NCBI GenBank assembly: GCA_965204735.1 | Contig: OZ242008.1 | Coordinates: 928,001-992,000 of the forward strand | Direction of reading: 5' to 3' | DNA from: Longimicrobiales bacterium | Lineage (GTDB): Bacteria; Gemmatimonadota; Gemmatimonadetes; Longimicrobiales; Gaopeijiaceae | Length of the DNA: 64,000 nt | Shown: piece by piece, positions 1-64,000 of the stretch | Numbering within the stretch: the stretch's first letter is position 1 | Layout: the number at the start of each line of letters is the position of its first letter | Notes under the pieces: generated by a model | The model's database searches: none | Seen by the model: only the letters and a program-made list of their open reading frames with translations | Told to the model about the DNA's origin: nothing | Program-made: the position numbers and the translations under genes

Positions 1-336
1 TTCTGCGAGCACGCAAGATATTGGTCCCGGCGGTCGCGGCGGGCAACATCCCGGGCCGTCGTCGCCACGACGTCGACCTGCGCATCGGACGTGCCGTCGC
101 CGAACGCCAGGACGCGCCGGCTTGGGGGGACGTCGGCCCGGCGGCGGCGGGAGGCGGCCAAGGCCCGGGCGGCTGTTCCCCGCACTCGGTTCGGCCTATC
201 ATGTATCCGTCGGCGTCGCCCCCGCGCCCGCGGACCGACTGCGATCACCGCTTGCACGAGGACGGCTCGATGAGCGTCGCCCCTCGCGCCCCGCGGACCG
301 ACCACCTGCCACGCACAGCCCCCAAGGGACCCGCCA

Positions 337-3300
337 ATGATCAGGATCGCGCGCCTCGTCGCCGTCGCTGCCGCCGTCGCAACCACCTCACTGGCAGGAC
401 TCGCGCCGCCCGCGCCCGGCAGCGCCCAGAGCGCGAGCAGCGCCGACAGCCCGAACGCCTACCCGGAGAGCCTCTTCGCCGGATTGCGCTACCGCTACGT
501 GGGGCCGTCGAGGGGAGGACGGGTCACGGCCGTGGCGGGACACCGGGCGCATCCGTCCACCTTCTACATGGGGGCCACCGGCGGCGGCGTCTGGAAGACG
601 ACCGACTACGGCCACGTCTGGCGGAACCTCTCCGACGGCTACTTCGCCACTGCGTCCATAGGGGCGATCCGGGTCGCCGACTCGGACCCCAGCGTGGTCT
701 ACGTCTCCACGGGCTCCGACGGCATCCGCAGCAACGTCATCATCGGCACGGGCGTCTACAAGTCCACCGACGCGGGAGAGAGCTGGCGCCACATGGGCTT
801 GGAGCGGACGGGCAACACCGGCGCGATACTGATTCACTCCGAGGACCCGGAGCTGGTGTACGTGGCGGCGATCGGCAACCCCTTCGCGCCGAACCCGGAG
901 CGGGGCGTCTACCGAAGCCGCGACGGCGGCGACAGCTGGGAGAACGTCCTCTTCGTCTCCGACAGCACGGGCGCGGTGGACCTGGAGTTCGCGCCCGACG
1001 ACCCGTCCACGATCTACGCCAGCATGTGGCGCGGCGAACGCAAGCCCTGGACGATCATCTCCGGGGCGATGGAGGGCGGGGTCTACCGCTCCACCGACGG
1101 CGGCGACAGCTGGGAGCAGGCCACGGCCGGCCTCCCCACCGGCCTTCGCGGCAAGTCGGACTTGGCGGTGAGCGCCGCAGACCCGGACCGGGTGTACGTC
1201 CTCATGGAAGCGCCGGCCGACAGCGGCGGCGTCTTCCGTTCCGACGACCGGGGAGTCACGTGGCGGCACGTCTCGGACTTCGGCCCCATCCGCACCCGCG
1301 CCTTCTACTACACCAACCTGGAGGCGCACCCCACCGACCCCGACGTGCTCTGGGGAATGACCGAGGGCCATTGGATGTCCACCGACGGCGGCGAGAGCTG
1401 GACCGCCCAGCCCACGCCCCACGGGGACAACCACGACATGTGGATCAACCCGGACAACCCGGAGATCATGGTCCAGTCGAACGACGGCGGCGCGAACGTG
1501 TCGCTGGACGGCGGCGAGACCTGGTCCACCCAGTACAACCAGCCCACGGCCGAGCTCTACCAGGTCGACGTCTCCGACGACTTCCCGTACCGGCTGTACG
1601 CGGGCCAGCAGGACAACTCGACGATCTCCGTGCCCAGCCTTCCCGAGCGTTCCGAGCCCGGCGGTCCCCAATCGGCGTGGGAAGCCCACGGCGGATGCGA
1701 GACCGGTCCCGTGGTGCCCAAGCCCGGCGACCCGGAGATCGTGTACGCCAACTGCAAGGGCCGGTTCGGGCTCTACAACCGGCGGACGGGACAGGAGAAG
1801 CAGTACTACGTCGGCTTTGCCAACCTGTACGGCCACAACCCGAGGGACCTGGAGTTCCGCTTCCAGCGGGTGGTGCCGATCCACGTGTCGCCTCACGATC
1901 CGAACAAGGTGTACCACGGCTCCCAGTACGTGCACGTGACCACCAACGGGGGAGAGCTCTGGGAGACGATATCTCCGGACCTGACCGCGTTCACGCCCGA
2001 GACTCAGGTCGTGTCGGGGACGCCGATCACTCTCGACGTGACCGGCGAGGAGCACTTCTCGGTGCTCTACGACATCCAGGAATCGGTGCTGGAGCCGGGC
2101 GTGATCTGGGCGGGCGCCAACGACGGCCCGGTCCACGTGACTCGCGACGGCGGCGAGAACTGGGCGGACGCGACTCCGCCGGGGATCGGCCCCTACGGGC
2201 GAGTGCAGACGATCGCCGTGTCCCACCACGATCCGGCCAAGGCCTACGTCGCCGTCCTCCGCTACCAGCTGGGCGACTTTGCGCCGTACGCCTACCGGAC
2301 CAACGACTACGGCGCGAGCTGGACGCGCATCACCACCGGCGACAACGGCGTCCCCGGCGATCATCCCGTGCGGGTCCTGCGCGAGGATCCGGAGAGGGAG
2401 GGCCTGCTTTACCTGGGAACCGAGTTCGGCGTGTTCGTGTCCTTCGACGACGGCGGCCGCTGGCAGCCCTTCCAGCTCAACCTGCCGGTCACCCCGATCA
2501 CCGACATGAAGGTGGTGCAGGGCGACTTGGCGCTCTCCACGATGGGACGCGGCTTCTGGATACTCGACAACCTGACGCCGCTTCACTCCTTGGACGCCGG
2601 GACGGCCGACGGCGGCGCTCACTTCTTCCCGGTGCGCGACCCCTACCGGCACCGCTACGGCGGCGGTGGCGGCGGGCGCTTCGGTCGGCGGGCGCCCCAC
2701 TTGCCCGAGTACCCGCCCGCGGGCGCCAACATCGACTACGTGTTGCCCGAGGGGGCCGCAGGGCCGTTGACGCTGGAGATCGTGGACGCGGACGGGGCCG
2801 TGGTGCGCTCCTTTTCCAGCGACGCTCCCGGCGAGTACGAGGTCCCGGCCGAGCCCGGAATGCGGGAGTGGCGGCTGGAGCGCTTCGGCACGCCGCGCCT
2901 GCCGGTTGGCCCCGGCGCTCACCGCTTCGTCTGGGACTTGGCCTACCCGGGGCCGTGGGACGCGAACCCGAACCGCTCGGGGCGCGGCGGCCCCATGGTC
3001 CCGCCGGGCGCCTACACGGCGCGCCTGACAGCTGGCGAGTGGAGCGCAAGCCAGAGCTTCGACGTGCGGATGGACCCGCGAGTCGTGGACGAAGGCGTCG
3101 GCGCGGCCGAGGTGCGGCGGCAGGTCCACTTGGCGCTCCAGGTCCGGGACGCCCTGAGCGACGCCCGCCTGGCGGTCCGTCGCATCGGAGAAGCCCGGGA
3201 GCAGGGCGGCGGCAGCCTCTCCGCCGAAGTGGAGGCTGTCGAGCGCGAGCTGGTCACGGCTCCGATCCGCTACTCCCGTCCCATGCTTGTGGACCAGCTC

Positions 3301-3453
3301 CAGTACCTGTACGGCAACCTGACCCGCGCCGACCAGGAGCCGGGCCAGGACGCGGTCCGCCGCTACGAGCAGCTCGACGCCGCGCTGCAGGAGCACGTCC
3401 GCGCGCTGGAGCGGCTGCTGCGGGCCACGGTGTCGGACGGGAGCCCGGAGTGA
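337..3453 (+). CDS. Secreted BNR/Asp-box repeat (VPS10/sortilin-like beta-propeller) glycosyl hydrolase-like protein
   Basis: 1038-aa ORF with a signal peptide, N-terminal 'YRYVGPSRGGRVTAVAG' and many SxDxGxxW Asp-boxes (STDAGESW, SRDGGDSW, STDGGDSW, SLDGGETW). Confidence 0.85.
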   Translation: MIRIARLVAVAAAVATTSLAGLAPPAPGSAQSASSADSPNAYPESLFAGLRYRYVGPSRGGRVTAVAGHRAHPSTFYMGATGGGVWKTTDYGHVWRNLSDGYFATASIGAIRVADSDPSVVYVSTGSDGIRSNVIIGTGVYKSTDAGESWRHMGLERTGNTGAILIHSEDPELVYVAAIGNPFAPNPERGVYRSRDGGDSWENVLFVSDSTGAVDLEFAPDDPSTIYASMWRGERKPWTIISGAMEGGVYRSTDGGDSWEQATAGLPTGLRGKSDLAVSAADPDRVYVLMEAPADSGGVFRSDDRGVTWRHVSDFGPIRTRAFYYTNLEAHPTDPDVLWGMTEGHWMSTDGGESWTAQPTPHGDNHDMWINPDNPEIMVQSNDGGANVSLDGGETWSTQYNQPTAELYQVDVSDDFPYRLYAGQQDNSTISVPSLPERSEPGGPQSAWEAHGGCETGPVVPKPGDPEIVYANCKGRFGLYNRRTGQEKQYYVGFANLYGHNPRDLEFRFQRVVPIHVSPHDPNKVYHGSQYVHVTTNGGELWETISPDLTAFTPETQVVSGTPITLDVTGEEHFSVLYDIQESVLEPGVIWAGANDGPVHVTRDGGENWADATPPGIGPYGRVQTIAVSHHDPAKAYVAVLRYQLGDFAPYAYRTNDYGASWTRITTGDNGVPGDHPVRVLREDPEREGLLYLGTEFGVFVSFDDGGRWQPFQLNLPVTPITDMKVVQGDLALSTMGRGFWILDNLTPLHSLDAGTADGGAHFFPVRDPYRHRYGGGGGGRFGRRAPHLPEYPPAGANIDYVLPEGAAGPLTLEIVDADGAVVRSFSSDAPGEYEVPAEPGMREWRLERFGTPRLPVGPGAHRFVWDLAYPGPWDANPNRSGRGGPMVPPGAYTARLTAGEWSASQSFDVRMDPRVVDEGVGAAEVRRQVHLALQVRDALSDARLAVRRIGEAREQGGGSLSAEVEAVERELVTAPIRYSRPMLVDQLQYLYGNLTRADQEPGQDAVRRYEQLDAALQEHVRALERLLRATVSDGSPE

Positions 3454-3564
3454 CGTCTGCCGTGCCGGCGTCTCGCGCTTGCTGCCGGACGTGCGCGAGG
3501 GGCTGTTGGTGAGACAAGGTTCCGGCACATGGGCGACGAGTACTCGATCCTGTCCGAGAATCGA

Positions 3565-4338
3565 ATGAGACCGACAACGCTGTTCCTTGCGTGGCAGGAC
3601 AAGCGTGAACGGAGATGGTTTCCGGTGGGCAGGCTGGATGCCGATGGAGGACGTTCGCAGTACGTCTTCCGCTACACGCATGGTGCCGGCATCGCGAAGC
3701 GAGACAGCGGATTCGCCCCTCTGTACGACTTTCCTCGTCTCGAGGACGTATACGAATCTCGTCGTCTGTTCCCGCTGTTCGAGAATCGAGTCATGAACCG
3801 GGGAAGAAGAAGCTTTCGAGACTACCTCGAGCTCTTGGCCATCGAGAACCCCGACCCGGACCCATTGGAGATCTTGGCGATTGACGGGGGACGCCGAATG
3901 ACCGACAACTTCGAGGTGTTTCCGAAGATCGAGAAGAGCGACGACGGTGAGTTTCGTTGCCGCTTCTTGCTCCATGGCTCCCGGCACGTCAGCCGTCCGG
4001 CGCAGGAGCGGCTGCTCAGGCTGGCGGAAGGAGAACGGCTGCACGTGGCCCTCGAGCTTACCAATCCGGCCATGCCACTCGCGGTCCAGCTTCAAACCGA
4101 AGACTACCACATGATCGGGTGGGCGCCTCGATACTTGGTCGCCGACTTGGCCGAGGCGATGGCTCACGCCCCGACCGAGTACAAGGCCAATGTGGTCAGG
4201 ACCAGCACAGAGGCGCTGTTCAAGCACAGCGTGTTGATCGAACTGAGCGGCTGCTGGCCCGAAGAGCACGAGCCCATGTCGTCCGAGAGCTATCAGCTGC
4301 TGGGCGGGGACGAGGAGGACGCGCTTCCATGGACCTGA
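3565..4338 (+). CDS. HipA N-terminal-like/HIRAN domain DNA-binding protein
   Basis: 'LFLAWQD..RRWFPVGRL', 'YESRRLFPLFENRVM', 'DPLEILAIDGGRRMTDNFEVFP' and HIRAN-like C-terminus 'IGWAPRYL'. Start is ATG 3565 or 3529. Confidence 0.7.
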   Translation: MRPTTLFLAWQDKRERRWFPVGRLDADGGRSQYVFRYTHGAGIAKRDSGFAPLYDFPRLEDVYESRRLFPLFENRVMNRGRRSFRDYLELLAIENPDPDPLEILAIDGGRRMTDNFEVFPKIEKSDDGEFRCRFLLHGSRHVSRPAQERLLRLAEGERLHVALELTNPAMPLAVQLQTEDYHMIGWAPRYLVADLAEAMAHAPTEYKANVVRTSTEALFKHSVLIELSGCWPEEHEPMSSESYQLLGGDEEDALPWT

Positions 4339-5105
4339 AGCTCCAAGGCAAAGTCGCCGCCGTGACCGGGGCCAGCCGAGGGCTGGGCTTCGCGATCGCG
4401 CGTTCTCTGGCGCAGGAAGGCGCGACGCTGGCGATCTGCGCCCGCGACGCTGGCGGGCTGGAGGCTGCCGCCGAGAGGCTTCGCCAGACGGGCGCCCAGG
4501 TGCTTGCGGTCCCGGCCGACGTCGCCGAAGGGGCCGCCGCCGGGCAGTTCGTGACGGCCGCCGCCGAGCGGTGGGGCAGGTTGGACGTGCTGGTCAACAA
4601 TGTGGGCGGCAACCGTCGCGGCACGTTCGAGCAGACGACCGACCAGGACTGGCTGGAGATTGTCGAGCTCAACGTCTTGTCGGCGTTTCGGGCCAGTCGC
4701 AGCGCCATTCCCTGGATGCGGAAGGAAGGCGGGGGCGCAATCGTCTTCGTGTCGTCGGTCTTCGGACGGGAGAAGGGCGGTCCGGGGCTGTCGGTCTACA
4801 ACACGACCAAGTCGGCGCTCATCTCCGCCGCCGGCATCATGGCGCTGGAGCTTGCTCCCGAAGGCATTCGCGTGAACTGCGTCGCCCCCGGCTCCATACG
4901 GTTCGAAGGGGGCAGCTGGGACAAGCGAGTCAAGGCGGATCCGGAAGGAATGAAGAAGTTCGTCGAGGCGAACCTGCCTCTTGGACGCTTCGGCCGGGCG
5001 GAAGAGGTGGGCGACATGGTGGCGTTCCTGGCGTCGGACCGGGCCAGTCTGATCACGGGAGCATGCGTTCCCGTGGACGGTGCCCAGGGAAGGTCGCTGG
5101 TGTAG
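4329..5105 (+). CDS. Short-chain dehydrogenase/reductase (FabG-like)
   Basis: TGASRGLG Rossmann motif, VNNVG, YNTTK catalytic motif. ATG 4329 overlaps the upstream gene end. Confidence 0.9.
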   Translation: MDLKLQGKVAAVTGASRGLGFAIARSLAQEGATLAICARDAGGLEAAAERLRQTGAQVLAVPADVAEGAAAGQFVTAAAERWGRLDVLVNNVGGNRRGTFEQTTDQDWLEIVELNVLSAFRASRSAIPWMRKEGGGAIVFVSSVFGREKGGPGLSVYNTTKSALISAAGIMALELAPEGIRVNCVAPGSIRFEGGSWDKRVKADPEGMKKFVEANLPLGRFGRAEEVGDMVAFLASDRASLITGACVPVDGAQGRSLV

Positions 5106-5107
5106 CT

Positions 5108-5132
5108 CTAATCTAACCTAACCTAACCTAAC
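5108..5132. repeat. Pentanucleotide microsatellite CTAAT-(CTAAC)4
   Basis: Read directly: ctaat ctaac ctaac ctaac ctaac, followed immediately by TTGACA. Confidence 0.9.
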
Positions 5133-5283
5133 TTGACAGCACGTTACGCTCCCTCCGTTGGCGGATGGACAGGTCGCAAGGCGCTCAGGCCCGCGTCCAA
5201 CGATTGCCGATCAGGTACTGCGAGGATCCGCGACTCCAGGACCTCCCAAACATCGCCGGCACGGGCCCTGCGACTCGCCCAGA

Positions 5284-8199
5284 TCAGTCATCATCGATCA
5301 GCCCGAGTTCCCGGAGCGGTTCCAGGACACCGTTTTCCAGCTTGGCCTTGTCGAGCGCACCTTTCGCCTCGACGTTGATGGAGATCCTGTCGGCCAAGGC
5401 CGCGAGGTTGGCGAGAGCGTTCCACGCGCCGTAGAGGGTGTCCCGATCTGCGCTGAACGAAAGAGCGACAGCGTCCGCATCCAGGGTGGCCGGCGTCGTC
5501 GAAGCACTTGGCTCGGGGCTGTCCGGCGTCTCGCGTACCAACCCGGTGCTGAGCTCGGGGCTCGACCAAAGTTCCGCTCCGTCAACAGCTTCGGGCTGAG
5601 CGGGAAGCGCGGCCGGGAGGATCAAGAACCCCGAATCGAGATCGATTTCGTCCTCGGCTACGCCGCGGTCGAAGGCGACTTGGCTCGTGTCGATTCGATA
5701 ACGGCCGTCCTCGCCAAGGGTCGGTCGGCCCGTGAAGTAGCCGAAGAAGCTGTTCTCGACGCCACGGGCGATGGCTCTGCGCACCACGTTGCCGGAAAGC
5801 AAGCGCGGGAAGCCAAGGAAGGAGAAGAACCCGGCAACCACCCGGGAGGTCGGAATTCCCGGCTCGGCGGATTCGACTTCTCCCAACCTGAACAGCTCGA
5901 CGATCTTCCCCGGTGCCACGTCTTCGAAGACTCTGCGGTGCACCATCGTCAGCAGCTCCATCATGCGATCGTGGATCCGGGCGCGCTTCTTCTCGTCGAG
6001 GGTCGTCTGGAGCGGCCGACCTCTCATGCCGACGGCGTCCAACGACAGCGAACCGCTGTCCGTCGTCGGCAGCCGGATTTCTTCGTACAACTTAAGCATC
6101 GCGGATTCGACCGCCGTTCTTTCGGTGGCGTCTCGTTCTCTGAGCTGACCCCTCTGCGCATCTGTAAGGTTGTGCTGCCGCCACCTCTGCAGGACCCGTT
6201 CGACGGCCGTCAGGTAGCGGACAGAGCGGCGAAGGCTCTCGACTTGGTCAGCCGACGGCACGGCGAGTCCAAGGCCATTGCGGAATTCGCGGGTACGGTT
6301 CCCGTGGTTCTCACAGAGATCTCTAGCTGTTTCTTTTTGCTCCCCCGTGGACTTGGCTGCGAACTCGAGCGGCAGATACGCGATCAGGAACCGAGATTCC
6401 TGGTCTGGTACGTCCGCCGATGTGGCCGGCCACACGATCGCCGAGCGCTGGCCCGCAAGCCTCTCTTCGATCAGCGTCTTTATCTTGGTCCTGATACGGC
6501 CCTCGTCCCGGCCCACCGCTTCGGCTTCCTGCTCGACCAGCAACGTGACGTTGGGGTCCCGCTTGAAGCAGTACCGAACGCCGTCGAAGTGCAGGTAGAG
6601 ACACTGTTCCTTGAGCTCCTTGAGACAGGCCTGAACGGTGGTGCTGTCGAGGTCTGGACCGACGCCGATGCTCAGCAGGTCGGGCTCGCTGATCCCGGGC
6701 GGCAACAGATCGCCGGCCGTGTCTTCCGAGCGGCGCAGGCCGCCGAAGGAATACATCAGCATGCATGTTGCCAGACGGGTAGCCGAGTGCTTGCCGGCCT
6801 CGGAGGTCACCTCCCGCGCGCGTCGGTCGTCGATCCGGCGGGTGCGAGCGTTTGTGCCGACGAAGTCATGCTCCAGACAAGCCTGAAAATCCTCCCGCTG
6901 TCCGACCTCTTTGAAGAAGGCGAGGCGTACATCCGCGTCGTGCACGGGAACGTCGCCCGGGCCGAGCAAGAGGCGCGAGCTGCCGGCACGGTGAGCAGCG
7001 CGCAGGCAGGAAGCGAGAAACCGCAGGGCACCGCGAGTTCTCTGGAAATCGGGAATGGCCGCCCAACGCTCCCGCATCACGTCGATCAGGGCCGGATGGA
7101 ATGGATAGGAAGACTGGATGCGATTCTGGAGCACCAAGCCGTCCTCTTCCGCCTGCTGCCGTTCCGACTCGCCGTGCGCTCGGGCGCGCCGCATCTGAGT
7201 GACTACGTCTCCGTAAGCCTTGGCGACGCTTCCCGCCACTTCCCGGTCCGGGGCTCCAGCCAGTAGCCGCCGCTGGATCACATTCAGGATCTCGTTGCCC
7301 TCGACGGGCTCCCGCCGCTGGTCCTTGCGCGCCGCGAGATGCTCCACTGTGCGGAGCAGGCCCGTGTACTCGAGGGATTCGCGGTTGCTCGACTGCAACG
7401 AGTATACGAGCACCGCGTTATCCACGTTGCCGACCGCGACCGTAAGGCGTTTCAGAAATGAAAGCGTCTCGTCCCGAAGGGTGGTCTGCTCGATGCGCAC
7501 CCCGCCAGCGCTAATGAGGTACTCCAGAACCTCGTCCAGGAGGATCAGGCTCGGGCCGTGCTTGAGCAGCTCGATGATCTGGTCTCCGCCTGGAGCAACT
7601 CGGCTATTGTCGTGCTCCCGGACGATCTCGTAGCCTTCCCGGCCCGCAAGTGCCCAAGCGATCCACCCCCAGACGGTCTTCGCGACGAAGCTCTCCTGCG
7701 GCACACGCTTTCCGACTCGAGCGTCAAAGAACTGCCCGTCGACGACTGCCACCCGTACTCCCTCCGGCCGCGGAAGTCCCGTTGCCTCCGGCAGTGCATC
7801 CAGGGCGGCCCTTGATCGGGCGCTGTGTAGCAGCGCGGCCAGCGTGTGCGACTTACCTCCGCCGAACGGTGTCAGCAACTTGAGCACGCGGTTGCCCTGG
7901 GAGCCTGCCAGCCGTCCCAGCACGTCCTCAAGCAGTGACTTCAGGCCGCCGGTAAGGTACGATGTCCCGAAGAAGCTGTCGGCGTCCCGGTAGACGACCG
8001 GAACACGTGGCAACGCCGAAGTCGGAACCTCGAGGTCCCTTCCTATCAGGTGGTCGGCCAGTGCCCCCAGGTCGAGTGCGAAGACGTCCTCCGAGAATTC
8101 TTCCGAGAGCACGTCAGGGTGCAGGTCTACGCATTGCAGCCAGGGTCGCCTAGCTACGTCCATGACTGTCGTTCTCCTGTGTTTAGGTTGGCTGGCCAT
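5284..8199 (-). CDS. DUF499 family AAA+ ATPase
   Basis: 971 aa. Walker A 'TPFGGGKSH', Walker B 'LILLDE', and DUF499 motifs 'FALDL', 'SYPFHPAL', 'FQRTRGALRFLA'. RBS AGGAGAGG upstream. Confidence 0.9.
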   Translation of the reverse strand: MASQPKHRRTTVMDVARRPWLQCVDLHPDVLSEEFSEDVFALDLGALADHLIGRDLEVPTSALPRVPVVYRDADSFFGTSYLTGGLKSLLEDVLGRLAGSQGNRVLKLLTPFGGGKSHTLAALLHSARSRAALDALPEATGLPRPEGVRVAVVDGQFFDARVGKRVPQESFVAKTVWGWIAWALAGREGYEIVREHDNSRVAPGGDQIIELLKHGPSLILLDEVLEYLISAGGVRIEQTTLRDETLSFLKRLTVAVGNVDNAVLVYSLQSSNRESLEYTGLLRTVEHLAARKDQRREPVEGNEILNVIQRRLLAGAPDREVAGSVAKAYGDVVTQMRRARAHGESERQQAEEDGLVLQNRIQSSYPFHPALIDVMRERWAAIPDFQRTRGALRFLASCLRAAHRAGSSRLLLGPGDVPVHDADVRLAFFKEVGQREDFQACLEHDFVGTNARTRRIDDRRAREVTSEAGKHSATRLATCMLMYSFGGLRRSEDTAGDLLPPGISEPDLLSIGVGPDLDSTTVQACLKELKEQCLYLHFDGVRYCFKRDPNVTLLVEQEAEAVGRDEGRIRTKIKTLIEERLAGQRSAIVWPATSADVPDQESRFLIAYLPLEFAAKSTGEQKETARDLCENHGNRTREFRNGLGLAVPSADQVESLRRSVRYLTAVERVLQRWRQHNLTDAQRGQLRERDATERTAVESAMLKLYEEIRLPTTDSGSLSLDAVGMRGRPLQTTLDEKKRARIHDRMMELLTMVHRRVFEDVAPGKIVELFRLGEVESAEPGIPTSRVVAGFFSFLGFPRLLSGNVVRRAIARGVENSFFGYFTGRPTLGEDGRYRIDTSQVAFDRGVAEDEIDLDSGFLILPAALPAQPEAVDGAELWSSPELSTGLVRETPDSPEPSASTTPATLDADAVALSFSADRDTLYGAWNALANLAALADRISINVEAKGALDKAKLENGVLEPLRELGLIDDD

Positions 8200-8215
8200 C
8201 GGTCCGACCCTCTCC

Positions 8216-11200
8216 TTACAGGAACCATGGCGTGTTCTCCAGCGACGGGTGCAGCTCGAACGGTTCCGACTGTCGCAAGAACGCCGCGGTCAAATAGGCG
8301 ATGTCCTTGGCGTACTTGAGTGTTATTGGCTCTCCACAAAACGCGTCGGTGGACGCCCAGTTCAGCTTCGTAAGGCTCAACACCTGAAGCGCCAGCACCC
8401 GCAAGTCCGGCCGACTGCCACGGTCGTTCGGTCTCTCAATCCATGCTGCTACCTCCAGTGGTCTTGCCGTCCCCATCATGCGACGAAACGGATTGTAACC
8501 TGTGGTGGACAGGTATAGCTTGTTGGTACCCACCTCAACGTAACTCCCTCGACGAAGGCTCCCATCCGTCTCCGGCCTATCATCGTAAAAGCGAACGTTG
8601 TGATGGGAATTGACCGAGACGAAAGCAAAGGTGCCCTCCGGGCGAACAGTTCGCGCCGATCGAAGAATCGCCTTCCGGTCGGCTCGTGCAAACTTCGCTG
8701 AATACTGGAACACCACGCGGGGAGTCGACGACAGTTGGGAATCTAGCCTCTTCAACACATCCTTGGCCAACTCGGCGAGGCGGAGATGTCGATCCTCAAA
8801 GTCAAAATAAGATGTGTTGCCCCGGTAAAACTCCCATCTTCCATATTGGTTGAACACGCTAGCAAAACCCATGATCCGACGGCCATCTCTGGACTGCGTG
8901 TAGGACAACCCCACAAAAAAATCCGCCTCTGGAATCGCATCCGGCAATACCCACGGCCGGACGCCGCACTTTGCACAAATGTTCAAGGCTAGATTCAGAT
9001 CTTTCCAATCTGGATTCTCAAGCGTTGGCGTGTCGACCATCTGACATGGTACGCCTCGTTCCAACAGCAGTCTCTTATTGACGTAGTACGGTGCCAGGTG
9101 GTCGTCTCGAGCATATCCCTCTTCGGGGGTATGGACAAGGAAAATGGATCTAGGATGAAGGTTGGCTCGACTCCTCTGTCGCTGATGCAAGAGACGTTCA
9201 AGTTCTGCATGAATATCATCAACATGGCTCACCGTAGCAATCCCCGAATACCAGAATTTTGTCGCAAACGTTCGTTCGGAGCCGCGATACTTGTACCGAC
9301 CTCCAATCAAACGTTCGATCAGGCCTTCCATTCCTTGACGGACTGCAGTCAGACAAACCGGTACAAGCTCAATCTCCTGTGGGTCATCGCCATAGGAGCC
9401 ATACTGTGTGATGCCGGCCCGGACATCCGGTGACAGCTGGCGCTGCCGAAACTCCACTTCCGGCTCTGGGAGTCGCCGAACGGTCAGTTCCTTTTCCGAA
9501 GGTCGCAGTCGTTCGGAAAGTCGAATCGGGTTGGTAGCGATATCGACGTCAAGATCGCAACATCGCAAAGGAAACAACTTGTCCGACAGATATTTCACGC
9601 TTGCCAGAATCTTTTGAGCCCTCTCCCTAGCGGAACCCGGTCTCGTAACCAAGCTATGCTCTCGAATCGCAGCGGCAAGATCGAACGACGGTTCCTCCTT
9701 GTGCAGCATAGACTTCAACATCTCCACAGTGCAAATGGGAATGACGTCACTGATAGGGATAGTTTCTACCGTGCCGGTGTCAAGGAATCGTACTTCCGCA
9801 AACTCATCGTTAAATCCAGACAGATGTCCCCTGCGCCACTGTCCATTGTTTGCTATGCAACGATGGCCATCAAGTCTGGCTCGTGCAAAATGCTGCTTCA
9901 CAACCGTGAGATTTCTTACGTTGAGAGCAACGCATCTGTAATCGATACACAAATAGAAGCGTTGACCATACTGCCGGACCTGAAATTCGTATGCCGGATA
10001 GAGTCGCACAATAGACCTCACCCCAACCGGTGTGCCGATCTCAGTGCGCCTCATGTGTGCAAGTATTCTGCTGAATCCATCTCGGTGTATGAACCATCCA
10101 TTTCCTTCTAACGCATCGCGAAGCGTTCGCACAAGCTGCCCATAACGTGATCCAAATACCTCATACCCTACCACGTTGTCCTGTTGCCGAAATCTCAACA
10201 GAAACAAATTGCTGAATTCCGTTGCGTTATCGTTGTTTGCCGCCGCTAGGAGCGCGGCTTCGCGCTCTTCCGCCCTGTTCTCAATCTGGATCAATGTCTC
10301 GTTCGAAAGGAGACGATATGAGGGAGCCGGCAACCCGAGGGTCTCCATCGCCGTAACCATCTGCTTCGTGCCCTCGCTAATGGCCTGCACATAGGCCACA
10401 CCACTCGGATCTCTCATTAGCTTCAGCCATTCTAGAAGCTTAGTATTCCTAGGCATCGAATCAAGTATGACGTCTGCCAACGAAAAACGCGGTGGTGGAT
10501 CAGTGTCTCGCTGAATTATCCGGCCTGGATTCTTCACCACGAATGCATCCGTGTACGCCTCGCATTCAATCGGCACCCCGGTTCGATAGTCCCTATGCGC
10601 TAAGGCGTTCACGAGTGCTTCGTCAATGACGGTATAAGGAAATTCGGGCTCTTCGACGAAGCCACCGGTTGGCCGTCGCTTTTGATAGCGCTTAAAGAAT
10701 GCGGACTCTCTGAAGAATGTCCTCGCCTCCCGGATCTGTTTCGTAACCGGACCTGTGAATTTTTGATCGAATGTCGGGAGACCACGTCTGGCATGGTCGT
10801 TGACCACCACTCCAAACCGCATTAGGCGAATGTGAGCTGCCGGAAGGACACGTTGCGGATTTGATCCAAAGAACAGAAGTCCGGCATATGTAAACCAATA
10901 GTCGTCATCGCGGCGAACCAATGCACCTGCCTCATAGAGCAGTCGTTCATCCGAGAAGCGTCTGGTTGCATCGGGGGAAAACACCTTGCGAAATTCTTTC
11001 AGAACGTCATCCGAAAGATCTGCAGGATCGTAGGGGCAGCAGAACGCGTTCTCGAAGTCGGTAAGGTTTTTTCTGTCCCGAAGCCGATCACGCATCGCCT
11101 GCGTGACCAGGACGTTTTGAGGTCCGCGTCGCTCCCAAGCCTTCGGCCTAGCCCGAAGCGTCTCGCAAATGGCATTGGTCGCATAGGGGGCAAATAACAG

Positions 11201-11701
11201 ACAAATAGTGTTGCTTTGGTCGGAATCATCGCGACATTCGTAAAGTCTAGCTTCGACGGCCTGATTGTGAAGGAGGCTCCCAATGTCAGTGAGGCTGTTT
11301 TTCTGACCTTCTGTCAGGTGGTTGACGCCTGCGACGTTGCCGTTGGACTCAATTCCGATCACCAGCAACCCACCTCTAACGTTGCTGTTGGCGAAGGCCG
11401 AAATGGTCTCGGTGATTCCGTCCCGGAGCTTCTTCAGTTGGTTTGTGAGCTCCCTGGGAGGGCTCCCCTTGCGGCCCGCAGCCTTACGATCGAAGTGCTG
11501 GCCCTCGAAATCGTCATCCGAGGACTGGGTCAAGAAGCCCCAGTGACTTGCGGGATCGTCGTAGACTGCCCGTGGGGAGGGTTCCATCAGCACTTCCTCT
11601 TCGTGGGACGCCCAAGACGGCAGAGCCGGAATCGCCCAAAGGTTGCGGGCTTGGCCGTGCGTTTCCACCACCGGCGGTTCGCCGCTCTCATCGGTCGTCA
11701 T
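8216..11701 (-). CDS. ago: Schlafen/AlbA_2 + HATPase_c_4 fused to a long prokaryotic Argonaute (MID-PIWI, predicted slicer-inactive)
   Basis: AlbA_2 motifs 'EGQHFDRK' and 'ISAFANSNVRGGLLVIGI'; HATPase_c_4 motifs 'EALVNALAHRDY', 'VKNPG', 'PRN'; L2 'LPEPEVEF..GITQYG'; MID 'YYVNK..GVPCQMV..NLALNICAKCGVRPWVL'; PIWI 'FFVGLSY', 'LTKLNW', 'PITLKYA'. Start is ATG 11701 (overlapping the methylase end) or 11587. Confidence 0.88.
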   Translation of the reverse strand: MTTDESGEPPVVETHGQARNLWAIPALPSWASHEEEVLMEPSPRAVYDDPASHWGFLTQSSDDDFEGQHFDRKAAGRKGSPPRELTNQLKKLRDGITETISAFANSNVRGGLLVIGIESNGNVAGVNHLTEGQKNSLTDIGSLLHNQAVEARLYECRDDSDQSNTICLLFAPYATNAICETLRARPKAWERRGPQNVLVTQAMRDRLRDRKNLTDFENAFCCPYDPADLSDDVLKEFRKVFSPDATRRFSDERLLYEAGALVRRDDDYWFTYAGLLFFGSNPQRVLPAAHIRLMRFGVVVNDHARRGLPTFDQKFTGPVTKQIREARTFFRESAFFKRYQKRRPTGGFVEEPEFPYTVIDEALVNALAHRDYRTGVPIECEAYTDAFVVKNPGRIIQRDTDPPPRFSLADVILDSMPRNTKLLEWLKLMRDPSGVAYVQAISEGTKQMVTAMETLGLPAPSYRLLSNETLIQIENRAEEREAALLAAANNDNATEFSNLFLLRFRQQDNVVGYEVFGSRYGQLVRTLRDALEGNGWFIHRDGFSRILAHMRRTEIGTPVGVRSIVRLYPAYEFQVRQYGQRFYLCIDYRCVALNVRNLTVVKQHFARARLDGHRCIANNGQWRRGHLSGFNDEFAEVRFLDTGTVETIPISDVIPICTVEMLKSMLHKEEPSFDLAAAIREHSLVTRPGSARERAQKILASVKYLSDKLFPLRCCDLDVDIATNPIRLSERLRPSEKELTVRRLPEPEVEFRQRQLSPDVRAGITQYGSYGDDPQEIELVPVCLTAVRQGMEGLIERLIGGRYKYRGSERTFATKFWYSGIATVSHVDDIHAELERLLHQRQRSRANLHPRSIFLVHTPEEGYARDDHLAPYYVNKRLLLERGVPCQMVDTPTLENPDWKDLNLALNICAKCGVRPWVLPDAIPEADFFVGLSYTQSRDGRRIMGFASVFNQYGRWEFYRGNTSYFDFEDRHLRLAELAKDVLKRLDSQLSSTPRVVFQYSAKFARADRKAILRSARTVRPEGTFAFVSVNSHHNVRFYDDRPETDGSLRRGSYVEVGTNKLYLSTTGYNPFRRMMGTARPLEVAAWIERPNDRGSRPDLRVLALQVLSLTKLNWASTDAFCGEPITLKYAKDIAYLTAAFLRQSEPFELHPSLENTPWFL

Positions 11702-14492
11702 CCTCCAGGGCGAGTTCCGTCTGTCCGAAGATAGGGCCTTCGCTCTCTCGATCATAAGCGGCCCCTTCAACGACACTTCGCCAATTGGCGTTCAGCTTGG
11801 AGAGGGCGCGCAACTCGGTGGTCGTGGTCGCGTCCTGCGCCTCGGGGCGTGAAAGCACTGGCGCACAGAGTGCCTGAGTGACCAACCGGAGCTGCTCCTG
11901 GCTCGGTCGCGCCGACTTCAGGAACTCCCGGACCTGGATCGGCCGGTGGTCGAGCAACCAGAGCAGCCGGTGGATGACGTCGATTAGCGGGGCCTGTCGG
12001 CCGTTCGTACTGATGCCCAGCCCGTCGTCGCTACCGCGCTCCTCGAAGGTCCGGACGCGGAATTTGCTCCTGGACTTCTCGACCAGGCACGGAGGGGGGC
12101 CGGAGAGCCCCTGTGGACCGTCGATCTCGATGCCCTGCGGATAGCAGAACACGTACGCGTCGCCGGCCTGGATGAGGGATTCACGATAGGTAAACCTCCA
12201 TAGGACGTAGAAGCGCGTCTCTGGGTCCACGGAGCCGACGGCTGCTCCACGCAAACCGAAGATCTCGTCAAGCATGACATCAAGTACGACGCCCTCGACG
12301 TCGCGGAGGTAGAGTTCGGCGGGCACGATTTCGCCGTTGGCGTACTCGACCTTGGCGAACCGCGTGTAGGCACGCAGGCCCGCGCCGACCGCAGCCATAA
12401 GGAGGTCTGCACCTCCAATTCCCTTGCCTCCCGCCCATAGGGTCGTCACGCGTTCGCGTGCGATGTGGAGAAGCTCCGGCTTTACCTGTGCCTCGTACCG
12501 CCCGGTCTCGGTCGTTTCGCGGCGGCGAGCGACGAAAAAGATGCTGTCGGAAAGCGCGGCGGCACCGAGCGCGTTGACCCTTCCTCGAGACTCCGTCTGC
12601 ACCGGCCATGCCTCGGTGACCGTGAGCCCCGCCCCAACTAGCGCACGAATCAATGTGGCCCATCCCTCCGTCGTTCGGTGGGCGTAGACGCAGACCAGTG
12701 GGGCACCCGGCTTCAGGACGCGACGGGCTTCTGCGAACGAGCGGCGCATCATGTCTTGATAGTGCATGTTCGCCTTCTTTGCGTCCCCGCCGTGCTCGCT
12801 CGGCTGTGCGACCGCCTCGCGCCGCTTGGGCGGCACAGGCAACGTGAAGTGCTCGGGGTAGAGATCACCGACGATGCGCTTCAGCCATACGTAGAAGAAC
12901 GCGGACAGATCCGCGTAGTATATGCTGCTATAGTACGGCGGGTCGGTGACCACCGCGTCGAAGGTCTCGTCGTTGTAGAACAGCTTTTCCGCGTTGCCGC
13001 GCGCAACAACCGATGGCTGGCCGACCTTGGCGAGCTCTCGAATACAGTACGCTTCCCGGTCCAGCGCGAAGGGGAGGCAGCCCTGGGTGTGCGCTAACCC
13101 ATTGATCTCTGAGAAATCGTAAATCATCTTCAGGGCTTGCCGATCACCAATAGCTCCTATCGTCCTCTGCACTCTGGGCTCCCACCGAGAGAACTTGTTG
13201 AATGTGACGACGAAACGGCCGAACGCCATCGCGAAATAGGTCGACAGCGCTCGTGCCCGGTCCTCGGCCATACCCTCCTTCAGCATTTCGGCGTGGGCCT
13301 GTCGAATGTTTTTGATCAGGGTCAACAGGACCAGTAGCTGTCGAGGCGTGAATAGTTCGCGATACGTATTCACTCCATAGTTAGGAAGTTGGTCACCAAG
13401 TTTCCCTTGAAGCATACCACCAGGAGGCTCACAACCGAGTTCCCCCTCAAGCTTCTCCAAACGCTGCTCTATCTCGTCCGCCGGCAACTCTACCGTGACA
13501 TCCGGGGGCAAGTATACTTTGGTTCGCCTTTTCCTCGATTTACCTTCTGGCGGCAACGAAACCACTACGGCAGCAAGCGATTCTTTCATCCTGTCGACTG
13601 TCGCCATTTCCTTGACGTGATCGGCAGGGGCAGGTGTATTGCATGCGACGCAGACCGCTTGTCCCGCGCCAGTCTGCGCCTCTTGTTGGGAGACTTCTCG
13701 GATGGACGCACCGGAAACGATGTCCCAGCAAAGTCGGTTGCCATCTTCGATTTGGGGAACAGCGGCAACGGCTCCGTTCTTCTTGCGTAGCCAAGCTTGG
13801 CGAACGAGCGGCACCGACGTGCCGCATCCCGGCCGACGACAGGGCACAGTGCGCGCCCAGATGCAAGCGATCAGGGTTGCTTCGCGCGACGGAGTGGGTG
13901 AATCTGATGTCCGGTTTCCGAAGAGGGTGATCTGGGAAGCGACCGCGTCCGATTCAGGTATCCGGACGTCTGGGTAAAGGTCGCCAACATCCTTCTTCAC
14001 GCGTTCGAGGACAACCCGACCCCAGTGTTCGAAGTCGTCGGCCAACTTCGGTCCGAACGTCTGTGGATACGCTAGCGTACATAGTTCGATCAGGTGGGCT
14101 ACCGGGTTGTAGTCGAGCGCGTGGCTCTCGCAACCGAGACGGGCGGCCTCGAGCGGAATCGCACCTCCGCCCGCAAATGGGTCCAGCACCTTCGGCGTCC
14201 GGCCACCGTGCGCCTCCAGGATGTGTCTGCGAGCCTTCTTGACGACTTCCGGATCCGGCTTGAACGCAGCGAGGTTGGCAACGAAAGACGCGGCTTCCCT
14301 ACGCTCGTCGTCCGATTCCGGCGCAGCGACTAGGGCGGCGTAGACCGCGGCGCGCGATGCGGTGATCGGACGGCGAGCGGGCCAGTAGTGGATCATCTCC
14401 ACGTATCGCCGGGGATGCAGCTTCTCGTGGGATGCGATGGCGTTGAGCGCGTCAAGAGGAAGGTAGTCCTCGATCAGTCGGCGGTCATCCAT
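11688..14492 (-). CDS. DUF1156 family adenine-specific DNA methyltransferase
   Basis: 'RLIEDYLPL', 'HYWPARRP', SAM-binding 'LDPFAGGGAIP', Zn-ribbon cysteines and catalytic 'TDPPYY'. ATG 14492 overlaps the helicase stop; 14504 is an alternative start. Confidence 0.92.
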   Translation of the reverse strand: MDDRRLIEDYLPLDALNAIASHEKLHPRRYVEMIHYWPARRPITASRAAVYAALVAAPESDDERREAASFVANLAAFKPDPEVVKKARRHILEAHGGRTPKVLDPFAGGGAIPLEAARLGCESHALDYNPVAHLIELCTLAYPQTFGPKLADDFEHWGRVVLERVKKDVGDLYPDVRIPESDAVASQITLFGNRTSDSPTPSREATLIACIWARTVPCRRPGCGTSVPLVRQAWLRKKNGAVAAVPQIEDGNRLCWDIVSGASIREVSQQEAQTGAGQAVCVACNTPAPADHVKEMATVDRMKESLAAVVVSLPPEGKSRKRRTKVYLPPDVTVELPADEIEQRLEKLEGELGCEPPGGMLQGKLGDQLPNYGVNTYRELFTPRQLLVLLTLIKNIRQAHAEMLKEGMAEDRARALSTYFAMAFGRFVVTFNKFSRWEPRVQRTIGAIGDRQALKMIYDFSEINGLAHTQGCLPFALDREAYCIRELAKVGQPSVVARGNAEKLFYNDETFDAVVTDPPYYSSIYYADLSAFFYVWLKRIVGDLYPEHFTLPVPPKRREAVAQPSEHGGDAKKANMHYQDMMRRSFAEARRVLKPGAPLVCVYAHRTTEGWATLIRALVGAGLTVTEAWPVQTESRGRVNALGAAALSDSIFFVARRRETTETGRYEAQVKPELLHIARERVTTLWAGGKGIGGADLLMAAVGAGLRAYTRFAKVEYANGEIVPAELYLRDVEGVVLDVMLDEIFGLRGAAVGSVDPETRFYVLWRFTYRESLIQAGDAYVFCYPQGIEIDGPQGLSGPPPCLVEKSRSKFRVRTFEERGSDDGLGISTNGRQAPLIDVIHRLLWLLDHRPIQVREFLKSARPSQEQLRLVTQALCAPVLSRPEAQDATTTTELRALSKLNANWRSVVEGAAYDRESEGPIFGQTELALEDDDR

Positions 14493-17400
14493 GATCCATG
14501 TCATCCGGTCTCCCGCAAACCTCTGCCTGATCCACCGTCTCCTGATCGAAAGCGGCCTGTTCCACAGCCCTTGCCGGGAGATCATAGTATCGTGCGGCCA
14601 CGACCTCCTTCTTGGCGTAGTCCAAGTGCTTGGCGGGGTTCTGGATCATCAGCGGAGTCGGGTCCGGGTTGTCCAACGGATCCCAGACGACATAAAGCCA
14701 GTAGGTGTCGGCGAGCTGTTGCGCCTTGTACCACTCGTTGGTGGTCAGCCGGACGGGCTGGCCGCGTTGTCGGCCCTTGACCTCGATGCGGCGCACACCG
14801 GTCACAGGGTCCCGGTAGCCCGTCTGTGGGTCCGGCGGCGCCAGGCTTCGAACGTCGAAGCCGATCTTCTGGTGCCCGACCCGCTCGCACTCGCGGCCCT
14901 GGGCCTCCTCATAGGCGACGACAACGTCCTCCGCGGCAACCTCGACCCGCTGCGTCAACGCCGGGTCGGGTTCCTCTCTGAATACGAGGGCGCGCTCCGT
15001 ATCCGTGTCGGGAGGCAGTACCAAGCAGCTCGCTATGTGCCGCACGGGACCGTGCCGGGCGATGCGAAGCCGCTCAATACCGGCCAGGCGCTCCTCCTGT
15101 GTGCGTTGCAGATCGGCAAGATCCTGTTCCGCACGCTGACGTGCCAGCGTTACTTCCGGCTCTTTTGGCTCCCGGGCCCGTAGCCCCATCACCCGATCCT
15201 GCGAGGCACGGGCACGAGCGGCGAAAGACTTCTCGAGATAGTCGCGCGCTACTTCCGCATAGTGGCCGCGTTCGGCCTGGGCGTCTCGCCGCCGCTGCAT
15301 CTGGATCGTCGCCTTGACATAGTCGCCGACGAGGCCTTGGTCGATCCCGGGCAAGGTCACGGACGGACTCGGATGGGCAGGCAGATCGATGAGCGCGTCC
15401 GGCGGCACTGTGCTGAAACGATCCGCAACGGCGATATCTTCGCCGCCCTCCTCCCGCACGGCCACCAGCTCGGAATGTATCGTCGTCGCCTCGCCCTTGG
15501 TGTTCTGGCCCTGTACTGGAATCTCGTAGAAATGGAGACGGTAGGGAGATTTCCCGTGCGGGTCCACGTACACGGCCGTCTGGCCCGCAAGCCGCTCGCC
15601 AAGGCTGTCTTGCAACCTCTCGTCCACGGCGGCGTAGAGCGGATGTCCGGGACCGACGAGTACGGCGTCAAGGTGCCGATCCTGCTCCAGGTGCTCCTTG
15701 TAGAAGGTCAGCTTGCGGTAGCTCGCCTCGGGCTTCCCATGGCGCCGGACCGCGGCAAGGCGCTCGGAGCGGAGCTCGGCGCGCACGTGCTCGATCCGCC
15801 AGAGTCCGTCCGCTCTTGGCTCTGTCCGCAGGCCCACCGCCCTGGCAGCGTTCAAGAAGTGGGATTCGACATAGCGAGGCATGAGCCGCCGCTCCTCCGT
15901 TTCCAAGTTTGCCCGTGCGAAGGACGAAAAATCTACGTGGGCGCGGGCCAATGCAATCCCAGTCGCGTCTTCGTACAGATCGAGCTGCTTCGGATCGATC
16001 CGCTCAATCGCATCGAGATAGTCGTCGAGGCGGCGCGGCTCATAGGCCACCTCCCGAAGCATTTCCGGCAGGTTGACCTTGTTCAGGGAGAGCACTTCGC
16101 CGACGACGTCGAACACTCGATCGCCGAGCGCATCCCGCATCCGGTTCAACTTGCTCAGCAGGCGCTCCAGAATACGTCCTTCGATGACTGGCTGACCGTC
16201 CTGCGACGAAGTGGCGACGAAATTGAAGGCGTACACATCGCGAGACTGCCCGATGCGGTGGATGCGGCCAAGTCGCTGTTCGAGACGGGTTGGGTTCCAA
16301 GGCAGATCGTAGTTGACCATCAGGTGACAGAACTGGAGGTTGATGCCCTCTCCGGCGGCCTCCGTCGCCACGCAGATCTGGCGGCTAGTTCGGAAATCTT
16401 CTTGAGCCTGCTTGCGCTCGTGCGGGTTCATCCCGCCGTGAATTTCGCATGTCGAATACCCCCAGGACTCGAGATGGCTCCTCAGGTGGTTCAGCGTGTC
16501 CCGGTGCTCGGTGAAGATAAGGAGCTTACCGCGTCCGTCCTTCAGTTCGTCGAATTCCGTTCGTTCCAGGCACTCGCGCAATGCGACGAGCTTGGAATCG
16601 AGGCCGCCTTCGCGCAATCGGCCTACGCTCGTCGCGAGGTCCCGTAGCGCCGCGACCTCGGCCCGTAGCTGACCCAAGGCGAGGGCCGCTGTAGTCTCGT
16701 CGATGAGACAATCGCGAGATGCGTCGTCGAGGTCGTCTTCGTCCTGTTCTACGTCGGCAACTTGACCTGATGCCTGCGCGAGTCGTCTCGCCCGCTGGGC
16801 AGGGGGCAAGTTGTCGAGTTCGTCAACCAATTCTCTTAGCCGTGTTCGACGACGAATCAGCGATTCGTGAATTGCGCGGGTAGAGCTGGCCAAGCGACGT
16901 TGAAATACCGTGCGCACGAGAGCGACGCTGTTCTTTCGCCTTCCGGTCGTTTGTGGAAGGAACTCATTGATGTATGCCGTTACCGCCTTGTAAACCGCGT
17001 ACTCTTGTTCGCTGAGCGCAAAGCTGACCGTGTGTACGTGGCGGTCCGCAAACAACCGACGCCCATGCAGGTCCTTGAGGTCTTCCTTGAGCCGTCGAAG
17101 CGACCACGGGCAATCTTGGCCGAGTTGTAGTACATCGCGTCGAACATGAGCGGCTTCTTCGCCTACGCGATGGGGTTCGGGGAACAGGTCCCGGTCGATA
17201 AGCCGGATGAAGTGTGCGAACCGGTCATCGTCACCGTGATGAGGCGTGGCTGTCAAGAGCAGCAGGTGGTCGCAATGTTCGGAGAGCCGCTCGGCGAGCT
17301 GGTAGCGCTTCGTGCGCTCAATCCCGTCCCCGCGACCGGTGGAGTACTTGGTACGAGCACTGCACTTGTGGGCTTCGTCGATGATGACGAGGTCCCAGTG

Positions 17401-18120
17401 CTGCCGCCACACGCGCTCCCGCACCTCGTCCCGCTTGGCGTAGTCGATGGAAGACACGATCTGCGTCTCTCGCTCCCATAGGTTTAGGAACTGCTGCTGG
17501 TCGTTCGCGGAGTGAACGACCTGGAACGTTTCATTGAAGAAGCGGAGTAGCTCGTCCTGCCACTGAATGGTCAACGGTGCCGGAACGAGGATCAGGCAAC
17601 GCTCGACGGCCTCTCGGAGCTTGAGTTCCTTGATGAGAAGGCCGGCCATGATCGTCTTCCCCGCGCCCGGATCGTCGGCGAGCAGGAAACGCAGGCGCGG
17701 CTGTGGTAGCATCCTACGGTAAACCGCGTCGATTTGATGAGGCAGAGTGCGGATGCCGGAAAGGCTGACCGCAAAGTGACGATCGAAGGTGTACGCCAAG
17801 CGGATACGAGCCGATTCGATCAAGAGCCGCATCTCCTCGGGATCGGCGGGTTGCGCCGCAGCGACTTCCCGTGGGTGATCACCCGACGCTACAGCAGCGG
17901 CGGCTTCCTCCGAAGAGATGATGGCCTCTTCAAGCGCTCCGTCGGGCAGGCGCACCCGGCATTCGTAGCCGGCGGAATCAGGTGCCGCAAGCGTTCTGAC
18001 GTCTTCGAGGACGACAGGTACATCGAAGTGCCCCGGTAGCGAGAGTCGTCGTCCGACCCATTCCGACAACTGGGCCTTCGTCTTCCCGTTCGTCTCGTTC
18101 TTGAGTGCCTGTAGCGTCAT
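14485..18120 (-). CDS. SNF2-family helicase with C-terminal DUF3883/NOV-like PD-(D/E)xK nuclease
   Basis: 'LLADDPGAGKT', 'IIDEAH', 'LTATPH', 'TEAAGEGINLQ', 'QRLGRIHRIGQ'; C-terminal 'GFDVRS...RIEVKGR...LTTNEW..YWLYVV'. Start is approximate. Confidence 0.92.
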   Translation of the reverse strand: MTLQALKNETNGKTKAQLSEWVGRRLSLPGHFDVPVVLEDVRTLAAPDSAGYECRVRLPDGALEEAIISSEEAAAAVASGDHPREVAAAQPADPEEMRLLIESARIRLAYTFDRHFAVSLSGIRTLPHQIDAVYRRMLPQPRLRFLLADDPGAGKTIMAGLLIKELKLREAVERCLILVPAPLTIQWQDELLRFFNETFQVVHSANDQQQFLNLWERETQIVSSIDYAKRDEVRERVWRQHWDLVIIDEAHKCSARTKYSTGRGDGIERTKRYQLAERLSEHCDHLLLLTATPHHGDDDRFAHFIRLIDRDLFPEPHRVGEEAAHVRRDVLQLGQDCPWSLRRLKEDLKDLHGRRLFADRHVHTVSFALSEQEYAVYKAVTAYINEFLPQTTGRRKNSVALVRTVFQRRLASSTRAIHESLIRRRTRLRELVDELDNLPPAQRARRLAQASGQVADVEQDEDDLDDASRDCLIDETTAALALGQLRAEVAALRDLATSVGRLREGGLDSKLVALRECLERTEFDELKDGRGKLLIFTEHRDTLNHLRSHLESWGYSTCEIHGGMNPHERKQAQEDFRTSRQICVATEAAGEGINLQFCHLMVNYDLPWNPTRLEQRLGRIHRIGQSRDVYAFNFVATSSQDGQPVIEGRILERLLSKLNRMRDALGDRVFDVVGEVLSLNKVNLPEMLREVAYEPRRLDDYLDAIERIDPKQLDLYEDATGIALARAHVDFSSFARANLETEERRLMPRYVESHFLNAARAVGLRTEPRADGLWRIEHVRAELRSERLAAVRRHGKPEASYRKLTFYKEHLEQDRHLDAVLVGPGHPLYAAVDERLQDSLGERLAGQTAVYVDPHGKSPYRLHFYEIPVQGQNTKGEATTIHSELVAVREEGGEDIAVADRFSTVPPDALIDLPAHPSPSVTLPGIDQGLVGDYVKATIQMQRRRDAQAERGHYAEVARDYLEKSFAARARASQDRVMGLRAREPKEPEVTLARQRAEQDLADLQRTQEERLAGIERLRIARHGPVRHIASCLVLPPDTDTERALVFREEPDPALTQRVEVAAEDVVVAYEEAQGRECERVGHQKIGFDVRSLAPPDPQTGYRDPVTGVRRIEVKGRQRGQPVRLTTNEWYKAQQLADTYWLYVVWDPLDNPDPTPLMIQNPAKHLDYAKKEVVAARYYDLPARAVEQAAFDQETVDQAEVCGRPDDMDHG

Positions 18121-18166
18121 TTGGGCGTGTGATTGGCCAGGAGACAATCCAAGACAGCACGTCAAG

Positions 18167-18195
18167 ATACTACTAGGGAACACGCCGGATGTCCA
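18167..18195 (-). promoter_or_regulatory. Putative sigma70 promoter for the defence operon
   Basis: Minus strand reads TGGACA-N17-TAGTAT, about 45 nt upstream of ATG 18120. Confidence 0.55.
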
Positions 18196-18285
18196 CCGGG
18201 GCCTGGAGAGAGCGGCCTACCACGGCAGAAACGGTCATGTTTGGTCGCATATCCCTATATGATCCAGGGTCCTGAACGGGCTGCT

Positions 18286-18419
18286 GAGGTAGGCGACGGC
18301 GACGAAGTTCTCGGTGGACGCGGTACCGCGGGCCCGGAGTTTCGCCGCCTAGACCAGCGAGTTCATGGCCTCCAGTATCCCGTTTCTGATCCGCGAGCGG
18401 AACCACGCTACGCGATGCC
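18286..18419 (-). mobile_element. Degenerate ISL3-family transposase C-terminal remnant
   Basis: Minus-strand translation 'WFRSRIRNGILEAMNSLV*AAKLRARGTASTENFVAVAYL' matches the ISL3 C-terminal signature (SNGxxExxNxxxxxxKxxARGYR). It has an internal TAG and an eroded GYR motif. Confidence 0.75.
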
Positions 18420-18490
18420 CCTCGTCCGGCCGGTCCCCCACAGCCCCGTCCGCCCCGGGCGGAACCCGGAGACCCGGACGCAGGACCGCC

Positions 18491-19585
18491 TCAGACGAAG
18501 CGGTAGAGCCTTACGTCCAGGGACCGCGTCGCCCGTTCGGCGTCCCGCCACTGGACCATGATCGGGCTCTGGTAGGTGCCGCTGGGGATCACGCTGGTTC
18601 CGTCGCCGGCGAGGTCGAGCACAGGGAGGCTGATCTGCCGCTTCATGCGCAGGAAGTGGGAGACGGGGACCGCCAGCGCCCGATTCACGATCCGCTCCAC
18701 GACCGACCTGCGCACGCCCATTCGATCCAGCAGCGTGTTGAGGACCTGCACGGCGTCGAACTGGGCGTAGTTGAGGGTCTTGGCGGGAATGGCCCGGGGG
18801 TCCCGCAAGGCGTTTCGGCCTCGCTCGGCCATGAACCGCAGGGGATCCGCCAGCACTTCCCGCAGGTCGTGCGTCATGAGCAGCGTTTCGTACTCGTTGA
18901 CCGTCAAGCCGGCGTTCCGCTCGTCGGGCGCGAGGGAGACGTCGAGTCGGCCGAAGGACACTCCGTGAGCTTGCGCAAGCTTCCGCAGCTCTTCCATGAC
19001 CCCGAGGTTCGGGTCCCGCAGGTTGCATGCGTCGAGGGCGTGGGACGGCGCCTCCACGTCCAGGGTCAGGCGGGCGACTTCGGTCTCGCCGCCGTAGGCC
19101 ACCACCGTGGTGCGCCGGCGTCTCGTTCCCGCGTCGTGGACCCCGTCGAGCTCCACGAACCACACCGGGTCGTCCCGCTGCTCGTAGGACACGCAGTTCT
19201 TCAGCCCCGCGCCGATGAAGGTGAGGTGCGAGTCGGCGTTCTTGGGCTCGTTGGCCCGCTGCTCCTCCGACAACTCGGTGCGCAGGTGAAGCTTGTCGTG
19301 GACGTAGCCGGCGTCCGGCGGAAAGAGCTTGCGGAAGACCTGGAGGAACTCCTGCACGTTCTCGTCGTCGTGCTCCAGCCTCTCGGCGATCCGCTGGTCC
19401 AGGTAGCCCGCCGTCGTGTGGTCGGAGACGTAGAGCGCCTTGGGGAACTGGGTGAAGCTGCTCCCGAACTCCTTGGCCAGGCTTCCCCGCACGTCGATCA
19501 GCTCGATCCGCGACGAAGGCTTGATTCGCAGGACGGCCTGGAACGGACCGTTGCCCGACGAGCTGCGGTGCTCCAGCTCAATCAC
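18491..19585 (-). CDS. YjbQ/UPF0047-like protein, apparently two tandem domains
   Basis: 'HTTAG', 'YVHD', 'NADSHL', 'FVELDG' in the first half; 'NAGLTVNE' and 'GTYQS' in the second half. GTG start. Confidence 0.6.
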   Translation of the reverse strand: MIELEHRSSSGNGPFQAVLRIKPSSRIELIDVRGSLAKEFGSSFTQFPKALYVSDHTTAGYLDQRIAERLEHDDENVQEFLQVFRKLFPPDAGYVHDKLHLRTELSEEQRANEPKNADSHLTFIGAGLKNCVSYEQRDDPVWFVELDGVHDAGTRRRRTTVVAYGGETEVARLTLDVEAPSHALDACNLRDPNLGVMEELRKLAQAHGVSFGRLDVSLAPDERNAGLTVNEYETLLMTHDLREVLADPLRFMAERGRNALRDPRAIPAKTLNYAQFDAVQVLNTLLDRMGVRRSVVERIVNRALAVPVSHFLRMKRQISLPVLDLAGDGTSVIPSGTYQSPIMVQWRDAERATRSLDVRLYRFV

Positions 19586-19813
19586 GGGGACGCTTCTCGA
19601 TCACCGGGCGCTTCCCAGCTCAATCACGGGCACTTCCCTGCAAGAGTTGCCGCCTGCCCAACTGCCGCCGAACCCACCAATTTCCACCGAACAGTCGGAA
19701 ACGGCAAGCCTTGCCCTGCCTTTCGGGCGGCGGCTATCGTTGCGGGTCCAGCCGGGGGGCCGGCAGGGGGCCGGCGGGTCGGGGCGCAAGTCGCAGGGAC
19801 AAGGAGTGGGCCA

Positions 19814-20284
19814 ATGTCGCGAGCCGGGAGTCTGGTCAAGGAGCTGGAGACGTCCCTCAAGTACTTCAAGGCCACGCTGGCCGTCTTCGAAGAGGGCGAT
19901 TCGGGGTTCGCGCCCCGGACCGAGCTGTACACCGTGGCGGGGCACGTCGCCCACACGGCGGACTCGGTGGAGTGGTTCGTCGAAGGGGCGTTCGGCCAGG
20001 GATGGAACACGGACTTCGAGGCGCTGATCGCCGCTGCCCGGGCCGTCGCGTCCTTGTCGGAGGCCGTCGAGTGGCTCGACCGGGCGTATGCGGGAGCGGT
20101 CGAGGCGGTCGGCGCCGCAAGCGACGAAGAGCTGGCCGAACCGATCCCCGACCGGCGGATCATGGCCGGAGCGCCTCGGGCGGCGATCGTCGGCGGCATC
20201 GTGGACCACACCGCCCACCACCGGGGCTCGCTTGCCGTTTACGCCCGACTTCTCGGCAAGACGCCGGCAATGCCTTACGGCTGA
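19814..20284 (+). CDS. DinB family protein
   Basis: RBS AAGGAG before the ATG; 'TVAGHVAH' and C-terminal 'DHTAHHRGSLAVYARLLG'. Confidence 0.85.
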   Translation: MSRAGSLVKELETSLKYFKATLAVFEEGDSGFAPRTELYTVAGHVAHTADSVEWFVEGAFGQGWNTDFEALIAAARAVASLSEAVEWLDRAYAGAVEAVGAASDEELAEPIPDRRIMAGAPRAAIVGGIVDHTAHHRGSLAVYARLLGKTPAMPYG

Positions 20285-20315
20285 TCAGGCGTCAGGCCGG
20301 GCCGGGACGGTTCGC

Positions 20316-21740
20316 CTACACCACCCAGTGCCCGATCAGGGCGCAGATGGGAACCGTGATCAGCGTCCGCAACAGGAAGACGGCCAGCAAGTCGCCGACG
20401 CCCAGCGGCAACTTCGACTTGAGCAGGAAAGCGCCCACTTCCGACATGTAGACGAGCTGGGTCGCCGACGCGCAGGCGACGACGAAGCGCGTCAGCTCGC
20501 TGTCGATTCCCTGGGCCAGGACGACCGGGAGGAACTGGTCGGCGAAGCCTACCAGGAGCGCCGGCGCCGCGGCGGCGGCCTCGGGCAACCGCAGGAGCTC
20601 GACGAACGGGATCAGCGGGTACGAGAGCCACTCGAAGAGCGGAGTGTGGTGGGCGACGGCCAGGGCCGAGGTCCCGACCACCATCACAAGAGGCATGAGC
20701 CCGAACCAGATGTCGAGGGTCGTTCCAGCGCTGCCGCGGGCCAGCGCCCTGGCGGAAGGCGCGCGGGCCGCCCGGGCGATGGCCAGCTCGACGGCTCGGG
20801 AGAGCGCGCCGCGGCCGGTCGGGGTCGCCTCGGGGGGCGGCGGCCCGGCGGGAGAGTAGCGGTCGCGCTTCCGGGAAAGGGGCGGGATGCGCGGCAAGAG
20901 CGCCGCCGCCGCAACTCCGCTGACGACCAGGGCGGCGTACACGAAGAAGAAGCGATGGCCCACGCCCGCCACGTCGGCGACCACCTTGGCGAACGCCACC
21001 GACACCACCGAGAAGCCGAGGGCGATCACCGACGCTTCCCGCTCGGTGTAGTAGCCTGCGTCGAACTGCTTCGTGGTGATGACCACGCCCACCGTCGAAG
21101 AGCCGAACCACGACGCTGCGCAATCCACGGCGGAGCGGCCCGGCAGCGTCAGCACGGGCCTGCACACTGGGCGCGCCAGCGTGCCGACGAACTCCATGAG
21201 GCCGAAGTCGGTCAGAAACGGCATCAGCGCCGACGCGACGAGGAAGACCGCGAAGATCACGGTCATCAGCTCCCGAAGGATCGTCCCGCCGGTGTCGGGC
21301 GATGCGAGCCACGTCGGTCCCGTGTCGAAGAGGACCATGCACGCGCCCGTCGCCGCCGCGACTCGCAGGAGCACGCCGGCAGGAGCGGCGACGAAGGCCC
21401 GGGACAGCTGGCTGGGCCGCTGCCTCCAGCGTGGGCGCATGACCAGTCCATAGGCGGATGCGACCGCCGAAAGGCAGAGAGTCGCCGCGACCAGCCATGG
21501 CAGGGCGCCCCCCAGCAGCGCCTTGACCCCGTCCACCACGATCCCGATCCCGATGTTCAGGCCGTTGCCGGTGGGCAGCGGGGTCAGGAAGAAGAGGACG
21601 CCCAGCGACGACGGCAGCACGAAGCGCGCCAGGGATGGGGGTCTGGCGGGCCCCGACGGGGCGCCGGCGCGGGGACGGATCGGCGCGGAGGAGCGCCGGG
21701 CCCCGGAGCTGCCGGAGCCGGGCGGCGAGGAGTCGCTCAT
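20316..21740 (-). CDS. yjiH: YjiH family (nucleoside-recognition Gate domain) membrane transporter
   Basis: Polytopic; 'PFLTDFGLMEFVG', 'LPGRSAVDCAASWFG', 'YYTEREA', 'GFADQFLP', 'YMSEVG'. Confidence 0.85.
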   Translation of the reverse strand: MSDSSPPGSGSSGARRSSAPIRPRAGAPSGPARPPSLARFVLPSSLGVLFFLTPLPTGNGLNIGIGIVVDGVKALLGGALPWLVAATLCLSAVASAYGLVMRPRWRQRPSQLSRAFVAAPAGVLLRVAAATGACMVLFDTGPTWLASPDTGGTILRELMTVIFAVFLVASALMPFLTDFGLMEFVGTLARPVCRPVLTLPGRSAVDCAASWFGSSTVGVVITTKQFDAGYYTEREASVIALGFSVVSVAFAKVVADVAGVGHRFFFVYAALVVSGVAAAALLPRIPPLSRKRDRYSPAGPPPPEATPTGRGALSRAVELAIARAARAPSARALARGSAGTTLDIWFGLMPLVMVVGTSALAVAHHTPLFEWLSYPLIPFVELLRLPEAAAAAPALLVGFADQFLPVVLAQGIDSELTRFVVACASATQLVYMSEVGAFLLKSKLPLGVGDLLAVFLLRTLITVPICALIGHWVV

Positions 21741-21800
21741 GGGTTCGCTTCCAGGGACGAGGGCGACGCAATGGCTGGGACCCGCCTATATTGGGCGATC

Positions 21801-22589
21801 ATGATCTCGCTCGCAGGCCGGACCGCCGTGGTCACGGGGGCAGCCAAGGGCATCGGCGCCGCGTGCGCCCGGGCCTTCGCCGAGCACGGCGCCAATGTGG
21901 TGCTGGCCGACGTCCTTGCCGAACGCTGCTCCGAGACCGCCGCCGAGATCGCCGAAGCCACAGGCCGCGACACGCTGGCGGTCGAGGCCGACGTCGGCGA
22001 CGAAGGCGACTGCGCCCGAACGCTGGACGCCTGCACCGAACGGTTCGGGCAGTGCGACATCCTCCTCAACAACGCCGGGATCATCGTCTCGGGCTCGATC
22101 CTGGACGCCGATCCGGCCGACTTCGACCGGGTGCTGGCGGTGAACCTCCGGGGCCCGTTCATCCTCGGCCGGCTGGTCGCCCGCCACATGGTGGAGCGCC
22201 GAGTCGCCGGCACGATCATCAACATGTCGTCCACCAACGCCGTGGTGACGATCCCCAACCAGCTGGCCTACGCCGTCTCCAAGGGCGGAATCGCCCAGCT
22301 CACCAAGGTCATGGCCGTGGCGCTGGCGCCTCACGACATCCGAGTCAACGCCATCGGCCCCGGCACGATATCCACCGACATCGTCGACGCCGTCATCGAG
22401 GACGACGAGGCCCGGCGCACCGTGCTCTCCCGAACCCCGCTGGGACGGTTCGGCGACCCGGCGGAAGTGGCGCGGGTGGCCGTGTTCCTCGCCAGCGACT
22501 ACGCCTCGTACGTCACCGGCGACACGATCTATCCCGACGGCGGCCGGCTCTCCCTCAACTACACCGTTCCGCTGCGCCACGACGGCTAG
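21801..22589 (+). CDS. Short-chain dehydrogenase/reductase
   Basis: TGAAKGIG, NNAG and YAVSK motifs. Confidence 0.9.
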   Translation: MISLAGRTAVVTGAAKGIGAACARAFAEHGANVVLADVLAERCSETAAEIAEATGRDTLAVEADVGDEGDCARTLDACTERFGQCDILLNNAGIIVSGSILDADPADFDRVLAVNLRGPFILGRLVARHMVERRVAGTIINMSSTNAVVTIPNQLAYAVSKGGIAQLTKVMAVALAPHDIRVNAIGPGTISTDIVDAVIEDDEARRTVLSRTPLGRFGDPAEVARVAVFLASDYASYVTGDTIYPDGGRLSLNYTVPLRHDG

Positions 22590-22603
22590 GGCGCCCGCTT
22601 CCC

Positions 22604-25600
22604 ATGCCCAGAGCCCGACTGGCCATCGACATCGGGGGCACCTTCACGGACGTCGCGCTGGAGGCCGACGGCCGACTCTTCACCGTCAAGGCGCTTACCA
22701 CCCGCGCCGCGCCGGAACAGGGCGTCATGGCGGGCGTGGCCATGGCGATGCGGGCGTCGGCGGCTGGAGGGTCCGGCGTCGCCGCCCGGGCGGTCCGACC
22801 CGACGACGTGGGCTTGGCGATCCACGGCACGACCCTCGCCACCAATGCGATCATCGAGCGGAAGGGAGCGCGAACGGCCCTCTTGACCACGGCCGGGCAC
22901 CGCGACGCGCTGGAAATGGCCCACGAGAACCGCTTCGAGCAGTACGACGTCGGGGTGGACCGGCCGCCGCCGCTGGTGCCGCGTCGCCTGCGCTTGCCCG
23001 TGACGGAGCGGGTGGACAGGAACGGGCGCGTGCTGGTTCCCCTGGACGAGGCGTCGCTGCGGACGCTGCTCCCCATCTTGGACGACGCGGGGGTGGAAGC
23101 GGTGGCGGTGGGCTTCATTCACGGCTATGCGAACCCGAGTCACGAGCAGCGGGTGCGCGAGTTCCTGGCTGCGGAGCGTCCGCGAGTGGCGGTGACGCTG
23201 GCGTCGGAGGTGTGCCCGGAGGTGCGGGAGTACGAGCGGCTCTCGACGGCGTGCGCCAACGCCTACGTGCAGCCCCTCATGTCCCGCTACCTGAAGGGCC
23301 TCGCCGACTCGCTTCGGGAGGCGGGGTTCTCGTGTCCGTTCCTCCTCATGACCTCCAGCGGGGGACTCGCGACGCTGGCGACGGCCGTCGCGGCGCCGGT
23401 GCGGCTGGTGGAGTCGGGGCCTGCGGGCGGCGCGATCCTGGCCGCGCACTTGGCGCGGACCCTGGGGCTGGGCGACGTGCTCTCCTTCGACATGGGGGGC
23501 ACCACCGCAAAGCTGTGCATCGTCGACGGGGGAAGGCCGCTGACGTCGCGCACCTTCGAAGTCGCCCGCAGCTACCGCTTCCAGAAGGGCAGCGGTCTGC
23601 CAGTGCGGGTCCCGGTGATCGAGATGGTGGAGATTGGCGCGGGGGGCGGCTCCATAGCCGAAGTGGACGACCTGGGTCGAGTGCGGGTGGGGCCGGCGAG
23701 CGCCGGATCGGACCCGGGTCCGGCAGCGTACGGGATGGGCGGCGAGCGCCCCACCGTGACCGACGCCGACCTGACGCTGGGAAGGCTCGACCCGGCCCTC
23801 TTTGCGGGGGGCGCGATCCCGCTGGACGCCGGGGCGGCCGCTGCCGCCCTAGACGGGCACGTGGGGACCAAGCTCGGAATCGAAGCGGCGGCGGCTGCCC
23901 GAGCGATCGGCGAGGTGGTGGACGAGAACATGGCCAACGCCGCCAGGACCCACGCCGCGGAGTGGGGCAAGGCAATGGCCGGCCGGGCGCTGGTGGCGTT
24001 CGGGGGCGCGGCGCCGATCCATGCGGCGCGCCTGGCGGAGAAGCTGGAGATCGACCGGATCGTGGTGCCCCGCAACGCGGGCGTGGGCTCGGCCGTGGGC
24101 TTCCTGCTGGCGCCCATCTCGTACGAGGTCGTGCGCAGCCGGTACATGCGGCTCTCGCGCTTCGACGCCCCGCTGGTGTCGAAGGTCCTGGCCGAGATGC
24201 GGGCCGAAGCTGCGGAGGTGGTGTCGCAGGGCGCCCCGGGGGCCGTTGCCGACGAGCGGGCCCGCGCCTACATGCGCTACGCCGGCCAGGGACACGAAAT
24301 CGGCGTCGATCTTCCCGACGGAATCGAAGGCGAAGACGGCGGCCCGCTGCTGCGCGAAGCGTTCGACTGCGCCTACGAGGCGATGTTCGGCCGCACGATC
24401 CCCGGCCTCGACGTGGAGGTCCTGAGCTGGACGCTGGCGCTGGCGGCGGACGCGGACGACCACCAGCCGACGCCGGACCGCGCGCCGACGGGTGCGATGG
24501 ACGACCATTGGCCGACGGCGGAACGGGTGCCGACCGAGGGTCGCGTGCCGACGGACGACCGCGTGCGCTCCATAGGCCCCCTTCCGGCGAAGAGCCGCCT
24601 GCGCGCCGAGGCGACGCTCCCGGCGACCGTTGTAACAACCGCCTGGGCGACAGGCGCCGACCGAAGCGCGGTCCCCGTCGCGACGTACCGTCGCCGCGAG
24701 CTGACCCCGGGTGACCGCGTCGCGGGACCGGCCCTCGTGACCGAAGCTCAGACCACCACGGTCGTGCCGGCCGGCTTCCAGGCGGAGACGCTGCCCAGCG
24801 GCGACCTGCTGCTGGTGCGAGGCCGGCTCGCGAGGGACCAGCACGCCGCCGGCGTACAGGCGAGCCGGCCCGCCGCGACGCCGCCAACGCCTCCCGGAGC
24901 TGGGGCCACCGTCTCGCCCGGCCCGAGCGCCGGCACGTCGGACGCCTCGCCCACCAAGCCGGAGGCCGGAAGCGAGTCCCGAGGCGTCCTCGAGGGCCAG
25001 ATCATGTGGAGCCGGCTCCTGTCGGTCGTCGAAGAACAAGCCCGGACGCTGGTTCGGACCGCCTTCTCGACGCCGGTTCGGGAGGCGGGCGACCTCTCGG
25101 CGGGCGTCTTCGACGTGTCCGGACGGATGCTGGCCCAAGCAGTCACGGGCACGCCGGGACACGTCAACGCAATGGCCGAGTCGGTCGCCGAGTTCCTGGC
25201 CGAGTTCCCCGCCCACAAGCTCTCCGAGGGCGACGTGCTCGTCACCAACGACCCTTGGAAGGGCACCGGGCACCTCAACGACTTCACCGTCGTCACCCCC
25301 GCCTTCCACGGCGGACGGCTGGCGGCCCTCTTCGCCGCCACGAGCCACATCGCCGACGTGGGCGGACGAGGGTTCGGAGCGGACGCCGGCCAAGTGTACG
25401 AAGAGGGCATCCGCATCCCCATCGGCCACCTGATTCGCGACGGTCGGCTGGACGCCACTTTGATGCGCCTAGTGCGGGCCAACGTTCGCGAGCCCGACGT
25501 GGCCGAGGGCGACCTGCACTCGCTGGTGGCGTGCAACCGCACCGGGCGCCGGCGACTGTCGGCGATGATGACCGAGTTCGGAATCGACTCGATCGCGGCG

Positions 25601-26647
25601 CTGGCCGACTCGATCGTGGACACGTCCCGACGCTCGATGCTGGAGCGGATCGGTCGGCTGAAGCCGGGCGCCTACCGGAACAGAGCGACAATCGACGGCT
25701 ACGACAGCGACCTGGAGCTGCACTGCGCCTTGACCGTGTCGTCCGCCGGCATTCGGATCGACTTCGACGGATCCTCGCCGGTCTCGGAGTTCGGGATCAA
25801 CGTGCCCCTCACCTACACCCGCGCGTACGCGTCCTTCGGGGTCCGATGCATTGTGGGCCCGGACGTGCCCAACAACGCGGGCTCCCTCGGCGTCGTCGAA
25901 GTCGCGGCGCCTCCGGGCTCGCTCCTCGACGCGCCCTTTCCATCGGCGGTCTCGGCGCGTCATGCGGTCGGCCAGATGCTCCCCGACGTGGTGCTGGGAT
26001 GCCTGAGGCAGGCAATGGACGAACCGGTCCCGGCAGAAGGCGCGTCGTGCCTCTGGAACCCGGTCCTGATGGGCGGGCGAGGGCTCTCGGGCGGCGACTA
26101 CCGCGATTCGGCGCCGTTCGTGGTGAACCCCTTCCACACCGGGGGCACGGGGGCGCGCCCCGGCAAGGACGGGCTCTCGGCCACTGCATTCCCCTCGGGC
26201 GTCCGCAGCACCCCGGTCGAGATCACCGAGACGGTGGCCCCGTTGATCTTCTGGCGGAAGGAGTACGTCGCCGACTCCGGGGGTCCGGGGCAGTACCGGG
26301 GCGGGCTGGGCCAGGTCATGGAAGTTGCCCACGCCGACGGCGCCCCCTTCGCCGTCTCCAAGATGTTCGAGCGGATCAGGAACCCGGCCCGAGGTCGGGA
26401 CGGGGGCGCTCCGGGCGCTCCGGGCCGCGTGCGCGTGGTCGGCCCGCAGGGCGGCGAGCTGCGGGGCAAGGGCAAGGAAGTGGTCCCCCGCGGACACCGG
26501 CTGGTCATGGAGACTCCGGGCGGCGGTGGATTGGGAGACCCGCGCCGTCGGGACCCGGCAATGGTGGAACGGGACGTGCGGAACGGCTACGTGTCGGCGG
26601 AAGCGGCCGCCCGGGTCTATGGAGCGACGACGAAGGACGAGCCGTAG
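22604..26647 (+). CDS. Fused hydantoinase/oxoprolinase A+B (N-methylhydantoinase/5-oxoprolinase-like)
   Basis: A part: 'IDIGGTFTD', 'HGTTLATNA', 'ESGPAGG', 'DMGGTT'. Pro/Ala-rich linker. B part: 'RTAFS', 'NDPWKGTGHLND', 'TPGGGGLGDP'. Confidence 0.9.
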   Translation: MPRARLAIDIGGTFTDVALEADGRLFTVKALTTRAAPEQGVMAGVAMAMRASAAGGSGVAARAVRPDDVGLAIHGTTLATNAIIERKGARTALLTTAGHRDALEMAHENRFEQYDVGVDRPPPLVPRRLRLPVTERVDRNGRVLVPLDEASLRTLLPILDDAGVEAVAVGFIHGYANPSHEQRVREFLAAERPRVAVTLASEVCPEVREYERLSTACANAYVQPLMSRYLKGLADSLREAGFSCPFLLMTSSGGLATLATAVAAPVRLVESGPAGGAILAAHLARTLGLGDVLSFDMGGTTAKLCIVDGGRPLTSRTFEVARSYRFQKGSGLPVRVPVIEMVEIGAGGGSIAEVDDLGRVRVGPASAGSDPGPAAYGMGGERPTVTDADLTLGRLDPALFAGGAIPLDAGAAAAALDGHVGTKLGIEAAAAARAIGEVVDENMANAARTHAAEWGKAMAGRALVAFGGAAPIHAARLAEKLEIDRIVVPRNAGVGSAVGFLLAPISYEVVRSRYMRLSRFDAPLVSKVLAEMRAEAAEVVSQGAPGAVADERARAYMRYAGQGHEIGVDLPDGIEGEDGGPLLREAFDCAYEAMFGRTIPGLDVEVLSWTLALAADADDHQPTPDRAPTGAMDDHWPTAERVPTEGRVPTDDRVRSIGPLPAKSRLRAEATLPATVVTTAWATGADRSAVPVATYRRRELTPGDRVAGPALVTEAQTTTVVPAGFQAETLPSGDLLLVRGRLARDQHAAGVQASRPAATPPTPPGAGATVSPGPSAGTSDASPTKPEAGSESRGVLEGQIMWSRLLSVVEEQARTLVRTAFSTPVREAGDLSAGVFDVSGRMLAQAVTGTPGHVNAMAESVAEFLAEFPAHKLSEGDVLVTNDPWKGTGHLNDFTVVTPAFHGGRLAALFAATSHIADVGGRGFGADAGQVYEEGIRIPIGHLIRDGRLDATLMRLVRANVREPDVAEGDLHSLVACNRTGRRRLSAMMTEFGIDSIAALADSIVDTSRRSMLERIGRLKPGAYRNRATIDGYDSDLELHCALTVSSAGIRIDFDGSSPVSEFGINVPLTYTRAYASFGVRCIVGPDVPNNAGSLGVVEVAAPPGSLLDAPFPSAVSARHAVGQMLPDVVLGCLRQAMDEPVPAEGASCLWNPVLMGGRGLSGGDYRDSAPFVVNPFHTGGTGARPGKDGLSATAFPSGVRSTPVEITETVAPLIFWRKEYVADSGGPGQYRGGLGQVMEVAHADGAPFAVSKMFERIRNPARGRDGGAPGAPGRVRVVGPQGGELRGKGKEVVPRGHRLVMETPGGGGLGDPRRRDPAMVERDVRNGYVSAEAAARVYGATTKDEP

Positions 26648-26760
26648 CCGTCCGACGCCCCCGAGCCGTAGCCGTCCGACGCCCCCGAGCCGCAGCCGTC
26701 CGACGCCCCCGAGCCGCAGCCGTCCGACGCCCCCGAGCCATAGCTGTCCGACGCCCCCGA
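26638..26760. repeat. 24-bp tandem repeat x5 beginning in the last codons of the hydantoinase gene
   Basis: Unit CGAGCCGYAGCCGTCCGACGCCCC, five contiguous copies (the last with two substitutions), no spacers. Confidence 0.92.
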
Positions 26761-27007
26761 AACTGGTCGGGAGATCGGGAGCGCCAAGTCGGGGTGGGAG
26801 CGCCAGGTCGGGAGATCGGGAGTCCCGCTGCCAGGTGTAACATCCGCCCAGATCGTCGTATGAATGTCGCAGAGGGCGCCGACCGTCCGGTCGGAGAACG
26901 GGGCCGCTCGCCGTGAGAACGCTCGGCGGCGTGAGAGCGCCGACCGCTCGCCGCGAGAGTGCCGACCGCTCGGCGCCCGGGGCCTCGCCGCATGAAGGAG
27001 CAGCACG

Positions 27008-27826
27008 ATGAGCGCCGCATCCCCACGTCGGGTCAGGATCCTGGACTTCGCGCGTCGCAAGGAGGCGGGCGAGCCCATCGTCATGCTCACCGCCTACGAC
27101 GCCCTCTTCGCGTCGCTGCTGGACGCGGCGGGGGTGGACGCGATCCTGGTGGGCGACTCCCTCGCCACCGTCCTCTGCGGCAAGGAGACGACCCTTTCCG
27201 CCACGGTGGACCAGATGATCTACCACGGGCGCATCGTCCAGAGAGGGGTGCGACGGGCCTTGGTGGTCGTGGACATGCCGTTCATGAGCTACCAGGTGTC
27301 GCCCGAGGACGCGGTTCGGAACGCGGGACGCATCCTCAAGGAGACGGGGGCGGGCGCCGTCAAGCTGGAAGGGGGCGCGGAGGCGGCGCCGGCGGTCGAG
27401 GCCATCGTCGCGGCCGGGGTTCCGGTCATGGGACACCTGGGCTTCACGCCCCAGTCGGTGCACCAGATCGGGGGCGCGCGGGTCCAAGGACGGGCGGACG
27501 GAGCAGTGGAGAAGCTGGTCCGCGACGCCAAGGCGATCGAAGACGCAGGCGCGTTCTCGGTCCTCCTGGAACTCGTCGTCGGCCCCGTCGCCAAGGAGGT
27601 GACCGACGCCCTGCGCGTGCCCACCGTGGGCATCGGCGCGGGACCTCACTGCGACGGCCAGCTCCTGATCCTCCACGACATGCTGGGACTGAACGAAGGC
27701 TTCAGCCCTCGCTTCCTGAAGCGCTTCGCGGAACTCGGCGCCGAGGTGCGGTCGGCAGTCGGCCGATACGCGCAGGAAGTGCGCGAAGGGGTCTACCCTG
27801 AAGCCGACTATGTCCACTGGGAGTAG
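27008..27826 (+). CDS. panB: 3-methyl-2-oxobutanoate hydroxymethyltransferase
   Basis: 'MLTAYD', 'ILVGDSL', 'VVDMPFMSY', 'VKLEGG', 'GHLGFTPQS', 'GIGAG..DGQ'; RBS AAGGAG. Confidence 0.97.
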   Translation: MSAASPRRVRILDFARRKEAGEPIVMLTAYDALFASLLDAAGVDAILVGDSLATVLCGKETTLSATVDQMIYHGRIVQRGVRRALVVVDMPFMSYQVSPEDAVRNAGRILKETGAGAVKLEGGAEAAPAVEAIVAAGVPVMGHLGFTPQSVHQIGGARVQGRADGAVEKLVRDAKAIEDAGAFSVLLELVVGPVAKEVTDALRVPTVGIGAGPHCDGQLLILHDMLGLNEGFSPRFLKRFAELGAEVRSAVGRYAQEVREGVYPEADYVHWE

Positions 27827-28045
27827 CGGCGAGCGCCCCTCGATGCCGCCCGTCGGTCCTCACGTCTGCCTGAAGCCGACCACGTCCACTGGCAGGTAGC
27901 GACGAGCGCCCCCGTCGATGCCGTCCGTCGGTCCTCACGTCTGCCAGAAGCCGACCCACGTCCACCGGCAGGTAGCGACGAGCGCCCCCGTCGATGCCGC
28001 CCGACCGTCCTCACGTCCGCCCAGGTCATGTCCACCGGGAGTAGC
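27797..28045. repeat. About 72-76-bp imperfect tandem repeat (3 full copies plus a partial) that includes the 3' end of panB
   Basis: Units start at 27797, 27869, 27944 and about 28020: CCWGAAGCCGAC..GTCCACYGG..GTAGCGRCGAGCGCCCC..TCGATGCCG..GTCCTCACGTC. Confidence 0.9.
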
Positions 28046-28230
28046 TGACACAGGGCTGTCCGATTGACTATTTTGGATTTCTACTATCCAAAATGTCCCA
28101 TCGAATGTCCGTTGAACGTCCGTTCCGATGTCCCGCCTGGTGTCCGTGGATGTCCCGTTCGCATGTCCATCCGGAGCCGTTGTCCATCCGGAGCCGTTCG
28201 GATGTCGACCTAGAGCCGTTCGGGCCCCCG

Positions 28231-28674
28231 TCAGTTGTTCGGCGCCCCCGCCTCGATCCAGGCTCGGACGACCGCGATCTCGTTCTCGGGCACCGGGTCG
28301 CCTTCCTCGGGCATGTCGCCTTCGACGATCATCTCGAGGAGGAAGCTGTTCTCGGCGCTCCCCGCTTCGACGACGGACCCGAACTCGGAGCCGATCATCA
28401 CCCGCTCGTACTCCAGCAGGTTGAGGCCGGCTTCGGTGCGGGGCTTGCCGTCGTCCCCCACGGCACCGTGGCACTGGGCGCACCGCTCCATGAAGATCGG
28501 CAGGACGTCGTCGGCGAAGCTCACGGTGTCGGCGGCCGGGCTGGTGGACGCCACCGGCTGGGAAGCGGGGCTGGTCCCGGCGGCGAGGACGACGGCAACG
28601 GCGACGAGGGCCGGCACGCTCCGAGAAGCGCGCCCGCCCTGAAGAGCGCGGCCGGTGGACGGAGAGCGGATCAT
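28231..28674 (-). CDS. Planctomycete-type monoheme cytochrome c domain protein
   Basis: Signal-like N-terminus; 'VSFADDVLPIF..RCAQCHG' (CxxCH), 'GDMP', 'WIEAGA'. Confidence 0.85.
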   Translation of the reverse strand: MIRSPSTGRALQGGRASRSVPALVAVAVVLAAGTSPASQPVASTSPAADTVSFADDVLPIFMERCAQCHGAVGDDGKPRTEAGLNLLEYERVMIGSEFGSVVEAGSAENSFLLEMIVEGDMPEEGDPVPENEIAVVRAWIEAGAPNN

Positions 28675-28709
28675 GTCGGTGGGCCTCCCTTGGGGGCTTG
28701 TGCGAAGCG

Positions 28710-29357
28710 TCAGCCGATGCCCTCGGCCTTCATGAGAAGCTCCAGGTGCTGGGCCGCCTGGGCCAAGCCGCCTTCGCCCTCGCCCCAGGAGATGCGCCCG
28801 TTGCCGTCGGCGTCCATTCCGGACACGATGGCGTCGGCCATGGCGGCGATCTCCTCGGCCAGCGCGCGCGCCGCGTCCACGTCGGAGGCGGCTTCGACCT
28901 CGGCCGCCTTCTCCTGGATGCTTTGGGCCCAAGCCGCCACGTTCTCCGCCGCCGTCTTGACGTGGACCGAGTGCGCCTTGACCGCGTCCGACGCGTCGTC
29001 GGACTCGCCGGCCATGCCGATGTGCCGGGCCACGGCCTGCGCGGCCTTGACGAGCCCGTAGCCCTTCCCGGGACCGCGCTCGGCGCTGGCGTCCACGGCG
29101 TGGAGGACGTGCATGACGTGGCGCTTGATCCCGTCCAGGTCCGGCGCCGTTGCCGCCAGCTTCGCGTGCTGGGCCGCGATCTCGGCCTCGGCTTGGGCCG
29201 CCGCCAGCAAGCCCATGTTCTCCGGCGTGTCGTTCCACCGGTCAGCCACGTGGCCGACGTGCCGGTGGGCGGCGCTCTGGGCGGAAGCGGTTGCGGCGAA
29301 CCCCACCAGCAGGGTCGCGGTCAGCGCGGTCGTGACTGCCTTCTTCGAGTTGGCCAT
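28710..29357 (-). CDS. Secreted helical His/Ala-rich hypothetical protein with an EF-hand-like loop
   Basis: RBS AAGGAGG; signal peptide 'MANSKKAVTTALTATLLVGFAATASA'; 'DADGNGRISWGE'. Confidence 0.75.
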   Translation of the reverse strand: MANSKKAVTTALTATLLVGFAATASAQSAAHRHVGHVADRWNDTPENMGLLAAAQAEAEIAAQHAKLAATAPDLDGIKRHVMHVLHAVDASAERGPGKGYGLVKAAQAVARHIGMAGESDDASDAVKAHSVHVKTAAENVAAWAQSIQEKAAEVEAASDVDAARALAEEIAAMADAIVSGMDADGNGRISWGEGEGGLAQAAQHLELLMKAEGIG

Positions 29358-29485
29358 GGTTCCTCCTTGTCGGCCGGTCCAAGTTCCGGAAGCGTCATAA
29401 TTGCGGCAACCAAGGCGATCCGACAAGATGCACCGCTGGGCCGGCCCCCGCCCTCGCCACTCTCTCGCACGAAAACGGCAGCGCC

Positions 29486-30292
29486 ATGCACTCCTCTTGC
29501 CGCCCAGTCCCCGCCGTCCTCCTTCTGGTGTCGGTGGCCGCTCCCCTGCCGGGGTGTTCGGGCAATGGGGCCTCGACCGGCTCCCAGGCCTCCCAAGCGC
29601 CCCTCGTCCGGATGCTTTCCGACGGCAGCGCCGTGTTCGGGATCTTCCCCGGCGACGCGACGCCCGCGGACGGCGCCGAGCGGGGCCGCAACCGGGAGGT
29701 GGACTTCGTCTTCTACTCGCTGGAGTCGGGGCCCTTCGACATCGAGGCGATGGCGGCCTTCCGGGCCGGGGTCGCCGAGGGCGCCGCGCCGGCGCCGCCG
29801 CATCCGCTCGTGCTCCGCGTGCCGCCGGTTCGGGACGGGGTGGAGCAGGCACGGGCGAACGTGGCCGTGGCGGTGGCGGCGGGAGTGGCCGGGGTCGTGT
29901 TCCCTCACGTGGAGTCGAGGGACGATGCGGCGGCCGCGGTGTCGTCGATGGGCGAGGGATCATGGCCGGGCAACCCCGGCGGGTCGCTGGCGACCATGCT
30001 GATCGTCGAGGACAGGGCCGGCGTCGAGCGGGTGGACGAGATCGTCGCCACCCCTGGCGTGAGCGTCGTCTTCGCCGGGCCGGGCGATCTTCGCCGAGCG
30101 TACGAAGGGGACATGGCCGCCGTCGAGGAGGCGATCCAGGCAGTGCTGGCGGCGTGCATGGCCCACGGCGTTCCGTGCGGGATCACCGCCGGGCCCGGCG
30201 ACGTCGGCCGCCGGATCGAAGAGGGCTTCCGCGTCTTCATCGTGAGCGACCCTGTCGCCGTGACCGTCGGACGGGCGGCCGCGGGGCGATAG
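29486..30292 (+). CDS. HpcH/HpaI aldolase/citrate-lyase family protein
   Basis: 'GVVFPHVES', 'LIVEDRAGVERVDEIVATPGV..FAGPGDL'; N-terminal lipoprotein-like signal ending LPGC. Confidence 0.8.
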   Translation: MHSSCRPVPAVLLLVSVAAPLPGCSGNGASTGSQASQAPLVRMLSDGSAVFGIFPGDATPADGAERGRNREVDFVFYSLESGPFDIEAMAAFRAGVAEGAAPAPPHPLVLRVPPVRDGVEQARANVAVAVAAGVAGVVFPHVESRDDAAAAVSSMGEGSWPGNPGGSLATMLIVEDRAGVERVDEIVATPGVSVVFAGPGDLRRAYEGDMAAVEEAIQAVLAACMAHGVPCGITAGPGDVGRRIEEGFRVFIVSDPVAVTVGRAAAGR

Positions 30293-30393
30293 CCCGAAGG
30301 GGGAGCCGGGCTTAGGCTGGACTTGGGCCGGAGGCGAATGCGCCGGCCCGCGCGCCTCTCCGCGCACGCACGCCCCAACGCCGGACCGAGCCA

Positions 30394-33219
30394 ATGGAAG
30401 TCCACCGCACACGTTCCCACGTCTCCCTGGCCGGCCGCGTCCGCCGGACCCTTCCACCGGGTTCCGTCCTTCTGGCGTGCGCCGCCCACGCCGTCGCCGC
30501 CGGGCCTGCGGCCGCCCATCTCGTCGCCGCCCATGTCGCCGCCGGGCCTGCGGCCGCGCATCTCGTCGCCGCCGACGCTGCCGTTCCATCCCGTCTCGGC
30601 ACTGCCCAAGCCGTCGCGGTCCAGCCCCAAGCCGTCGCGGTCCAACGCCAAGCCGCCCAATCGACCATTCCCTCGCCCGCCGAGTTCTTCGGCCACGAGA
30701 TGGGGGCGGACCGGAAGCTGGCCCGCTGGGACAAGCTTGTGGAGTACTACGAGCTCATCGCGGAGCGCAGCGACCGGGTTCAGGTCGTGCACATGGGACC
30801 GTCCACCCTGGGCGAGCCCTTCCTGTCGATCTTCGTGTCGTCGCCGGAGAACCTGGAGCGGCTTGCAGAGATCAAGCGCATGAACGCGGTCCTTCAGGAT
30901 CCCAGGGGACGCTCCCCGTCCGAGGTCGACGCGGCCGTGCGCGACGGCAAAGTGGTGTTCGTGCAGTCGTACGCGCTCCACTCCACGGAAGTGGCGGCAA
31001 GCCAGTCGGCGGCGGAGATCACCTACCTCTTCGCCACCCGCGACGACCCGGAGATCCGCCAGATACTCGACAACACCCTGTCGATCCTCATCCCCGCCTT
31101 CAACCCCGACGGCATCGGCATCGTCGCCGAATGGTACGACCGCTGGGTGGGGACCGAGTACGAAGGAGCGAGTCTCCCGGAGCTCTACCACCACTACATC
31201 GGCCACGACAACAACCGGGACGCCTTCATGCAGAACACTGTCGAGTCTCGCTACGGCGCCGAGATCCTCTTCCGGGAGTGGGTTCCGCAGGCGTACATCG
31301 ACCATCACCAGATGGGAGCGTACACGGCGCGCATCTACCTTCCGCCCTACGCCGAGCCGATCCGGCCCGAGGGCGACCCGCTGGTGTGGCGCGAGATGTC
31401 GTGGTACGGCGCCCACATGGCGTACCGCATGGAGGAAGCCGGCTTCGAGGGCACGGTGAACGCCGCCATCTACTCGGGCTGGGGGCACTTCGGATTCCAC
31501 TGGATTACGCCGTTTCACAACATTGCCGGAATGCTCACCGAGTCCGCCAGCGCCCGCTTGGCCACGCCGTTGTACGTGCACCCGGACCAGCTCCGGGGCT
31601 CGCGCCAGCTCCCCGAGTACGAGGCGCAGACGACCTTCCCCAACCCGTGGCGCGGAGGGTGGTGGCGAGTGCGCGACATTGTGGAGCGCCAGATCGTGGC
31701 CACGTTCTCGCCTCTGGAGATCGCCGCCAAGAACCGGGAAACCGTGCTTCGCAACGCGTACAACAAGGCGAGCCGCCAGATTCGGCGCGGGACGGAGGGC
31801 GACGTCAAGGCGTATGTGATCCCCGCCACTCAGCACGACCCCCTCACCATGAGGAAGATGGTGAACAAGTTGCTGCTGCAAGGCGTCGCCGTGGCGCGCG
31901 CGCCCTCCGAGTTCGTCCACGAGGGGCGGGTGTACGGCCCAGGCAGCTACGTCGTGTCCCTGGCGCAGCCGAAGCGCGGAGTGATCCGCTGGCTGCTCGG
32001 GCGCACCTTCTACCCGGACAACAGCTACACGCGCACGGCCGCCGGCGATCCGATCCGCCCCTACGACATGTCCGGCGACGTGATCGCCGAGTTCATGGGC
32101 GTTCGCGTGGACCCGGCGCACACGCCCGTGGAGGCGCCGCTGTCGGCCGTGGACGGGCCTGCGACTCCTGCCGGCGAGGTGTCCGCCGGCGCGGGCGGGT
32201 ACACCTTGGACGGCGCACTCAACGACGCCTTCAAGGCGGTGAACATGCTCTTCGACGCGGGGGTGGAGGTGCGCCGGGCGAGCCACCGCGACGCGGCAGG
32301 CGGCAGCGGCCCTGTCGAAGGTCGGGCCGGTCGCGAGGGGATGGTCGCAGGCGACTTCGTCGTCGGTTCCGACGCGCCGGAGCCTCTCCTTCGCCAAATC
32401 GCCGAGGCCACGGGCGTGGACTTCACCCCGTGGGACGGTGCCTCCGACGACCCGCCCGTCCATTCCATTGCCCGGCAGCGCATCGGCATGTACAAGCGCT
32501 ACTACGGCGGCAACATGGACGAGGGGTGGACCCGCTGGCTGCTGGAGGAGTTCGGCTTTTCCTACGCGAGCCTGCTCGACGACGAGATCGTGGCGGGCGA
32601 CCTCCACGATCGCTGGGACGTGATCGTCCTTCCCGCGGACAGCAAGGAGATGATGCTCGGCCCCACCGACGGGAGCGGGGGCGGCCGAGGCCCCGACCCG
32701 AGCGGCACGCCGCCCGACTACCGCAGCGGCTTCGGCCAAGCCGGGGCGGAAGCGCTGGAAGCCTTCGTCGAGAACGGAGGAACGCTGGTCACCTTCGCCC
32801 AGGCCGGCCAACTCGTGCTCGACGAGTTCGACGTGCCCGTCCGCAACGCCGTCGCGGGGATGTGGGGAAACGAGTTCTGGGCGCCGGGCTCCACGCTTCG
32901 CGCAAGGGTGGACACGTCCAGCCCCTTCGCCTACGGGATGCCGGAAGACGCCCTGGCGACCTACTTGGCGGGCGGCCAGGTCTACGAGACGGTTCCGGGG
33001 GCGCGAAGCGCCGACGTCCGACGCATCGTTACCTACGTGGACCGCGACATCCTCCAGAGCGGGTGGCTCCTCGGGGAAGACGCAATAGCCGGAAAGGCCG
33101 CCATGGTGTCGGTCGCCCACGGCGAGGGCACGATCGTCATGATCGGATTCCGCGCCCAGCACCGCGCCCAGACCCACGGCACCTTCAAGCTCTTCTTCAA
33201 CGCGCTTGTGGGGCGCTGA
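30394..33219 (+). CDS. M14 family zinc carboxypeptidase
   Basis: Zn motif 'LHSTE', 'NPDG', 'HDNNRD', 'DHHQMG'; C-terminal class-I GATase-like domain. Start is uncertain because the N-terminus is repetitive. Confidence 0.88.
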   Translation: MEVHRTRSHVSLAGRVRRTLPPGSVLLACAAHAVAAGPAAAHLVAAHVAAGPAAAHLVAADAAVPSRLGTAQAVAVQPQAVAVQRQAAQSTIPSPAEFFGHEMGADRKLARWDKLVEYYELIAERSDRVQVVHMGPSTLGEPFLSIFVSSPENLERLAEIKRMNAVLQDPRGRSPSEVDAAVRDGKVVFVQSYALHSTEVAASQSAAEITYLFATRDDPEIRQILDNTLSILIPAFNPDGIGIVAEWYDRWVGTEYEGASLPELYHHYIGHDNNRDAFMQNTVESRYGAEILFREWVPQAYIDHHQMGAYTARIYLPPYAEPIRPEGDPLVWREMSWYGAHMAYRMEEAGFEGTVNAAIYSGWGHFGFHWITPFHNIAGMLTESASARLATPLYVHPDQLRGSRQLPEYEAQTTFPNPWRGGWWRVRDIVERQIVATFSPLEIAAKNRETVLRNAYNKASRQIRRGTEGDVKAYVIPATQHDPLTMRKMVNKLLLQGVAVARAPSEFVHEGRVYGPGSYVVSLAQPKRGVIRWLLGRTFYPDNSYTRTAAGDPIRPYDMSGDVIAEFMGVRVDPAHTPVEAPLSAVDGPATPAGEVSAGAGGYTLDGALNDAFKAVNMLFDAGVEVRRASHRDAAGGSGPVEGRAGREGMVAGDFVVGSDAPEPLLRQIAEATGVDFTPWDGASDDPPVHSIARQRIGMYKRYYGGNMDEGWTRWLLEEFGFSYASLLDDEIVAGDLHDRWDVIVLPADSKEMMLGPTDGSGGGRGPDPSGTPPDYRSGFGQAGAEALEAFVENGGTLVTFAQAGQLVLDEFDVPVRNAVAGMWGNEFWAPGSTLRARVDTSSPFAYGMPEDALATYLAGGQVYETVPGARSADVRRIVTYVDRDILQSGWLLGEDAIAGKAAMVSVAHGEGTIVMIGFRAQHRAQTHGTFKLFFNALVGR

Positions 33220-33233
33220 AGAACCGGCTCCGC

Positions 33234-34403
33234 ATGCCCAAGGTCAGCCCGGAAGTGCTTCGGTGGGCCAGGACGACCGCCGGATTCCGACTCGACGAAG
33301 CCGCCCGCCGACTTGGGCTCGCTGAAGCACGGGGAATCGAGCCCGTGGACCGCTTGCACGCGCTGGAGGTCGGGGACGACGTTCCCACCCGCGCGATGCT
33401 GTCGAAGATGGCCCGCCAGTATCGTAGACCGCTGGCAGCGCTCTACCTGCCGAAGCCCCCACCAAAGGGAAGACGGGCTCACGATCTCCGATCCCCCGCA
33501 ACTAATCGCTCTACTGCCGACGACGCGAGGCTGGACGCGCTGATCCGCGACGCCAAGACCCGACAAGCGCTGCTCAAGTCGGCAATGCTTGACGTGGACG
33601 AAGCCAAGGCCTTGCCCTTCGTGGGCTCCGTGCACATGGACGACGGAGCGTCCGCCGTCTTGGCGTCGATTCGACAGACGTTGCGCATGCCACTTGACGA
33701 ATACCGACAAGCCTCCAGTATCGACGAGGCGTTTCGCAGGCTCCGCGGCCGGGTAGAAGCCGCAGGCATATTCGTGGTTCTGCTTGGAGACCTCGGCAGC
33801 CACCACACTCGCTTCGAGGCCGATCTCTTCCGCGGATTATGTTTGGCTGATCACATGTTGCCGTTTGTGGTGCTCAATCCAAACGACCACCGTAGTGCTT
33901 GGCCTCTGACGCTGTTGCACGAGCTGGCGCACCTGTGGCTTGGACAAACCGGCGTGAGCGGCGGCCTGCCGGAACGATCGGTAGAGAAGTTCTGCAACAG
34001 AGTCGCTTCCGAGTACTTGCTGCCCTCGGAGGAACTGTCCGCTTCGGACTTGCCCGTGCAGGGAAGTTCTTGCGACTTGACGGATTCTGTTGCAGAATAC
34101 GCCCGGGATCGACACGTGAGTGGATCCATGGTAGCCTATCGCTTGCACTTGCAAGGTGCTTTGGACCGGGAGACTTGGCTCAAGCTGGCCCGCCACTATG
34201 CGAAGGCTTGGCGCAGAGGTGATGAACAAGCACGCCAACGGGAGACAGCTGTCAATTACTACGTGGTTCGCAAGCATCGCTTAGGCACTAGGCTTGTCGA
34301 GACGACAAGCCGTCTGCTGGCCGCCGAAGCACTGACGACGACCAAGGCGGCTCGTATCCTCGGCACGAGCCCCAAGGTCGCGCACAGAGTCTGCGACCAC
34401 TGA
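33234..34403 (+). CDS. XRE HTH + ImmA/IrrE (DUF955) metallopeptidase
   Basis: 'PEVLRWAR..G..LDEAA' HTH; 'TLLHELAHLWLG' HExxH; 'EKFCNRVASEYLLP'. Confidence 0.88.
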   Translation: MPKVSPEVLRWARTTAGFRLDEAARRLGLAEARGIEPVDRLHALEVGDDVPTRAMLSKMARQYRRPLAALYLPKPPPKGRRAHDLRSPATNRSTADDARLDALIRDAKTRQALLKSAMLDVDEAKALPFVGSVHMDDGASAVLASIRQTLRMPLDEYRQASSIDEAFRRLRGRVEAAGIFVVLLGDLGSHHTRFEADLFRGLCLADHMLPFVVLNPNDHRSAWPLTLLHELAHLWLGQTGVSGGLPERSVEKFCNRVASEYLLPSEELSASDLPVQGSSCDLTDSVAEYARDRHVSGSMVAYRLHLQGALDRETWLKLARHYAKAWRRGDEQARQRETAVNYYVVRKHRLGTRLVETTSRLLAAEALTTTKAARILGTSPKVAHRVCDH

Positions 34404-34411
34404 GTGTTGTT

Positions 34412-34538
34412 GTGCGTTAGCTGCTCGATGCGAATGTCTTGATTGATGCCAATCGGGACTACTACCCGATGAATCGGGTGCCCGAATTCTGGGAAGTGGC
34501 TTGCGCACCAGGGTCGGAAAGGAGTCATCAAGATACCC
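34412..34538 (+). pseudogene. Truncated DUF4411 (PIN-like) partner gene remnant
   Basis: Reads 'VR*LLDANVLIDANRDYYPMNRVPEFWE', then after a +1 frameshift 'WLAHQGRKGVIKIP', then ends at the convergent amidase gene. Confidence 0.78.
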
Positions 34539-34554
34539 TGCGCTGCATCGGCAA

Positions 34555-36300
34555 CTACAGCGTCGGCGGCCTCCGCTGGTGCCAGTCGCTGCTCTGCTGG
34601 AAGGCGTGGGCAACGCTGAGCAGCTTGTCGTCCGCGAAGAGGGCGCCGATCAGCGTGGTCGTCAGGGGCATTTCGGTCGGATTGTCCGCGTCGGGGTTGC
34701 GTACGCCGAAGTCGTAGGGGACGACGACTGCCGGATGACCGGTTTGGTTGGTCAGGCCCACGAGACCGGAGCCGCTGACGAACATGTCGAAGTCGTCCAT
34801 GACCTCGGCCATGCGCTTCATGACGACCAAGCGCCGGCGCTGCGACTGGACGAACTCCAACGCGCCCACCTGGCGACCGCCGCGGAACCGGCCGCGGCGA
34901 CGACGCTGCGCCTCGTCCAGGTCGTCGGGGAGGGGCTCGGGCTCGCCGTTCCTTGCGACATGGAAGTCGAATGCGGCGGCGGACTCGACGCTGAGCGCGT
35001 TGGAGCGGCCGTCGGGGAGTTCGGGCATGGGGCGCAGCTCGGCGCCGAGAGCCCGCAGCTGCTCCAGGAACGACTCCGGGGCGTCCTCGGTCCAGCCGAT
35101 GCGCAGTGCCGCGAACTCCGGCGCCGGGTCGAAGCGGAACGGGGTCGTCAAGGACCCGGGGTCCTTCTCGTCGGCCCCGTGGATCGCGTTGAAGACGAGA
35201 GCGCAGTCGAGCGCGCTTCGGCACATCGGTCCCGTCTTGTCCATGCTCCACGAGAGCACCATGCCGCCGTACCGGCTGACCCGACCAAAGGTGGGTCGCA
35301 GAGCCGTCAACCCGCACCGGCGGGAGGGCGACACAATGGACCCCTGGGTCTCCGTGCCGATGGCGAAGGCGACGCAGCCCGCCGCCGTCGCGGAGCCGGG
35401 ACCTGCCGAGGAGCCGCTGGAGCCCTCGTCGAGGTTCCACGGATTCAAGGTCCGTCCGCGGTACCAGCGGTCGCCCCGAGCGAACTCCCCGGTCGCCAGC
35501 TTGGCCGCCAGCACGGCGCCGGCGTTCCGCAGCCGGCGGGCGACCTCCGAGTCCTCGCGAGTGAACCGGGTCCGAAAGTCGGCGGCGCCCCACGTGGTGC
35601 GGGTGCCGGACGCGGCGAAGAGGTCCTTCAGGCCGTAGGGAATGCCGTGGAGCGGGCCGCGCCACCTGCCCTCGCGGCTCTCGGCGTCGGCTTGGCGGGC
35701 TTCCTCCTGGGCCCGGCCTTCGAGAATGGTCACTGCGCAGAGGAGGATCGGGTCCAGGCGCTTGAGGCGGTCCAGGTACACGCTGGTCAGCTCCTCCGAC
35801 GTGACCACTCGCTCCCGGATCAGGGCCGCCTGGCGGTGCACCGGAAGGAACGCCAACTCCCGCTCGGTGGAGGGAGCCGGCCCCGTCCATGGTTCGATGG
35901 GCACTTCGGTCCGCTCGAAGGGGTTGCCGCCGGCCTCCTGCCAAAGCTTCTCCAAGAGGGCGCCGGTGCCCCCCGGGTACGCCTGGAAGTGCAGGGCAGG
36001 GGGTTCGCCGTTGCCCAGCTGCACGAGCGGCGCCTCTTGGGGGTGCGGGACGGACGCGAACCCCGCATCGGTGGTCGCGGGCCGGTCTCGTTCGATCGAG
36101 ATGGCAGGCGAACCCGGGGTCCCCAGCGCGTCCGAGGCCAGAGCGCCCGTCGTCGCCGCCGCGGCAACCTTCAAGAATCCGCGACGCTCGACTGTAGGTG
36201 CCTCTCGGGGCGGGGGCGGGCGGTCGCGGTCGCGATCTGCGCGACGGCCGGGGTTTCCGATGCCCTGCCGTCCGTTGGAGTCGTTGCGGCCCACGCTCAT
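34555..36300 (-). CDS. Amidase-signature family enzyme with a Tat signal
   Basis: 'RRGFLK' Tat motif; 'GPLHGIPYGLKD', 'GSSGSSAG', 'IGTETQGSI'. Confidence 0.9.
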   Translation of the reverse strand: MSVGRNDSNGRQGIGNPGRRADRDRDRPPPPREAPTVERRGFLKVAAAATTGALASDALGTPGSPAISIERDRPATTDAGFASVPHPQEAPLVQLGNGEPPALHFQAYPGGTGALLEKLWQEAGGNPFERTEVPIEPWTGPAPSTERELAFLPVHRQAALIRERVVTSEELTSVYLDRLKRLDPILLCAVTILEGRAQEEARQADAESREGRWRGPLHGIPYGLKDLFAASGTRTTWGAADFRTRFTREDSEVARRLRNAGAVLAAKLATGEFARGDRWYRGRTLNPWNLDEGSSGSSAGPGSATAAGCVAFAIGTETQGSIVSPSRRCGLTALRPTFGRVSRYGGMVLSWSMDKTGPMCRSALDCALVFNAIHGADEKDPGSLTTPFRFDPAPEFAALRIGWTEDAPESFLEQLRALGAELRPMPELPDGRSNALSVESAAAFDFHVARNGEPEPLPDDLDEAQRRRRGRFRGGRQVGALEFVQSQRRRLVVMKRMAEVMDDFDMFVSGSGLVGLTNQTGHPAVVVPYDFGVRNPDADNPTEMPLTTTLIGALFADDKLLSVAHAFQQSSDWHQRRPPTL

Positions 36301-36313
36301 CCTCTCCCGGCTT

Positions 36314-36592
36314 CTATCCGCCCGAGACGGCTTGCATGAACAGCACCGTGTCGCCCTCGGCCACCGGCCCGTCCCATCCGTCCATCCATCGGGTGTTCAC
36401 GCCGTTGTGGAAGCACAGCACGTGCTCCCGGAACCGCCCCGACTCGTCGAAGAGGTGGGGCTTGAGGCGTGGTTCCCGGCGAACCAAGTCGCCGAAGACG
36501 TCCCGAAGCGTGTCGCCCGAAGCCGACATCTCCCGAACGCCGCCGGTGACGGGCTCGAGCAGCGAGGGCAGGGCAATGGTCACCGAGGCCAT
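36314..36592 (-). CDS. MoaD/ThiS family ubiquitin-like sulfur carrier
   Basis: 92 aa ending 'QAVSGG'; the ATG overlaps the upstream TGA (TGATG). Confidence 0.88.
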   Translation of the reverse strand: MASVTIALPSLLEPVTGGVREMSASGDTLRDVFGDLVRREPRLKPHLFDESGRFREHVLCFHNGVNTRWMDGWDGPVAEGDTVLFMQAVSGG

Positions 36593-37680
36593 CACCCGCT
36601 CCACGCCGACACGTGGAGGATTCGCGGCAAGTGGACGGGCAGGTTGATCCAGCTTTCCCCCAAGTCGGCGCTGGCGTGCACGGTGCCGGCCGTGGTGCCC
36701 ATGTAGACGCCGTCCGGGTCCACGTTGTCGACGCACATGGCGCCCCGCAGGACCGTGCCCCAGGCATGGGCCGACGGCAGCCCGGCGGACGCGGAGTGCC
36801 AGCTGTCGCCCCGGTCGGTGCTGCGGAATACCTGAAGGGCGCCGCCGGCGGGCACCCGGTGCTCGTCGCTCTCTTGGGGCACGGCGAAGAGCGCTCGGCC
36901 TCCGGCGTCGACGACGAGGGGAAAGCCGAACGCGGAAGGCAGGCCGTCTTCGTTGCGCTCCCAGAACTCCCCCCCGTCGGCGCTCCGATACATGCCCGAG
37001 TGGTCCTGCCGGTAGAGGCGGTTCGGGTCGGCGGGATCCTGGGCCAAGCCGTGCACGCAGCTGCCGATCTCCTTGTGCTCCTTGTCTTCCAGAACCGTCG
37101 ACACGCCCCGGTTCTTGGGAATCCACGCGGCGCCGCCGTCGTCGGTGCGGAAGACGCCGACTGCCGAGATGCCGCACCACATCCGTTTCGGGTCGTCCTC
37201 GCTGAAGAGGAGGGCGTGGCAGCAGAGGCCGCCGGCGCCGGGCATCCATCCGCCGCGGGTCTCGTGGTCGTTCAGCCCGGGCACGGGCGCCCACTTCCGC
37301 CCGCCGTTGGCGCTGGCGAAGAGGCCCGCGTCCTGCACTCCGGCGTAGAGGACGCCCCGGTTCTCCTTCAGGGTCCACACCTGCCGGAGCCGTCGGTCGC
37401 CCCCGTCGGCGTACGCCGGTCCCTCGGCAACCTGCTCCCACTGATCCGGGCCCGGAACCGCGCCTCCCACCGTCGCCGCGCGCCCGTCCCGAGTCGAGTA
37501 CAGCGCCGGCCCGTAGATGTCGCTGGCGACTGCGGCCATGAAGCGCCCGTCGCTCAGCCGAACTCCCGCCGTGACCTTCCATCCCTTGAAGAACGGCCCC
37601 GTCACGTCCCACTCGCGCCGGTCCCGGCTCGTGAGCCAGAACCCGCCTTTCGCAGTCCCCACCAAGAGTCGCGCGCTCAT
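36592..37680 (-). CDS. BNR/Asp-box (sialidase-like) beta-propeller protein
   Basis: 'LLVGTAKG' and repeated Asp-boxes (SANGGRKW, TDDGGAAW, SADGGEFW, STDRGDSW, SADLGESW); no signal peptide. Confidence 0.85.
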   Translation of the reverse strand: MSARLLVGTAKGGFWLTSRDRREWDVTGPFFKGWKVTAGVRLSDGRFMAAVASDIYGPALYSTRDGRAATVGGAVPGPDQWEQVAEGPAYADGGDRRLRQVWTLKENRGVLYAGVQDAGLFASANGGRKWAPVPGLNDHETRGGWMPGAGGLCCHALLFSEDDPKRMWCGISAVGVFRTDDGGAAWIPKNRGVSTVLEDKEHKEIGSCVHGLAQDPADPNRLYRQDHSGMYRSADGGEFWERNEDGLPSAFGFPLVVDAGGRALFAVPQESDEHRVPAGGALQVFRSTDRGDSWHSASAGLPSAHAWGTVLRGAMCVDNVDPDGVYMGTTAGTVHASADLGESWINLPVHLPRILHVSAWSG

Positions 37681-37756
37681 CCCTGTCCCCCTGTGCCATT
37701 CCTTCCGCCCCGAGCGGCGGTCGGGAGAGAAGATACGACCAAGCCGTCCGTCGCGG

Positions 37757-38938
37757 CTATTGCGAGGCCCGCGCCATCACGTCCTCGACGACGGCGCAGG
37801 CGAACGCCCGCTGCTCGGCCGTGATCGTGGGGTGGACTGGGAACGTCAAGCACGTCTCGCTCACTTGCTTGGCGTTGGGCAAGCGCCGACCGGGCCGCCA
37901 CCCCGTCCCGTCGAAGGCGGCTTCGCGGTAGATCTCGGGGCAGATGTCCTTGTAGGAGCAAGGAACCCCCGCGGAGCTGATCTCGGCGACCACCCGGTTC
38001 CGGTTCCAGCCGGCCGCCAACCGCTCGGGCCGCACGAAGGCGTGCCAGCGGTAGTACGCGTGGCGGACGTGCTTGGGAACCGCCGGAACCCGCATGGCGT
38101 CGAACTGCCTGCAAGCGCTTGCCAGCGCGTCGGCGTTGCGCGTGCGCGCAACGGACCACTCGGCCATGCGGCGCAGCTGGAGCCGCCCCAGGGCCGACTG
38201 CATCTCCGTCAGTCGCCAGTTGGTGCCGAAGGAGTCGTGAACCCAGCGGAAGCCCGGCGGATGCGGCCGGTCGAAGACCGCCTCCCACGACTTGCCATGG
38301 TCCTTGTACGACCAAGCCGCGTCCCAGAGGCTCCGATCGCTGGTGGTGACCATCCCGCCTTCGCCGCCCGTCGTCATGATCTTGTCCTGGCAGAACGACC
38401 ACGCGGCGACGTCGCCGATCCCGCCCACGCTCCGCCCGCGGTAGCGCGCGCCGTGAGCCTGGGCGCAGTCCTCCACCACGACGGCCCCCCGATCCCGCGC
38501 CAGCTTCGCGATGGGGTCCATCTCGCACGGCCAGCCGGCCAAGTGGACGCACACGACCGCGCGGGTTCGGGACGTCCAGGCCGCCTCCACGGAACCGGGG
38601 GTGAAGTTCTGGGAATCGAGGTCGATGTCGGCGAACACCGGCCGCGCTCCCACGTTCACGATGCAGCTTGCGGACGCGATGAAGGACCGGGGCGTGACGA
38701 TCACGTCGTCGCCCTCTCCGACGCCCGCGACGCGCAGGGCCAACTCGAGGGCCACGGTGCCGTTCGCCACGGCAACGGCGTGGTCGGCGCCCGCGAACGC
38801 CGCGAACTCCTTCTCGAAGGCCCGGCCTTCCTCTCCGGTCCAGTAGTTCACGCGGTTGGACCGCAGGACCCGGGCGGCGGCCCGAACCTCTTCCTCGCCG
38901 TAGCAGGGCCAGGGTGCGAAGGTCGGCTGCGCAATCAC
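37757..38938 (-). CDS. DegT/DnrJ/EryC1/StrS family sugar aminotransferase
   Basis: 'NGTVALELAL', 'EDCAQAHGA', PLP lysine 'SFCQDKIMTTGGEGG', 'GTNWRLTEMQ'. Probable GTG start. Confidence 0.92.
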   Translation of the reverse strand: MIAQPTFAPWPCYGEEEVRAAARVLRSNRVNYWTGEEGRAFEKEFAAFAGADHAVAVANGTVALELALRVAGVGEGDDVIVTPRSFIASASCIVNVGARPVFADIDLDSQNFTPGSVEAAWTSRTRAVVCVHLAGWPCEMDPIAKLARDRGAVVVEDCAQAHGARYRGRSVGGIGDVAAWSFCQDKIMTTGGEGGMVTTSDRSLWDAAWSYKDHGKSWEAVFDRPHPPGFRWVHDSFGTNWRLTEMQSALGRLQLRRMAEWSVARTRNADALASACRQFDAMRVPAVPKHVRHAYYRWHAFVRPERLAAGWNRNRVVAEISSAGVPCSYKDICPEIYREAAFDGTGWRPGRRLPNAKQVSETCLTFPVHPTITAEQRAFACAVVEDVMARASQ

Positions 38939-39017
38939 GTCGTGTCGTCTGTCATGGTTGGCTCCGGCCGGGCCGACGGAGGTGGCCCGCGGGGATGGTC
39001 TGGACCAAGTTGGCGAA

Positions 39018-39563
39018 ATGGACCCCTCACCTCCAAATCGCGAGGCTCCACCCAACAGCGCTCGCCCTGGGCCGGGCTCGGCCCGTGCGGTCCGCCCGGT
39101 CATCCTCTTCGACGGCGTGTGCAACCTGTGCAACGCCATGGTCCGATGGGTCGTGGAGCACGACGTCCACGGCCACTTCCGCTTCGCTCCTCTTCAGTCC
39201 AAGGAGGCGCGTCGGCTCTTGAGTGCCGCCGGTGCGGACATGGGCTGCGCGGACGCGGGCGCCGGAGACGCCGCCCCCCGGGGCGCCAAGCCCGACAGCG
39301 GCGCGACGCCCCCGGGCAGCAACGACACCGTGGCGCTGGTGGACCAGGACGGAGTTCACCTGCGGTCTGCCGCGGCGATCCGCGTGGCCAAGCGCTTGGA
39401 CTTTCCGTGGTCGCTGCTGGGGTGGCTGTCCGCCGCGCCGCGCCCCCTCCGCGACGCCGCCTACGACTTCGTGGCCAGGAACCGCTACCGCTGGTTCGGG
39501 CGAAGAGCGACTTGCCCGGTGCCCGGTCCCGGCTTGGCCGAGCGGTTTCTGGACTCGGAGTAA
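39018..39563 (+). CDS. DCC family (DUF393) thiol-disulfide oxidoreductase
   Basis: 'ILFDGVCNLC', 'FAPLQS', 'YDFVARNRYRWFG'. Confidence 0.9.
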   Translation: MDPSPPNREAPPNSARPGPGSARAVRPVILFDGVCNLCNAMVRWVVEHDVHGHFRFAPLQSKEARRLLSAAGADMGCADAGAGDAAPRGAKPDSGATPPGSNDTVALVDQDGVHLRSAAAIRVAKRLDFPWSLLGWLSAAPRPLRDAAYDFVARNRYRWFGRRATCPVPGPGLAERFLDSE

Positions 39564-39589
39564 GTGTTTCGTCCGCCGCCGGCCGCGTG

Positions 39590-41418
39590 TCATTGGCCCT
39601 CCCTCGGGTGCTTGACCCAGTCGTTCAGCAAGTAGATCGCCCCTCCGTCGAAGGCGGCGACCAGCTCGTGGTCGGGCGGATGCGCTTCCACGAGCTCCCT
39701 GGCGAACGTCCGCGCAGTGTCGGCGGGGCTCCTCAGGTAGAGCACGAAGAGGCGCCCGCCGTCGGCCTTCCCGGCGCTCGCCGGCCCCAGCCAAGGTTCG
39801 GAGGTCGACGTCTCCGGCGCCACTCGGTGCACCGACCAACGGCCTTCGGACGTCCCCAGGGGGAAGTAGAAGCCTGCGTCGTTGTCGATCCGGCCGAAGT
39901 GCTTCATGTGGAGCACCGCGAAGTTCGCCAGCCAGTTGATCGTGGTGAAGTAGTCGCCGGATTCCATCCGGCCCGCTGTTGCCGCCGCCATGGCCGGCAA
40001 GCGCCACGCCGGGCCAGGCGGCTTGATGTACGTCCCGGGCTGCGCCGACCAAAGGGCGAGGGCGCCGGCAACCAGCACGGTCGCAGTCCATACAGCCGCG
40101 CTCCGGCCGGGTCCCGCAGCGACCCTTGGCCAACGGATTCCCATCCGGGCGACGGCCTGCTCCAAGGCGAACGCCGCACCGACGCCTGCTGCGAGCATGA
40201 GCGGCGGCACCATCCACAACACCAAGCGAGGTGTCGGCTCGAACGGCTTTGCCGTCAGCACCAAGCCCGCGACGGCTCCTGTCGCCAGCAGCAGCGTTCC
40301 CACTCTCGGCCTCGAGCCCCGGCCCGAAACCACGGCGCCGACGCAGACCAGCGCCGCCAGGACGCCGTTTGCCCAGCTCGGATGCTTGAAGTGCCAAGCG
40401 TGCCAAATCTCGAACGGATGCCAAAGCAGCGAATCATAGGCCCGGTATCCTCTGACTCTGGCTTGGCTCAGGGTTTCGAGCAAGCCCCGGATGCCCTCGG
40501 CGGCGATGATTGGTCCGTACAGGACTCCGGCGCCGGCGAGAGCCACGGCCGACCAAGCCGCCGTCTTGACGGCAAAGGGTCCCGCTGCTGCGCGCCCGCC
40601 CTCGCGCCAACGCACCAGCAGCATCCAGACCAGGGTCGTCGCAGCAGGAAACACCATCAATGGCATGGTGAAGAGGCCGAGGGCGATCGCCCCGGCCCAC
40701 GCCGCCCACAGCGCCCTGTTGTCCGGCTTCCGTACCAGGGACCGTCCGCACAGCAGCGCTGCCGTGAAGAAGAGGAGGAGGAGCGTGTGTCCCCTTGCGT
40801 GGGTGGCGTACTCCACGACAAGGGGCGACATGCCCGTGAAGACGGTGGCGAACACGGCTGCCGTCGGTCCGTACTCTTGCCGCGCGAACCACCACAGCAC
40901 GGGGAGGAAGAGACAGAACGAAAGAAACGCGGGCTGTCGAAGCACAGCCAAGCTCCACCCGCCAAAGTGACGCGCCGCCGAGACCAAGAGCGTGTGCAGC
41001 ACGTGGTTGTTCGTATCGTCGTACGTGGTGGCGATCGCCGCGAGCGGTGCGCTGCCGTAAGTGACGAGCGCCTCCTGCTCGTCGTAGGTGATGGGGCTGC
41101 CATCGAGTCTGGCGGCGGCCAAGCCCACGGCGGCCAAGACGACGACCGCTGCCAACAAGGTTTCGGTCGGGTGCGCGGCCGTGGAGGGGGACGAGGCGCG
41201 CGCCCTGCCGACGATCCAGCAACAGAGCAGCGTAGCTGCAAACCACGCCGCCGACGTTGCCACGTCTCCGATTCGGTAGTCCGCGGTCCACAGCCATGCC
41301 GCGTAGAAACCGGCGGCCGTGAGGGCGCTCCCGCTGACCGCCGCTGGCACGCCCCATCGCTGGAGCGTTGACAGCCCGGATTTTTCACAAGAGGGGGGGG
41401 GGGGGGGGGGGTAGGCAT
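39590..41418 (-). pseudogene. GT-C (family 39/ArnT/PMT-like) membrane glycosyltransferase, copy 1; out of frame at a C19 tract (putative phase-OFF allele)
   Basis: The body is intact and nearly identical to copy 3 ('PITYDE', 'NNHVLHTLL', 'EYATHARG'). The ATG at 41418 is separated from the body frame by G19 at 41393-41411. Confidence 0.7.
41393..41411. repeat. Homopolymer G19 (poly-C on the coding strand) at codon 3 onward of GT-C copy 1
   Basis: Counted directly. Confidence 0.9.
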
Positions 41419-41454
41419 TGGCATCTCCAAGTCGTTCATATTTTAACTTAACCC

Positions 41455-41552
41455 GGGCCACGTCAGCCGAAGGTAGACTTCGACAGAAGCGACCGCCGCG
41501 CAGGAGGCTGCCACGAACGCCAGCGTGTTCCAGAGCGCGATGCGCGCCACGG
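41455..41552 (-). pseudogene. Stranded 5' fragment of an SGNH-array gene
   Basis: Translates 'VARIALWNTLAFVAASCAAVASVEVYLRLTWP', matching the N-terminal anchor of the paralogues at 45.5-57.4 kb, then stops. Confidence 0.8.
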
Positions 41553-41573
41553 GGAGCACGCACGATTGACGTG

Positions 41574-43403
41574 TCATTGACCCTCCCTCGGGTGCTTGAT
41601 CCAGTCGTTCAGCAAGTAGATCGTCCCTCCGTCAAAGGCGGCGACCAGCTCGTGATCGGGCGGATGCGCTTCCACAAGTTCCCTGGCGAACGTCCGCGCA
41701 GTGTCGGTGGGGCTCCTCGGGTAGAGCACGAAGAGGCGCCCGCCGTCAGCCTTCCCGGCGCTCGCCGGCCTCCGCCAAGGTTCGGAGGTCGGCGTCTCCG
41801 GCGCCACTCGGTGAACCGACCAACGGCCTTCGGACGTCCCCAGAGGGAAGTAGAAGCCTGCGTCGTTGTCGATCTCGCCGAAGTGCTTCAGGTGGAGCAC
41901 CGCAAAGTTTGCCAGCCAGCTGATCGTGGTGAAGTAGTCGCCCGACTCCATCCGGCCCGCTGTTGCCGCCGCCATGGCCGGCAAGCGCCACGCCGGGGCG
42001 GGCGGCGTCATGTACAAGCCGGGCTGCGCCGACCAAAGGGCGAGGGCGCCGGCAACCAGCACGGTCGCAGTCCATACAGCCGCGCTCCGGCCGGGTCCCG
42101 CAGCGACCCTTGGCCAACGGATTCCCACCCGGGCAACGGCCTGCTCCAAGGCGAACGCCGTACCGACGCCTGCTGCGAGCATGAGCGGCGGCACCATCCA
42201 CAACACCAAGCGAGGTGTCGGCTCGAACGGCTGGGCCGTCAGCAGCAAGCCCGTGACGGCTCCTGCCGCCAGCAGCAGCGTTCCCACTCTCGGCCTCGAG
42301 CCCCGGCCAGAAACCACGGCGCCGACGCAGACCAGCGCTGCCAGGACGCCCTTTGCCCAGCTCGGATGCTTGAAGTGCCAAGCGTGCCAAATCTCGAACG
42401 GATGCCAAAGCAGCGAATCATAGGCCCCGTATCCTCTGACTCCTCTGGCTTGGTTCATGGTTTCGAGCAAGCCCGAAATGCCCTCGGCGGTGATGATTGG
42501 TCCGTATAGGACTCCGGCGCCGGCGAGAGCCGCGGCCGACCAAGCCGCCGTCTTGACGGCAAAGGGTCCCACCGCTGTGCGCCCGCCCTCGCGCCAACGC
42601 ACCAAGAGCATCCAGACGACGGTCGTCGCTGCGGGAAATCCCATCAACGGCATGGTGAAGAGGCCAAGGGCGATCGCCCCAGCCCACACCGCCCACAGGA
42701 GCCTGTCGTCCGGCTTCCGTACCAGGGACCGTCCGCACAACAGCGCTGCCGTGAAGAAGAGGAGGACCAGCGTGTATCCCCTGGCGTGGGTGGCGTACTC
42801 CACGACAAGGGGCGACATGCCCGTGAAGGCGGTGGCGAACACGGCTGCCGTCGGTCCGTACTCTTGCCGCGCGAACCACCACAGCGCGGGGAGAAAGAGA
42901 CAAAACGAAAGAAACGCGGGCTGTCGAAGCACGACCAAGCTCCACCCGCCAAAGTGATGCGCCGCCGAGACCAAGAGCGTGTGCAGCACATGGTTGTTCG
43001 GATCGTCGTACGTGGTGGCGATCTTCGCGAGCGGTGCGCTACCGTAAGTGACGAACGCCTTCTGCTCGTCGTAGGTGATGGGGCTGTCATCAAGTCTGGC
43101 GGCGGCCAAGCCCACGGCCGCCAAGACGACGACCGCTGCCAGCAGGGTCTCGGTCGGGTGCGCGGCCGTCGTGGAGGACGAGGCGCGCGCCTTGCCGACG
43201 ATCCAGCAACAGAGCAGCGTAGCTGCAAACCACGCCGCCGACGTTGCCACGTCTCCGATTCGGTAGTCCGCGGTCCACAGCCATGCCGCGTAGAAACCGG
43301 CGGCCGTGAGGGCGCTCCCGATGACCGCCGCTGGCACGCCCCACCGCTGGAGCGTTGACAGCCCGGATTTTCGCGTGCGCGTGCGGGGAGGGGTAGTAGG
43401 CAT
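41574..43403 (-). CDS. GT-C membrane glycosyltransferase, copy 2
   Basis: Polytopic; 'PITYDEQ', 'DPNNHVLHTLL', 'HARGY'. GGAG RBS before ATG 43403; no long homopolymer. Confidence 0.75.
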   Translation of the reverse strand: MPTTPPRTRTRKSGLSTLQRWGVPAAVIGSALTAAGFYAAWLWTADYRIGDVATSAAWFAATLLCCWIVGKARASSSTTAAHPTETLLAAVVVLAAVGLAAARLDDSPITYDEQKAFVTYGSAPLAKIATTYDDPNNHVLHTLLVSAAHHFGGWSLVVLRQPAFLSFCLFLPALWWFARQEYGPTAAVFATAFTGMSPLVVEYATHARGYTLVLLFFTAALLCGRSLVRKPDDRLLWAVWAGAIALGLFTMPLMGFPAATTVVWMLLVRWREGGRTAVGPFAVKTAAWSAAALAGAGVLYGPIITAEGISGLLETMNQARGVRGYGAYDSLLWHPFEIWHAWHFKHPSWAKGVLAALVCVGAVVSGRGSRPRVGTLLLAAGAVTGLLLTAQPFEPTPRLVLWMVPPLMLAAGVGTAFALEQAVARVGIRWPRVAAGPGRSAAVWTATVLVAGALALWSAQPGLYMTPPAPAWRLPAMAAATAGRMESGDYFTTISWLANFAVLHLKHFGEIDNDAGFYFPLGTSEGRWSVHRVAPETPTSEPWRRPASAGKADGGRLFVLYPRSPTDTARTFARELVEAHPPDHELVAAFDGGTIYLLNDWIKHPREGQ

Positions 43404-43500
43404 TATTAGCCTCTCCAAGTCGTTTCATCCCGCCTGGTTCATGAAGCGGTCTCGTTCGGGTCTGGGAGTGGGAAGGACGTCCGAATGATGACGTGTCATG

Positions 43501-45330
43501 TCATTGGCCCTCCCTCGGGTGCTTGACCCAGTCGTTCAGCAAGTAGATCGCCCCTCCGTCGAAGGCGGCGACCAGCTCGTGGTCGGGCGGATGCGCTTCC
43601 ACGAGTTCCCTGGCGAACGTCCGCGCAGTGTCGGCGGGGCTCCTCAGGTAGAGCACGAAGAGGCGCCCGCCGTCGGCCTTCCCGGCGCTCGCCGGCCCCC
43701 GCCAACGTTCGGAGGTCGGCGTCTCCGGCACCGCCGCTCGGTGCACCGACCAGCGGCCTTCGGACGTCCCCAGGGGGAAGTAGAAGCCTGCGTCGTTGTC
43801 GATCCGGCCGAAGTGCTTCATGTGGAGCACCGCGAAGTTCGCCAGCCAGTTGATCGTGGTGAAGTAGTCGCCCGACTCCATCCGGCCCGTTGTTGCCGCC
43901 GCCATGGCCGGCAAGCGCCACGCCGGGCCAGGCGGCTTGATGTACGTGCCGGGCTGCGCCGACCAAAGGGCGAGGGCGCCGGCAACCAGCACGGTCGCAG
44001 TCCATACAGCCGCGCTCCGGCCGGGTCCCGCAGCGACCCTTGGCCAACGGATTCCCACCCGGGCGACGGCCTGCTCCAAGGCGAACGCCGTACCGACGCC
44101 TGCCGCGAGCATGAGCGGCGGCACCATCCACAACACCAAGCGAGGTGTCGGCTCGAACGGCTGGGCCGTCAGCAACAAGCCCGTGACGGCTCCTGCCGCC
44201 AGCAGCAGCGTTCCCACTCTCGGCCTCGAGCCCCGGCCCGAAACCACGGCGCCGACGCAGACCAGCGCCGCCAGGACGCCCTTTGCCCAGCTCGGATGCT
44301 TGAAGTGCCAAGCGTGCCAAATCTCGAACGGATGCCAAAGCAGCGAATCATAGGCCCGGTATCCTCTGACTCCTCTGGCTTGGCTCAGGGTTTCGAGCAA
44401 GCCCCGGATGCCCTCGGCGGCGATGATTGGTCCGTATAGGACTCCGGCGCCGGCGAGAGCCACGGCCGACCAAGCCGCCGTCTTGACGGCAAAGGGTCCC
44501 ACCGCTGCGCGCCCGCCCTCGCGCCAACGCACCAGCAGCATCCAGACCAGGGTCGTCGCAGCGGGAAACACCATCAATGGCATGGTGAAGAGGCCAAGGG
44601 CGATCGCGCCGGCCCACGCCGCCCACAGCGCCCTGTTGTCCGGCTTCCGTACCAGGGACCGTCCGCACAGCAGCGCTGCCGTGAAGAAGAGGAGGAGGAG
44701 CGTGTGTCCCCTTGCGTGGGTGGCGTACTCCACGACAAGGGGCGACATGCCCGTGAAGGCGGTGGCGAACACGGCTGCCGTAGGTCCGTACTCCTGCCGC
44801 GCGAACCACCACAGCGCGGGGAGGAAGAGACAGAACGAAAGGAACGCGGGCTGTCGAAGCACGACCAAGCTCCACCCGCCAAAGTGACGCGCCGCCGAGA
44901 CCAAGAGCGTGTGCAGCACATGGTTGTTCGTATCGTCGTACGTGGTGGCGATCGCCGCGAGCGGTGCGCTGCCGTAAGTGACGAGCGCCTCCTGCTCGTC
45001 GTAGGTGATGGGGCTGCCATCGAGTCTGGCGGCGGCCAAGCCCACGGCGGCCAAGACGACGACCGTTGCCAACAAGGTTTCGGTCGGGTGCGCGGCCGTG
45101 GTGGGGGACCAGGCGCGCGCCCTGCCGACGATCCAGCAACAGAGCAGCGTAGCTGCAAACCACGCCGCCGACGTTGCCACGTCTCCAACTCGGTAGTCCG
45201 CGGTCCACAGCCATGCCGCGTAGAAACCGGCGGCCGTGAGGGCGCTCCCGCTAACCGCCGCTGGCACGCCCCATCGCTGGAGCGTTGACAGCCCGGATTT
45301 TTCACAAGAGGGGGGGGGGGGGGTAGGCAT
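43501..45330 (-). CDS. GT-C membrane glycosyltransferase, copy 3 (in frame through a C14 tract; putative phase-ON allele)
   Basis: Same motifs as copies 1 and 2. ATG 45330 (or 45351) reads MPTPPPPSCEK through G14 at 45310-45323. Confidence 0.75.
   Translation of the reverse strand: MPTPPPPSCEKSGLSTLQRWGVPAAVSGSALTAAGFYAAWLWTADYRVGDVATSAAWFAATLLCCWIVGRARAWSPTTAAHPTETLLATVVVLAAVGLAAARLDGSPITYDEQEALVTYGSAPLAAIATTYDDTNNHVLHTLLVSAARHFGGWSLVVLRQPAFLSFCLFLPALWWFARQEYGPTAAVFATAFTGMSPLVVEYATHARGHTLLLLFFTAALLCGRSLVRKPDNRALWAAWAGAIALGLFTMPLMVFPAATTLVWMLLVRWREGGRAAVGPFAVKTAAWSAVALAGAGVLYGPIIAAEGIRGLLETLSQARGVRGYRAYDSLLWHPFEIWHAWHFKHPSWAKGVLAALVCVGAVVSGRGSRPRVGTLLLAAGAVTGLLLTAQPFEPTPRLVLWMVPPLMLAAGVGTAFALEQAVARVGIRWPRVAAGPGRSAAVWTATVLVAGALALWSAQPGTYIKPPGPAWRLPAMAAATTGRMESGDYFTTINWLANFAVLHMKHFGRIDNDAGFYFPLGTSEGRWSVHRAAVPETPTSERWRGPASAGKADGGRLFVLYLRSPADTARTFARELVEAHPPDHELVAAFDGGAIYLLNDWVKHPREGQ
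45310..45323. repeat. Homopolymer G14 at the 5' end of GT-C copy 3
   Basis: Counted directly. Confidence 0.9.
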
Positions 45331-45547
45331 TGGCATCTCCAAGTCGTTCATTCACAACTCAACCCGCCTTGTCCATGAAGTGGTCGTGCGGACGGGAGGA
45401 GCGCACTTGATACGCACGGGGGCGTCGGAGCGAGGGCGGCGGTCTCAAGGTCCCGTGCGGATGCCGCGGCCCGCCGCAAGACCCCCGACCGGCGTCCACT
45501 TGTGGGACGGCCTCGCCGCTGCTGTCGCGGCCGAGGGCAGCGGGCCC

Positions 45548-47245
45548 TCACCGCCTCTCGCAGACCGACGGGTGGGCGGCCAGCCAATCGAGAAGCGCCT
45601 CGGCGGCCCACTGGTGGCCCTGCGGGCTCCAGTGCGCGTCGTTCAGCCAGTAAGCATCGCGTGGGTTTCCGCCGCGGGCCAGAATGTGGTCCATCTGGTC
45701 GATCGCGGGAATGTCTCGTTCGACCGCCAACCGCTTCATGGTGTTGATCATCGACTGGGTTTGCGGACTTCTGGTCGCGACCCACCCCGACAAGACAATC
45801 AGCGAGCTTCCCGCCTCCTGCGTGTTCTTCTTCCATTCGTCCAACGCGAAGGCCGTGAACGTCTGGTCACGTGGTCTCCACGGCCACGGCTCCGGACGAG
45901 CCAGGAACGGAAGAGCCATCGACAGATTCACGCGCCAGATCGGAAGCCGCCATCGGCCCCACGTTCCAGCATACGGGCGGAGCGCAGCGGGCACGAATCC
46001 CCAAGAGCGGGGAGGGGGGGGGGGGCGGAGCGGAGACGCGCCGGGCGTCGTCAACTCCAGTCTGCCGTCTTGGCCCACGCGCACATGGGCGAAGGGAACG
46101 CCACGCATGGGACTCCTCCCGTTGTCGTCGAAGTCGTTGGGCACGAAGACAAGCACCACCAGCTTCGGCGGGCGGTGGCTGATCCACTCTTCCCACCAGG
46201 GGAGCTGGGCGACCTGCCCCGTGCCGCGGAAGCCGTAGGCGGACACGGTGACGTCCCATCCGGGCAAGCGCTCCGCCGCCATCCGTTCCAGGCGGACTTG
46301 AAGCTTGTCGGACAACTGGACATGGCGCGCCTCGACGTAGGAGTCGCCGACGATCGCCACGTGGCAGCTGGCGGCGGCGCGCTCCGGGCTGAGCGGTTCC
46401 CGGTCCAGGAAGCCAATGCTGTTGGCGCGCGAGACCGTCCAGAAGTCGAGGGTGTTCGTCGAACGGACTTCCGAATGGGGCTTGAACCGGACGCCGACGC
46501 CCGGCACAAGCTCGGCAACATGCGTGGAGCTTCGAAAGGGCCACGTCAGCCGAAGGTAGAGTTCGGCGGAGCCGACCACCGCGCAGGAGACTGCCGCGAA
46601 CGCCAGCGTGTTCCACAGTGCGAGGCGCGCCACGGCGGAGCCGCGGAGCCGGGAGAACGCCCTCGTCCGTCGCAGACCGCCGGGTTTGCGGCCGCGCTCC
46701 ATGCGGCCGCGCTCCGGCCGGGCCCCGCAGCGACCCTTGGCCAACGAATTCCCGCCCGGGCAACGGCCTGCTCCAAGGCGAACGCCGCACCGACGCCTGC
46801 CGCGAGCACGAGCGGCGGCACCATCCACAACGCCAAGCGAGGCGTCGGCACGAACGGCTCTGGCGCGAGCAGCAAGCCCGTGGCCACTCCTGCAGCCAAC
46901 AGCAGCGTCCCCACTCCTGGCCTCGAGCCCGTACGTGACGAGCGTCCGCTGCTCGTCGTAGGTGATGGGACCGTTCAGTCTCGCGGCGGCCAAGACCACG
47001 GCCGCCAAGACGACGACCGTCGCCAGCGCGGCCTCGGTCGGGCGCGTGGGCGTCATGGGGGGCGAGGCGCGCGCCTTGCCGACGATCCAGCAGGAGAGCA
47101 GCGCGGCCGCAAACCACGCCGCCGAGATCGACATGTCTCCAAGTCGGTCGTCCGCGATCCACAGCCCAGCCGCGAAGAGACTGGCGGCCGCAAGGGCGCC
47201 CCCGCCGGCCGCTGCCGGCGCGCCCCAGCGCCAGAACCAGCCCAT
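45548..47245 (-). CDS. Chimeric ORF: internally deleted GT-C N-terminus fused to a complete SGNH/GDSL-family domain
   Basis: 'MGWFWRWGAP..PITYDEQRTLVTYG' (GT-C start), then an out-of-frame GT-C fragment, then SGNH 'VGDSYVEA...DAHWSPQGHQWAA'. Contains G12 at 46014-46025. Confidence 0.65.
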   Translation of the reverse strand: MGWFWRWGAPAAAGGGALAAASLFAAGLWIADDRLGDMSISAAWFAAALLSCWIVGKARASPPMTPTRPTEAALATVVVLAAVVLAAARLNGPITYDEQRTLVTYGLEARSGDAAVGCRSGHGLAARARAVRADASLGVVDGAAARARGRRRCGVRLGAGRCPGGNSLAKGRCGARPERGRMERGRKPGGLRRTRAFSRLRGSAVARLALWNTLAFAAVSCAVVGSAELYLRLTWPFRSSTHVAELVPGVGVRFKPHSEVRSTNTLDFWTVSRANSIGFLDREPLSPERAAASCHVAIVGDSYVEARHVQLSDKLQVRLERMAAERLPGWDVTVSAYGFRGTGQVAQLPWWEEWISHRPPKLVVLVFVPNDFDDNGRSPMRGVPFAHVRVGQDGRLELTTPGASPLRPPPPPRSWGFVPAALRPYAGTWGRWRLPIWRVNLSMALPFLARPEPWPWRPRDQTFTAFALDEWKKNTQEAGSSLIVLSGWVATRSPQTQSMINTMKRLAVERDIPAIDQMDHILARGGNPRDAYWLNDAHWSPQGHQWAAEALLDWLAAHPSVCERR

Positions 47246-47265
47246 GCCCGACTGCCCTGGGGGCG

Positions 47266-48246
47266 TCAATAATAGACGTCCAAGTCGGAGGCCGACGCCA
47301 GCGGACCAGAGTAGCCGGCGGCTCTGATCTCGCGGATCAGGTCGTCGTCGGCGGCGCCCCAGTACAGCTGATGGTACAGGACCAGAATGCCGGGCCGAGC
47401 CCGGTTGGCCAGCTCCGCGAGCTCCACGGTCGAAGTGTGGGAGTCGGCGTGGTACGCCTGCCATTCGGGCTCGCGACGCTGGAACGCTTCCGCCGAGTAG
47501 ACCTCGTGGACAAGCATGTCGCAGCCGTTGCAGGCGGCCGCCAGCGATTCGCTGGGTCGAGCGTCGCCGGACACCACGATCGTCCGGGCCGACGTCTCGA
47601 ACTTGTAGCCCAGGGCATGGGGCCAGGAGCCGTGAAGGACGGGGACGGCGGCGACCTTGACGTGCTCGTCCTCGTAGACCGGCCCGCCGGTCGTCTCGAC
47701 GACGGGGGCCTTGTAGGCGTCCGCGTTGGCGTCTCGGGGCTCCAGCCCAAAGAGCCGCATGTGGATGTCCTCCTGCCAAGCCGCCAGCACGTGCTCCACC
47801 ATGGAAGCGGTTCCGGGGGGACCGAACACCCGAATGGGGGCGGGCCGGTCGAGGACCCACGGCGCCAGGATCAGGTCCGGCAACCCTGTGGTGTGGTCGG
47901 AGTGCAGGTGGGTGAGGAAGACGCGGTCCAGGTTGGCCGGGTCGAGGGCGGCGATCTCCAGGTCCCGGGCGGCGGTTGCGGCCCGCCGCACGACCCCCGG
48001 GCCGGCGTCCACCAAGTAGGCCCGTCCGCCTGCGACGACGGCGACGGCCGGGCCGGACCGCTCCGGGTCGGCGTTGGGCGTGCCTGTGCCGAGAATCACC
48101 ACCCGGGCAGGAACGGCTTGCTCGCCCGAGGCCACGTGCTGACCGGCCTGCGCCGGCCGAGCGTCGCCGGCCAAGCCGCACGCCAAGCCGACGGCGACAA
48201 CGGCCCGCCCAGCCGACCGGAAACGGATTCTTCTCGTCGTGGTCAT
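47266..48246 (-). CDS. MBL-fold metallohydrolase (RNase Z/arylsulfatase-like), probably exported
   Basis: 'LGTGTP', 'VDAGPG', 'THLHSDH', 'SGDA', 'LVHE', 'SHT'; signal-like N-terminus. Confidence 0.88.
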   Translation of the reverse strand: MTTTRRIRFRSAGRAVVAVGLACGLAGDARPAQAGQHVASGEQAVPARVVILGTGTPNADPERSGPAVAVVAGGRAYLVDAGPGVVRRAATAARDLEIAALDPANLDRVFLTHLHSDHTTGLPDLILAPWVLDRPAPIRVFGPPGTASMVEHVLAAWQEDIHMRLFGLEPRDANADAYKAPVVETTGGPVYEDEHVKVAAVPVLHGSWPHALGYKFETSARTIVVSGDARPSESLAAACNGCDMLVHEVYSAEAFQRREPEWQAYHADSHTSTVELAELANRARPGILVLYHQLYWGAADDDLIREIRAAGYSGPLASASDLDVYY

Positions 48247-48354
48247 GGAGATTCGCGCCAACATCGCTCCGGCGCCGGTTGCTCCGCAAGCCTTGGGAGG
48301 CGAACGTAGCAACCCGCCTTGGACGAATTCCTTCACTCGCCAAAGGGAACCACC

Positions 48355-48474
48355 ATGCAGAACGACTTCTACGACGGCTGGGGCGCCAACTACATGATGC
48401 GGGTCGCCCACACGCGCAATTCCAGCGGCCGCTTCTGCGAGACCCAGGACGTCGCCGACGAGAAAGGCTCGTGA
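48355..48474 (+). CDS. Putative 39-aa small ORF coupled to the rhomboid gene
   Basis: AAAGGGA then ATG; MQNDFYDGWGANYMMRVAHTRNSSGRFCETQDVADEKGS*; mostly G/C third positions; the TGA overlaps the next GTG (GTGA). Confidence 0.4.
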   Translation: MQNDFYDGWGANYMMRVAHTRNSSGRFCETQDVADEKGS

Positions 48475-49427
48475 CGCAGGCCGTCGGTCGCTTCGGCGTC
48501 GGCTCCGGCGGCTTCGGCAAGGGGCCTGGCGGCTTCGGCAAGGGACCCGGCGGGCTCGGCAGAGGGTCGGCCGGCTTCGGCGGCTTCGCCGGCGGCCTTC
48601 AGTTCCACGTCACGCCGTGGGTCAAGCGGCTTTTGGCGGCCAACGCGGCTGTGTTCCTGGTCACGGTAGTGGCGGGCGACGCGATGATCGACCTCTTCGC
48701 CTTCAGCCCCGGCCGCCTCGGGGACCGCCCGTGGGGGGCGCTGACCTACATGTTCGTCCACGCGGGCCTCTTCCACCTGCTGATGAACTTGCTGGTCGTC
48801 TTCTTCTTCGGGCCCCCGCTGGAGTCCGAGTGGGGCTCGGAGCTCTTCTTGAAGTTCTACCTGCTGTGCGGCCTGGGCGGGGTCCTGCTGAGCTTCGCCT
48901 TCAGCGACGCCTCGATCGTGGGAGCGTCCGCGGCGTGCTACGGCCTCATGCTCGCCTTCGCCATGACGTGGCCGAACGCTCCCATCCACATCTGGGGGAT
49001 CGTGCCGGTCAAGGCCAAGTGGGTCGTGGGGTTCCTGGCGGCACTGAGCTTCGCGAGCGCAGTCGGCGCTGCCGGGGGAGGCGGACGCGGAGACAACATC
49101 GCCCACCTCGCCCACCTGGGCGGCGTCGTCGCGGGCTTCCTGCTCATGAAGAGCGGATGGATGAGCGCCGCCGGCCGGACGCCGACGCGCCGGCAGACCC
49201 GCAAGCCCGGGCGCAAGGTCGAACGCAAGCGGGTCCTGTCGCCTGCTCCTCGGGTCGCCGAGGTCGTGGAGCGCCGCCGAGCCGAGAAGCGCGCCGCGAA
49301 GGAGCGGACCGACCTGGACGCGATGGACGCAGTGCTGGACAAGATATCGGCCCGGGGCATCCAGTCGCTCACCGACGGAGAACGAGAGCTGCTGGACCGC
49401 ATGTCCAGGCGCAGCCAATCCAACTGA
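48471..49427 (+). CDS. Rhomboid family intramembrane serine protease
   Basis: 'TYMFVHAGLFHLLMN', 'GASA', 'AHLAHLGG'; C-terminal 'DAVLDKIS..GIQSLT..E'; Gly-rich N-terminal repeats. Confidence 0.9.
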   Translation: MTQAVGRFGVGSGGFGKGPGGFGKGPGGLGRGSAGFGGFAGGLQFHVTPWVKRLLAANAAVFLVTVVAGDAMIDLFAFSPGRLGDRPWGALTYMFVHAGLFHLLMNLLVVFFFGPPLESEWGSELFLKFYLLCGLGGVLLSFAFSDASIVGASAACYGLMLAFAMTWPNAPIHIWGIVPVKAKWVVGFLAALSFASAVGAAGGGGRGDNIAHLAHLGGVVAGFLLMKSGWMSAAGRTPTRRQTRKPGRKVERKRVLSPAPRVAEVVERRRAEKRAAKERTDLDAMDAVLDKISARGIQSLTDGERELLDRMSRRSQSN

Positions 49428-49484
49428 CCAAGCCCGACGAGGGCTCCCTCCTTCCCAAGACAAGTAGAGACAAAGGAGACCGCC

Positions 49485-51575
49485 ATGGCCGCGGCCAAGT
49501 CGTTCAAGACGGAGCAGATACGCAACGTGGTGGTGCTGGGGCACGGAGGGTCGGGCAAGACGACCTTGATCGACGCGCTCTGCTTCGCGGCGGGCACCTC
49601 GAAGAGGCGGGGCCGGGTCGGCGACGGCAACGCCCTGACCATGACCACTCCGGAAGAGACGGCCCACGGGATGTCGATGCAGCTGACCGTCGCCCATGCC
49701 GTGTGGGAGGGGACCAAGATCAACCTGCTGGACACTCCCGGCTACATGGACTTCGTGGGCGAGGCCGTGGCCGCCGTCCGGGTGGCCGACGCCGCGGTGG
49801 TCGCCGTGACGGCCCAGTCCGGCGTGGAGGTCGGGACGGAGATGGTCTGGAAGCTGTGCGACCAGCGCGAGCTCCCCCGGGCCGTCTTCGTCTCGATGAT
49901 GGACAAGCAGCACGCCGACTTCGACAAGGCGTTCCGCGACGTCAAGGACGCGCTGGCGCCCGGCGCGGTCCTCGTCGAGCTGCCCATCGGCGAAGGCGCC
50001 GACTTCCGTGGAATCGTGGACCTCTTCACCGGCAAGGCCCGCCTCTTCAAGGAGGGGACGCCCTCCGGGGAGTACGACGAGGCCCCGGTTCCCGACGAGA
50101 TCGCCGACCAGGTCGAGGAGTGGTCCACCGAACTGATGGAGACGCTGGCCACCACCGACGAGGACCTCCTGAACCGCTACTTGGAAGGCGACGAGATCCC
50201 GCCCGAGGAGGCGATGGCCGCCATGGCCGAGGCCGTGGCGCAGGGCGAGGTCGTGCCCGTCTTCTGCGGCGCGGCGGAGCTCTCCTTCGGCGTGCGCGGC
50301 TTGGCGGAGAAGCTCGTCGCTCTCGCGCCCCACCCCGGCCGGGCCGAGATCGAGGCGTCCGGCCCCGACGACGAAGCCGTGGCGCTCCGCCCCGCCGACG
50401 ACGAAGTCGCCGCCGCCCTCGTCTTCAAGACCAGCGCTGAGCCCCATGTGGGCGAGCTTTCCTTCTTTCGCGTCTTCTCGGGGATGGTCGTCAACGGCAG
50501 CGACCTGTCGAACACGGCCCGCGACGCCACGGAGCGGCTCAACCACTTGGCCGTGCCCATGGCCAAGGAGCGCGTGGAGGTGGAGGCGCTCCACGCGGGC
50601 GACATCGGCGTCGTCGCCAAGCTCAAGTCCACTCGCACTAACGACACGCTGGCGGCCCCCGGGAGCCGGCTCGAGCTGGCCGGCGTCGCGTTCCCCAGCC
50701 CCGACATCTCCGTAGCGGTGCGGGGCGCGGCAAGGGCCGACGAGGACAAGCTCGGAGAAGCCCTGAGCCGGCTCCATCAGGAGGACCCGACGTTCTACGC
50801 CGAGTTCAACCCGGAGCTGCGCCAGACGATCGCCCGAGGGATGGGCGAGCTCCACCTGAGCGTCCACTTCGAGCGCATGAAGCGGAAGTACGGCGTCTCG
50901 GTGGAGACGGAGCAGCCCGGGATCGCCTACCGGGAGACGATCACCGCCGTCGCCGAAGGACAGGGACGCTTCAAGAAGCAGACCGGAGGCCGAGGTCAGT
51001 TCGGCGACTGCTGGGTGCGCCTCCGCCCCAGAGGTCGGGGCGAGGGGTACGAGTTCGCCAACTCCATCAAGGGCGGCGTGATTCCGTCCAAGTACGTGCC
51101 GTCGGTGAACCGAGGCATCCAGGAGGCCGCGGCCAAGGGCGTGGTGGCCGGGTACCCGATGGTCGACTTCGAGGCCGAGTGCTACGACGGCTCCTACCAC
51201 TCGGTGGACTCTTCGGACATCGCCTTCAAGGTGGCCGGATCGTACGCCTTCAAGAACGTGGCGGAGAAGGCCAAGCCCGTCCTCCTGGAGCCGATCGTCG
51301 AGGTGACGGTGACCGCGCCCGACGAGTACCTGGGCGACATCATGGGCGATCTGAACAGCCGCTCGGCCAAGGTGCTGGGCATGGAGCCCTCGGGCGGCCG
51401 CACCGTCATTCGGGCCGAGGCGGCCCAAGCCGAGCTCTACAAGTACGCCTCGGTGCTGCGGTCGATCACGCAGGGCCGGGGCCACCACACCCGCAAGCAC
51501 CTGGGGTACGACGTCGTGCCGGCGGCGCGGGCGGCGAAGATCAAGGAAGAGGCCCGGAACGGCGAGAAGGCCTGA
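49485..51575 (+). CDS. fusA: Elongation factor G paralogue (EF-G2-like), outside the str operon
   Basis: 'IRNVVVLGHGGSGKTT', 'DTPGYMDF', 'GMGELHL', 'YRETI', 'KKQTGGRGQFG', 'YHSVDSS'; RBS AAAGGAG. Confidence 0.92.
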   Translation: MAAAKSFKTEQIRNVVVLGHGGSGKTTLIDALCFAAGTSKRRGRVGDGNALTMTTPEETAHGMSMQLTVAHAVWEGTKINLLDTPGYMDFVGEAVAAVRVADAAVVAVTAQSGVEVGTEMVWKLCDQRELPRAVFVSMMDKQHADFDKAFRDVKDALAPGAVLVELPIGEGADFRGIVDLFTGKARLFKEGTPSGEYDEAPVPDEIADQVEEWSTELMETLATTDEDLLNRYLEGDEIPPEEAMAAMAEAVAQGEVVPVFCGAAELSFGVRGLAEKLVALAPHPGRAEIEASGPDDEAVALRPADDEVAAALVFKTSAEPHVGELSFFRVFSGMVVNGSDLSNTARDATERLNHLAVPMAKERVEVEALHAGDIGVVAKLKSTRTNDTLAAPGSRLELAGVAFPSPDISVAVRGAARADEDKLGEALSRLHQEDPTFYAEFNPELRQTIARGMGELHLSVHFERMKRKYGVSVETEQPGIAYRETITAVAEGQGRFKKQTGGRGQFGDCWVRLRPRGRGEGYEFANSIKGGVIPSKYVPSVNRGIQEAAAKGVVAGYPMVDFEAECYDGSYHSVDSSDIAFKVAGSYAFKNVAEKAKPVLLEPIVEVTVTAPDEYLGDIMGDLNSRSAKVLGMEPSGGRTVIRAEAAQAELYKYASVLRSITQGRGHHTRKHLGYDVVPAARAAKIKEEARNGEKA

Positions 51576-51646
51576 GCAGCCGGCGACCTGGACGGCCGCG
51601 CCTTGCTGTCCCGGCCCGTGGGCGCCGGGCTCTCGTCGCCTCTGGT

Positions 51647-52783
51647 CTAGCTCTCGCAGATCGACGGGTTTGCCGCCAGCCAATCGAGAAGCGCTTCGGC
51701 GGCCCACTGGTGGCCTTGCGGGCTCCAGTGCGGATCGTTTGGCCAGTGGGCGTCGTACGGATCTCCGCCACGGGCCAGAATGTGGTCCATCTGGTCGATT
51801 GCGGGAATGTCGCGCGCGGATGCCAACCGCTCCATGTAGTCGAGCATCGACGCAGCATTGGGACTCCTGGTCGCGACGAACCCCGACAAGATCACCAGCG
51901 AGCTTCCTGCCTCCTGCGTGTTCTTCTTCCACTCGTCGAGTGCGAAGGCCGTGAAAGTCCGGTCACGTTGTCGCTGCGGCCACACGAACGGATCGCGACG
52001 ATCCAGGGACGGGAAGACAGGCGACAGATTCGCGCGCAACATCGGAAGCCGCATCTTGATCCACGTTCCAACGTACGGGCGAAGAACATCCGGGACGAAT
52101 CCCCAAGGCGGTGGACTTTCGAATGGATGTGAAGGGTGTGGTCGGGAGGAGACGCCGGGCGCAATCAACTCCAGCGTCCCGTCCTGGTCCGCGCGCACGT
52201 GGGCATAGGGAACGCCACGCATGGGACTCCTCCCGTTGTTGCCGAAGTCGTTGGGCGTGAAGACGAGCACCACCAGCTTCGGCGAGCGGTGGCCGATCCA
52301 CTCGTCCCACCATGGGAGCTGGGCGACTTGCCCCGTGTTGTGGTGGCCGTATGCGGACACGGTGACGTCCCATCCGGGCAAGCGCTCCGCCGCCATCTGT
52401 TCCAGGCGGACTTGAAGCTTGTCGGACACTTGGACTTCGTTCGCCTCGACGTAGGAGTCGCCGACGACGGCCACGTGACAGCTGGCGGCGGCGCGCTGGG
52501 GGCTGAGCGGTTCCCGGTCCAGGAAGCCAATGCTGTTGGCGCGCTGGACCGTCCACCAGTCGAGGGTGTTCGTCGAACGGACTTCCGAATGGGGCTTGAA
52601 CCGCACGCCGACGCCGGGCACCAGCTCGGTGACGTGCGTGGTGCTTCGAAAGGGCCACGTCAGTCGGAGGTAGGCTTCGGCGGAGGCGACCACCGCGCAG
52701 GAGGCTGCCGCGAACGCCAGCGCGTTCCAGAGTGCGATGCGCGCCACGGCGGAGCTGCAAAGGCGGGAACGCGCCGTCGTCAT
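51647..52783 (-). CDS. Membrane-anchored SGNH/GDSL-family protein (AlgX/AlgJ-like), array copy A
   Basis: N-terminal TM helix, block I 'VGDSY', block V 'DPHW'; ATGA overlap with the upstream copy. Confidence 0.8.
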   Translation of the reverse strand: MTTARSRLCSSAVARIALWNALAFAAASCAVVASAEAYLRLTWPFRSTTHVTELVPGVGVRFKPHSEVRSTNTLDWWTVQRANSIGFLDREPLSPQRAAASCHVAVVGDSYVEANEVQVSDKLQVRLEQMAAERLPGWDVTVSAYGHHNTGQVAQLPWWDEWIGHRSPKLVVLVFTPNDFGNNGRSPMRGVPYAHVRADQDGTLELIAPGVSSRPHPSHPFESPPPWGFVPDVLRPYVGTWIKMRLPMLRANLSPVFPSLDRRDPFVWPQRQRDRTFTAFALDEWKKNTQEAGSSLVILSGFVATRSPNAASMLDYMERLASARDIPAIDQMDHILARGGDPYDAHWPNDPHWSPQGHQWAAEALLDWLAANPSICES

Positions 52784-53958
52784 CCGTTGCAGACGGACGG
52801 GTTTGCGGCCAGCCATTCAAGGAGCGCCTCGGCGGCCCACTGGTGGCCCTGGGGGGTCCAGTGACTGTCGCTGGCAAAGTGCGCATCGCGGGGGTCGCCG
52901 CCCCGAAGGAGAACGTGGTCCAGCTGGTCGATTACGGGGATGTCGCGCTTGAAGGCCAACCGCTTCATGTCGTCGAGCATCGACCTGGTTCGCGCGTGAC
53001 CGGGCGCCGCGTCGTGGCCCGACAGAACGACCAACGAGGCGCCTTCCCCATGCACTCGCTCCTTCCACTCGTCGAACGCGAAGGCGGTGAAGGTCCTGTC
53101 CCGTTGCGTCCACTCGAAGAACGGTCCCGGACGGTCCCGGGACGGAAGGGCCTGCCACAGCTTTGCTCGCCAGATCGGAAGCCGCCGTCGGATCCAGGTC
53201 TCGACATGGGAACGAGGCTGTCGGGGGGAGTAGAACGGTAGGGAGGCGCGCGCGCCGGGCAAGGTCGGCTCGTAGCTGGTCCACTCGACGACCTCTTCGT
53301 AGTAGTCGGGGAGGGAGACGCGCGCGCCGGGCAAGACCAGCTCGCGGCTGCCGTCTTGGGCCGTTCGCGCGTAGGCGTAGGGCCAATCTCCCACCCGCCG
53401 CGACCGCCCGTTGTTGTAGAAGTCGTTGGGCACGAAGACGAGCACCACCAGCTTCGGCGGACGGTGCCTGATCCACTCGTCCCACCATGGGAGCTGGGCG
53501 ACCTGCCCCGTGTCGCGGAAGCCGTAGGCGGCGACGGTGACGTCCCATCCGGGCAAGCGTTCCGCCGCCATCCGTTCCAGGCGGACTTGAAGCTTGTCGG
53601 ACACTTGGACTTGGTTCGCCTCGACGTAGGAGTCGCCGACGACGGCCACGTGACAGCTGGCGGCGGCGCGCTGGGGGCTGAGCGGTTCCCGGTCCAGGAA
53701 GCCAATGCTGTTGGCGCGCTGGACCGTCCACCAGTCGAGGGTGTTCGTCGAACGGACTTCCGAATGGGGCTTGAACCGCACGCCGACGCCGGGCACCAGC
53801 TCGGCGACGTGCGTGGAGCTTGGAAAGGGCCACTTCAGCCGAAGGTAGAGTTCGGCGGAGGCGACCACCGCGCAGGAGGCCGCCGCGAACGCCACCGCGT
53901 TCCAGAGTGCGATGCGCGCCACGGCGGAGTTGCGAAGGCGGGAAAGCGCCGTCGTCAT
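52780..53958 (-). CDS. Membrane-anchored SGNH-family protein, array copy B
   Basis: 'VGDSY', 'DSHW'; ATGA overlap; internal duplication LPGARVSLP/LPGARASLP. Confidence 0.8.
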   Translation of the reverse strand: MTTALSRLRNSAVARIALWNAVAFAAASCAVVASAELYLRLKWPFPSSTHVAELVPGVGVRFKPHSEVRSTNTLDWWTVQRANSIGFLDREPLSPQRAAASCHVAVVGDSYVEANQVQVSDKLQVRLERMAAERLPGWDVTVAAYGFRDTGQVAQLPWWDEWIRHRPPKLVVLVFVPNDFYNNGRSRRVGDWPYAYARTAQDGSRELVLPGARVSLPDYYEEVVEWTSYEPTLPGARASLPFYSPRQPRSHVETWIRRRLPIWRAKLWQALPSRDRPGPFFEWTQRDRTFTAFAFDEWKERVHGEGASLVVLSGHDAAPGHARTRSMLDDMKRLAFKRDIPVIDQLDHVLLRGGDPRDAHFASDSHWTPQGHQWAAEALLEWLAANPSVCNG

Positions 53959-55070
53959 CCGTCGCAGACGGACGGGTTTGCGGCCAGCCATTCAAGGAGC
54001 GCCTCGGCGGCCCACTGGTGGCCCTGGGGAGTCCAGTGCCAATCCGTACGGAAACGGGCTTGGCTTTGGCTTCCGCCCTGTCGCAGGATGTAGTCCAACT
54101 GGTCCACGACAGGGATGTCGCGGGCGACCGCCAAGGGCGTCAGTTGATCGAACGCCCACAATCTCATCTCGTTCGAGGTCGCTGCCAGCAAGACCAGGGA
54201 GGCGCCGGCTGGCCGGGTGCGCTCCAGCCACTCGTCGAACGCAAAGGCGGTGAAGTCCTGCCGTCCCGCACCTACGAACGCCGGCTCGGGACGGCGCAGG
54301 GACGGAAAAGCCAGCCACAACTTCTCCCTCCATATCCTGAACCGATGCCGGGCCCACACTCCCACATAAGGTCGGAGCGAGAACGGAAGGAGCTGCCAAG
54401 CGCGGTCGTGCAGAGGCGTCGCGGAGGGCACGGAGACTTGATTGCCGGGCGTGAAGAGTTCCAGGCTGCCGTCTTGGGTCCGTCGCGCCATGGCGAACGG
54501 CGGCTCTGCGGTGACGTGTCGTCTCTGGTTGTCGAGGAAGTCGTTGTGCACGAAGACGAGCACCACCAGCTTCGGCGCGCGGTGCCTGATCCACTGGTCC
54601 CACCAAGGGAGCTGCTGGACTTGGCCCAGGCCCAGGAAGCCGTAGGCGGCCGTGGTCAAGTCCCACTCGGGGAACTGCTCCCGCGCCATGCGTTCGAGGC
54701 GCACCTGCACCTTGTCGGCGATGGGCACCTCGGGGGCCTCGACGAATGAGTCGCCGACGATGGCCACGTGACAGCTGGCGGCGGCGCGCTGGGGGCTGAT
54801 CGGCTCCCGGTCCAGGAAGCCCAGGCTGTTCGCCCGCGAGGTCGTCCAGAAGTCCAACGTGTTCTCCCAGCGCACTTCGGAGCGGGGCTTCAGGCGCAGG
54901 CCGACCCCTGGCACGAATTCGGTCAAGCGTTGGGAGTGCGCGAAGGGCCAAGTGGCGCGCAGATAGGCTTCGCCCGCCGCGAAGACGAGTGCCAAGGCCG
55001 CCCCCAGGAGCAGACCGTTCCACAATGCGATGCGCCAGGGCGAAGCCGCCGTGCCGGAAGACGTCGTCAT
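53955..55070 (-). CDS. Membrane-anchored SGNH-family protein, array copy C
   Basis: 'VGDSF', 'DWHW'; ATGA overlap. Confidence 0.8.
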   Translation of the reverse strand: MTTSSGTAASPWRIALWNGLLLGAALALVFAAGEAYLRATWPFAHSQRLTEFVPGVGLRLKPRSEVRWENTLDFWTTSRANSLGFLDREPISPQRAAASCHVAIVGDSFVEAPEVPIADKVQVRLERMAREQFPEWDLTTAAYGFLGLGQVQQLPWWDQWIRHRAPKLVVLVFVHNDFLDNQRRHVTAEPPFAMARRTQDGSLELFTPGNQVSVPSATPLHDRAWQLLPFSLRPYVGVWARHRFRIWREKLWLAFPSLRRPEPAFVGAGRQDFTAFAFDEWLERTRPAGASLVLLAATSNEMRLWAFDQLTPLAVARDIPVVDQLDYILRQGGSQSQARFRTDWHWTPQGHQWAAEALLEWLAANPSVCDG

Positions 55071-56182
55071 CCGTCGCAGACGGACGGGTTTGCGGCCAGC
55101 CATTCCAGGAGCGCCTCGGCGGCCCACTGGTGGCCCTGCGGAGTCCAGTGCCAGTCGTATGGGAAACGGGCTTGGCTTCGGCTTCCGCCCTGTCGCAAGA
55201 TGTAGTCCAACTGGTCCACGACAGGGATGTCGCGGGCGGCCGCCAAGGGCGTCAGTTGATCGAACGCCCACAATCTCATCTCGTTCGAGGCCGCTGCCAG
55301 CAAGACCAGACGAGCACCGGCCTGGCGGGTTGCCACCTTCCACTGGTCGAACGCAAAGGCCGTGAACTCCGACTTCGTCGAGGGGGAGGGGGGGGGGGGG
55401 GGCGGTGGCCGTCGTGCCAGGCGAGTCGCCCATGTCGTTCGCCAGATCTGCAGCCTGCGTTGCAGCCACTGCCAAGCGAAGAGGCCGTGAAGCAGATGGC
55501 GACGACGGCCCCCTGCGGGCGAGGCGGTCGGAGGGGGCGCGCCGAAGCTGGCCCTGCGCAACGCGATGCCGCGGTCCTCCGCTCGATGGACCTGGGCGAA
55601 GGCGGTCGGTTGGATCCGGCTCGGCGCGTCGTGCCAGGCGTTGTCGAGAAAGTCGTTGTAGACGAAGACGAGCACCACCAGCTTCGGCGGTCGGCGCCTG
55701 ATCCACTGGTCCCACCAGGGGAGCTGCTGGACTTGGCCCAGGGTCCGGAAGCCGTAGGCGGCCGTGGTCAAGTCCCACTCGGGGAACTGCTCCCGCGCCA
55801 TGCGTTCGAGGCGCACCTGCACCTTGTCGGCGATGGGCACCTCGGGGGCTTCGACGAAGGAGTCGCCGACGATGGCCACGTGACAGCTGGCGGCGGCGCG
55901 CTCGGGGGTCGGCGGCTCTCGGTCCAGGAAGCCCAAGCTGTTGGCCCGGGAAGCCGTCCAGAAGTCGAGCGTGTTCGTCCAGCGCACTTCGGAGCGGGGC
56001 TGCAGGCGCAGGCCGACCCCTGGCACGAATTCGGTCAAGCGTTGGGAGTGCGCGAAGGGCCAAGTGGCGCGCAGATAGGCTTCGCCCGCCGCGAAGACGA
56101 GCGCCAAGGCCGCCCCCAGGAGCAGACCGTTCCACAATGCGATGCGCCAGGGCGAAGCCGCCGTGCCGGAAGACGTCGTCAT
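55067..56182 (-). CDS. Membrane-anchored SGNH-family protein, array copy D (internal G15 tract, in frame)
   Basis: 'VGDSF', 'DWHW'; G15 at 55388-55402 encodes poly-Pro. Confidence 0.8.
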   Translation of the reverse strand: MTTSSGTAASPWRIALWNGLLLGAALALVFAAGEAYLRATWPFAHSQRLTEFVPGVGLRLQPRSEVRWTNTLDFWTASRANSLGFLDREPPTPERAAASCHVAIVGDSFVEAPEVPIADKVQVRLERMAREQFPEWDLTTAAYGFRTLGQVQQLPWWDQWIRRRPPKLVVLVFVYNDFLDNAWHDAPSRIQPTAFAQVHRAEDRGIALRRASFGAPPPTASPAGGRRRHLLHGLFAWQWLQRRLQIWRTTWATRLARRPPPPPPPSPSTKSEFTAFAFDQWKVATRQAGARLVLLAAASNEMRLWAFDQLTPLAAARDIPVVDQLDYILRQGGSRSQARFPYDWHWTPQGHQWAAEALLEWLAANPSVCDG

Positions 56183-57357
56183 CCGTCGCAGACGGACGGG
56201 TTTGCGGCCAGCCATTCAAGGAGCGCCTCGGCGGCCCACTGGTGGCCCTGCGGAGTCCAGTGCGCATCGTTTGGCCAGCTGGCGTCGCGTGGGTTCCCGT
56301 CGTGGGCAAGAATGTGGGCCATCTGGTCGACTATGGGGATGTCGCGTTCGCCCGCCAGTCCCTTCAAGTTGTCGAAGATCAACCGGGTCTGCGGGTTGGC
56401 GTACATGACATGCGGCACCAGGACGACGAGCGAGGCGCCGGCCGGCCGGGTGCGCTCCAGCCATTCGTCGAACGCAAAGGCGGTGAAGTCCTGCCGTCCC
56501 GCACCTACGAACGCCGGCTCGGGACGGCGCAGGGACGGAAAGGCCAGCCACAACTTCTCCCTCCATATCGGGAACCGATGCCGGGCCCACACCCCCACAT
56601 AAGGTCGCAGCGAGAACGGAAGGAGCTGCCAAGCGCGTTTGTACAGAGGCACGGTGGACGGCACGGCGACTTGATCGCCGGGCGTGAAGAGTTGCAGGCT
56701 GCCGTCTTGGGTCCGTCGCGCCGTGGCGAGGGGCGGCTCTCCGGTGACGGATGGTCTCTGGTTGTCGCGGAAGTCGTTGTCCACGAAGACGAGCACCACA
56801 AGCTTCGGCCGGCGGTGCCTGATCCACTGGTCCCACCAGGGGAGCTGCTGGACTTGGCCCAGGGTCCGGAAGCCGTAGGCGGCCGTGGTCAAGTCCCACT
56901 CGGGGAAGTGCTCCCGCGCCATGCGTTCGAGGCGTATCTGCACCTTGTCCACGATGGGCACTTGGGGAGCTTCGACGAAGGAGTCGCCGACGATGGCCAC
57001 GTGACAGCTGGCGGCGGCGCGCTCGGGGGTCGGCGGCTCTCGGTCCAGGAAGCCCAAGCTGTTGGCGCGCTGAACCGTCCACCAGCCGATGGTGTTCGTC
57101 GAACGGACTTCCGAATGGGGCTTGAACCGCACGCCGACGCCTGGCACCAGTTCGGTGACATGGCTGGGGCTGCGAAAGGGCCAGGTCAGCCGGAGGTAGA
57201 GTTCGGCCGCCGCGACGACGGCGCACGATGCCGCCACGAACACCAGAGCGTTCCACAGGACGATTCGTCCGACGGCGCACGGTGCGCCTTTCCGCACCGG
57301 GGAAGCCCCGTCTTCTGTCGTACGCCGGGTCCGGGGAAGGGAAGGGGACGTGGGCAT
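56179..57357 (-). CDS. Membrane-anchored SGNH-family protein, array copy E
   Basis: 'VGDSF', 'DAHW'; first gene of the array. Confidence 0.8.
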   Translation of the reverse strand: MPTSPSLPRTRRTTEDGASPVRKGAPCAVGRIVLWNALVFVAASCAVVAAAELYLRLTWPFRSPSHVTELVPGVGVRFKPHSEVRSTNTIGWWTVQRANSLGFLDREPPTPERAAASCHVAIVGDSFVEAPQVPIVDKVQIRLERMAREHFPEWDLTTAAYGFRTLGQVQQLPWWDQWIRHRRPKLVVLVFVDNDFRDNQRPSVTGEPPLATARRTQDGSLQLFTPGDQVAVPSTVPLYKRAWQLLPFSLRPYVGVWARHRFPIWREKLWLAFPSLRRPEPAFVGAGRQDFTAFAFDEWLERTRPAGASLVVLVPHVMYANPQTRLIFDNLKGLAGERDIPIVDQMAHILAHDGNPRDASWPNDAHWTPQGHQWAAEALLEWLAANPSVCDG

Positions 57358-57456
57358 GGCGCAAGTAACGTAACGAGGGCGACGAGCGAGACGCCGGGCG
57401 CGGGCCGGCGCTTCGGAGACGGTGTTCCTTTGGTCGAGCCGATCCGCGTCTCGAGC

Positions 57457-60400
57457 TCAAGTTGGATGGGGCGGCCGGGTGCGGGTGGTCGCCGGAGGGC
57501 GCCGGGCGCGGGCCAGCACTTCGGCCACATGGTGGGCTCGGCGCCCGGCGAGGGCCTGGATCTGGGCGCGGCAGCTGAAGCCGTTCGCCACGATCACGTC
57601 GTCGGGCCCGGCGGCCCTGACGGCCGGCAGCAGGCCGAGCTCGCCCATCGCGCGGGAGACCCGCGTGTGCTCGGCCTCGTAGCCGAACGACCCGGCCATT
57701 CCGCAGCAGCTGGCCGAAATCGGCGCCGCGCGAAGGCCGGCCAGAGAGGAAAGGACCTGGACCGTGGCGGCCTCCGACCCGGCAGCCTTCTGGTGGCAGT
57801 GGCCGTGGACGTGGGCCACCGGCCGTTCGGCTCCCGCGACGGTTCCCGGGCCTCGGCGCTCCACCTGGCCCGGGTCGCTCCGACGTTCCGCGTCGCCGAT
57901 CCGGGACGCCAGGAACTCGTCCAGAAGCTGCGACCTGCGGGCCACCAGCCGAGCGTCGGGTCCCGCGACCAAGTCGGGCGCCTCGTCCCGCAACGTCAGC
58001 ACGCACGACGGCTCGAGTCCCACGATCGGCAGGCCCCTCTTGGCCATGGGCGCCAGCACGGCGACCGTTCGGCGCAGCTCGGCCCGGGCCTCGTCGAGAA
58101 AGCCGCCGCTGATGTAGGTGCGAGCGCAGCACAAGGGTCGCGAGGCGTTTGGGCCCACGACGCGCCGCTCCGGCGCCACCGCCTGGAACCCGGTCGCCCG
58201 CAGCGCCTGGACGCCTGCTCGAACGACCTTCGGGTCGAAGTAGCGGTTGAACGTGTCCACAAAGAAGACGACGGGGGCGGAAGCCCCTTCCGCAGACCCC
58301 GTCGCCGTTGCGGCCCCGACGTCCGCGAAGCTCCGATGCGCTCTTGTCGGAGAATCCGTCGATCCCATCTCCGAGTCCAGGAACGGCTTCCGACTCCACT
58401 CCGGCAGCTTGGCGTCGGCGGCGACCCCCAGCGCCCGCGCTCCGACCCACGCCATCGCCCGGCTCCGGTTCCGCGCGTTGGCCAGCCGAGGGGCCACCTT
58501 CGCTGCCCGGGACGCGATCGGCGCCCACCGGGGCAACGTCGCGAAGAGCTTGGCCCGCGCCTGCAGCCGCGCCGACGCATGGCCTCCGCCGGGCCGGCGC
58601 AACCCGAGGCGCGCCGACATGCCGTCGTTCGTTCGGCCCTGGCGCCGCAGATGCAGCACCTCCGCCTTCATCCGCGCCATGTCCACTCCCGCCGGGCACT
58701 CCCGCCGGCACGCCTTGCAGCCGACGCAGAGCGCCAGGGCCTTCGCCACCTCGTCGCCGTGCAGCCCGTCGGGCCCCAGCTGCCCGGTCATGGCGAGGCG
58801 CAGGATGTTTGCCCGGCCCCGGGTCGTGTCCACTTCCTCCTGGGTCGCTCGGTAGGAAGGGCACATCACCCCCGGGTCCGACTTTCGACAGGCGCCGTTG
58901 TTGTTGCAGAGCTCGACGGCCCGGTCGAATCCGCCGCTGGACGACCAGTCCATCGCCAGCGGCAGCCGCCGGGCCCGATAGCGGGGACCGTAGCGAAGGA
59001 GCGATCGGTCGTCCATGCGCCAGGGCGACGCGATCTTCCCCGGGTTCATCATGCCCGCCGGGTCGAAGGCCCGCTTGACGTCCTGGAACGCCGCCGCCAG
59101 CCGCTTGCCCAGCACGGGCTCGATGAATTCGGAGCGCAAGATGCCGTCGCCGTGCTCGCCCGAGTGGGAGCCGCCCAGCCGCCGCACCACCTCGTGCACT
59201 TCCTCGGCCACGGCCCGCAGCGTCGCCACTCCCGCCGCCTCCTTCACGTTCAGGGACGGTCGGACGTGGAGGCAACCGACGGAGGCGTGCGCGTACCATG
59301 TGCCGCTGGCGCCGTGGCGCGCGAAGACCTCTTCGACCGCGGCGGCGTACTCGCGGAGCCGTTCCAGCGGAACTGCGCAGTCCTCCACGACGGAGACGGG
59401 CTTCGCGTCCCCCTTGACCGACAAGACCACGCCCAGCGCGGCGCGCCGGACGCTCCACACGGCGTCCTGCCGCGCCGGGTCTTCCACTCGGGAGACGCCA
59501 CGCCCGGCGCCGAGCCCGCGCACCACCTCCTCCAGCCCGTCCAGGGCAGCCGACAGCGCCCGCGCCTCGTCCCCCGCGAACTCGACCAGCAAGATCGAGC
59601 GGGCGGACGCGGGCGCCACCGCCTCCACCGTGGGCCGGAACGCGGCGTTCCCCCGGGCCAGGCGGAGGGGCGCGTCGTCCAGCAGCTCCACCGCGTGGGG
59701 CGCCAGCTCGACGAGCGGGGGCACGGCGTCGAGTGCGTCGGCCAGCGAGGGGAACCAGCACACGCCCAGCACCCGGCGGGCGGGCACGGGCGAGAGCTTG
59801 AGCTTGAGCGAGCGGAAGAACGCCAGGGTGCCCTCCGACCCGACCAGCAGCTCGGCCATCGACGCCCCGGGGCGCAGGAGGCGGTGAAGGTTGTAGCCGG
59901 CCACGTGACGCATCACCTTGGGCACCCGCCGCTCCAGCTCGTCGGCCTCCCGCCGCGCGATTCGAAGGACTTCGGCGCAGAGGTCGGCCGAGGGGTCGGC
60001 CGCCGTCGGACCGCGCCCCGCGAGGGCGGGGACGGGGCCGGCCGCTCTTCCTTGGGCCGTGGGCGCTTGCGCCGGCCCGAAGATGGCCACCCGACCGTCG
60101 GGCAGGGTGGCCTCCACCTCCAGCACGTTGTCGGCCATGATCCCGTAGCGGATCGAGCGCGCGCCGCCGCTGTTGTTGCCCGCCATGCCGCCCAGCGTGG
60201 CGCGGCTGGCCGTGGCCACGTCCACCGGGAAGGAGAGGCCGCTCGGCGCCAGCTGTCGGTTCAGGTGGTCCAGCACCAGCCCGGGCTCCACCGTGGCCGT
60301 GCGGGCGTCGGCGTCCACCTCCAGCACGCGCCGCAGGTGGCGCGAGGCGTCCACCACGACGGCGCGCCCCACCGTCTGCCCGCACTGGGACGTTCCCGCT

Positions 60401-60615
60401 CCCCGGGGCAGCACCGCCGCGCCCTCCTCGCGCGCCACGGCGATCGTCGCGTCCACGTCGTCCAGCGAGCGGGGCAGCACCACCCCCAGCGGCTCGACCT
60501 GGTAGATCGACGCGTCGGTCGCGTAGAGCCCCCGCGTCAGGGCGTCGAAGCGCACGTCGCCCGCCACGTGCTCGCGCAGGCGCGCGGCCAAGTGGTCAGT
60601 GCTTGTTCGGGCCAC
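57457..60615 (-). CDS. FAD-binding and Fe-S-binding oxidoreductase (GlcD/GlcF fusion, YdiJ-like)
   Basis: 'PRGAGTSQCGQ', 'GSEGTL', 'SGEHGDG', 'CNNNGAC', 'CVGCKACRRECP', CCG motifs. Confidence 0.92.
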   Translation of the reverse strand: MARTSTDHLAARLREHVAGDVRFDALTRGLYATDASIYQVEPLGVVLPRSLDDVDATIAVAREEGAAVLPRGAGTSQCGQTVGRAVVVDASRHLRRVLEVDADARTATVEPGLVLDHLNRQLAPSGLSFPVDVATASRATLGGMAGNNSGGARSIRYGIMADNVLEVEATLPDGRVAIFGPAQAPTAQGRAAGPVPALAGRGPTAADPSADLCAEVLRIARREADELERRVPKVMRHVAGYNLHRLLRPGASMAELLVGSEGTLAFFRSLKLKLSPVPARRVLGVCWFPSLADALDAVPPLVELAPHAVELLDDAPLRLARGNAAFRPTVEAVAPASARSILLVEFAGDEARALSAALDGLEEVVRGLGAGRGVSRVEDPARQDAVWSVRRAALGVVLSVKGDAKPVSVVEDCAVPLERLREYAAAVEEVFARHGASGTWYAHASVGCLHVRPSLNVKEAAGVATLRAVAEEVHEVVRRLGGSHSGEHGDGILRSEFIEPVLGKRLAAAFQDVKRAFDPAGMMNPGKIASPWRMDDRSLLRYGPRYRARRLPLAMDWSSSGGFDRAVELCNNNGACRKSDPGVMCPSYRATQEEVDTTRGRANILRLAMTGQLGPDGLHGDEVAKALALCVGCKACRRECPAGVDMARMKAEVLHLRRQGRTNDGMSARLGLRRPGGGHASARLQARAKLFATLPRWAPIASRAAKVAPRLANARNRSRAMAWVGARALGVAADAKLPEWSRKPFLDSEMGSTDSPTRAHRSFADVGAATATGSAEGASAPVVFFVDTFNRYFDPKVVRAGVQALRATGFQAVAPERRVVGPNASRPLCCARTYISGGFLDEARAELRRTVAVLAPMAKRGLPIVGLEPSCVLTLRDEAPDLVAGPDARLVARRSQLLDEFLASRIGDAERRSDPGQVERRGPGTVAGAERPVAHVHGHCHQKAAGSEAATVQVLSSLAGLRAAPISASCCGMAGSFGYEAEHTRVSRAMGELGLLPAVRAAGPDDVIVANGFSCRAQIQALAGRRAHHVAEVLARARRPPATTRTRPPHPT

Positions 60616-60692
60616 TAGATTTGCGCCGTCCTGGAACCTTGCACGCGGTCCGGCAACCTGTCCTGGAACCTGTGGTGGAGGAACGCATCAGA

Positions 60693-61772
60693 GTGGTGCG
60701 CAGCACGAGTGTGCGCCAGCAGGGAGCGACGGGCCGGCGGCCGCGGGGCCGAGTTCGCCGTCGCGCCGTTCTGCGTCGCACGACGCCGCAGAGCCTTCTT
60801 GCGCTGGCGGCCGCGACGGCGGCGACCGTCTGCGGGGGCGCTCCGGACGGCCCCATCGAGCTCAAGTTCGGCCATGTGGGCGAGCCGGGGTCGCTCTTCG
60901 CGCTCTCTGCCGAGGAGTTCGCGAAGCGAGCCAACGCCCGGCTGGCCGAGATCGGGGTCGAGGCCGAAGTGCTGGTCTTCGGGTCGAGCCAGCTGGGCGG
61001 AGACCAGGACCTGCTCGCCAAGCTCCCGTTCGGCACCGTGGACTTCGCGTTGCCGTCGTCGATCATGTCGACTCGGATCGACGAGTTCGGCCTCTTCGAG
61101 ATGCCCTACGTCGTCGAGGACCGGGAGCACATGCGGCGGATCGAAGAGGAGATCTTCTGGTCCGACCTGGCGCCCCTGGCGGAAGAGCAGGGACTCAAGA
61201 TCGTCGCGGTGTGGGAGAACGGCTTCCGGCACGTCACCAACCGCGCCCGCCCGATCGTCGTGCCGGCCGACCTGGAGGGGATCAAGCTGCGGACGCCGAT
61301 GGGCAAGTGGCGGCTGAGGCTCTTCCAGCGCTTCGGCGCGAACCCTTCGGCGATGGCGTTGTCGGAGGTGTTCATGGCGCTGCGGACGGGGAACATGGAC
61401 GGCCAGGAGAACCCGCTTGCCCAGATTTACGCATCCAACTTCCATCGGGTGCAGCCGTTCCTCTCTCTTACGGAACACGTCTACACGCCGGCGTACTTGA
61501 CCGTCTCCTCCCGTCGCTGGGACCGGCTTCCGGGGACGGTGCGGGCCGTCCTCGAGGAGGAGGCGAAGGCCGTTCAGGCGTTCGTGCACGAGACCGCCGA
61601 GCGGATGGACCGGGAGCTGCTGGACGAGATCAGCGAGGCGGGAGTCGCCGTCAACGAGGTGGACCGTTCGGCGTTCCTCGAGGGCAGCCGGGCGATCTAC
61701 GACGAGTTCGGCGCCGAGGTGGAGGCCGGCCGGGGCTTGATCGAAAGAGCGCGGCCGTTGGCGTTCCGGTAG
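60693..61772 (+). CDS. dctP: TRAP transporter substrate-binding protein
   Basis: 'SSQLGGD', 'WENGFRH', 'DLEGIKLR', 'DGQENP'. Start is uncertain. Confidence 0.9.
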   Translation: MVRSTSVRQQGATGRRPRGRVRRRAVLRRTTPQSLLALAAATAATVCGGAPDGPIELKFGHVGEPGSLFALSAEEFAKRANARLAEIGVEAEVLVFGSSQLGGDQDLLAKLPFGTVDFALPSSIMSTRIDEFGLFEMPYVVEDREHMRRIEEEIFWSDLAPLAEEQGLKIVAVWENGFRHVTNRARPIVVPADLEGIKLRTPMGKWRLRLFQRFGANPSAMALSEVFMALRTGNMDGQENPLAQIYASNFHRVQPFLSLTEHVYTPAYLTVSSRRWDRLPGTVRAVLEEEAKAVQAFVHETAERMDRELLDEISEAGVAVNEVDRSAFLEGSRAIYDEFGAEVEAGRGLIERARPLAFR

Positions 61773-61774
61773 CC

Positions 61775-62353
61775 GTGCGGCCGAGCGACGGGCCAGCGCT
61801 CTCTCGGCTCCGCAGGCTGTTGGAGAGAAGCCTGGAAGCGGCGGTGGCCGCCTTGGTGGCCGCCCTGGCGCTGGTGGTGATCGTCGGCGTCTCCTTCCGC
61901 CAAGCGGGAGCGGCTCTGCCGTGGTACGACGAGGTGGCGTCGGTCCTCCTGGCCTGGCTGACCTACTACGGCGCCGCGCTGGCCGCCTTGCGAAGAGGCC
62001 ACGTCGGCGTCCCGACGCTGGTCGAGCGAATGCGTCCGGCCCTCCGCATGTGGGCCGTCGCGGCGGCGGAGGCGGCGGTGCTGCTCTTCTTCGCCGTGCT
62101 GGCCTGGGCCGGATGGCAGGTCCAGGGCGCGCTGGCGGGCACGGCCATGGTCAGCCTTCCCAGCGTTCCCGCCGCAGTGGCGCGGTCGGCGGTCCCGATC
62201 GGCGCCGTTCTCTTCGTCGTCGCCCAGCTGGCGAGCCTGCCGCAAGCGCTCGGCGCCGTCCGAACGTCCGCGAAGGGCGCCCCTGCCGACCCGCCGCCGG
62301 CCCCCGGGCGCCCCGCATCCCGCCCGCCCGCCCCCGGCAGGGGCTGCCCATGA
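61775..62353 (+). CDS. dctQ: TRAP transporter small permease
   Basis: Four TM helices; 'LPWYDEVA..LLAWLTYYGAALA..RGHV'; lies between dctP and dctM. Confidence 0.88.
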   Translation: MRPSDGPALSRLRRLLERSLEAAVAALVAALALVVIVGVSFRQAGAALPWYDEVASVLLAWLTYYGAALAALRRGHVGVPTLVERMRPALRMWAVAAAEAAVLLFFAVLAWAGWQVQGALAGTAMVSLPSVPAAVARSAVPIGAVLFVVAQLASLPQALGAVRTSAKGAPADPPPAPGRPASRPPAPGRGCP

Positions 62354-63630
62354 CCCTGGCCTTGGTGGGCGTCTTCCTGCTGCTGGTCCTGATCAACGTG
62401 CCCATCGCGGTGGCGCTGGGGTTGATGGCGGTGGTCGGGATCGTCGCTTCCGGCGGCGTGGACGCCTTGCCCAACGTGGGGATCGTGATGTTCTCGGGCG
62501 CCACCAAGTTCCCGCTGATCGCGATTCCGCTCTTCGTCCTGGCGGGCGCGATCATGAACGTCTCGGGGATATCGCAGCGGCTGGTGGCGCTCGCCTCGGC
62601 GGTGGTGGGCTTCGTCCGCGGCGGATTGGCGATGGTGAGCATCTCCGCCTCAATGTTCTTCGCCGAGATATCGGGCAGCGCGGTGGCCGACGTGGCCGCC
62701 TTGGGCTCGATCCTCGTTCCGGCCATGCGCAAGAAGGGGTACTCCCGCAACTTCGCCGCCGCGGTCACCTCGTCGTCGGGGACGCTGGCGGTGATCATAC
62801 CGCCGTCGATCCCGATGATCCTCTACGCGGCCATGTCCAGCAGCTCCGTGGTCGAGCTCTTCGTGGCCGGGATCGTGCCCGGAGTCGCGGGCGGCCTCCT
62901 CATGATGTTCGTGGCCTACCTGTGGGCGCGCCGCGCCGGGCTGCCCGCCGAGGACGCGTTCCAGCTGCGTCGCGTGTGGCGGACGTTTCGCGGGGCGGGC
63001 TGGTCGCTCCTGCTGCCGGTCGTGATCCTGGGGGGAATCATGGGAGGGTGGGTCACCGCCACCGAGGGCGCGGGGCTGGCGGTGGCGGCCGCCCTCTTCG
63101 TGGGGGGCGTGGTCTACCGGGAGCTGGATTGGGCCGGGCTCCGGCAGGCGGTTCTGGACAGCGGCGTCCAGACCGCGGTGGTGATGCTGCTGGTGGCCGC
63201 GTCGGCGCTGCTGGGCGACTACCTGACGGAGGCGCGCATACCCCAGCAGGTGGCCGGCGCGATCATGGGGCTCACCGAGTCCAAGGTGGCCGTCTTGGCG
63301 CTGCTGAACGTCTTCCTGCTGGCGGCCGGCCTCTTCCTGCACTCGGCGGCGGCGATCATTCTGGTCGTGCCGATCGTCATGCCCTTGGTCCAAGCGGCGG
63401 GGATCGATCCGGTGCACTTCGGCCTGGTGGTGACGCTGAACCTGGGAATCGGCCAGCAGACGCCGCCGGTGGCTTCCGTGCTGGTCACGGCGTGCTCGGT
63501 GGCGAAGGCGGAGATCTGGGGGGTCACCAAGGCCAACCTGCCCTTCGTGGCCGTGCTGGTGGCGGTTCTTCTCCTGGTGACCTACGCGCCCGCCGTGCCG
63601 ATGGCGCTGGTGGAGGCGCTGTACCGATGA
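62350..63630 (+). CDS. dctM: TRAP transporter large permease
   Basis: 'AIPLFVLAG', 'ISGSAVAD', 'IIPPSIPMILY', 'GIDPVHFG', 'TPPV'; ATGA overlap. Confidence 0.93.
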   Translation: MTLALVGVFLLLVLINVPIAVALGLMAVVGIVASGGVDALPNVGIVMFSGATKFPLIAIPLFVLAGAIMNVSGISQRLVALASAVVGFVRGGLAMVSISASMFFAEISGSAVADVAALGSILVPAMRKKGYSRNFAAAVTSSSGTLAVIIPPSIPMILYAAMSSSSVVELFVAGIVPGVAGGLLMMFVAYLWARRAGLPAEDAFQLRRVWRTFRGAGWSLLLPVVILGGIMGGWVTATEGAGLAVAAALFVGGVVYRELDWAGLRQAVLDSGVQTAVVMLLVAASALLGDYLTEARIPQQVAGAIMGLTESKVAVLALLNVFLLAAGLFLHSAAAIILVVPIVMPLVQAAGIDPVHFGLVVTLNLGIGQQTPPVASVLVTACSVAKAEIWGVTKANLPFVAVLVAVLLLVTYAPAVPMALVEALYR

Positions 63631-64000
63631 GCGCCGGCGCCGGGCGCGGCGAGCAGGCGGGGACCGTCGGAGGCGCGGCGGCCGGTCTCGGACGGGCGGC
63701 GAGCGCCGGCGAGACGGTGGACGGCGTGGCCGTCGGGCGCGAGGACGGAATCGCCGTCGTGACGCTGGACCGTCCAGCCAAGATGAACGTGCTGGACCGG
63801 GACGGCTGGGAGCGTCTGGGCCGGGTGTTCGAAGGGCTCTCGGCCGACGGGTCCCTGCGCTGCGTGGTGGTGCGGGGCGCAGGGCGGCGGGCGTTTTCGG
63901 CCGGGTCCGACATCGGCTCCTTCGAGACCCAGCGGGACACGCGGGAGCAGGTGAGGCGCTACGCCGCCTCGGTGCGCCGGGGGACCGAGGGCGTCTGGGC
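63627..64000 (+). CDS. Enoyl-CoA hydratase/isomerase family protein (runs off the window end)
   Basis: ATGA overlap with dctM; translates 'GIAVVTLDRPAKMNVL...CVVVRGAGRRAFSAGSDI'. Confidence 0.85.
   Translation, partial: MSAGAGRGEQAGTVGGAAAGLGRAASAGETVDGVAVGREDGIAVVTLDRPAKMNVLDRDGWERLGRVFEGLSADGSLRCVVVRGAGRRAFSAGSDIGSFETQRDTREQVRRYAASVRRGTEGVW

Follow-up and report, generated by a model that had tools for sequence, protein, structure and literature searches.

The window, a stretch of 64,000 nucleotides from a Longimicrobiales bacterium, contains a known tRNA-cutting Schlafen-Argonaute (SLFN-pAgo) inserted into a known three-gene Hma system, rather than a new hybrid defence system. We consider it probable that the SLFN-pAgo is an autonomous protein carried as exchangeable cargo between hmaB and hmaC of the Hma operon, giving two independent layers of defence under one promoter, and that the cassette entered once, together with a duplication of the gene junction that has since eroded in the window. 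The locus adds a further type of cargo, an SLFN-pAgo, at a known hotspot, and a new detail is the duplicated junction that two related loci still have around the cassette.

Architecture and acquisition of the gene cluster

The ORF list of the window places four open reading frames on the minus strand (14485-18183, 11688-14585, 8216-11776 and 5284-8199); the cluster is real and intact, and its shared orientation and gene order, as given in an earlier note on this DNA, are borne out by the coordinates (Table 1). Each of the runs X1, X2 and X4, which come from three studies and may include the source of the window itself, has one contig that spans the four-gene layout, which is therefore no assembly chimera. 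Among the sequencing data sets listed for the locus, none was of RNA. The Pfam and PADLOC searches proposed in that note also agreed with its domain calls, yielding SNF2, Helicase_C and NOV_C; DUF1156 and N6_N4_Mtase; SLFN_AlbA_2 and HATPase_c_4 (PF13749, a match at E=1.7e-4 that lies below its curated cut-off); and DUF499. PADLOC profiles matched HmaA (E=5e-189), HmaB (9e-108), HmaC (1e-95) and, at full length, the pAgo (model PDLC02394, 1120 of 1121 positions, 1547 bits).

The single upstream sigma70-like promoter described earlier corresponds to one putative site, recognised by its match to the consensus, compared with a mean of 0.0 in shuffled sequence. With the hmaB start taken as 14492, the described overlap of helicase and methylase genes amounts to 8 nt, and the 16-nt gap with a ribosome binding site (RBS) is present ahead of the hmaC ATG at 8199; comparison with homologue starts nevertheless makes 8163 the more likely hmaC start rather than 8199. 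The absence of DUF3780, a feature of Type-2 systems, was confirmed in that Pfam gave no match to it among the scanned proteins. No terminator was found 3' of hmaC by pattern search, and no tRNA site in the window.

The 13-kb block that holds the cluster is absent from the same site in three of three congeners (G001, G002 and G003), where the flanking genes lie 16-58 bp apart, and its GC content falls to 52-65% against 69.3% for the genome. No other long ORF or integrase was seen inside the block in the ORF lists, and no target-site duplication was seen at it. The pAgo gene has a GC content of 53.5% (GC3 58%) and the hma genes 62-64%, and a similar gap of 6-11 points is found in G062 and G063, two gammaproteobacterial genomes with the same gene arrangement.

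Table 1. Features of the defence block, with coordinates in the window.
Feature	Position	Strand	Description
Horizontally acquired defence block	5106..18489	.	Flanked by an SDR gene and by a UPF0047-like gene
hmaC	5284..8163	-	DUF499 AAA+ ATPase, 959 aa from 8163 (971 aa from 8199)
Spacer with RBS	8197..8215	-	8-nt motif GACCGATG common to the hmaB end (11696-11689)
SLFN-pAgo	8216..11587	-	1123 aa; Schlafen/AlbA_2, GHKL ATPase, PAZ region, MID, PIWI without acidic tetrad
34-codon ORF (putative relic)	11587..11691	-	ATGA overlap with hmaB stop; TGATG overlap on pAgo start
hmaB	11688..14492	-	DUF1156 amino-methyltransferase, 934 aa
hmaA	14485..18120	-	SNF2 helicase with C-terminal NOV_C PD-(D/E)xK nuclease, 1211 aa
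sigma70-like promoter candidate	18167..18195	-	9/12 consensus, 17-nt spacer; consensus match only

The flanking genes belong to an Hma system

Judged by their sequence features, the three genes around the pAgo are HmaA, HmaB and HmaC of Hma (Payne 2021, PMC8565338; Payne 2024, bioRxiv 10.1101/2024.01.29.577857; Liu 2024, PMC11232893), a Type-1 DUF499-centred, BREX-related system (bioRxiv 10.1101/2025.10.09.681413): they are co-oriented in A-B-C order, the helicase carries a C-terminal NOV_C nuclease and the methylase is of the DUF1156 type. Type-1 systems are further defined by an N-terminal TUDOR domain of the helicase and by the phylogenetic clade of their DUF499 protein. The restriction-like nature ascribed to them in the earlier note was right, the system being one that already has a name. 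In HmaA, Walker A is found at residue 149, DEAH at 248 and motif VI at 615, and NOV_C (PF13020, above cut-off) spans residues 1081-1174 with a D...ExK...E motif, whose residues D1089/E1113/K1115/E1129 were located from the motif, with the residues given in PMC11232893 as a guide, and not by alignment. HmaB has a SAM-binding motif at 104, DPPY at 517 and a DUF1156 match (PF06634) above cut-off, and its modification would be m6A. HmaC has Walker A at 98 and Walker B at 206, and domain and PADLOC profile searches gave no N-terminal HEPN in this protein. Hma is a published insertion hotspot with embedded genes in 931 of 1485 loci (62.7%), another published figure being about 66.5%.

The embedded protein is an SLFN-pAgo

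On the basis of its domains and motifs, the embedded protein is assigned to the SLFN-pAgo family, a fusion first counted in bioRxiv 10.1101/366930 and represented by the type member RzAgo (Kuzmenko 2026, bioRxiv 10.64898/2026.05.29.728809, a preprint of May 2026). In that preprint, RzAgo combines RNA-guided DNA sensing with tRNA cleavage and defends without Hma; it uses RNA guides and ssDNA targets, a guide-induced filament being its off-switch and target DNA its trigger, and as a single gene it protected a heterologous host. The guide-triggered, abortive Schlafen layer suggested in the earlier note is what was shown for RzAgo, and this suggestion was correct.

The most likely start of the window pAgo is 11587, not 11701. 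The former is shared by the majority of the 28 homologues that alignment A1 contains and has an RBS, and residues 1-38 of the longer version have a pLDDT of about 30. Because of this start, the overlap between hmaB and pAgo that the earlier note described is not a conserved coupling; the putative relic ORF bridges both genes instead. The protein lies inside the published length range (1071-1187 aa) and has the same domain order, with AlbA_2 and GHKL domains joined to a long-B pAgo core. Its Schlafen domain (PF04326, above cut-off) contains the motif E28-x4-D33-x-K35 and a SAFAN box at 63-67, and the GHKL pair E323/N327 is equated with E314/N318 of RzAgo from its motif and spacing rather than from an alignment of the two proteins. 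In the MID domain Y834, K838, Q849 and K873 align with the Y/K/Q/K of Aquifex Ago, while in PIWI the GID and HRDG of Aquifex Ago are replaced by GLS and QYSA, the first two acidic positions having been checked directly. The catalytic and guide-pocket residues, including E28, K35, S63, F65, N67 and E323/N327, show no variation among the full-length sequences (51 of 51), and position 33 is D in 44 and E in 7 of them. The D-to-E spacing is 290 here versus 282 in RzAgo, so that mechanistic details may differ from RzAgo, and the counterpart of RzAgo D72 is not mappable by spacing. The structure was modelled on P0001, a variant almost identical to the window protein; with a mean pLDDT of 63 and a pTM of 0.39 the model is suited to fold class only, and its best Foldseek matches are to RsAgo.

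It is scarcely credible that the pAgo has lost its function or is degenerating as a passenger: 5 of the 12 X4-strain differences listed alter an amino acid, as might be expected of decay, but the frame is open, the key residues are all kept, dN/dS is 0.10-0.16 against G062 and G063, and the RBS stands at the conserved start.

Association of pAgo with Hma and other defences

Among 42 dereplicated homologue loci whose flanks extend for 1 kb or more each way, the hmaB|pAgo|hmaC arrangement was found in two (and in 2 of the 27 whose flanks reach 3 kb or more); the other homologues are inside or adjacent to Type I, IIG or III RM, BREX or DISARM systems or a helicase resembling that of MANTIS, or have no such system nearby. 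Likewise, the hmaB-hmaC junction is empty in 8 of 11 closely related Hma operons and contains a pAgo in 3. An obligate four-gene hybrid is rejected on these figures. The earlier note had proposed such a count of flanking genes across taxa, and the result is the one that it had named as contrary to its reading; its claim of a new hybrid system also fails on the flanks being a named Hma with a published hotspot, and on RzAgo working as a single gene for which its authors saw no conserved partner. Methylation-type defences are found near pAgo in 22 of 42 loci versus 12 of 60 random own-genome windows, although the reference set was itself taken from those loci; no methylation-type neighbour was detected within 6 kb in the other 20.

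The three pAgo-bearing Hma loci (window, G062 and G063) apparently have a single origin. The pair has been kept over time: identities among them are 76-86% for pAgo and 76-80% for HmaB and HmaC, in unrelated hosts. Such similar values would be expected from linkage, but likewise if the pair were under selection. The pAgo of locus L001, which is 73% identical to that of the window and 81% to that of G062, has no Hma within 9 kb. In 401 genomes of the phylum and 251 of the family, with two candidates scored per genome, the only close pAgo locus was the window's own copy. Homologues occur in 4 of 53 genomes of the family of G062, including one (G623, 46%) without an Hma match in 20 kb, and in 1 of 26 and 1 of 78 genomes around G061. 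Close homologues were not found in viral contigs, and one plasmid record carries a homologue at 52%.

These distributions bear directly on substrate supply, in which nicking and unwinding of unmethylated invader DNA by HmaA would expose ssDNA for the RNA-loaded pAgo, the two acting in synergy. RzAgo does bind ssDNA targets, the HmaA nuclease domain nicks supercoiled DNA (text of PMC11232893), helicase-nucleases of RM, BREX and DISARM often adjoin the homologues (the 22 loci above) and the pAgo-Hma pair is common to three genomes. However, 40 of 42 loci are outside Hma and 20 lack such a neighbour within 6 kb, pAgo is missing from 8 of 11 close Hma operons, RzAgo alone protects a host without its native neighbours, and the DNA products of HmaA cannot provide RNA guides. 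Of the earlier idea that the helicase-nuclease feeds the Argonaute, the supply of guides is thus unlikely, because RzAgo uses RNA guides, and the supply of ssDNA targets is the workable half, which we still regard as improbable.

Considerably less probable again is a guard arrangement, in which the Hma complex would hold the SLFN-pAgo off, like PrrC in EcoprrI, until a phage inhibitor of Hma released it. There is precedent for an RM operon that harbours a tRNA nuclease, and this HmaC, directly downstream of the pAgo, is without the N-terminal HEPN that is the backup RNase of many Type-1 DUF499 ATPases; but RzAgo has its own off-switch (the guide-induced filament) and trigger (target DNA), PrrC is nearly always embedded whereas the SLFN-pAgo family is mostly outside Hma, and the coding region of the three embedded copies contains no extra domain. 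An autonomous pAgo carried as cargo remains the preferred reading.

Junction repeats and insertion history

In G062 and G063 the cassette is surrounded by direct repeats of the hmaB-end/hmaC-start junction (245 bp at 89% and 266 bp at 92%, respectively), and G624, although 94% identical to G063 over 3.1 kb of junction and hmaC, is empty of the cassette. The repeats and the empty allele together suggest that the cassette pops in and out by homologous recombination. In the window, the start of the 34-codon ORF resembles the 5' end of G062 hmaC at 19 of 24 nt, and is the sole such 24-mer on both window strands. We infer that this ORF is the eroded left copy of the duplicated junction, which possibly acts as a translational relay; the spacer ahead of hmaC, with its 8 shared nucleotides, could be the eroded right copy, a weak likeness.

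A contig of X2 that joins 8124 to 11940 was rejected as an excised allele in the same population; it has 43 letters on the short side of the join, with a likeness threshold of 88, may come from the Hma of another organism and was left uncounted.

Over Hma cargo at large, a piece of a flanking hma gene is duplicated in 10 of 40 occupied slots versus 35 of 250 control gene/slot pairs (Fisher p=0.10), and by a stricter, post hoc rule restricted to gene ends in 8 of 80 sides versus 12 of 520 (p=0.002), which becomes 4 of 76 without the two pAgo slots (p=0.13) and 6 of 78 with the pAgo origin counted once (p=0.02). The test compared related loci with a single control genome, that of the window, and used manually chosen gene boundaries. 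That Hma cargo generally comes with a duplicated junction is not established. We offer only tentatively, as a somewhat doubtful generalisation, that Hma junctions are recombinase-free landing pads, where cassettes carrying a copy of the hmaB-end/hmaC-start (or hmaA-end) enter and leave by a single crossover and become fixed upon erosion of the repeats. If true, this would be a general route of defence embedding, seen for SLFN-pAgo in three states, empty (G624), repeat-flanked (G062 and G063) and locked (window), and each insertion would duplicate the junction while both core genes and their translational coupling stayed intact. Junction duplication around Hma cargo is not mentioned in the portions of the Hma literature consulted, and no paper was found on junction duplication or recombination at defence hotspots, in a search that mostly excluded subscription papers and bioRxiv supplements.

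Proposed mechanism and significance

By comparison with relatives, HmaB would place m6A on self DNA in a first layer, in which the HmaC ATPase probably loads it on the model of MANTIS, and HmaA would translocate along invader DNA and nick it. In the second layer, shown for RzAgo and suggested here by the conserved motifs, the pAgo would take short RNA guides and be kept inactive in a filament; pairing of complementary ssDNA with the guide would break the filament, and ATP-driven pAgo tetramers would then build the Schlafen cleft and cut tRNA, so that the infection aborts. There was probably a single entry of the pAgo, before the alleles of the window, G062 and G063 diverged from their ancestor, together with a junction duplication of roughly 250 bp; a crossover between the repeats would add or remove the cassette and leave a clean junction, and since the repeats of the window are eroded, its cassette is probably locked in.

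The small size of the locus makes it a convenient natural arrangement in which to ask whether an abortive system guided by nucleic acid benefits from a restriction-like helicase-nickase next to it. Of more use, as a by-product, is that a single junction is available in empty, repeat-flanked and eroded form: Payne 2024 does not settle what embedding signifies, and with this series a concrete path by which cargo is gained and lost can be tested.

Comparison with known systems

Hma systems with embedded defence genes have the same A-B-C order, a known defence gene co-oriented between core genes and no DUF3780, and differ from the window in their cargo, which here is an SLFN-pAgo. The main texts searched on Hma and Type-1 systems name no Argonaute cargo, and no paper on the pAgo-Hma combination was found in a search with most subscription papers and bioRxiv supplements outside its reach. 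With the SLFN-pAgo family the window protein shares the Schlafen-GHKL-PAZ-MID-PIWI chain, its length, E(x)4(D/E)xK, SAFAN and the GHKL E/N pair, as well as the missing PIWI tetrad and a location among RM-like genes. The window protein differs in being embedded in Hma, 'hma' and 'DUF' occurring 0 times in the main text of the RzAgo preprint. A Poribacteria SLFN-pAgo (Kuzmenko Fig. 1f; L009-L011) likewise sits between core genes of a methylation defence, in that case a Type I RM operon, hsdMSR, rather than Hma.

MANTIS / Gao_RL, a Type-2 BR system (bioRxiv 10.64898/2026.09.23.753747), shares the DUF499 ATPase, the adenine methylase and the helicase-nuclease and, by analogy, would offer the most suitable guide to how the flanking genes work, but it has a small MtsB and an N-terminal PLD nuclease, whereas the nuclease of the window is a C-terminal NOV_C. 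MANTIS-type NCBIfam models score far under cut-off here, there is no space for a small DUF3780-type gene among the four ORFs, and HmaA has no PLD match. DdmDE likewise has a pAgo beside an SF2 helicase-nuclease, DdmE being the pAgo that recruits DdmD. DdmDE is an obligate pair, however, whereas the pAgo of the window has its own effector and its pairing with Hma is facultative.

Architecture of the locus and features of the Argonaute

The four long minus-strand genes lie where the earlier note had placed them, as confirmed by ORF lists, and scans of the four proteins against Pfam and PADLOC, a check proposed in that note, and against NCBIfam recovered HmaA (E=5e-189), HmaB (9e-108), HmaC (1e-95) and the Argonaute (pAgo), which matches PADLOC model PDLC02394 across its entire length (1547 bits) and contains N-terminal AlbA_2 and HATPase_c_4 domains (Pfam). 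The overlap of hmaA with hmaB and the 16-nt gap preceding hmaC are borne out by the junction sequences. The proposed pAgo start is corrected: it most likely lies at 11587, 38 residues further in, because most of the homologues among 29 aligned sequences begin there and the extra 38 residues are modeled with a pLDDT of about 30. The start of hmaC is most likely 8163. Both pAgo junctions are spanned by single contigs from three sequencing runs (X1, 6625-14766, 0 differences; X2, 6581-12147, 0 differences; X4, 7464-11969, 16 differences), one of which may be the source of the window.

Numbered from 11587, the 1123-residue pAgo has the motifs E28-x4-D33-x-K35, SAFAN (63-67), E323/N327 and, in the MID domain, Y834/K838/Q849/K873, none of which varies across the 51 full-length sequences, apart from D33 (glutamate in 7) and two SAFAN positions. 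Alignment to Aquifex Ago places serine at PIWI acidic positions 1 and 2, and RsAgo structures are the top Foldseek matches of the pAgo model. The protein carries the features of the one-chain Schlafen-Argonaute (SLFN-pAgo) family; scoring of 8000 candidates yielded at least 501 homologues. Comparison with its counterparts in G062 and G063, two gammaproteobacterial genomes with the same cassette, gives dN/dS values of 0.10-0.16.

Table. Positions of features in the window and in related loci (L, fetched loci; G000, the window's own genome; G002, a congener).
Feature	Position	Remark
hmaA	14485-18120	minus strand
hmaB	11688-14492	minus strand
pAgo	8216-11587	minus strand
hmaC	5284-8163	minus strand
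Promoter-like site	18195-18167	single site
Tandem repeat, island edge	5112-5133	3-4 copies of 5-nt unit (TTAGG, minus strand); not seen at empty sites
Other island edge	18286-18480	110-135 bp sequence; at least 5 copies in G003 (congener) and G008, weak copies elsewhere in own genome; possibly an insertion-sequence end
Flanking host gene	18491-19585	364 aa; matches UPF0047 only weakly (E=0.003); three congeners conserve it at 80-87% DNA identity
hmaC 3' fragment	L029:17114-18267 (G002:C1:1239108-1240266)	92% identical, with downstream 130 bp
Further DUF499/DUF1156 loci	G000:C1:232000-248500, 647000-677200, 1789400-1811100, 3004000-3028400	four loci, each with cargo between core genes
Type I RM beside pAgo	L009-L012, L050	
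Type III RM beside pAgo	L032, L038, L048, L081, L106	
Type IIG beside pAgo	L005	
BREX beside pAgo	L084, L105	
DISARM beside pAgo	L004, L110	
MANTIS-like helicase beside pAgo	L085	
SLFN-pAgo and BREX	L084:12410-14926	immediately upstream of pglZ
SLFN-pAgo and PLD-type helicase	L085:1-1533	downstream of helicase
SLFN-pAgo and DISARM	L004:2754-8799	immediately downstream of drmABC
Predicted pPIWI-associating nuclease (PF18165)	L042:11153-12340	comes after SLFN-pAgo

Linkage between pAgo and Hma

Homologue contexts, the count of which had been suggested in the earlier note, were taken from 93 loci, made up of the full set of 13 on genome contigs and the 80 best of 208 metagenomic loci. They form 73 groups at 95% identity; 42 of these have at least 1 kb on each side (27 at least 3 kb), the 31 short-flank groups being left out. 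Neighbours were detected by tblastn with the Hma proteins of the window and of other Hma-like loci in its genome, supplemented by scans of 57 genes chosen from the 372 called. The order hmaB, pAgo, hmaC occurs in just 2 of the 42 loci, those of G062 (L002) and G063 (L003), and in three further loci an hma gene is close by, with pAgo downstream of hmaC (L046) or on the opposite strand (L058, L066). An RM, BREX, DISARM or Hma-type gene lies within 6 kb of pAgo in 22/42 loci versus 12/60 random windows of the own genome, a contrast that is inflated because the reference set was drawn from these same loci. The pAgo of locus L001 is 81% identical to that of G062, compared with 76% for the window's protein, and neither Hma nor junction relics were found around it. 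A combination of Type III res-mod, SLFN-pAgo and a UvrD-like helicase (~700 aa) also recurs, complete in L106, as mod-pAgo-UvrD in L032 and partially in L038, L039 and L083.

Seen from the Hma side, the close clade (at least 68% identity in HmaC searches; G603, where the contig ends, and G002, which has just the hmaC 3' part, at another site, were left out) comprises 11 operons with a whole hmaB-hmaC junction, of which three (the window, G062 and G063) contain pAgo and eight are empty, with hmaB abutting hmaC (G529, G590, G622, G624, G644, G646, G668 and G669). The other slot, between hmaA and hmaB, has nothing inserted in the window; in 6 of the 11 operons it is occupied by other DNA, 2.8-15 kb long. 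The GC content of the pAgo gene is 53.5%, against 62-64% for the flanking genes and 69.3% for the genome, and the whole defence block is missing from the same site in all three congeners. On the genomic side, the scarcity of embedded pAgo loci, the empty junctions, the GC gap and the absence of the block from congeners therefore argue against the earlier proposal that the four genes constitute a new hybrid defence system, the scarcity being what the earlier note had itself named as refuting it. The hmaC fragment of G002 lies at a different chromosomal site, and the island type has therefore moved and decayed within the genus.

Junction repeats and history of the cassette

In G062 and G063, hmaB is followed by ~150 bp of the hmaC start, pAgo, ~105-130 bp of the hmaB end and hmaC, such that pAgo is flanked by a direct repeat (245 bp at 89% and 266 bp at 92%, respectively). 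The repeat middles are near-identical within each genome (59/59 and 58/60) and divergent between them (42-43/60). The cassette-side end of the hmaC relic matches the hmaC of the other lineage at 46/56 positions in G062 (42/58 for its own) and 43/58 in G063 (36/56 for its own), a small difference that suggests allele exchange. No self-repeat was found in the window, where 19 of 24 nt of a G062-type hmaC start, the sole such match, lie directly 3' of the hmaB stop and begin a reading frame of 34 codons, the stop of which overlaps the pAgo ATG.

Either of two histories would yield the repeat-flanked pattern: one crossover with a circle that bears the junction and pAgo, or duplication of the island in tandem and later deletions. 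The empty operon of G624 is 94% identical to that of G063 over 3116 bp spanning the junction and hmaC, which fits either gain in G063 or loss in G624. Duplicated pieces of flanking hma genes occur in 10/40 Hma cargo slots versus 35/250 controls (p=0.10), and a stricter test, its rule set after the fact, is not significant once pAgo slots are removed.

Duplications also accompany cargo in the hmaA-hmaB slot of G624 (L122+L115), G646 (L124+L117), G063 (L120) and L151, taking the form of copied hmaA 3' ends (442 bp, 90%; 241 bp, 78%) or of hmaB 5' pieces (164, 86 and 324 bp). The last of the further own-genome loci repeats its DUF499 gene 3' end ahead of later cargo blocks (225 bp, 96%; 167 bp, 95%) and has 2.4 kb of methylase duplicated. 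The hmaA, hmaB and hmaC trees of the close clade conflict (G062 HmaA is 97.8% identical to that of G622, its HmaB is nearest G624 at 87% and its HmaC nearest G622 at 87.5%), a conflict which suggests that Hma alleles often recombine with one another.

Proposed function and comparison with known systems

The locus itself displays its anatomy, intact motifs, purifying selection and exchangeability. Judging from relatives, Hma would mark self DNA and nick invaders, while pAgo with RNA guides would detect invader ssDNA and cut tRNA, aborting infection. Transcription would be shared, and translation may be coupled via the relic frame. Very probably the two act independently. That HmaA supplies ssDNA targets to pAgo appears doubtful, and the feeding of guides, as the earlier note had envisaged, is unlikely because the guides of RzAgo, the characterised type member, are RNA. 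A guard role has a precedent in PrrC (PMC12707154) and is here highly improbable.

The main texts searched contain no account of a pAgo embedded in Hma, and a search mostly at title level gave none of junction duplication at defence hotspots. The name Hma comes from PMC8565338, and PMC11232893 attributes HmaA defence to a NOV_C nickase and terms the operon an insertion hotspot. One survey (bioRxiv 10.1101/2024.01.29.577857) records embedded genes in 931 of 1485 Hma systems, with 22.8% of the embedded genes encoding known defences and 96.7% co-oriented with the flanking system, and leaves the significance of embedding unsettled. As a side lead, the present locus suggests a testable route by which embedding may happen. 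In the main text of bioRxiv 10.1101/2025.10.09.681413, Hma is equated with Type-1 BREX-related systems and DUF3780 is placed in Type-2, Schlafen-kinase-wHTH proteins from 1017 or more taxa are listed as backup effectors, and 'argonaute' and 'piwi' have 0 occurrences. For MANTIS, a Type-2 system, bioRxiv 10.64898/2026.09.23.753747 shows hemimethylation that depends on the ATPase. Both parts of the present locus, Hma and SLFN-pAgo, are already described.

Follow-up and report, generated by a model that had tools for sequence, protein, structure and literature searches.

The stretch of DNA analysed here (64,000 nucleotides, hereafter the window) encodes a protein that joins a Schlafen domain and a GHKL ATPase to a slicer-dead, probably long-B Argonaute in one chain and is a member of the SLFN-pAgo family, which was characterised in a May 2026 preprint with RzAgo as the type member (Kuzmenko et al., bioRxiv 10.64898/2026.05.29.728809). 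A categorically new system is ruled out by this published family, and the protein confirms the published system rather than representing a new kind. It is very probably an intact anti-phage protein that works like RzAgo and is carried as an autonomous passenger in an Hma operon. The gene and its domains are located as follows:

8216–11587, minus strand: SLFN-pAgo gene (1123 aa); the frame is open upstream to ATG 11701 and GTG 11776
11111–11503, minus strand: Schlafen (AlbA_2) nuclease domain (Pfam PF04326, SLFN11 fold match, residue map)
10238–10840, minus strand: GHKL (Bergerat-fold) ATPase (PF13749 below cut-off, fold match, invariant E323/N327)
9488–10225, minus strand: L1, PAZ (SH3/Tudor-like) and L2 region, approximate boundaries, without a full N domain
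8945–9415, minus strand: MID domain, approximate boundaries (fold matches to isolated MID domains)
8219–8938, minus strand: inactive PIWI domain (S895, S963 and K1094 at the DEDX Asp positions)

The gene lies in one unbroken minus-strand frame (8219–11701), which gives 1161 aa from the start taken in the original prediction. It probably begins at ATG 11587 instead, the column in which 103 of 109 homologues have their start, and a GAGGA motif lies 7 nt upstream; position 11701 was rejected on the homologue starts. Both the 1123 aa protein and the longer version are inside the SLFN-pAgo range of 1071–1187 aa. Single contigs from three runs in two studies span hmaB, the gene and hmaC (0, 16 and 23 letters differ), so this arrangement is not an assembly artefact. 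The gene is under purifying selection: dN/dS is about 0.10 against the close relatives L002 and L003, for which synonymous sites are nearly saturated, and the strain variants listed inside it (n = 8) comprise five silent and three missense changes and no stops. An Rfam search of the window gave no match, and neither promoter-like sites (2 versus 2.6 expected) nor terminator-like sites (6 versus 11.9 expected) exceeded chance there. Among the public runs listed there were no RNA data with the gene, which has no bearing on its expression.

The Schlafen/AlbA_2 N-terminus proposed in the original prediction was recovered by Pfam (SLFN_AlbA_2, E 8.4e-9, above the cut-off) and by fold matches to human SLFN11 188–345 (Z 9.7, rmsd 3.3, 127 aligned) and pig SLFN11 (Z 10.5, rmsd 4.4, 136 aligned). 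Its HATPase_c_4 part scored below the cut-off of 26 (E 1.7e-4, 22 bits), but we accept the assignment because the fold, which matches a histidine-kinase ATP domain (Z 8.6, rmsd 3.8, 117 aligned), and the GHKL residues E323 and N327, invariant in 166 of 166 rows, back it. The PADLOC pAgo model PDLC02394 matches the protein end to end (1547.6 bits). Taken together, the likeness is well beyond chance. In the AlphaFold2 model (pLDDT 83.7) the MID-PIWI fold is present, and the best structural match is RsAgo of Rhodobacter sphaeroides (PDB 6D8A, 5AWH; Z 31.2, rmsd 4.4, 616 aligned), a long-B Argonaute that has an N domain and no fused Schlafen-GHKL part. RsAgo likewise lacks the catalytic tetrad. 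The long-B placement suggested by this match is also that given to the SLFN-pAgo clade in the RzAgo preprint.

An N/L1/PAZ/L2 stretch had been proposed as well, of which the L1/PAZ/L2 region stood, with a weak Tudor match below the cut-off, and the full N domain did not. Model residues 455–1123 (669 aa) span RsAgo 20–777 (758 aa) and are thus about 90 aa shorter, and the alignment to RzAgo, whose cryo-EM structure is without an N domain, contains no indel above 7 aa; a full N domain is therefore unsupported. In the model a canonical N domain appears to be absent, with no room for one, and a beta-alpha-beta-beta remnant is placed at 457–512. A single-sequence fold of residues 1–450 (pLDDT 35.8) was set aside, and a complex prediction with two copies of residues 1–445, ATP and Mg (score 0.00) gave no answer.

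The motifs quoted in the original prediction lie where it had placed them (EGQHFDRK 11506, SAFAN 11401, DEALVNA 10624, YYVNKR 9088, CQMV 9046, CAKCG 8977, FFVGLSY 8920 and QYSAK 8707). Residues are numbered here from the M at 11587 and were compared in a family map of 166 aligned rows. The nuclease motif E(x)4(D/E)xK (E28-GQHF-D33-R-K35 at 11506–11483) and the SAFAN box (S63-A-F-A-N67 at 11401–11387) are complete, and the Schlafen domain carries K52/K53. In the residue map, RzAgo D32, K34 and K46 correspond to D33, K35 and K52, the ATP/Mg residues E314 and N318 to E323 and N327, and Y828, K832 and the 5'-adenine contact Y1086 to Y834, K838 and Y1098. The MID 5'-phosphate pocket, which had been read as an intact Y-K-Q-K set, consists of Y834, K838, Q849 and K873, all invariant in 166 of 166 rows. 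In comparison with Aquifex Ago, the D of GIDIS, of HRDG and of YSDK is replaced by S895, S963 and K1094, columns that we take to be the DEDX positions and in which 0 of 166 family rows carry Asp. As predicted, the slicer site thus reads as dead, with no intact catalytic tetrad in PIWI.

RzAgo from Runella zeae (WP_028663822.1, P0307 in our set) was reached through a Bacteroidota-side alignment. It is 38% identical to the protein (434 of 1138 aligned columns) and colinear with it over the full length; domain order, length range and clade are also the same. In a quick MID-PIWI tree, whose outgroup came from the same search and is not a labelled long-A/long-B set, all 46 Schlafen-fused rows group together across a branch with 99% SH-aLRT versus 22 unfused pAgos, and the protein falls with RzAgo in one 99% subclade of 38 rows. 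The two proteins differ at E28 for H27, S81 for D72 and Q1106 for R1094, and RzAgo K47 is not kept either. S81 adjoins an unusual E80, with a register that is uncertain by one residue. Since 104 of the 166 rows have S in the D72 column and 34 have D, this acid is not family-wide; in RzAgo it probably both belongs to the acids that bind metal and holds activity back.

For RzAgo it was shown in vitro and in vivo that detection of a guide-matched target by the inactive pAgo turns on tRNA cleavage by the Schlafen domain, with an RNA guide, a DNA target, an ATP-driven tetramer and abortive infection as the outcome; the guide induces an inhibitory filament and the GHKL ATPase is the tetramer switch (bioRxiv 10.64898/2026.05.29.728809). 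Mutation of D32 abolished tRNA cleavage, that of E314 ATP hydrolysis and that of Y828/K832 guide binding, and all of these tested residues are kept here. By analogy, an RNA-guided Argonaute would recognise invader DNA, an ATP-driven tetramer would form through the GHKL switch, the Schlafen domain would cut the tRNAs of its own cell, and this cleavage would lead to abortive infection. The guide- and target-dependent tRNA cleavage put forward in the original prediction is supported by this analogy, being the mechanism shown for RzAgo. Its remark that no settled mechanism was known is outdated by the preprint, and it overlooked the tetramer-switch role of the GHKL part, the guide-held inhibitory filament, the loss of the N domain and the surrounding Hma operon. 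An identity of 38% leaves room for differences from RzAgo in guide preference, in filament contacts and in the specificity for tRNA. The published mechanism rests on one preprint, and a literature search by family names, covering few subscription journals, found nothing on SLFN-pAgo beyond it.

The fusion itself had been modelled before: PDLC02394 in the 2023 library PADLOC-DB 2.0 covers all of it in a model of 1121 positions. Parts of Ryazansky et al. 2018 (10.1101/366930) describe AlbA_2 fused to several long-B pAgos, and in those parts Schlafen is taken as a DNA-binding domain without a mechanism. Among proteins without an Argonaute sensor, which sets them apart from the protein described here, the Schlafen-GHKL protein ('Schlatpase') DIP2311 (PDB 3LMM) matches the N-terminal 441 residues (Z 20.4, rmsd 18, 355 aligned), and mammalian SLFN11 shares its C-lobe fold with the Schlafen domain.

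The flanking genes are an Hma (DUF499, BREX-related type 1) operon in its order on one strand, and the SLFN-pAgo gene sits between hmaB and hmaC on the same strand, with which it would be co-transcribed:

14485–18183, minus strand: hmaA, SNF2 helicase with a C-terminal NOV_C nuclease (PADLOC HmaA E 5.3e-189; Pfam SNF2, Helicase_C, NOV_C)
11688–14585, minus strand: hmaB, DUF1156 DNA methyltransferase (PADLOC HmaB E 8.6e-108; Pfam DUF1156, N6_N4_Mtase); likely start 14492
11587–11691, minus strand: mini-ORF of 34 codons that lies between the hmaB stop and the start of the pAgo gene and links the two (translated sequence)
8164–8177, minus strand: ribosome site 5' of hmaC, resembling the hmaB 3' end
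5284–8163, minus strand: hmaC, DUF499 ATPase (PADLOC HmaC E 1.1e-95); the open frame reaches to ATG 8199, and in L002 and L003 the gene starts at the position aligned with ATG 8163

The same hmaA-hmaB-[passenger]-hmaC order on one strand is described in the Hma literature (PMC8565338; bioRxiv 10.1101/2024.01.29.577857; PMC11232893; PMC12839542), in which unrelated passengers occupy about two thirds (62.7%) of the loci. The main text of the 2024 preprint (bioRxiv 10.1101/2024.01.29.577857) names no Argonaute or Schlafen passenger and leaves the meaning of the embedding to be explored; in contrast to the position found here, Hma is absent from the main text of the RzAgo preprint.

Relatives of the gene were found between hmaB and hmaC in 2 of 37 loci and downstream of hmaC in 1 of 37, many of the metagenome loci being short. 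Among 19 relative loci scanned (63 of 95 listed neighbours covered), 11 adjoin or lie within a DNA-modification system: four type I RM, three type III methylase, and one each of type IIG, DISARM, DndB and Hma. A dedicated Hma partner as a rule of the family was rejected, as the partner system varies by locus and only few relatives are in Hma. Within the phylum, 1 of 401 genomes has a full-length match, namely the genome itself, and none of the three other genomes of the genus has one. The nearest relatives (72–77% identical) are in alpha- and gammaproteobacterial MAGs. We infer that the gene arrived by horizontal transfer because of its low GC content (53.5% versus 69.3% for the genome), its sporadic presence and these proteobacterial relatives. 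An empty hmaB-hmaC site was sought in a close relative and not found: in G002 just a 92% fragment of hmaC is present, and a search across the class around G443 yielded one other match, on a 2.6 kb contig.

The autonomy of the passenger is suggested by these few Hma-linked relatives and by the finding that RzAgo protects a heterologous host, SLFN-pAgos having no conserved partner (bioRxiv 10.64898/2026.05.29.728809). It is unlikely that the protein is instead wired to Hma as a back-up, with HmaA making its single-stranded DNA targets or a block of Hma unleashing the RNase as with the anticodon nuclease PrrC in type I restriction operons. Such coupling would fit the embedding on one strand with overlapping stop and start codons, the frequent neighbourhood of DNA-modification systems, the nicking of supercoiled DNA by HmaA (PMC11232893) and the report that Schlafen-ATPase genes serve BREX and Hma-type loci as back-up effectors (PMC12839542). 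However, the partner differs between loci, the 72%-identical relative L001 has no Hma, RzAgo needs none for protection, and most Hma systems carry unrelated passengers.

The output of the subclade could also deviate from that of RzAgo, its Schlafen domain cutting rRNA or mRNA or having a higher basal activity, owing to Ser in place of the restraining D72 and the canonical E28 in place of RzAgo H27; RzAgo D72A is hyperactive, and phage transcripts fall about 100-fold with it (bioRxiv 10.64898/2026.05.29.728809). We regard this as improbable, given that the D33/K35 core, the SAFAN box and K52 are retained, that E80 could replace D72, and that tRNA cleavage is what the characterised family member shows. 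A decayed or non-defensive gene is very improbable: the gene is GC-poor and sporadic, and broken copies occur among the relatives (L006, L007, L012, L013), but its frame is intact, its catalytic residues are present, and the low dN/dS and mostly silent variants speak against decay. The RzAgo-like anti-phage protein, autonomous within the Hma operon, remains our preferred reading.

With respect to the entry of passengers into Hma operons, the junctions give some hints. In L002 and L003 the gene is flanked by direct repeats of the hmaB/hmaC junction (245 and 266 bp), which are 89.6% and 90.0% alike within each genome versus 79–85% between the genomes; these repeats are unmentioned in the main text of the 2024 Hma preprint. 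The repeat in the window is decayed to a short remnant: the first 27 nt of the mini-ORF resemble a decayed hmaC start (19 of 27 nt as in the hmaC start of L002), and the ribosome site at 8164–8177 is a possible remnant of the downstream copy. In the unrelated locus L041, a 128 bp copy of the 3' end of the preceding gene follows the gene. A downstream copy was found for 8 of 40 hmaA/hmaB 3' ends versus 4 of 260 control genes; in 22 of 26 loci neither the end nor the start of an upstream gene recurs next to the gene. Among the hma copies, some are simple tandem duplications. Contigs of four runs, which drop rare variants, listed no joint skipping the gene.

A tentative, rather doubtful joint reading is that passengers embed in Hma and similar operons through one crossover, with duplication of a flanking gene's end, and that here the RNase serves as a hair-trigger back-up. 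A circle [hmaC start - SLFN-pAgo - hmaB end] would integrate at the hmaB/hmaC junction with neither host gene broken and their translation still coupled, and recombination between the repeats could excise or amplify the passenger. The RNA-guided tRNase without the D72 restraint, fed by single-stranded DNA made by HmaA, would then act as the hair trigger.

In one search at least 120 matches were listed, 51–100% identical over 83–100% of the protein and without RzAgo among them, which means that the SLFN-pAgo family extends beyond the 78 proteins of the preprint's catalogue. With the junction repeats, a route for the entry of passengers into Hma operons can be put to the test and, if the joint reading is true, this would be a general integrase-free route that explains how defences come to be embedded in Hma and similar operons. 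In the subclade with S81, both the D72 restraint and the H27/E28 difference can be tested on natural variants, and such tests bear on SLFN-pAgos as programmable DNA-triggered RNases.

The window gene is real and intact, and the original prediction had read it correctly as a Schlafen/AlbA_2 and HATPase_c_4 N-terminus joined to a slicer-dead long pAgo in one chain. Every quoted motif was found in its place, and the minus-strand frame 8219-11701 runs for 1161 codons without a stop. Of the proposed extent, 8216..11701, the open frame stood and the start at 11701 did not: ATG 11587 is the likely start, because its column is the start in 103/109 aligned homologues, the model start of PADLOC profile PDLC02394 coincides with it and GAGGA lies 7 nt upstream. 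Residues are numbered here in the 1123-aa form from this ATG. The same profile spans the entire protein (1547.6 bits), and Pfam placed SLFN_AlbA_2 above and HATPase_c_4 and Tudor below cut-off. In the AlphaFold2 model (pLDDT 83.7; input alignment of 110 sequences), the expected Argonaute part was recovered at residues 455-1123, whose best fold match was long-B RsAgo (Z 31.2, rmsd 4.4, 616 aligned). Further matches were DIP2311, a Schlafen-ATPase protein, for residues 2-441 (Z 20.4, rmsd 18), human SLFN11 (its C-lobe) for residues 3-148 (Z 9.7) and the ATP domain of a histidine kinase for residues 250-450 (Z 8.6). Compared with Aquifex Ago, S895, S963 and K1094 replace the three Asp of the DEDX tetrad (its Glu-finger position is without reliable alignment), and 0/166 family rows carry Asp in these columns, in keeping with the predicted loss of slicing.

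The protein belongs to the already described SLFN-pAgos, and the family itself is not new. The accessible text of Kuzmenko et al. (bioRxiv 10.64898/2026.05.29.728809) defines them as 78 long-B proteins of 1071-1187 aa with SLFN and GHKL domains, lacking the catalytic tetrad and a conserved partner. According to this text, RzAgo from Runella zeae lacks the N domain, uses 5'-A RNA guides against ssDNA targets, forms filaments induced by guide and disassembled by target, assembles ATP-driven tetramers, cleaves tRNA in a D32-dependent manner and protects from phage. We identified its sequence through the published residue numbers, 10/11 of which fit in three proteins, and through the clusters of these three, as P0307 (WP_028663822.1). 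The window protein is 38% identical to it and colinear, with every indel <=7 aa, and in a quick tree of 68 MID-PIWI rows (the query, 34 hand-picked full-length matches, rows from 11 loci and 22 pAgos without the fusion) it fell among the 46/46 Schlafen-fused rows split from the rest by a 99% branch. This protein, or SLFN-pAgos embedded in Hma, may already figure in published supplements. Near the SLFN-pAgos in the tree lies P0163 (1199 aa), a pAgo known here from protein alone, with an N-terminal ADP-ribosylglycohydrolase in place of Schlafen-GHKL (Pfam E 4.4e-41). The Schlafen-GHKL module also occurs joined to the specificity subunit of a type I restriction system (P0158, P0159), a fusion that the accessible preprint text also contains, and to leucine-rich repeats (P0180); the own genome holds 8 further matches to it.

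Judged by its conserved residues, on which every proposed biochemical step rests, the window protein would very probably work by the RzAgo mechanism: over the 166-row full-length alignment, it is identical to RzAgo at D32, K34, K46, E314, N318, Y828, K832 and Y1086. In contrast, RzAgo H27 is E28, D72 is S81 with E80 adjacent, R1094 is Q1106, and K47 is not retained. An altered RNase output in the S81/E28 subclade is therefore conceivable but unlikely, and could coexist with the RzAgo mechanism. That the gene has decayed appears highly improbable; dN/dS is ~0.10 against each of the close relatives L002 and L003.

The gene is flanked by hmaB and hmaC within an Hma operon, a DUF499 BREX-related defence system, which is complete according to PADLOC. 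Its GC content is 53.5%, compared with 62-64% in the hma genes and 69.3% in the genome. Among 37 relative loci, the hmaB-hmaC placement recurs in 2 (L002, L003) and a position downstream of hmaC in 1 (L044). A DNA-modification system adjoins the gene at 11/19 loci scanned, with 63/95 listed neighbours analysed and hsdM of L009 added from a separate analysis. The accessible parts of two reports put passenger embedding in Hma at 62.7% of systems (Payne, 10.1101/2024.01.29.577857) and about 66.5% (PMC11232893), and a third, as far as accessible, describes Schlafen-ATPase genes as back-ups of BREX and Hma-type loci (PMC12839542). A functional coupling to Hma, likewise compatible with the RzAgo mechanism, seems rather doubtful to us, and an autonomous passenger is the simplest reading. 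Other genes were seen nearby and in related settings: a HIRAN-domain gene ~1 kb beyond hmaC, with a paralogue (46%) elsewhere in the genome, four further own-genome loci with multi-kb passenger intervals, Gabija inside the Hma operon of L003 (987-4960), IetAS downstream of hmaC in L002 (16534-20131), and, in two Poribacteria (L010, L011, about 8100-9900), a HEC-03-like pair with SLFN-pAgo between hsdM and hsdS.

Window 3529-4338, + strand: HIRAN-domain gene matching PADLOC candidate PDC-M03B (E 1.4e-76)
Window 18491-19585, - strand: 364-aa gene upstream of hmaA, weak UPF0047 match only (E 0.0028)
Own genome, G000:C1 about 232-246 kb, 647-675 kb, 1790-1811 kb and 3004-3028 kb: further helicase/methylase/DUF499 loci

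Both L002 and L003 show the order whole hmaB, hmaC 5' piece, pAgo, hmaB 3' piece, whole hmaC, so that direct repeats flank the pAgo gene, the two pieces being duplicated beside the whole genes. When 26 loci were tested for repeats on both gene sides, L002, L003 and L041 had a repeat immediately adjoining the gene; in L009 the start of hsdM was copied over 38 bp, and the repeats of L013 lay at a distance.

L002, 9720-9964 and 13486-13729: direct repeat of the hmaB/hmaC junction, 245 bp, 89% identity
L003, 9507-9770 and 13457-13722: direct repeat of the hmaB/hmaC junction, 266 bp, 92% identity
L041, about 9782-9907 and 13385-13512: direct repeat of the preceding gene's 3' end, bracketing SLFN-pAgo

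The two copies in one genome resemble each other more (89.6%, 90.0%) than they resemble those of the other genome (79-85%), a pattern compatible with separate insertion events or with subsequent homogenisation. The window holds repeat remnants only: counted after the ATG overlapping the hmaB stop, 19/27 nt match the L002 hmaC start, and 15/23 nt do so once the common ATGA is set aside (binomial p ~5e-4). A downstream copy of the hmaA/hmaB 3' end occurred at 8/40 ends (26 stretches, 25 Hma-like loci) versus 4/260 long genes (6 counting long copies) sampled from 850 available in the own genome alone, a descriptive comparison whose criteria were set after a first look at the data. The Hma-like loci were hand-fetched and partly kin, two having been found through pAgo itself; the count leaves out stretches with only an hmaC-like match, L044, one locus in fragments, one from the own genome, and hmaA genes on the opposite strand or uncalled. 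Three loci resemble tandem duplications (L075, L088, L094). The passenger intervals of L072, L075, L076, L088, L094 and L096 (also L085, L087) contain short copies of either the start or the end of an hma gene. Junction duplication at Hma passengers is the one lead here for which we found no description in the literature searched.

A full-length match was present in 1/401 phylum genomes, the own genome, and the N-terminal part alone in 9 others; it was absent from 3 other genomes of the genus (0/3). Contigs of the public runs X2, X4 and X5 (two studies) span the gene plus both neighbours, X2 being possibly close to the source and hence not independent, and two run rows are labelled sponge metagenome. 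Among relatives, some gene copies are broken or interrupted by frameshifts, a large internal deletion or insertions (L006, L007, L012, L013). A full-length homologue, 52% identical, is carried on a plasmid of Rubrobacter radiotolerans (L071, NZ_CP007517.1:43992-47408), adjoining a Tn3 transposase; this organism is cultured, which makes its homologue a practical source for testing.
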